Assembly: GCA_964553715.1 (NCBI GenBank)
Contig: CAZKKY010000002.1
Coordinates: forward strand, 26,311-90,310
DNA from: an uncultured Rickettsiaceae bacterium
Lineage (GTDB): Bacteria > Pseudomonadota > Alphaproteobacteria > Rickettsiales > Rickettsiaceae
Direction: 5' to 3'
Length of the DNA: 64,000 nt
The stretch's first letter is position 1. Each line of letters opens with the position of its first letter. Under the pieces are notes generated by a model. It had not been told where the DNA came from and searched no databases. It worked only from the letters and a program-made list of their open reading frames with translations. The position numbers were made by a program, and so were the translations under genes. Of the stretch, positions 1-64,000 are shown piece after piece.

Positions 1-42235: not shown

Positions 42236-43142
42236 TTATATTACTTATTATCTTATGATACTGAAGGTGTGAATCAAAACTAATTACATACTTTTCTTTA
42301 ATCTGATTGTTAAACCATGTAACTTGGCGCTTAGCATATTGCCTTGTTTTGGCTTGCGCTAGTATTATTGCATCTTCTAAAGAAATTTCTCCCTTAAAAA
42401 AGGATAAAATCTCATTAAAACCAAGTGGATTAATAGAAACATTCTTTTTTGTAATATATAATTTTTCTACTTCCTCCATAGCTCCAGATTTTATAATCTC
42501 TAAAAAACGATCATTACAAGATTGGTACAGGAATTTTCTGTTAGGTGACAACATAATTATTGAAATATTATAGTCCTCAAGTGGGCTTTTTGTTGTTTGA
42601 TTTTGAAAATATGTTATAGACTTACCAGTTTGCTTTATTACTTCGTAAGCTCTTATCATTCTTTGCTTATCAGTAGGTAGAATTTTACCAGCTACTAATG
42701 AATCTATCTTTATAAGCTCTGAGTAAAATTCTTCTTTGCCTATCTTTTCAAGATGTTTTTGCGCTTCAAAACGAATTTCAGAGTTTATTTCTGGAATATC
42801 ATTAATCCCATTTATTAAAGAATTAATATATAATCCTGTACCACCTACTATAATAGGCAAATAACCACTACTCTTTACATCGATAATTGTTTTAAAAGCC
42901 TCTTTTTGATACCTTGCAACAGAAAAACTATTTTCTAATGCCAGATAATTATACAAATGATGAGGTATTAATTTTTTATCCTCATTACTAGGAGAAGCTG
43001 TAAGAACTTCTAATCCCTCATATATCTGCATAGAATCTGCGTTTATTATAGCACCCATATAAAGACTTGCAAGATTCATGGCCAATCTTGACTTCCCGCT
43101 AGCGGTAGGACCACAAATTATAATAACATCCTTATTACTCAT
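42216..43142 (-). CDS. miaA: tRNA dimethylallyltransferase
   Basis: 308 aa; P-loop GPTASGKS, GGTGLY. Confidence 0.92.
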   Translation of the reverse strand: MSNKDVIIICGPTASGKSRLAMNLASLYMGAIINADSMQIYEGLEVLTASPSNEDKKLIPHHLYNYLALENSFSVARYQKEAFKTIIDVKSSGYLPIIVGGTGLYINSLINGINDIPEINSEIRFEAQKHLEKIGKEEFYSELIKIDSLVAGKILPTDKQRMIRAYEVIKQTGKSITYFQNQTTKSPLEDYNISIIMLSPNRKFLYQSCNDRFLEIIKSGAMEEVEKLYITKKNVSINPLGFNEILSFFKGEISLEDAIILAQAKTRQYAKRQVTWFNNQIKEKYVISFDSHLQYHKIISNINDIFNL

Positions 43143-43342
43143 TACTCATATCTCTCTCAATATCATAACAATAATCTTAAGTTATATAATCTTTGCTAAA
43201 AAAATCTTGTAAAATTTTTGTAATTTGCTATAGTTTGCTGCTAAATAATAAATTCCTGGTTTTTCAGGAAAGAATAATACGGCCCTGGTATGCCTAATTA
43301 TTCTTAAGATTCGTTCAAAATACCACAAATATAGGAAATAAC

Positions 43343-43549
43343 ATGCCTAAATTGAAAACTAAATCCGCAGTAAAAAAACGCTTCAAGCTTACTGCATCAG
43401 GAAAGCTAAAAGCTACTCAGGCTGGAAAGCAGCACTTTATGAGGCACAGGACAAAATCTCAACTTCGTAATCTTCGTGGAACAACAATACTAGAAGGTCA
43501 AGAAGCAAAGAATTTGATTAAATATTTCTTGCCTTATGGCACTAATTAA
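43343..43549 (+). CDS. rpmI: 50S ribosomal protein L35
   Basis: 68 aa; [15 protein letters not shown]. Confidence 0.95.
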
Positions 43550-43566
43550 TAGCTTGAGGAAAAAAT

Positions 43567-43926
43567 ATGTCTCGTACTACTGCTGGTAAAATTACCAAAA
43601 ATCGTCATAGAAAAATTATAAAATTAGCTAAAGGCTATCGTGGAAGAGCAAAAAATTGCTTTACTGTTGCGATAGAAAAAGTAGAAAAAGCCCTCCGTTA
43701 TGCTTATCGTGATCGTCGCAATCGTAAGCGTGATTTTAGAGGACTATGGATACAACGTATCAATGCTGCGGCTCGTGTCCATGGCATAGTATATTCTCAA
43801 TTAATTAATGGCCTTACAAAAGCTAATATTGAAGTTGATAGAAAAATGCTTGCAGAACTTGCCGTTAATAATGCCGAAGCTTTTTCTGATATTGTCAACC
43901 AAGCTAAAGCAGCTCTTGCTAAATAA
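43567..43926 (+). CDS. rplT: 50S ribosomal protein L20
   Basis: 119 aa; [32 protein letters not shown]. Confidence 0.95.
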
Positions 43927-43930
43927 TAAT

Positions 43931-43954
43931 GGGCCATTTTGGCCCTTATTTTTT
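43931..43954 (+). terminator. Rho-independent terminator after rplT
   Basis: gggcc-atttt-ggccc followed by ttatttttt. Confidence 0.75.
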
Positions 43955-43978
43955 AATCACTAACTTACAAGGATAATT

Positions 43979-44398
43979 ATGACAGAATATACCTTCTCTA
44001 TAATCAAACCAGATGCTACAAAAAGAAACATAACAGGTAAAATTAATTCTTACCTTGAATCGGCTGGATTAGCAATAGTTGCTCAAAAAAGGGTCAAGCT
44101 AACACGCAAGCAAGCTGAATCTTTTTATGAAATACACAAAGCTCGTCCATTTTTCTCTAGTCTTGTTGAATATATGATTTCTGGGCCAGTTATTCTTCAA
44201 GTTTTAAAAGGAGAAAATGCCGTTGCTAAAAATCGTGAAGTAATGGGAGCAACAAATCCTGTTGATGCTAAAGAAGGAACTATCCGTAGAGACTTTGCTG
44301 AAAGTATTGAAGCAAACTGCGTTCATGGATCTGATAGCGCCGAAAATGCTGCTCAAGAAATTTCTTTCTTCTTTACAAAAGAAGAAATTGTAGAATAA
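43979..44398 (+). CDS. ndk: Nucleoside diphosphate kinase
   Basis: 139 aa; [17 protein letters not shown]. Confidence 0.95.
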
Positions 44399-44399
44399 A

Positions 44400-46238
44400 A
44401 TGACGTCCTATGATGTAATAGTTATAGGTGGGGGACATGCTGGGTGCGAGGCTGCATCAGCAGCAGCCCGCATGGGCGCAAAGACAGCTCTTATTACATT
44501 AAAAAAAGAAAATATAGGCGAATTATCTTGTAATCCTGCTATAGGCGGCATAGCTAAAGGAACTCTTGTAAAAGAAATAGACGCTCTAGATGGTCTGATG
44601 GCTCGCGCTATAGACAAAGCCGGCATACACTATAAAATGCTTAATGAAAGCAAGGGGCCTGCTGTATGGGGACCAAGAGCTCAAGCAGATAGAAAGCTCT
44701 ATAAAATAGCCATGCAAGAGCTTATCTTAAATCATCACAATCTTGACCTCATTATAGATTCGGTAGAAGATATAATATTTTCAGAAAGTAAAGTAACCGG
44801 AGTTGTTCTAAAAGATGGTAACACTTTACAATCATCGAAAATCATACTTACTACTGGAACTTTTTTATCTGGAATAATTCACATAGGCGATCAAAAAATT
44901 TTAGCTGGTAGAATTAACGAACAACCTTCTTATGGTTTATCACATACATTAAAACGGATGGGGTTTGAAATTGGAAGGCTCAAAACTGGTACTCCTGCCA
45001 GAATAGATTCTCGCACTATAGATTTCTCAAAAACAGAAATACAAAATGGTGACATCCTGCCACGCCCATTTTCAGAAATGACTCATAAAGTACTAGTACC
45101 TCAAATACCTTGCTATATCACAAGAACAACTACAGAAACCCACAAAATCATTCAAGATAATATACATAAGTCTGCCATGTATTCAGGGCAAATCTCTGGT
45201 ATAGGTCCAAGATACTGTCCATCTATTGAAGATAAAATATCTCGCTTTGCAAGCAAAACTAGTCACCAAATTTTTTTAGAACCAGAAGGTCTAGACGATT
45301 ATACTATCTATCCTAATGGAATTTCTACATCACTACCTGAAGATGTCCAGCATAAATTCATCAAAACTATACCTGGCTTAGAAAATGCTTCAATACTTCG
45401 TCCAGGATATGCAATAGAATATGATTATGTTAACCCTCAAGAGCTCAAACCTACCTTGGAAACAAAAAAAATTCAGGGTCTTTATCTAGCTGGCCAAATT
45501 AATGGCACAACGGGATACGAAGAAGCTGGTGGACAAGGTATTATCGCTGGAATCAATGCTTCAAGCATAACTCCTTTTACTCTTGATAGATCAGAAAGCT
45601 ATATCGGTGTAATGATAGATGATTTGATAACACATGGTACTAAAGAACCTTATAGAATGTTTACTTCAAGGTCTGAATATAGAATCACTGTAAGAGCAGA
45701 TAACGCAGATTTAAGATTAACTCAAAAAGGTATCAATATAGGGTGCGTTTCTAAACATAGAGCAAATATATTCTATGATAAATTATCACTAATAGACCTT
45801 GCTTCAAAAACATTAAATGATTTAAAAATAACTTCTAGCGAATTGTTAAAACTTGGTTTTTCTGTAGCGCAAGATGGCCAATATCGTTCAGCATTTACTT
45901 TACTAGGCTTACCAGATTATACTATCGAAAAAGTGTCTCAAATTTTCCCTGAACTTTCCAAAATAGACTCACAAATACTACAACACATATACATAAATTC
46001 TAAATATTCTTCCTATATAGAAAGGCAAATGTCTGATATAAAACTTTTCAAAGAAGAAGAATTAACTATAATTCCTCCAAATATAAATTACTATTCTATA
46101 GACAGCCTCTCTTCAGAAGTAAGAGAAAAGCTACATAAGCACCAACCATCAAATATTGGGGCAGCGAAAAGAATTCCTGGTATAACACCTTCATCATTAG
46201 TCGCAATATTAGTACACTTAAGAAAACATGACAAATAA
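44400..46238 (+). CDS. mnmG: tRNA uridine 5-carboxymethylaminomethyl modification enzyme MnmG (GidA)
   Basis: 612 aa; [35 protein letters not shown]. Confidence 0.96.
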
Positions 46239-46815
46239 AAATGTTTCACGTGAAATTTTTGAAGAATATATCCAAATTGTTCTAAAATGGAATAATAAAA
46301 TTAATTTGATATCAAAAAATATATCTTATGATGATATTTGGGATAGGCACGTCTATGATTCGATGTCATTAATAAATTTTATCGATTCTAATGATAAAGT
46401 TATAGATGTTGGATCTGGAGCTGGATTTCCTGGAATAATTCTTTCTTTAATGGGAGTAAAAGATGTGATATTAATAGAATCTGATAGTAGAAAAGCAGCG
46501 TTTTTATTACAAGCTTCAAAACTTTCAAATAATAAGATTACTATTCTAAATAAAAGAGTAGAGAATGTAGAGATAGAGTGTGATGTTTTAACTTCAAGAG
46601 CATGCGCTTCTATTGATGATCTTTTAAATTTGTGTAAGGGTATAAAGGTACAAAAAAAATGTTTGTTTTTAAAAGGGAAAAAGGCTATTGTCGAAATTGA
46701 TATCGCGAGTAAAAAATGGGATTTTGAGTATCAAATTCATGATAAGGAAGAAGGATGTATTGTAGAGTTAAATTATGATAATGTCGATTGTAAACCAAAA
46801 AGGCGGCGTCGGTAA
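46228..46815 (+). CDS. rsmG: 16S rRNA m7G527 methyltransferase RsmG (GidB)
   Basis: 195 aa; SAM motif [11 protein letters not shown]. Confidence 0.9.
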
Positions 46816-47545
46816 GACTACCACTGCTGTAAATTTGGCTACTGCTTTTGTTGCGTCTGGCTCTAAAGTATTACTGATTGATCTTGACCCACAAGGCAAT
46901 GCAAGTACTAATCTAGGGATAGAGCAAGATACCAGAAGATATACCTCTTATGACTTATTTTATGATTCATGCGATAAGAATTTAGTTATAGAAAGTGGTA
47001 TTAAATTTTTGGATATAATTCCTTCCAACGTAGATCTATCTGGGGTTGAAGTAGAACTAGTAAATTTACCAAGTAGAGAATTTATATTAAAAAAATCGTT
47101 AATGCGATATAATGATATTTATGATTACGTCATTATTGATTGCCCTCCTTCATTAGGTCTATTAACACTTAATGCTTTAATAGCTTCTGATCAAGTTTTA
47201 ATTCCTATGCAATGTGAATTTTTTGCTCTTGAAGGATTAAGTCACTTACTCAAAACTATAAATTTAATACAAAAGAAGTTGAATCCTAAAATATTTATAC
47301 AAGGCATATTACTTACCATGTACGATCGTCGTAACAAACTAACAGAAGCTATAGAAAATGATGTCAGAAAATGTATGCAAGGACTAGTTTTTAATACAGT
47401 TATACCCCGTAACGTAAGAATATCAGAAGCACCATCTTATGGAAAACCTGTAATGATTTACGATCACCGATGCTTAGGATCTGTGTCTTACATGCACTTA
47501 GCTAGAGAAATATTAGAAAGATTGGAGAGAAATAATGAAAAATAG
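46775..47545 (+). CDS. parA: Chromosome partitioning ATPase ParA/Soj
   Basis: 256 aa; deviant Walker [12 protein letters not shown]. Confidence 0.93.
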   Translation: MIMSIVNQKGGVGKTTTAVNLATAFVASGSKVLLIDLDPQGNASTNLGIEQDTRRYTSYDLFYDSCDKNLVIESGIKFLDIIPSNVDLSGVEVELVNLPSREFILKKSLMRYNDIYDYVIIDCPPSLGLLTLNALIASDQVLIPMQCEFFALEGLSHLLKTINLIQKKLNPKIFIQGILLTMYDRRNKLTEAIENDVRKCMQGLVFNTVIPRNVRISEAPSYGKPVMIYDHRCLGSVSYMHLAREILERLERNNEK

Positions 47546-48386
47546 AAGTCTTGGTCGTGGATTATCCTCATTACTTGGAGAAACTCATGTTGTAGATGCT
47601 GACAATATGGTGCATTTAATAGATATACGCAACATAGAATGTGGTAAATATCAACCCAGAAAACATTTTTCAGCAGAATCTTTAAATGAGCTTGCTGATT
47701 CGATAAACCGTAATGGAGTTATGCAACCAATTATGGTGTGTTTATCTGAAGATAATAGATATTCTATTATTGCTGGAGAACGTAGGTTTAGAGCAGCAAA
47801 AATAGCTGGTTTAGATGTTATTCCTGCTATTATCAATGATTCACCTCCTGAAAAAATATTAGAACTCGCTTTAGTTGAGAATATACAAAGAGAAGATCTA
47901 AACGTAATGGAAGAAGCTGAAGGATATGCTAGGTTAATGGATGAATTTGGCTATACTCAAGATGATGTTGCAAATATAATAGGAAAAAGCCGTAGCCATG
48001 TTGCTAATTTACTTAGGCTAAATCACTTACCTGATATAATAAAAATTTATCTAAATACTGGTAGTCTTAGCATGGGTCATGCACGCACTTTAGTGGGCCA
48101 CCCTATGGCTGAAGAAATATCAAATATAATAATTGAGAAAGGCTTAAACGTTCGTCAAACAGAAGCATTAGTAAGAAATTGGTCTGATAGAGAAAAGCAT
48201 CGCTCAGGTAAATTGCCTCAATATAGCGATAGCCAAGACGATGATTTAGTGCAATTAGTTAAAGTTTTGTCTAGTAAATTTGGTATGAAAATCGCAATAG
48301 AGAGTGATGGCTCTGGTGGTGGTAGAGTAGTATTTAATTTTTCAAGTTTAGAGCAATTAGATTCCATTCTCACACGTTTAACATAA
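47535..48386 (+). CDS. parB: Chromosome partitioning protein ParB/Spo0J
   Basis: 283 aa; IAGERRFRAAK, HTH region (IGKSRSHVANLLRL). Confidence 0.93.
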   Translation: MKNRSLGRGLSSLLGETHVVDADNMVHLIDIRNIECGKYQPRKHFSAESLNELADSINRNGVMQPIMVCLSEDNRYSIIAGERRFRAAKIAGLDVIPAIINDSPPEKILELALVENIQREDLNVMEEAEGYARLMDEFGYTQDDVANIIGKSRSHVANLLRLNHLPDIIKIYLNTGSLSMGHARTLVGHPMAEEISNIIIEKGLNVRQTEALVRNWSDREKHRSGKLPQYSDSQDDDLVQLVKVLSSKFGMKIAIESDGSGGGRVVFNFSSLEQLDSILTRLT

Positions 48387-48399
48387 TAAGGTATTAGAT

Positions 48400-49053
48400 A
48401 TGCAGATTTTTATTGATAGTGTAGATTTAAAAGAAATAGAAGAATTAAATAGCTACGGTATAATAGACGGCGTTACGACTAATCCATCTTTATTTGCTAA
48501 AGCTGGTAGGGATTTTTATGAAACATCCAAAGAGATATGCCAAATTGTTGATGGCCCTGTAAGTATAGAGGCTATTTCTAGTAATTATGATGATATACTA
48601 AAAGAAGGAGAAAAAATATTTTCTATAGCAGAAAATGTAGTTCTAAAACTTCCTATTACTCCAAATGGTTTAAAAGCATGTAATTACTTTGCTAGAGAAG
48701 GTTATCCTGTTAATATGACGCTATGTTTTTCAGTAAATCAAGCTTTACTTGCCGCGAAAGCTGGCGCTACTTATGTTTCTCCATTTATAGGAAGGGTTGA
48801 GGATGCTGGTGATGATGGTATTAAGCTTATTTCTGACATCACAACCATGACATCACATTACATTGATCTAGAGATAATGGTTTTAGCTGCTTCTATAAGA
48901 ACTATAGAACATGTCTACAAGGTTGCTATGATTGGTGTAGATTCTGCTACTATTTCTCCAAATATCATTAGAGAATTAATAAAACATCCGTTAACAGATA
49001 GAGGGCTAGAAATTTTTGATCAAGACTGGAAAAAATCTGGCTTAAAAATATAA
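48400..49053 (+). CDS. tal: Transaldolase-family protein, short type (TalC / fructose-6-phosphate aldolase-like)
   Basis: 217 aa; MQIFIDSVDLKEIEE..., IDGVTTNPSL, Schiff-base lysine context VVLKLP, VSPFIGRV. Confidence 0.88.
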   Translation: MQIFIDSVDLKEIEELNSYGIIDGVTTNPSLFAKAGRDFYETSKEICQIVDGPVSIEAISSNYDDILKEGEKIFSIAENVVLKLPITPNGLKACNYFAREGYPVNMTLCFSVNQALLAAKAGATYVSPFIGRVEDAGDDGIKLISDITTMTSHYIDLEIMVLAASIRTIEHVYKVAMIGVDSATISPNIIRELIKHPLTDRGLEIFDQDWKKSGLKI

Positions 49054-49664
49054 TGATCTCATGGCAAAAAAAACATGGTTTAGTTGATTATAAATCCATG
49101 CTAGAGATTATGGATTCCAAAGTACAAGAAGTTATAGGTGGATCTCCAGATGCCGCATTTTTGTTAGAGCATGATCATATATATACTGCAGGTACTAGCT
49201 TTAAAAACACTGAGATACTAGACAACAATATTAAGATTATAGATACAGGAAGGGGCGGCAAAATTACCTATCATGGACCTGGGCAGAGAGTTATCTATCC
49301 TATTTTAAATCTTAATAAAAATAATAGAAACAAAGATTTAAAACTATATATTAGGAATTTAGAACATTGGATAATTGATACTTTATCATACTTTGCTATT
49401 AAATCATATATTGTACCAAATAGAGTTGGTATTTGGGTAGATGGCCCTAATGGAAAGTCTAAGATAGCAGCTATAGGAATTAGAGTAAGGAAATGGGTAA
49501 CATACCACGGAATAGCTATAAATATTTCTCCTGATTTATCAAAATACAAGTCAATAATTCCATGCGGTATAGATGATGCTTATGTTACTTCTATGAAAGA
49601 ACTTGGCATTAATATTTCTCTGGAAGAATTTGATGCGATTGCAAAAAAGATTTTTGATATATAA
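49053..49664 (+). CDS. lipB: Octanoyltransferase
   Basis: 203 aa; GRGGKITYHGPGQ, KIAAIGIRV. The start overlaps the tal stop. Confidence 0.92.
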   Translation: MISWQKKHGLVDYKSMLEIMDSKVQEVIGGSPDAAFLLEHDHIYTAGTSFKNTEILDNNIKIIDTGRGGKITYHGPGQRVIYPILNLNKNNRNKDLKLYIRNLEHWIIDTLSYFAIKSYIVPNRVGIWVDGPNGKSKIAAIGIRVRKWVTYHGIAINISPDLSKYKSIIPCGIDDAYVTSMKELGINISLEEFDAIAKKIFDI

Positions 49665-49692
49665 TTGACAGCAAAAATATATCCTATATTTT
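49665..49692 (+). promoter_or_regulatory. Candidate sigma-70 promoter for the riboswitch-MFS transcript
   Basis: TTGACA (49665-49670) lies immediately after the lipB stop. TATTTT follows at 49687-49692 (16-nt spacer), with an alternative TATATT at 49685. The predicted start falls at the 5' edge of the TPP aptamer. Confidence 0.4.
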
Positions 49693-49694
49693 TT

Positions 49695-49785
49695 CATACC
49701 AGGGGTGCCTAAATGGCTGAGATTATACCCTAGTCCTATGGACTTATACCTGCTCAAGATAATGCTTGCGAAGGAAGTGTAGAAT
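49695..49785 (+). promoter_or_regulatory. TPP (thiamine pyrophosphate) riboswitch aptamer
   Basis: All conserved THI-box blocks are present in order. These are GGGGTGCC (49702), GCTGAGA (49716), ACCC (49727), ACCTG (49748) and CTCAAG-ATAATG-CTTGCG-AAGGAAG (49753-49777). Compare E. coli thiM: GGGGUGCC...GCUGAGA..ACCC..ACCUGAUCUGGAUAAUGCCAGCGUAGGGAAG. An extra small hairpin agtcc-tat-ggact sits in the J2/4 position. The aptamer lies 48 nt upstream of the MFS gene. Confidence 0.9.
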
Positions 49786-49832
49786 GTTACCAAATTGTTA
49801 TCTCTGGTAAATTTAACTATATATTATGTATA

Positions 49833-51059
49833 ATGCAAAATTTATCAACCAGAGATTATTCTATTTTAATTGGGAGTGCTGTAGATCACTTCGACACAGC
49901 TCTTTATGCTTTTTTAGCGCCAATATTTGCTGAAGTATTTTTTCCTAATTCTGACCCTATAATTTCTTTAATACTAGCATATAGTGTTTTTGCAAGTACT
50001 ATAATAACTAGGCCATTAGGTTCTTATTTTTTTGGAATAATAGCAATGTCTTATGGACCTGCTGTGAGCTTATCATATTCTTTACTTGGTGTAGGAATAA
50101 GTACTTGTGCTATAGGTATAATGCCTACATATGAAGAAATCGGATTTTATGCTCCTTTGTGTCTAATAGTTATTCGGTTTCTTGGAGGTATTTTTTCAGC
50201 AGGAGAAATAACAATAGCAAAATTATATATATTTTCTGATAAAAATAATAAAGCAAAATTTAAAACTGCTTATTTATATCAAACATCCGTCATGCTAGGT
50301 ATAATATTGGCATCTTTTGCAAGTACAATTGTCCTTAAGTACCAGTATCATTCATACTGGAGAGTTTGTTTCATAATAGGAGGGATAGCGGCATTATTTG
50401 GTTATTCATTGAGAAAGTATAGAAAAGAAACATTATCTCTTAATATTAAACAAATATTGTATCTATATTCTTTTGGATCTCTAAAAACTTTATGGCTCAA
50501 TAAAAACTTATTACTTAAGATAATTATCACGTCCGGGTTTGGTTACTTAACATACTCTTTACCATTTATTATCATGAATAATTTAGTACCAGAATTTACT
50601 AACTTGACTCTAGAAGATATGATGCCTTCTAATACAATACTTCTGGTATTAGATATGATATTAGTTTTAATAATTGGTTCTATGCTTTTTAGATTTAAAA
50701 TACAAAATATATTATCATTTGCTACTTGCATATTAGCTATTAGTATAATTCCTATATGGATACATATTGAAGATAGTTCATTTACTTACATAATATTCAT
50801 AAAAATTTGGATTATTACAATCGGAGTAATTTTTAGTAATAGTATAAATCTATGGTATGATGGGTTAATATCAGAAGAAAATGGAAAATATTTTATTATA
50901 GGTATTGGTAGTGCAATTGGCTCGGCTATTATAGGAAAAATGGCGCCAGCTATTTGTCTTTTACTATATCATTACACAAAATCTAGCTTGTCTATTGCGC
51001 TGTTTGTATTATTTATTTCAGTTTTAACATTTTTTGCCGTTATTTCAGAAAATCAATAG
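49833..51059 (+). CDS. MFS permease, divergent metabolite:H+ symporter (ProP-like) family; riboswitch context suggests thiamine/TPP-related substrate
   Basis: 408 aa with about 12 TM helices. Has MHS-like motifs VDHFDTALYAFLAPIFAEVFFP, RPLGSYFFG and RFLGGIFSAGE. The substrate is inferred only from the upstream TPP riboswitch. Confidence 0.8.
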   Translation: MQNLSTRDYSILIGSAVDHFDTALYAFLAPIFAEVFFPNSDPIISLILAYSVFASTIITRPLGSYFFGIIAMSYGPAVSLSYSLLGVGISTCAIGIMPTYEEIGFYAPLCLIVIRFLGGIFSAGEITIAKLYIFSDKNNKAKFKTAYLYQTSVMLGIILASFASTIVLKYQYHSYWRVCFIIGGIAALFGYSLRKYRKETLSLNIKQILYLYSFGSLKTLWLNKNLLLKIIITSGFGYLTYSLPFIIMNNLVPEFTNLTLEDMMPSNTILLVLDMILVLIIGSMLFRFKIQNILSFATCILAISIIPIWIHIEDSSFTYIIFIKIWIITIGVIFSNSINLWYDGLISEENGKYFIIGIGSAIGSAIIGKMAPAICLLLYHYTKSSLSIALFVLFISVLTFFAVISENQ

Positions 51060-51139
51060 AAGAGATACTATTACTATTTCAGTAATAATCAAAAACAGGT
51101 ATCAAAAGGAAGATGTTTATCTTGAAATCAGAATAAAAG

Positions 51140-51214
51140 TGGCTCCCCGGGCCGGATTCGAACCAGCGACCGAACGGTTAACAGCCGTTTGCTCTACCAC
51201 TGAGCTACCGAGGA
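51140..51214 (-). tRNA. tRNA-Asn (anticodon GUU)
   Basis: Minus strand TCCTCGGTAGCTCAGTGGTAGAGC-AACGG-CTGTTAA-CCGTT...GGTTCGAATCC...CCGGGGA-G-CCA. Confidence 0.95.
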
Positions 51215-51321
51215 ATAAACAAAGGAAATAATTGTATAGAAACCAATCATGGTCATCCTTATACCAAATCTTATGCTAGCGGTCTAGTGTTTTTTAGTAT
51301 AAAATCACTTTTTCATTAAAA

Positions 51322-52290
51322 ATGGTGATTAAAAATATGTTTTCTACTTATGAAATGCGAAAATATTGGCTTATTATTTCGGCTATTATGGTCCTTATAA
51401 TGATTTTCATTGGAGGACTTACAAGGCTTTCCAATGCTGGACTTTCTATAGTAGAATGGAAACCAGTGACTGGTATAATACCTCCATTTTCTCAAGAAGA
51501 CTGGATGATAGAATTTACAAAATATCAAAATTCGCCAGAATTTAAAATGTTAAACAGTAATATCACAATAGATGGATTTAAAGAAATATTTTGGCTAGAA
51601 TTTATACATAGAATAGCCGCTAGAATTACAGCTTTAGTAATTTGCCTGCCATTGCTATATTTCTATTTTTCTTCTAAATTATCATTTAAGAAAGATAAAT
51701 CATATCTTTCTTTACCATTGCTTATAGCTTTGCAAGGCCTAATGGGATGGTATATGGTAAAAAGTGGTCTAATTAATATTCCTCATGTTAGTCATTTTCG
51801 TTTAGCATGCCATCTGATTTTAGCTGTTATATTGTATCATAGGATTATCACATATATTACAAATTTCAAACCATCAAATATATTAGATAAAATTCTTATA
51901 GCTATAATCTATGTACAAATTTTTCTAGGAGCGCTAGTTGCTGGATTAAAAGCAGGTATGATATATAATACATTTCCTTTAATGGGTCATTCTTTTGTTC
52001 CTTCTGAATTATTATCATGTAGAAATTTAATAGAGATCTTAAACGACCCAAGCAGTGTGCAGTTTTTGCATAGAATAACTGCATATATATTATTTATTAT
52101 AGTGCTATTTAAAGCTGCGCTTGTATTTAAACATAATAAAATTCAATCTCTTACATTATTACTTGCTATACTAATACAAATTATTCTAGGTATTTTTACT
52201 TTAGTGTACCAGATTCCTATTGCTATAGCATTGATGCATCAAATAGGTGCCATAATACTTCTTACTATAGTTTTAAGTCTTACAAAATGA
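51322..52290 (+). CDS. ctaA: Heme A synthase (CtaA/COX15)
   Basis: 322 aa, multi-TM; GGLTRLSNAGLSIVEWKP, conserved His in HR motifs (FIHRIAA, FLHRITA). Confidence 0.88.
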   Translation: MVIKNMFSTYEMRKYWLIISAIMVLIMIFIGGLTRLSNAGLSIVEWKPVTGIIPPFSQEDWMIEFTKYQNSPEFKMLNSNITIDGFKEIFWLEFIHRIAARITALVICLPLLYFYFSSKLSFKKDKSYLSLPLLIALQGLMGWYMVKSGLINIPHVSHFRLACHLILAVILYHRIITYITNFKPSNILDKILIAIIYVQIFLGALVAGLKAGMIYNTFPLMGHSFVPSELLSCRNLIEILNDPSSVQFLHRITAYILFIIVLFKAALVFKHNKIQSLTLLLAILIQIILGIFTLVYQIPIAIALMHQIGAIILLTIVLSLTK

Positions 52291-52363
52291 TTTTATATTA
52301 CTTGCTCTCTAGCCAATTTTTTATAGTATTGATGAAATATCAAAAAATATATAGAGAAGAGTT

Positions 52364-53524
52364 ATGAATTTTTCATTAAAGCATCGTAATGTACAAACAA
52401 TATTTTTAATTCTGATATATTCTATTTCTGCATCTTACTTGCCTTTGATGGTACATGAGTTTCTATATACCATAAGTCTTCTTATAAAAGATGCACTTAT
52501 ATGGATGATGCCCCTGACAGTTTGCGTATTAATTTCTAGTACTATCGATAAATTTGAAAATAAGGCGCCACTTTTCATAATTGTATTACTTATTTTTGAG
52601 GGTACTTCTAATATTTTAAGCGTCACATATGCATTTATTTCTGGGCATTTGGTTAGTGGTAATATTCCGGATTTTGAAATTATAAACTCTAATCAAGAGT
52701 TTAAAGCCTTATGGAAAATGCCCTTTACTCGTCCTTGGTGGTGGAGCGCTGACAAGGGCAGCATAGCTGGGCTTATTTTAGGATGCTTATCTGCGTTATC
52801 GCGTTCTAAGAATCTAAAAAATGCTATTAATATGTCTAGAAATTTTGTAGAGATATTACTGACTAAAATTTTTGCAAAGCTAGTTCCTTTATTTATTTTA
52901 GGATTCATAGCACAAATATATCAAACCGGTATTCTTTCTCAAATAGCAATCAATTATGGTATATTAGTATTTTATTTAATATGTTTTTTAATCGCATATA
53001 TAGCTTTGATTTTTGCTATAGGTAGCGGGTTTGATACTCATAAAATGTTTTCTGCATTTAGAAATCTTTTACCTGCTGGAGTTATGGCATTAACATCTGG
53101 CTGTAGTTTGTCTACTATGCCACTTACTATAGAAGGCACTGCTAAAAATCTAAAAGATAAATCTCTTGCTAAGGCTATTATTCCTGCTACTACAAATATA
53201 CAACAAGTGGGTGATTGTATTACTAATGCTATGCTATGCTTTTTGATGTATAAACAATTTTTTGGCTATAATCCTGACGGCCTTACCTGGACTGCCTTTA
53301 CTATAGTGTTTGTAGCTGCCAGATTTGCAACAGCCGCTATAATGGGCGGGGCTATTTTCCTTATGCTTCCTATTTATCAAAGCTACTTGAACTTCAATGA
53401 TGAGATGATAGCCATAATACTAGCATTAAATGTGATACTAGATCCAATAGTAACTAGTAGTAACGTAATTGCAAATGGAGGAATGGCTAAAATCTTTGAA
53501 AATATATGGAACAAGATTGTATAA
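52364..53524 (+). CDS. Dicarboxylate/amino-acid:cation symporter (DAACS/GltP-like) family transporter
   Basis: 386 aa, polytopic. Re-entrant-loop-like segments SGCSLSTMPLT and TTNIQQVGDCITNAM are comparable to the DAACS SSSA.LP and NMDG regions. Confidence 0.6.
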   Translation: MNFSLKHRNVQTIFLILIYSISASYLPLMVHEFLYTISLLIKDALIWMMPLTVCVLISSTIDKFENKAPLFIIVLLIFEGTSNILSVTYAFISGHLVSGNIPDFEIINSNQEFKALWKMPFTRPWWWSADKGSIAGLILGCLSALSRSKNLKNAINMSRNFVEILLTKIFAKLVPLFILGFIAQIYQTGILSQIAINYGILVFYLICFLIAYIALIFAIGSGFDTHKMFSAFRNLLPAGVMALTSGCSLSTMPLTIEGTAKNLKDKSLAKAIIPATTNIQQVGDCITNAMLCFLMYKQFFGYNPDGLTWTAFTIVFVAARFATAAIMGGAIFLMLPIYQSYLNFNDEMIAIILALNVILDPIVTSSNVIANGGMAKIFENIWNKIV

Positions 53525-53534
53525 AATCAACTTA

Positions 53535-53987
53535 TTGCCGCGGAGCGGGGCTCCTCGCAATGACGGTTAAGGGTTACGTCATTGCGAAGGCCTTAGCCTG
53601 AAGCAATCCAGAAAAATAAGAAAGATTGCCGCGGAGCGGGGCTCCTCGCAATGACAATAAGTAGCCACGTCGCCATAGGCTCCTCGCAATGACTATTGCG
53701 CCCCCTGTCATCACAAACGCATCCCCGTCATCACGAGCGAAGCGAAGTGAACCAGTTCTTTTATCCTAGATTGCCACGGAGCGGGGCTCCTCGCAATGAC
53801 TATTGCGCCCCCTGTCATCACAAACGCATCCCCGTCATCACGAGCGAAGCGAAGTGAACCAGTTCTTTTATCCTAGATTGCCGCGGAGCATAGCTCCTCG
53901 CAATGACAATAAGTAGCCACGTCGCCATAGGCTCCTCGCAATGACTATTGCGCCCCCTGTCATCACGAGCGAAGCGAAGTGAACCAG
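53535..53987. repeat. GC-rich mosaic of short palindromic repeat modules (Rickettsia-palindromic-element-like)
   Basis: Module A, attgcc(g/a)cggagc(gggg/atag)ctcctcgcaatgac, occurs 4 times (53535, 53625, 53770, 53877). Module B, aataagtagccacgtcgccataggctcctcgcaatgac, occurs twice (53655, 53908). Module C, tattgcgccccctgtcatcac, occurs 3 times (53693, 53801, 53946). The tail gagcgaagcgaagtgaaccag occurs 3 times. There is a perfect 11-bp hairpin tcgcaatgacg/cgtcattgcga at 53555-53587. The block is conspicuously GC-rich against the AT-rich background. Confidence 0.9.
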
Positions 53988-54228
53988 GCCTCAATTTCAT
54001 CAATGATCGCAAAGATAATTAAGAAAGGATTCGCCTATTACAGATACATTAAAAATAAAATTATCCTATGTATTTATATAGATTCGGTTTTCTTATTGAT
54101 ATCTCTGTTTTACTAGTTATAATAGCGATTAATAATTAAAGTACCAATAGTCTAATTAGAGATGCATTTTGATAAGCAGAATAATTAAGGACACTTTTGA
54201 AAAATAAATTTATACAAAGGATATATTT

Positions 54229-57200
54229 ATGGTTAAGAAAAGAAATTTTTCTACAGCAAAAAAATTACTCACCACAGCATCTATGGTAACAGCAATCCTA
54301 AATTATACAGCAGCAGAGGCAGCACCGGTTGTCAAATTTATAAGTAATGGGAATGTTAGTGTCAGCACTAGCTCTAATACAAATTGGTTTTCTTGGGATG
54401 GTACTAACTGGAGTAATAGTAGTGTACTAGCTCCATCTTCTGGTAGTGTTTTGACAGCATGCAATGGTGCCCCAATTACTTTTGATACTTCTGGTCCTTT
54501 TTATCTTGCTATTGAAGATGGGAATAGTAATGTTACAATTTCGCACCCTACTACTCTTCACAGTGTATATAATAAGAGCGGTGTTGCTAATGTACAACTA
54601 AATGCTAATCTAACTCTTGGTGGTGGTGGCACGCAAGATACTTATGATGTATCAGATAATAAGTATACAATTCCTGCAAATGATTTTTCTGCTCTAACTA
54701 GTGGTAGCATTACTATTAGTGGTGATCATTCTTTGATAGGAAATATTGTAACTCAAACTGTTACTACAGGGACTCTATCTATAGCAGGGGCACATAAATT
54801 TACTCTTAATAATATTGATCTAACAGTAACAAACCAGATTACAGCTACAGATGGTGCTTCTATTCTTGGTACTAATATTAGTAACGATCAACTTAATGCA
54901 ACCGGTAGACTTAATTTCACTGGTGAGCATAGTTTTACATTAGATAGTACTAAATTTACGGGTAATGTTACTACTGGTAATAATGGTGAGGGTACTTTAA
55001 TATTAAATGGCGCTAATATTTCTGGTGATATTGGTGCTGTTGGCACTGCCCTAAAAGCGCTTCAGATAAATACTTCTGGTGCTGTTGATAATATATATGT
55101 TAATAATACCATACTTAATGGTCCACTAACGGTAAGAGGTAAGTTTGTTGGTGATAATATTACGGGTAAGGCAAGATTGACCTTAAAAGGCTCTGGTTTA
55201 AATATTAGTGGTGATATTGGTGCTTTAGGATCCAATTTACAATACATCACTGTCTCAAGTAATACAAATATCACTTGTACAAATGCATTTGTTAATGAGA
55301 TAGATTTTGATGATGATTATTCATTAACGTTTACTGGCAATTTAACCGGTAAAGTTACTACTGGTAGGGATGGTGAGGGTACTTTAATATTAAATGGCGC
55401 TACTGTTGATGGCACTGTTGGTGCTGTTGGCACTGCCCTAAAAGAACTTCAGATAGGTTCAAATAATTCTTCTGTAACAAAGGCAATTAATGCTGGCAGC
55501 ATCAATTTTGCTGGTGATTATAGTTTTACACTACAGAATAACTTTACAGGTAATGTTACTACTGGTACTGATGGTGAGGGTACTTTAATATTAAATGGCG
55601 CTACTGTTGATGGCACTGTTGGTGCTGTTGGAAGTGCTATAAATAATCTTTCTCTCCTAGGGGGAGGTGTTACAGGCGATATTTATGCTCAAACAGTAAC
55701 TATCGGGGGTGATGTTTCTGTTACTGTTAATAATATTAAGAATCTTGAGACACTGGATTTAAGTGGTAAACTTACTATAGATAATAATCTAGATCCGCTT
55801 GCCAATATTAACATCAATGCAGCTTCTACTTTAGTAGGTACTCCTAATCCTCCTTTCGTCTCAGAGAATGAGGTAAATACTACGGACCTTACCTTCGGTG
55901 GGGCTAATTCTTTCACCCTTGACAAAATTATTCTAGAAGTGACAAACCAGATTGAAGCTACAGATGGTGCTTCTATTATTGGTACTGATATTACAATTGA
56001 GGAAGTGGTAGCAACCGGTGGACTTAATTTCACTGGTGATCATAGTTTTACATTGGGAACCCTTAACTTTACAGGTAATGTTACTACTGGTAATAATGAT
56101 GAGGGTACTTTAATATTAAATGGTGCTATTGTTTATGGCACTGTTGGTGCTGCTGGCACTTCCCTAAAAGAACTTCAGATAGGTACAGGTGATTCTTCTG
56201 TAACAAAGGCAATTAATGCTAAAGGTATTAATTTTGGCGCTGCTGGTAAGTTAGAAATAAGTGATGATGCGACAATTGGAGCTGATGGAATTACAATTAG
56301 TGCAACTGGCGCTTCATTAGTCGGTACAGCAGGTGTTCCAAAGAATGTAACTCTGGATTCTGGAAATGGTGCTTTAAATTTCACTGGTAATCATAGCTTT
56401 ACATTACAGAATATAAAATTAACCGGTAATATTACTACTGATAGGAGTAGAGGGACTTTAATATTAAATGGCGCTACTGTTACAGGAGGTGTTGGTAAGG
56501 ATGGTAAAGATCTAGTAGAGATACAAATAGGTGCTCGTGATTCAGAAGTAATAGGTAATATTTACAGTCAAGAGGTCAAGTTTAATGATGCTGGAAAATT
56601 AACGGTTAGTGGCAGTGTTAGTACTGATTCTAGTTCTAATAATGGTGCTATTACAATAGATTTCGCGAATAAAGCTGGCGAATTAGTTGTAAATGGTAGC
56701 AATACGTTAAATATATCTGGCATCGATAATGTAATTAATAGTTATTCTTCGCTCAACACAATGCCTCATAGGATTGCTCATACTTCAACAATTACGTCCA
56801 CTGGAGGAACTAAGGGAACTTTAACCTTGAACGGTGAATCTTTAAAAAATGTAACAATTAATAGTTTAGACAAGATATCGATTGGTAAAGGCGCTTCTGC
56901 AATATGGTATGATGCTGCTACTGATGTAAAAGTAGATCAAATATCAATTGCTAATGCAAGTGGTGGTTTGTTATTTTCTAATGCTAAGGTTAGCCATACA
57001 ACTGCTGCTAATTCAAGCGTAAGCTTTACTCAGGACGGATATTTATACTTAAAAGATACAAACTTCACTGGTAATATCGGCTCTACTGCTGCAAACCAAG
57101 GAAATTTGATCTTATCAGGATCTACTGTTACAGGTACTGTTGGTGCTGGTAATGCTCTTAAGGCAATATATATTGCTGAAGGTAATAGCACAGTTACAGA

Positions 57201-59433
57201 CGTAATAAATGGAAGTGTAAATTTTATTCGGGATAATAACTCTCTTACAATTAATGCTGTAAATGGTATAAACGGTAATATTACAACAACTGGCAAAGCT
57301 TCTACCTTAACTTTAGCAGCTAATTTCTCAACACAGGGAACTATTGGCTCGTTAAAAGAAATTGTATTAAAGCCAAATGTCACATTCACAATTAATCATA
57401 ATAACGCAGCTGAGACTATTTCTGGTGATAGCACTTCATCTGTTGAGTTAAGCGTTGCTGCAAGTGCTGCTAACATAAAAAATGTTGGCAAGAAAGGTGC
57501 ATCTATAAATTCTATTACTGCAAATAGCGGTGGTACATTCGTTGGTAATTTATATGCAAATAACATTTTACTTACAAATAATACTGCTAAGACTATAGAG
57601 TTTGATGGTAGTGTTAATGGTAACGTTGTTCTAGATGGATCTAATCATAATGTAGTTATTGGCGATGGTGCTTCTATTAATGGTGATATTAATACAAAGA
57701 CTGCAGGGGGCGAGTTATCCTTTACTAAATCTGCTTCCTTTAATGGTAATTTAGGTTCTGGTGCTGGCTTTAATAAGGTAGTCATGGCAGCACAAGATGG
57801 TGTTGTTTCTGGTGCTGGTTCTATAAATGCTAAAAATATAGACCATAGTAATGGGAATTTTGCGTTATCCGGGAACTTAAAAGTGTACGGAAGCTATAAC
57901 TTAACAGCAGCTGGCCTTAACTTAAATAGCTATAGCATGACTACAGATAGCTTTGTTTTCGGTGCTGGGGATAGCAAGTTTAGAGTTGAAATGGGTAAAG
58001 GGGTTTTAGGTAATCTTGTAACAAACAATATTACTGTTGACCCTAATGCTAAGATTACTATCATTATAGAGGATAAAGACCCTTCGGTTCCTTTAAGTGG
58101 TACAAAGCTTAACGTAATTACTGCAGCTGGCACTACTCAAAACATGAGTGATATTATAAAATATTGTTCTGATGATGAAAAAATAGAGATTTTGGGTACT
58201 AACAGATTCGAAAATTATACTTTTAAAGCAATACAAAATGGCAATAATGGTTTTATCCTGCAATTAACATCAATGAGGCAAGCAGGAGAAGACCAAGTAA
58301 CTATTGGTCTTCTGCCAGAATATTTACAAGGACCAACGAAAGAACTACTTGACGCTTGGGATAGTAACAAAATAGTTCTAGGTAGTGATCTTGACCAATT
58401 ATTGACATTATCTGGTAATCTTGACCCTAATACTTCAGCTGAATTATTAGAAAAAGTTAAGAGAGAAGGTGTGATTCATAATGTAGCTCTGCCAACTAAT
58501 ATATCTTCTGTTCCTACTAATGTTCTTGGTTCTCATATTATTTCTTTAGTTACACCTATAGCATCTGCTGCTGGTGATGAAAATTCTAAAGAAGTTGGAC
58601 TCTGGGCTAGCGCTTTTGGTGGTAATGCATTGCAGAAATCTTATCAAAAGCAAATAGGATTTAGATCTTCTACTGCTGGAGGTGCTATAGGCTTTGATAC
58701 TGAGATTAATGATCAGACAATTGTTGGTCTTGCAGGAACTTATAGTGCATCTAATGTAAAGCCGAAAGGAAAGTTATCTGGAGATACGGTAAAAGCAAAA
58801 AGCTATGCTATCTCTTTCTATGGTATTTCTAACCTAGGAAATAACTGGTTCGCGCAAGGGTCAGTAGCTTTAGGCAATACTAGTATTAGTAATAATAATA
58901 GGAGGGTTGTTGGCGCTTCTTCTTATGTTATTGCAAAAAGCAAATTTAATATCGTAAATTATTCTCTTGATATGCTTGCAGGTTATAATTATAGAGTTGG
59001 TTCTTCTAGTATTATTACTCCGCTTGCTGGTATTAGCTATGTTAGATATAACAATGATGATGCTCAGGAAACCGGAGCTGGTATCCAAAATAGAAAAATC
59101 AAGATGAAAGCTGTAGATAAGATAAATGGTATTATGGGAGCTAGAATTTCCCATAATATCGCACTTGAAGAAGATAGAGTTCTTGAACTAGAGCTTCATG
59201 GATTTGGGTCTTATGACTTCAAAAACCAAACCCCTTCTACAGATATTAGAATTAGCGGATATGATAAATCTCTATCTAGCGGGTCTCAGAAGCCGTCTCG
59301 TACCAGCTTTAATCTAGGTACTAGCTTTACAAATAAAAAAGGCATGATTGAATATGGTGCCGGCTATGATATGAATCTTTCAAAGAAATATCAAGCTCAT
59401 CAAGGTTCTGTAAAACTGAGGGTGAATTTTTAA
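54229..59433 (+). CDS. Autotransporter outer-membrane protein (Sca-like), 1734 aa, with repetitive passenger domain
   Basis: Has an N-terminal signal-like segment (MVKKRNFSTAKKLLTTASMVTAILNYTAAEA) and a G/T/N/S-rich passenger with repeated FTGNVTTG..GEGTLILNGA.V.G.VGA.G..LK.LQIG modules. The C-terminal ~280 aa show alternating beta-strand pattern (EVGLWASAFGGNA...) and end in RVNF. Confidence 0.88.
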   Translation: MVKKRNFSTAKKLLTTASMVTAILNYTAAEAAPVVKFISNGNVSVSTSSNTNWFSWDGTNWSNSSVLAPSSGSVLTACNGAPITFDTSGPFYLAIEDGNSNVTISHPTTLHSVYNKSGVANVQLNANLTLGGGGTQDTYDVSDNKYTIPANDFSALTSGSITISGDHSLIGNIVTQTVTTGTLSIAGAHKFTLNNIDLTVTNQITATDGASILGTNISNDQLNATGRLNFTGEHSFTLDSTKFTGNVTTGNNGEGTLILNGANISGDIGAVGTALKALQINTSGAVDNIYVNNTILNGPLTVRGKFVGDNITGKARLTLKGSGLNISGDIGALGSNLQYITVSSNTNITCTNAFVNEIDFDDDYSLTFTGNLTGKVTTGRDGEGTLILNGATVDGTVGAVGTALKELQIGSNNSSVTKAINAGSINFAGDYSFTLQNNFTGNVTTGTDGEGTLILNGATVDGTVGAVGSAINNLSLLGGGVTGDIYAQTVTIGGDVSVTVNNIKNLETLDLSGKLTIDNNLDPLANININAASTLVGTPNPPFVSENEVNTTDLTFGGANSFTLDKIILEVTNQIEATDGASIIGTDITIEEVVATGGLNFTGDHSFTLGTLNFTGNVTTGNNDEGTLILNGAIVYGTVGAAGTSLKELQIGTGDSSVTKAINAKGINFGAAGKLEISDDATIGADGITISATGASLVGTAGVPKNVTLDSGNGALNFTGNHSFTLQNIKLTGNITTDRSRGTLILNGATVTGGVGKDGKDLVEIQIGARDSEVIGNIYSQEVKFNDAGKLTVSGSVSTDSSSNNGAITIDFANKAGELVVNGSNTLNISGIDNVINSYSSLNTMPHRIAHTSTITSTGGTKGTLTLNGESLKNVTINSLDKISIGKGASAIWYDAATDVKVDQISIANASGGLLFSNAKVSHTTAANSSVSFTQDGYLYLKDTNFTGNIGSTAANQGNLILSGSTVTGTVGAGNALKAIYIAEGNSTVTDVINGSVNFIRDNNSLTINAVNGINGNITTTGKASTLTLAANFSTQGTIGSLKEIVLKPNVTFTINHNNAAETISGDSTSSVELSVAASAANIKNVGKKGASINSITANSGGTFVGNLYANNILLTNNTAKTIEFDGSVNGNVVLDGSNHNVVIGDGASINGDINTKTAGGELSFTKSASFNGNLGSGAGFNKVVMAAQDGVVSGAGSINAKNIDHSNGNFALSGNLKVYGSYNLTAAGLNLNSYSMTTDSFVFGAGDSKFRVEMGKGVLGNLVTNNITVDPNAKITIIIEDKDPSVPLSGTKLNVITAAGTTQNMSDIIKYCSDDEKIEILGTNRFENYTFKAIQNGNNGFILQLTSMRQAGEDQVTIGLLPEYLQGPTKELLDAWDSNKIVLGSDLDQLLTLSGNLDPNTSAELLEKVKREGVIHNVALPTNISSVPTNVLGSHIISLVTPIASAAGDENSKEVGLWASAFGGNALQKSYQKQIGFRSSTAGGAIGFDTEINDQTIVGLAGTYSASNVKPKGKLSGDTVKAKSYAISFYGISNLGNNWFAQGSVALGNTSISNNNRRVVGASSYVIAKSKFNIVNYSLDMLAGYNYRVGSSSIITPLAGISYVRYNNDDAQETGAGIQNRKIKMKAVDKINGIMGARISHNIALEEDRVLELELHGFGSYDFKNQTPSTDIRISGYDKSLSSGSQKPSRTSFNLGTSFTNKKGMIEYGAGYDMNLSKKYQAHQGSVKLRVNF

Positions 59434-59441
59434 CAAACACC

Positions 59442-59500
59442 CTTTCGTAAGCGAAAGAATGGAAGCTAATTGTCATACAATCTAAGCTTCCATTATTTTA
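59442..59500. terminator. Two hairpins between convergent autotransporter and ampG genes
   Basis: The first is ctttcg-taag-cgaaag (59442-59457). The second is aatggaagct...agcttccatt (59458-59494) with inner attgt/acaat pairing, followed by atttta. Confidence 0.5.
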
Positions 59501-59646
59501 ATCCATATTTCTCATTCCCTATCCAAACTCCTTAATTGCAAGGACTGTTTATAGATCTTAGAAAAATTGTATACACAAGAGAAGATAGGTGATCTAGATC
59601 TAGAGATTGTCACGTCACTTTCTAGATATGATATGTGATTTATTTA

Positions 59647-60900
59647 TTATAAATTAGAGAGTTTAAACCTTCGACCTATATAAATCAGCAAACAAAGTGC
59701 TGGTAATTCTAGAAACACTGTAAGAATGAAGAAACTATCCCACCCTATAGATTTTATAATCAAGCCCGAATAAGAAGAAAAAATATTGTTTGCTAGGTTA
59801 GATAGGCTACTTAATAATGCATATTGACTAGCGCTATAAGTTTTATTGCATAATGCACTTAAATATCCTACTAATGCTGTTGTTCCCATTCCACCTGTAA
59901 AATTATCAATCGATACTGCTATAACTAAGGGAATCTCTGATGGCGTCTGGTGATGAAGCCACAAATATGCTAAATTAGATATAGATTGTAAAATACCACA
60001 AACTATCATACCCTTTATATTGCCTATTTTATATATCAGCATTCCGCCTAATATAGATCCACAACTAGTTGCTATTAAACCATAAGATTTTACATAAAGT
60101 CCGATTTGTGAGTTATTATATCCTAGCTCTTTATAAAAAGGCATACTCACAAAACCTAACATAGCCTCACCCATTTTATAACATACGATAGAAGCAAGTA
60201 TTAATAATGCTCCATCACGAGTTAATATGTCTTTAAATGGTGATATCACTATGTTTTTAAATCTATCTATAATGTTAGAGTCATCCGAAAGAATAATACT
60301 ACTCTCTTCTTTAATGCTGAAAGCAAATATCATGCCGGCAAGAAAGATGCATGACATAATTATAAAAGCGATTGGCCAATATTCTGTATTAATGCCTACA
60401 AAATACATCGTAACACCACCTGTTATATAGGCCCCAAGACGCCATCCAAACACTGCTGTTGCAGACCCTATAGCTTGCTGATTATCTGAAAGTAAGTTGA
60501 TTCTAAGCCCATCATAGCTTAAATCATATGTTGCTCCGCAAATACCAAACAATATTGCTAAATATCTAAAATTTGATATTGATTCTAAAGGACCAGTAAC
60601 ACTCATCCAAAATAATATAACCGACATCAATCCAGTAGTTAGAATGATCCAAGATTTTTTAGCGCCTAATTTATGTAAAAATGGAATCTTAACAGAATCT
60701 ATCAGAGGAGACCAAAATACTTTAAGAGTATATGGACTTCTTGCTATTGCAAAGCTAGTAAGAACTGTGATATCTATCTTATAATCACTCATCCACCCTA
60801 TAATACTTGTATATAGAATAGAAAATGGCATCCCACTAATTATTCCAAGTACAAAGACTTGAAATAACCGAAATTCTTTTAACCAAATAGGAAGCTTCAC
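59647..60900 (-). CDS. ampG: AmpG-family MFS permease
   Basis: 417 aa with 12+ TM helices. The N-terminal LGIISGMPFSILYTSIIGWM and overall AmpG-like layout support the call. The GTG start overlaps the upstream stop by 1 nt. Confidence 0.8.
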   Translation of the reverse strand: MKLPIWLKEFRLFQVFVLGIISGMPFSILYTSIIGWMSDYKIDITVLTSFAIARSPYTLKVFWSPLIDSVKIPFLHKLGAKKSWIILTTGLMSVILFWMSVTGPLESISNFRYLAILFGICGATYDLSYDGLRINLLSDNQQAIGSATAVFGWRLGAYITGGVTMYFVGINTEYWPIAFIIMSCIFLAGMIFAFSIKEESSIILSDDSNIIDRFKNIVISPFKDILTRDGALLILASIVCYKMGEAMLGFVSMPFYKELGYNNSQIGLYVKSYGLIATSCGSILGGMLIYKIGNIKGMIVCGILQSISNLAYLWLHHQTPSEIPLVIAVSIDNFTGGMGTTALVGYLSALCNKTYSASQYALLSSLSNLANNIFSSYSGLIIKSIGWDSFFILTVFLELPALCLLIYIGRRFKLSNL

Positions 60901-61361
60901 TACTTAACCTCTACAGGCACCTCTTTCAAGCCTATATCTTTGATTTTTAATTTAATTGTGAATTTATCACCACTTTTGAGTTCTTGTTTTAGAGCCATAA
61001 GCATTATATGAGTTCCACCAGGTTTTAGCTCTATAGTACTTTCAGCTGGTATAACTATTTTATCTACAGCACGCATTCTACTAATTTTTTGGTCATCAAC
61101 ATAGCTATCATGCAACTCTACTCTATTTGCTGTAAGTGGTGCAGAAACGCTGATAATCTCATATTCCTTAATATCGTTGTTTTTAATTGTCATATATATT
61201 GCTGAATTTTCATTAGGCGCAAGAGCAGTCCTTGCCCAAACATTTGTGATATCAAGCTTAACAATTGCACTAAGGCCATTATTACTATTGTATGTAGCAG
61301 AAAAACTATAAGAAGGTATTAAAGCTAGGGACAAGAATAAAGAAAGAATTTTTTTGATCAT
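60900..61361 (-). CDS. Periplasmic copper chaperone PCu(A)C (DUF461)
   Basis: 153 aa; signal peptide; H(x)nM...GGTHIMLM copper-binding pattern. Confidence 0.8.
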   Translation of the reverse strand: MIKKILSLFLSLALIPSYSFSATYNSNNGLSAIVKLDITNVWARTALAPNENSAIYMTIKNNDIKEYEIISVSAPLTANRVELHDSYVDDQKISRMRAVDKIVIPAESTIELKPGGTHIMLMALKQELKSGDKFTIKLKIKDIGLKEVPVEVK

Positions 61362-61430
61362 GATTTACCTTTTTGATATTTTGTAATGGATTAAAATATA
61401 TATCTCATACATCTAGACGTCAATATTATA

Positions 61431-62165
61431 CTAAGAATAATATGAATCATAGAATTTTCGTGCTTTTTCTAGATCTTTTTCTGTATCAACAGATATTGGT
61501 ATAGACTTTGAATAGCAAACATCTATTGTCATATTACTTTCTAACGCTCTTAGCTGTTCTAATTTTTCTGTTTTTTCTAAATATGAGGGCTCAAGTTTTA
61601 TAAATTTTTCAAGTGACTCTACCTTGTAACCATATATTCCTATATGATACCAATAAGATTCTGCGTTATAGGGAATCATATGTCTTGAAAAATAAATAGC
61701 CTTGTCATTATTACCGATTACTACCTTTACATTACTAGGTTCTTTTGCATTATCAGCATCTATTGCAGCTACAGGAGTAACGATATCTGCGTTAGAATTT
61801 TTCAGCTTTATTACTAAATCTAGAATTATAGAACTATCAATGAATGGTAAATCGCCTTGAATATTTATTATGTATTTTATGTTATTTTTATCTTTTATCG
61901 CCTGATATGCCTGATAGACTCTATCGGTGCCTGATTCTAATGCCTCATCTGTCATAATAGCCATACCGCCTGCATTACTAATTACTTCTGCTATTTCAGC
62001 GCTATCTGTTGCTACGTAAATATGCTTAAAACCTAGTTCTAAAGCTCTAAGATATGTATGATGGATCATCGGTTTATTGCCAATCATAGCCAGTGCTTTA
62101 TTTCTTAGCCTTGTAGAACCTAGCCTTGCAGGAATTATTATTGCTATATCTTTATGCTCTATCAT
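61431..62165 (-). CDS. kdsB: 3-deoxy-manno-octulosonate cytidylyltransferase
   Basis: 244 aa; IIIPARLGSTRLRNK, NIQGDLPF. Confidence 0.92.
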   Translation of the reverse strand: MIEHKDIAIIIPARLGSTRLRNKALAMIGNKPMIHHTYLRALELGFKHIYVATDSAEIAEVISNAGGMAIMTDEALESGTDRVYQAYQAIKDKNNIKYIINIQGDLPFIDSSIILDLVIKLKNSNADIVTPVAAIDADNAKEPSNVKVVIGNNDKAIYFSRHMIPYNAESYWYHIGIYGYKVESLEKFIKLEPSYLEKTEKLEQLRALESNMTIDVCYSKSIPISVDTEKDLEKARKFYDSYYS

Positions 62166-62236
62166 ATATTGCTATTTTTTAAAAATTTGCTTGACATAAT
62201 AAGGTTTTTGCGTCATAAAGACAAGATCATTTTTAG

Positions 62237-62312
62237 GAGCCCGTAGCTCAGCAGGTAGAGCACTTGACTTTTAATCAGGGTGTCCCGGGTTCGAATCCCG
62301 GCGGGCTCACCA
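62237..62312 (+). tRNA. tRNA-Lys (anticodon UUU)
   Basis: GAGCCCG acceptor / CGGGCTC, TAGCTCAGCAGGTAGAGC D-arm, CTTGA-CTTTTAA-TCAGG, GGTTCGAATCC, encoded CCA. Confidence 0.95.
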
Positions 62313-62339
62313 TCCTAAATTATTTTTAGATCCTAGCTT

Positions 62340-62969
62340 ATGGTAGATATTCTTCGCAGTCAAGGTATGATGGTAATTTTATCATCTCCATCAGGAGCTG
62401 GAAAATCTAGTTTATCTAAAGCATTAATAAAAAACGATCCCAATACACATTTATCGATTTCTGCTACAACCAGATCTATTAGACCAGGAGAAATACATGG
62501 TAAAGATTATCATTTTTTAGATCAAAATGACTTTCATAGTAAAATATCCAATAATGATTTTCTTGAATATGCATATGTTTTTGGCAATTATTATGGCACT
62601 CTATCTTTTGAAGTTGAATCTTACTTAGCAAAATCAATTGATGTAATTTTTGATATAGAATGGCAAGGTGCTAGAATTTTAAGGGAAAAAAAGCCTAATG
62701 ATGTTATCTCGATTTATATCCTTCCTCCATCTTTAGAAGTTTTAGAAGAAAGGCTTAATATGCGCAATCAAGATTCTGCTCTTACTATAGAAAGACGTAT
62801 GCACAAAGCTAGAGATGAGATTTCACATTATAACGAATATGATTACATAGTTATTAACGATAATTTTGATAGAGCTCTATCAGAGATACAAAATATTATC
62901 AGCGCAGAAAGATTAAGAAGAACAAGGCTTAGCGGAATTGATAATTTTGTAGATAATTTGTGTAAGTGA
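62340..62969 (+). CDS. gmk: Guanylate kinase
   Basis: 209 aa; P-loop SSPSGAGKSSL, TTR..R.GE..G.DYHF. Confidence 0.92.
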   Translation: MVDILRSQGMMVILSSPSGAGKSSLSKALIKNDPNTHLSISATTRSIRPGEIHGKDYHFLDQNDFHSKISNNDFLEYAYVFGNYYGTLSFEVESYLAKSIDVIFDIEWQGARILREKKPNDVISIYILPPSLEVLEERLNMRNQDSALTIERRMHKARDEISHYNEYDYIVINDNFDRALSEIQNIISAERLRRTRLSGIDNFVDNLCK

Positions 62970-64000
62970 CAGTGTCGAGCATAGCAATTTATATTCATTG
63001 GCCCTTTTGTTTATCTAAATGCCCATATTGTGATTTTAACTCTCATATCGCAAGTACCATTGATATTGCACAATGGAAAAATGCTTATTTAAAGGAAATA
63101 GAATATTTCAAAGATAAAATATCTGGTAGATATATCTCTTCTATATTTTTTGGGGGAGGCACTCCATCACTGATGGACCCTCATTTGATAGAATATGTCA
63201 TTACAAAACTCATGTCTATTGGCAAAATAGATGATAATACTGAAATTACTTTAGAAGCAAATCCTACATCTTCAGAGTCACAAAAATTTAAAGATTTTAG
63301 GTTATGTGGTGTTAATAGGATTTCCATAGGAGTACAATCATTAAGGACTAATGATTTAAAATTTTTAGGTAGAGAACATAATGTGCTAGAAGCAATCTCT
63401 GCAATAAATCTTGCACAAAAAATATTCGATCGCTCTTCTTTTGATCTTATATACGCAAGGCCTGGTCAGACTATGGATGACTGGCAAGAAGAATTAGAAG
63501 AAGTACTAAAATTAGCTACCAGTCATATTTCTCTTTATCAGCTCACTATTGAAAAAGGCACGGTATTTTATAAACAACATAAGAATAAAGATTTTATTTT
63601 GCCGGAAAACGATCTCGCAGCTGATATGTATGATTGGACAAACCAATATCTAGCAAACAATGGGTTTAGATGTTATGAGATCTCTAATTATGCAAAAACA
63701 GGGGAAGAATGTAGACATAATCTTACATATTGGAAGTATGGTGAATATATAGGTATTGGTCCTGGTGCTCATTCGAGAATTCAGTATAAGGATGGATATT
63801 TTGCATTAATGAATATACATAATCCTGAAAAATGGCTTAGGTCTGCTTGCATTGATGGCTCTGGACTGCAGATAAAACAAGCACTCTCTAATGAAGAACT
63901 AATAGATGAACTAATAATGATGGGCTTAAGATTAACAAATGGCATAGATGATTTACGTCTCTATGAACTTACATCTAAAAAATTTATTGATGCTTTAAAT
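62966..64000 (+). CDS. hemW: Radical-SAM heme chaperone HemW / oxygen-independent coproporphyrinogen-III-oxidase-like protein, partial (345 codons, runs off right edge)
   Basis: The GTG at 62966 overlaps the gmk stop. The product starts VTVSSIAIYIHWPFCLSKCPYCDFNSH (CxxxCxxC), with FFGGGTPS and SIGVQS. The frame is open to base 64000. It is not in the ORF track because it has no in-window stop. Confidence 0.88.
   Translation, partial: MTVSSIAIYIHWPFCLSKCPYCDFNSHIASTIDIAQWKNAYLKEIEYFKDKISGRYISSIFFGGGTPSLMDPHLIEYVITKLMSIGKIDDNTEITLEANPTSSESQKFKDFRLCGVNRISIGVQSLRTNDLKFLGREHNVLEAISAINLAQKIFDRSSFDLIYARPGQTMDDWQEELEEVLKLATSHISLYQLTIEKGTVFYKQHKNKDFILPENDLAADMYDWTNQYLANNGFRCYEISNYAKTGEECRHNLTYWKYGEYIGIGPGAHSRIQYKDGYFALMNIHNPEKWLRSACIDGSGLQIKQALSNEELIDELIMMGLRLTNGIDDLRLYELTSKKFIDALN

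Follow-up and report, generated by a model that had tools for sequence, protein, structure and literature searches.

A variant TPP riboswitch upstream of a divergent MHS-like permease gene points to a likely thiamine-vitamer importer in Rickettsiaceae

Rickettsia species lack all thiamine enzymes and must import thiamine diphosphate (ThDP), for which no carrier is known (PMC5615194); as they and their relatives neither make nor phosphorylate thiamine, the cofactor must come from the host. The route of uptake is at issue in a 64,000-nt stretch of DNA (the window) from an uncultured Rickettsiaceae bacterium, in which an initial annotation had placed a TPP riboswitch ahead of a gene for a ProP-like MFS permease and had regarded the permease as a candidate importer of thiamine or TPP. 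The gltA and icd genes in the window and the lipB gene upstream, all named in that annotation, were confirmed, and together with a transaldolase gene they imply a need for TPP-dependent enzymes; a scan of 48 ORFs of the window turned up no thiamine gene, in line with the claimed absence of thiamine biosynthesis from the window. Is the element a riboswitch, does it belong to the permease, and what does the permease carry?

The aptamer and its extra junction hairpin

The conserved blocks of the THI box listed in the initial annotation were all found on the + strand in canonical order when read from the sequence: GGGGTGCC (49702-49709), GCTGAGA (49716-49722), ACCC (49727-49730), ACCTG (49748-49752), and CTCAAGATAATGCTTGCGAAGGAAG (49753-49777). 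They belong to a TPP (THI-box) aptamer at 49693-49784 (+ strand), delineated by an RF00059 match, a clade-aware model, and the covariation of P2-P5, and composed of P1 (49693-99/49777-84; 7 bp with one bulge), P2 (49701-06/49725-31), P3 (49707-09/49715-17), the J3/2 segment CUGAGA (49717-22), P4 (49749-52/49771-74), and P5 (49755-58/49765-68). The core GGGGUGC, CUGAGA, ACCC, ACCUG...GCG.AGG.A is shared with translational THI elements of the E. coli thiM type (RF00059). P1 of the window is short and bulged.

In a 301-nt search of 49600-49900, RF00059 was the sole significant Rfam family, matching 49691-49794 (+ strand) with 40.6 bits (E 7.8e-7), short of its gathering score of 54.3 bits, which is an operational annotation cutoff and no structural definition. 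The initial annotation had named a sub-threshold score as a reason to give up its reading, and on this formal point the outcome went against it. Because 40.6 bits is below 54.3, an Rfam gathering scan of the whole window reported no riboswitch; taken alone, that scan would have wrongly dismissed the element.

The shortfall arises from an extra hairpin, AGUCC-UAU-GGACU (49732-49744, + strand), which lies between P2 and P4, is present in every MFE, and converts the three-way junction of the aptamer into a four-way junction, an addition by which the window/Megaira clade departs from the known TPP riboswitch. In the RF00059 alignment the hairpin is forced into the optional P3a slot and the ACCC strand of P2 is lost, so that the misaligned insert accounts for the sub-threshold score. 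Hairpins of unrelated sequence occupy the equivalent position in the Megaira loci L001-L005 (UCAAAUU/AAUUUGA) and in L082 (AUCAGAUUUU/AAAAUCUGAU), and none is present in L007, L083, or any more distant relative; the hairpin is a lineage-specific insert, structurally conserved in the window/Megaira clade and L082. With RF00059, orthologous elements without the insert reach 59-75 bits, the range in which 13 of the 16 orthologous elements tested exceed the gathering score. A clade-aware covariance model gave the window element 70.5 bits (E 5e-19), its single match in 64 kb.

The element might be taken for a degraded remnant unable to bind TPP, which would leave the gene constitutive as in Rickettsia; a score of 40.6 bits against 54.3 speaks for this, as does the repeated loss of the aptamer in the permease family, where L084 retains a platform relic only and the Rickettsia/Tisiphia/Midichloria clade has none. 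However, the window element retains all 28 of the 28 invariant columns of a 26-sequence alignment, every helix pairs (P5 by a compensatory CAAG/CUUG change), the missing bits trace to a single inserted hairpin whose structure is conserved under differing sequences in Megaira and L082, and the platform complements described below are intact, all of which makes a relic extremely improbable. The low Rfam score reflects the extra junction hairpin, not decay.

Covariation across 26 orthologous elements supports the same helices. Paired cells in P2-P5 amount to 93.2%, as compared with 30-62% for slid partners; double changes occur in 8 pairs (52 cells), and the covariation score is 0.344 versus 0.109, a value reached by 0 of 500 shuffles. 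P1 was left out of this count, because the MAFFT register of its 3' strand varies between clades. The reading as a TPP riboswitch is borne out by the RF00059 match, the conserved core, and this covariation, and 49693-49784 is, judging from its sequence, a genuine though slightly unusual TPP riboswitch aptamer, for which TPP binding is predicted. The thiamine role of the permease is the very conclusion to be drawn, and therefore supplies no independent evidence for the identity of the riboswitch.

Linkage of the riboswitch to the permease family

The clade-aware model was also applied to 80 orthologous loci, and in 42 of them, including loci left out of its training, it placed a riboswitch just upstream of the permease gene and on the gene's strand; the 5'-leader position and the shared strand hold for the window and for all 42. 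The pairing was seen in Megaira-like Rickettsiaceae, Caedibacter, several alphaproteobacterial MAG clades, and Chlamydiota MAGs, and in the permease tree the riboswitch stands on nearly all deep branches, so the suggestion to look for retention with compensatory base changes in related genomes was answered in the affirmative. The genes flanking the permease vary by locus among 32 riboswitch-positive loci (polyprenyl synthase, GreA, PfkB kinase, ABC ATPase, and ankyrin proteins), and no thiamine gene, sought there as a clue to the substrate, adjoins the permease in any of them. As the neighbors are variable and unrelated to thiamine, the riboswitch tracks the permease itself, and its assignment to the downstream MFS gene is upheld by the pairing in the 42 loci.

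The permease gene (49833-51059, + strand) was correctly delimited as a 408-aa ORF, and its product was identified as an MFS protein with 12 TM by Pfam (Sugar_tr), TIGR00883, and the AlphaFold2 model, which contains 12 long helices (pLDDT 89.9, pTM 0.88). A fold search with this model returned 410 PDB MFS matches at E <= 0.001 with a TM-score of about 0.75, all generic MFS matches without a hint of the substrate, and a PDB sequence search with the family profile found nothing. Like the MHS family (ProP, ShiA, KgtP, and TcuC), the permease gives a full-length profile alignment, to TIGR00883 (metabolite:H+ symporter, TC 2.A.1.6; 139.3 bits, E 1.8e-40), has the 12-TM MFS fold, and carries an MHS-like acidic TM1 motif, DHFD. 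The claimed metabolite:H+ symporter type therefore holds in that MHS is the nearest subfamily, but the score lies far below the TIGR00883 subfamily cutoff of 443.45 bits. "ProP-like" is likewise apt at the level of the MHS subfamily only, since the ProP equivalog NF007927 gives 77.5 bits against a cutoff of 544, and its alignment with the 408-aa permease spans only profile positions 32-433 of 500, leaving the ProP C-terminal region uncovered. At the level of profile comparison, the protein is best described as a member of a divergent MHS-like clade and not as a true ProP.

A look-up by exact sequence retrieved no record for the window protein. Its closest relatives are those of Megaira-like Rickettsiaceae (67-70% identity), and the sister of this window/Megaira clade in the tree is the Rickettsia/Midichloria "ProP4" clade (44-47% identity), to whose members the permease is orthologous. 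ProP4 is kept in all Rickettsia groups, the typhus group included (R. prowazekii and R. typhi). With filters off, the regions ahead of the permease genes in Rickettsia, Tisiphia, and Midichloria yielded neither a riboswitch nor a degraded remnant (best below 13 bits); these bacteria have kept the permease gene and lost the riboswitch, and the substrate of their orthologs might therefore have diverged. Rickettsia ProP4 differs from the orthologous window permease in having no riboswitch and in its label, "proline/betaine transporter ProP4", which the Rickettsia and Midichloria orthologs bear in annotation. The ProP4 group belongs to a set of seven divergent ProP-like carriers in Rickettsia with no assigned substrate (Driscoll et al. 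2017, PMC5615194), and the literature treats it as a possible amino-acid carrier.

The initial annotation had further placed the carrier outside the classical thiamine transporters. Indeed, no homology to ThiBPQ, ThiT/ECF, PnuT, ThiV, or CytX was found, Pfam and NCBIfam giving MFS/MHS-type matches only. The permease resembles the recognized thiamine importers (ThiBPQ, ThiT, YkoEDC, PnuT, ThiV, and NiaP-type) in having a TPP riboswitch upstream, whereas it has no Pfam or NCBIfam match to the ABC, ECF, Pnu, and SSS families, and the distribution of its family, unlike theirs, centers on obligate intracellular bacteria. However, the MFS class as such has a precedent in the NiaP-type carriers, a recognized thiamine carrier class whose MFS scaffold is able to carry thiamine (PMC9026889), so that MFS membership alone is not unprecedented for thiamine; no permease homolog is named NiaP, a comparison made by name alone, and the best NCBIfam matches are MHS. 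Vitamer-specific thiamine transporters are listed elsewhere (PMC6593275).

The leader and the predicted switch

A candidate promoter region was recognized by motif reading at 49660-49692 (+ strand). The promoter proposed by the initial annotation, TTGACA (49665-70) and TATTTT (49687-92) separated by N16, is present with 10/12 matches and is the only one of consensus type, but such sites are not more frequent here than in shuffles (3 found versus 2.4 expected), and its expected start at ~49699 would remove most of the 5' strand of P1 (49693-49699). A candidate alternative -10 element, a perfect TATAAT (49660-49665, + strand, read from the sequence), overlaps the lipB stop codon. We regard the TTGACA/TATTTT promoter as doubtful without rejecting it, and transcription may possibly proceed by read-through from lipB. 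The ttacca/tggtaa hairpin noted earlier does exist, one base away from its original placement (49787-49792/49805-49810, + strand), but is not the functional expression platform. It was rejected as a terminator or main switch, having only -3.9 kcal/mol, no U-tract, and a place in no MFE.

The switching is more plausibly assigned to the segment UAUCUCUGGUAAAUUU (49799-49814, + strand), singled out by duplex energies, stepwise folds, and the presence of its complement in relatives. Through 49799-49809 it is able to base-pair with the aptamer 5' strand at 49697-49707 (anti-sequestor), and through 49800-49814 with 49838-49856 (sequestor), the two duplexes being nearly isoenergetic (-14.9 and -14.2 kcal/mol, respectively); in stepwise folding, the predicted structure flips between both helices as the transcript lengthens. 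The start codon is at 49833-35 (+ strand), and the 3' arm of the sequestor falls within codons 2-8 (AAAUUU, 49838-43; ACCAGAGAU, 49848-56; + strand).

In the predicted mechanism, when TPP is low, 49799-49809 would pair with 49697-49707, breaking P1/P2 and leaving the start-codon region open, and the permease would be made. When TPP is bound, the aptamer would lock its own 5' strand, and the platform segment, set free, would pair with codons 2-8 (49838-49856) in a sequestor hairpin enclosing the AUG, by which translation would be stopped. In the full leader with 45 nt of the coding sequence, the MFE holds the aptamer and the sequestor already without ligand, and therefore an ON state would have to be kinetic or ribosome-assisted.

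Covariation of the alternative helices is observed, while the direction and mode of regulation are deduced from them. In all long-leader relatives, a stretch of 9-11 nt situated 24-52 nt ahead of the start codon is complementary to the aptamer 5' strand, and this anti-sequestor complement covaries with its partner (TACCAGAGG/TTTCTGGTA and ATCACCAGGG/CCCTGGTGGT; per-locus p 0.003-0.04). Covariation in the sequestor helix falls on a synonymous position of an Arg codon: the platform AUCUC faces GAGAU in the window and in L001/4/5, AUCCC faces GGGAU in L002, L003, and L081, and CUCCC/CCCCC faces GGGAU in L007 and L083, with a further exchange of CUGG/CCAG and UUGG/CCAA, the whole sequestor covariation resting on about 5-6 independent lineages. 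In the GC-richer relatives L028 and L042, the switching segment sequesters a GGAGG Shine-Dalgarno sequence.

Known translational THI elements share with the window the helices P1-P5, the 5'-leader position, and an OFF switch hiding the translation start, which for the window is predicted. The two designs differ in that the anti-sequestor pairs here with the 5' strand of P1/P2 and in the known Shine-Dalgarno-sequestor/anti-sequestor design with the 3' strand of P1, and in that the AT-rich clade sequesters the AUG and first codons, whereas the known THI design sequesters the Shine-Dalgarno sequence.

A genuine riboswitch might instead act on transcription, with the leader as the site of termination, either intrinsic or dependent on Rho. 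U-rich tracts directly follow the switching segment in L017 (GGUAUUUCUUUUAAAA) and L027 (GGUGUUUUUAUUUAUUU), and lost translation commonly opens a transcript to Rho; in the window, however, the segment is followed merely by AAAUUUAAC, no intrinsic terminator-like site was found in 49550-49950, the local hairpin is weak, as described above, and the conserved pairing of the switching segment is with coding sequence or a Shine-Dalgarno sequence. Transcriptional control is accordingly judged unlikely, and translational control is preferred.

The substrate and its meaning for intracellular bacteria

Neither the genomic neighbors nor solved structures gave any indication of the substrate, and the proposal of a thiamine-vitamer importer is supported by the conserved linkage to a TPP riboswitch. 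From folding, covariation, and linkage together, we consider it quite probable that the window element is a variant TPP riboswitch serving as the translational OFF switch of a monocistronic permease, most likely a thiamine-vitamer importer. An OFF switch fits an importer, and the molecule taken up from the host cytosol is most likely thiamine or thiamine diphosphate.

TPP riboswitches control precursor transporters as well, and some of the riboswitch-positive hosts are MAGs without characterized thiamine pathways, so that the permease might be thought to serve salvage in the manner of CytX, ThiU, or ThiV, taking up HMP, thiazole, or a related pyrimidine as a thiamine precursor or breakdown product. 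However, no gene of the thiD, thiE, or thiM type adjoins the permease in the inspected loci or was found among the window ORFs scanned, Megaira genomes reportedly have no functional vitamin pathways (PMC10132079), and a precursor would be useless to Rickettsia, in which all thiamine enzymes are missing (PMC5615194); salvage is hence an improbable function.

The relatives in the MHS family usually transport organic acids or osmolytes, and no MHS member is known to transport thiamine. A non-thiamine metabolite, such as a 2-oxoacid (e.g., pyruvate or 2-oxoglutarate) or an osmolyte, with TPP no more than tuning the level of its carrier, would be in keeping with the nearest profile families (NCBIfam MHS carriers of shikimate, tricarballylate, and proline/betaine) and with the name given to the Rickettsia and Midichloria orthologs. 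That name, however, is a superfamily transfer only, because every equivalog cutoff lies far above the scores obtained and the C-terminal region of ProP falls outside the profile match; moreover, known TPP riboswitches almost always control genes of thiamine synthesis or transport, and an OFF switch would make poor sense as regulation, cutting the supply of a substrate of TPP enzymes at the very time when the cofactor is abundant. Such a substrate is therefore very improbable, and the family of the ProP4 type stands as the best current candidate for the thiamine/thiamine-diphosphate uptake route of intracellular bacteria.

A literature search for TPP riboswitches in combination with Rickettsiales or an MHS/ProP-type carrier, in which subscription journals were thinly covered, found nothing relevant. 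In AT-rich endosymbiont genomes, TPP aptamers of a subclass with an extended structure are missed at the Rfam threshold. Few purely genomic signals link a transporter without an assigned substrate to one particular metabolite, and a riboswitch is among them; the one described here is retained in dozens of lineages and points to a single permease family. As a tentative and wider proposal, the MHS-like clade may be the missing ThDP importer of obligate intracellular bacteria, ancestrally under the control of a TPP riboswitch, with the riboswitch-less ProP4 as the ThDP route of pathogenic Rickettsia. If this is true, a ThDP importer would be common to Rickettsiales, Holosporales-type symbionts, Chlamydiota, and Babeliales, as is the case with the nucleotide translocases, and one of the host-derived cofactors standing in the way of axenic culture would gain a named transporter. 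Through the link between riboswitch and permease family, how these parasites obtain vitamin B1, and in which form, becomes directly testable on a named gene, with relevance to the design of axenic-culture media and, possibly, as a drug target.

The aptamer and its junction hairpin

The conserved THI-box blocks listed in the initial annotation were all found on the + strand where it had placed them, namely GGGGTGCC (49702–49709), GCTGAGA (49716–49722), ACCC (49727–49730), ACCTG (49748–49752), and CTCAAGATAATGCTTGCGAAGGAAG (49753–49777), as read from the sequence of the aptamer (49693–49784). An Rfam scan of the whole window at gathering thresholds returned only tmRNA and tRNAs and no RF00059, and in a focused scan of 49600–49900 RF00059 matched 49691–49794 with 40.6 bits (E 7.8e-7 for that search), under its gathering score of 54.3 bits. 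The initial annotation had named such a score as grounds for rejecting the element, which formally is what was obtained, and the question was therefore decided by comparing related loci. As the printed alignment reveals, the low score arises because the model treats a hairpin, AGUCC-UAU-GGACU (49732–49744, + strand), as its optional P3a, at the cost of the P2 pairing; this hairpin lies within the 17 nt that separate ACCC (the P2 3′ strand) from ACCUG (the P4 5′ strand).

The downstream ORF belongs to a well-populated family. Scanning genomes with each GTDB species represented once yielded 80 orthologous loci, about 35 of which carry a THI-box directly upstream in a simple motif search. RF00059 passes its gathering threshold in 13 of 16 tested loci (59–75 bits), the other three being two Megaira loci with a window-like inserted hairpin and one further locus, L019. 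When the canonical P2, P3, P4, and P5 pairs (18 pairs) were written into an unbiased MAFFT alignment of 26 elements, 93.2% of the cells held standard pairs, against 30–62% with the partner slid and 81% after shuffling; eight pairs (52 cells) had changed on both sides, compared with 5.4 pairs (14.3 cells) in shuffles, and the covariation score was 0.344 versus 0.109 in the control, a value reached by 0 of 500 shuffles. Compensatory changes include GGGG/ACCC versus GAGG/ACUC in P2, and CAGG/CCUG, CUGG/CCAG, CCGG/CCGG, and CAUG/CAUG in P5, where the window has CAAG/CUUG. A covariance model trained on these 26 aligned elements finds the element upstream of the permease in 42 of the 80 loci, on the gene's strand every time, including loci outside the training set (L066, L068, L071, L072, L075–L078, and L047), and gives a single match in the 64-kb window (49688–49791, 70.5 bits, E 5e-19). 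The aptamer is thus genuine, and its retention with compensatory changes beside orthologous permeases is borne out.

Stems at the same position between P2 and P4 occur in the Megaira loci L001–L005 (UCAAAUU/AAUUUGA) and in a metagenomic relative, L082 (AUCAGAUUUU/AAAAUCUGAU). Since the three stems are unrelated in sequence, it is argued that the helix is a maintained structural feature, which would convert the three-way junction into a four-way one. It is missing from L007, L083, and every more distant relative, L083 having instead a 131-nt insertion in P3. No described TPP aptamer is known to have a helix at this position, and Rfam-based annotation in practice overlooks this subclass.

Candidate promoter and proposed expression platform

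The TTGACA-N16-TATTTT promoter noted initially (49665–49692) is present with 10 of 12 matches, but three such sites were found where 2.4 are expected in shuffles, and the start expected from it, near 49699, would remove most of the P1 5′ strand (49693–49699). A perfect TATAAT at 49660–49665, overlapping the lipB stop codon, and read-through from lipB are possible alternative sources of transcription. Likewise, the ttacca/tggtaa hairpin exists (49787–49792/49805–49810), but at only −3.9 kcal/mol it appears in no minimum free energy (MFE) structure and was rejected as the functional platform. No intrinsic terminator was predicted in 49550–49950.

Pairing and predicted folds best support a sequestor/anti-sequestor mechanism that would act as an OFF switch on translation. 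The switching segment, UAUCUCUGGUA (49799–49809, + strand), has two alternative partners: the aptamer 5′ strand UACCAGGGGUG (49697–49707, the 5′ sides of P1 and P2; duplex −14.9 kcal/mol), and codons 2–8, where AAAUUU (49838–49843) and ACCAGAGAU (49848–49856) face 49800–49814 (duplex −14.2 kcal/mol; hairpin −13.3 to −16.9 kcal/mol). Pairing with the former would break the aptamer and leave the start region open, and pairing with the latter would form a hairpin enclosing the AUG at 49833. In folding predictions at increasing length, the transcript ending at 49795 adopts the native aptamer, those ending at 49812–49835 the anti-sequestor with a broken aptamer, and those from 49860 onward the aptamer together with the sequestor. 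The predicted MFE of the full ligand-free leader already holds the sequestor, so that an ON state would have to be kinetic or ribosome-assisted, the former being conceivable because the anti-sequestor partner is transcribed first.

In all long-leader lineages, a stretch of 9–11 nt complementary to the aptamer 5′ strand is found 24–52 nt ahead of the start codon (per-locus p 0.003–0.04 versus shuffled leaders) and covaries with that strand (TACCAGAGG/TTTCTGGTA, ATCACCAGGG/CCCTGGTGGT, and TGCCAGGGGTG/TATCCCTGGTA); in short-leader clades the aptamer directly adjoins the start codon. In two more GC-rich loci, L028 and L042, the switching segment pairs with a GGAGG Shine–Dalgarno sequence when the aptamer is enforced. 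In the window clade, the sequestor partner is part of the coding sequence, and its covariation falls on a synonymous position of an Arg codon: AUCUC faces GAGAU in the window (AGA) and in L001, L004, and L005 (CGA), AUCCC faces GGGAU in L002, L003, and L081 (CGG), and CUCCC or CCCCC faces GGGAU in L007 and L083 (AGG), with a further swap of CUGG/CCAG versus UUGG/CCAA.

A GC-rich repeat starting CATTGCGAGGAGC is present in at least five copies at 53536–53905, between an SDF transporter gene and an autotransporter gene (six matches in the window versus 0.9 expected; the genome is AT-rich). Similar GC-rich elements separate the aptamer from the switching segment in the L028, L083, and L002 leaders, adding 100–150 nt while the distal switching segment stays. 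The autotransporter gene (54229–59433, + strand) encodes a 1734-aa protein with a C-terminal β-domain (residues 1458–1701) and an N-terminal passenger rich in nearly identical repeats (e.g., GTLILNGATVDGTVGAVG), and looks like a Sca-like surface protein.

Genomic context and losses of the riboswitch

Among 32 riboswitch-positive loci the flanking genes vary by lineage, and none of ten same-strand downstream neighbours scanned is thiamine-related (polyprenyl synthase, GreA, PfkB kinase, D-Ala-D-Ala carboxypeptidase, ABC ATPase, and ankyrin proteins among them). Riboswitch and permease are a self-contained unit, and the predicted regulation by a TPP-class aptamer is conserved and specific to the permease gene. 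Almost every deep branch of a rough neighbour-joining tree of the permease carries the riboswitch (a Chlamydiota MAG, several alphaproteobacterial MAG clades, Caedibacter, two Megaira-type clades, and the window). It is missing from all of Rickettsia, Tisiphia, and Midichloria, which group together as a single derived clade whose sister is the window/Megaira clade. A filter-free search of ten loci of this type found nothing upstream of the gene, the best hit (12.8 bits) lying elsewhere on the wrong strand. Losses also occurred within the Megaira-like clade, as in the metagenomic relative L084 (622–700), where the aptamer is gone from a 78-nt spacer after queH, and a degenerate platform relic, CCCTAGTGAATTTAAC (versus CCCTGGTAAATTTAAC), and the conserved CDS partner CGGGAT are retained; this looks like a recent loss.

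The orthologue, annotated in Rickettsia as 'proline/betaine transporter ProP4', is kept in every Rickettsia group, R. prowazekii and R. typhi included, and the family, also present in Trichorickettsia, Parachlamydiaceae, and Babeliales, occurs mainly in bacteria with an obligate intracellular lifestyle. At five loci (L064 of R. australis str. Phillips, L006, L065, L061, and L011), translation from the tblastn match start ends early, at 41–220 aa, possibly because the gene is a pseudogene or frameshifted, because the contig ends, or because the match start is offset; R. australis str. Cutlack has an intact orthologue.

Elsewhere, the window contains a two-piece (permuted) alphaproteobacterial tmRNA (36757–37075, + strand, 214.8 bits) preceded by two ankyrin-repeat protein genes (34824–35699 and 35806–36777), and virB8/virB9-type genes (39016–40468, − strand). 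The window also encodes quinolinate synthase NadA (18353–19447, − strand, E 1.2e-114) and an NAD kinase (24868–25638, − strand). Since Rickettsia proper is described as an importer, not a maker, of NAD, the window organism may have kept some of the de novo pathway.

The permease and its candidate substrate

The permease ORF (49833–51059, + strand, 408 aa) matches Pfam Sugar_tr, and AlphaFold2 with a family alignment predicts a confident 12-helix MFS fold (pLDDT 89.9, pTM 0.88), in agreement with the 12-TM MFS gene initially described. The 'ProP-like' label of the metabolite:H+ symporter (MHS) type holds only in part: MHS is the nearest subfamily (TIGR00883, the best NCBIfam match, full-length, E 1.8e-40), but at 139 bits versus a 443-bit cutoff, and ProP identity is excluded by an equivalog score of 77.5 versus 544 with a match ending at position 433 of the 500-position profile. 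Foldseek neighbours of the model are generic MFS proteins only (10–16% identity), and a profile search of PDB sequences with the family gave no match. The protein is an MFS carrier of a divergent, MHS-like kind, distinct from ProP. A second, unrelated MFS gene (59647–60897, − strand) matches MFS_1 and the acetyl-CoA transporter/AmpG-like Acatn family, and no riboswitch was detected near it by the Rfam gathering scan or the clade covariance model.

No thiamine synthesis or salvage genes were found among the 48 ORFs scanned in the window. Its products include citrate synthase, isocitrate dehydrogenase, LipB, and a transaldolase, which imply a non-oxidative pentose-phosphate pathway as well as lipoylated 2-oxoacid dehydrogenases; TPP enzymes are needed for both. 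The transaldolase/fructose-6-phosphate aldolase family protein (48400–49050, + strand, E 2.6e-56), encoded just upstream of lipB, implies transketolase, a further TPP-dependent enzyme, elsewhere in the genome, and agrees with reports of the non-oxidative pathway in Megaira and Tisiphia (PMC10132079). Megaira genomes are without functional vitamin pathways (PMC10132079), and Rickettsiae, unable to make thiamine or its phosphates, 'at a minimum must import thiamine diphosphate', for which no carrier has been assigned; their ProP proteins fall into seven divergent groups whose substrate ranges are unknown (PMC5615194). From an OFF switch on a carrier in organisms unable to use precursors, we infer that the permease imports thiamine or its phosphates. 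The host-cytosol lifestyle and the kinase lack reported in Rickettsia would favour thiamine diphosphate. The thiamine-importer interpretation is thus supported, although the expression platform, the promoter, and the 'ProP' label first proposed needed correcting.

A TPP riboswitch upstream of a thiamine importer is a textbook arrangement, and the RNA class itself is known; what appears new here is the aptamer with an extra junction helix, a transporter family outside the recognised thiamine carriers with which it was compared, and the direct link to Rickettsia ProP4. The recognised classes are ABC, ECF, NiaP-type MFS, and PnuT (PMC9026889; see also PMC6593275), whereas the permease family matches no ABC, ECF, Pnu, or SSS model. 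No paper tying a TPP riboswitch to Rickettsiales or to an MHS/ProP-type carrier was found in a literature search that covered subscription journals incompletely; large riboswitch-context tables may already list 'MFS' beside such aptamers, because several orthologous elements pass the Rfam threshold. Altogether, the finding provides a specific, testable candidate for an unassigned step of host-cofactor uptake in Rickettsiales and other intracellular bacteria.
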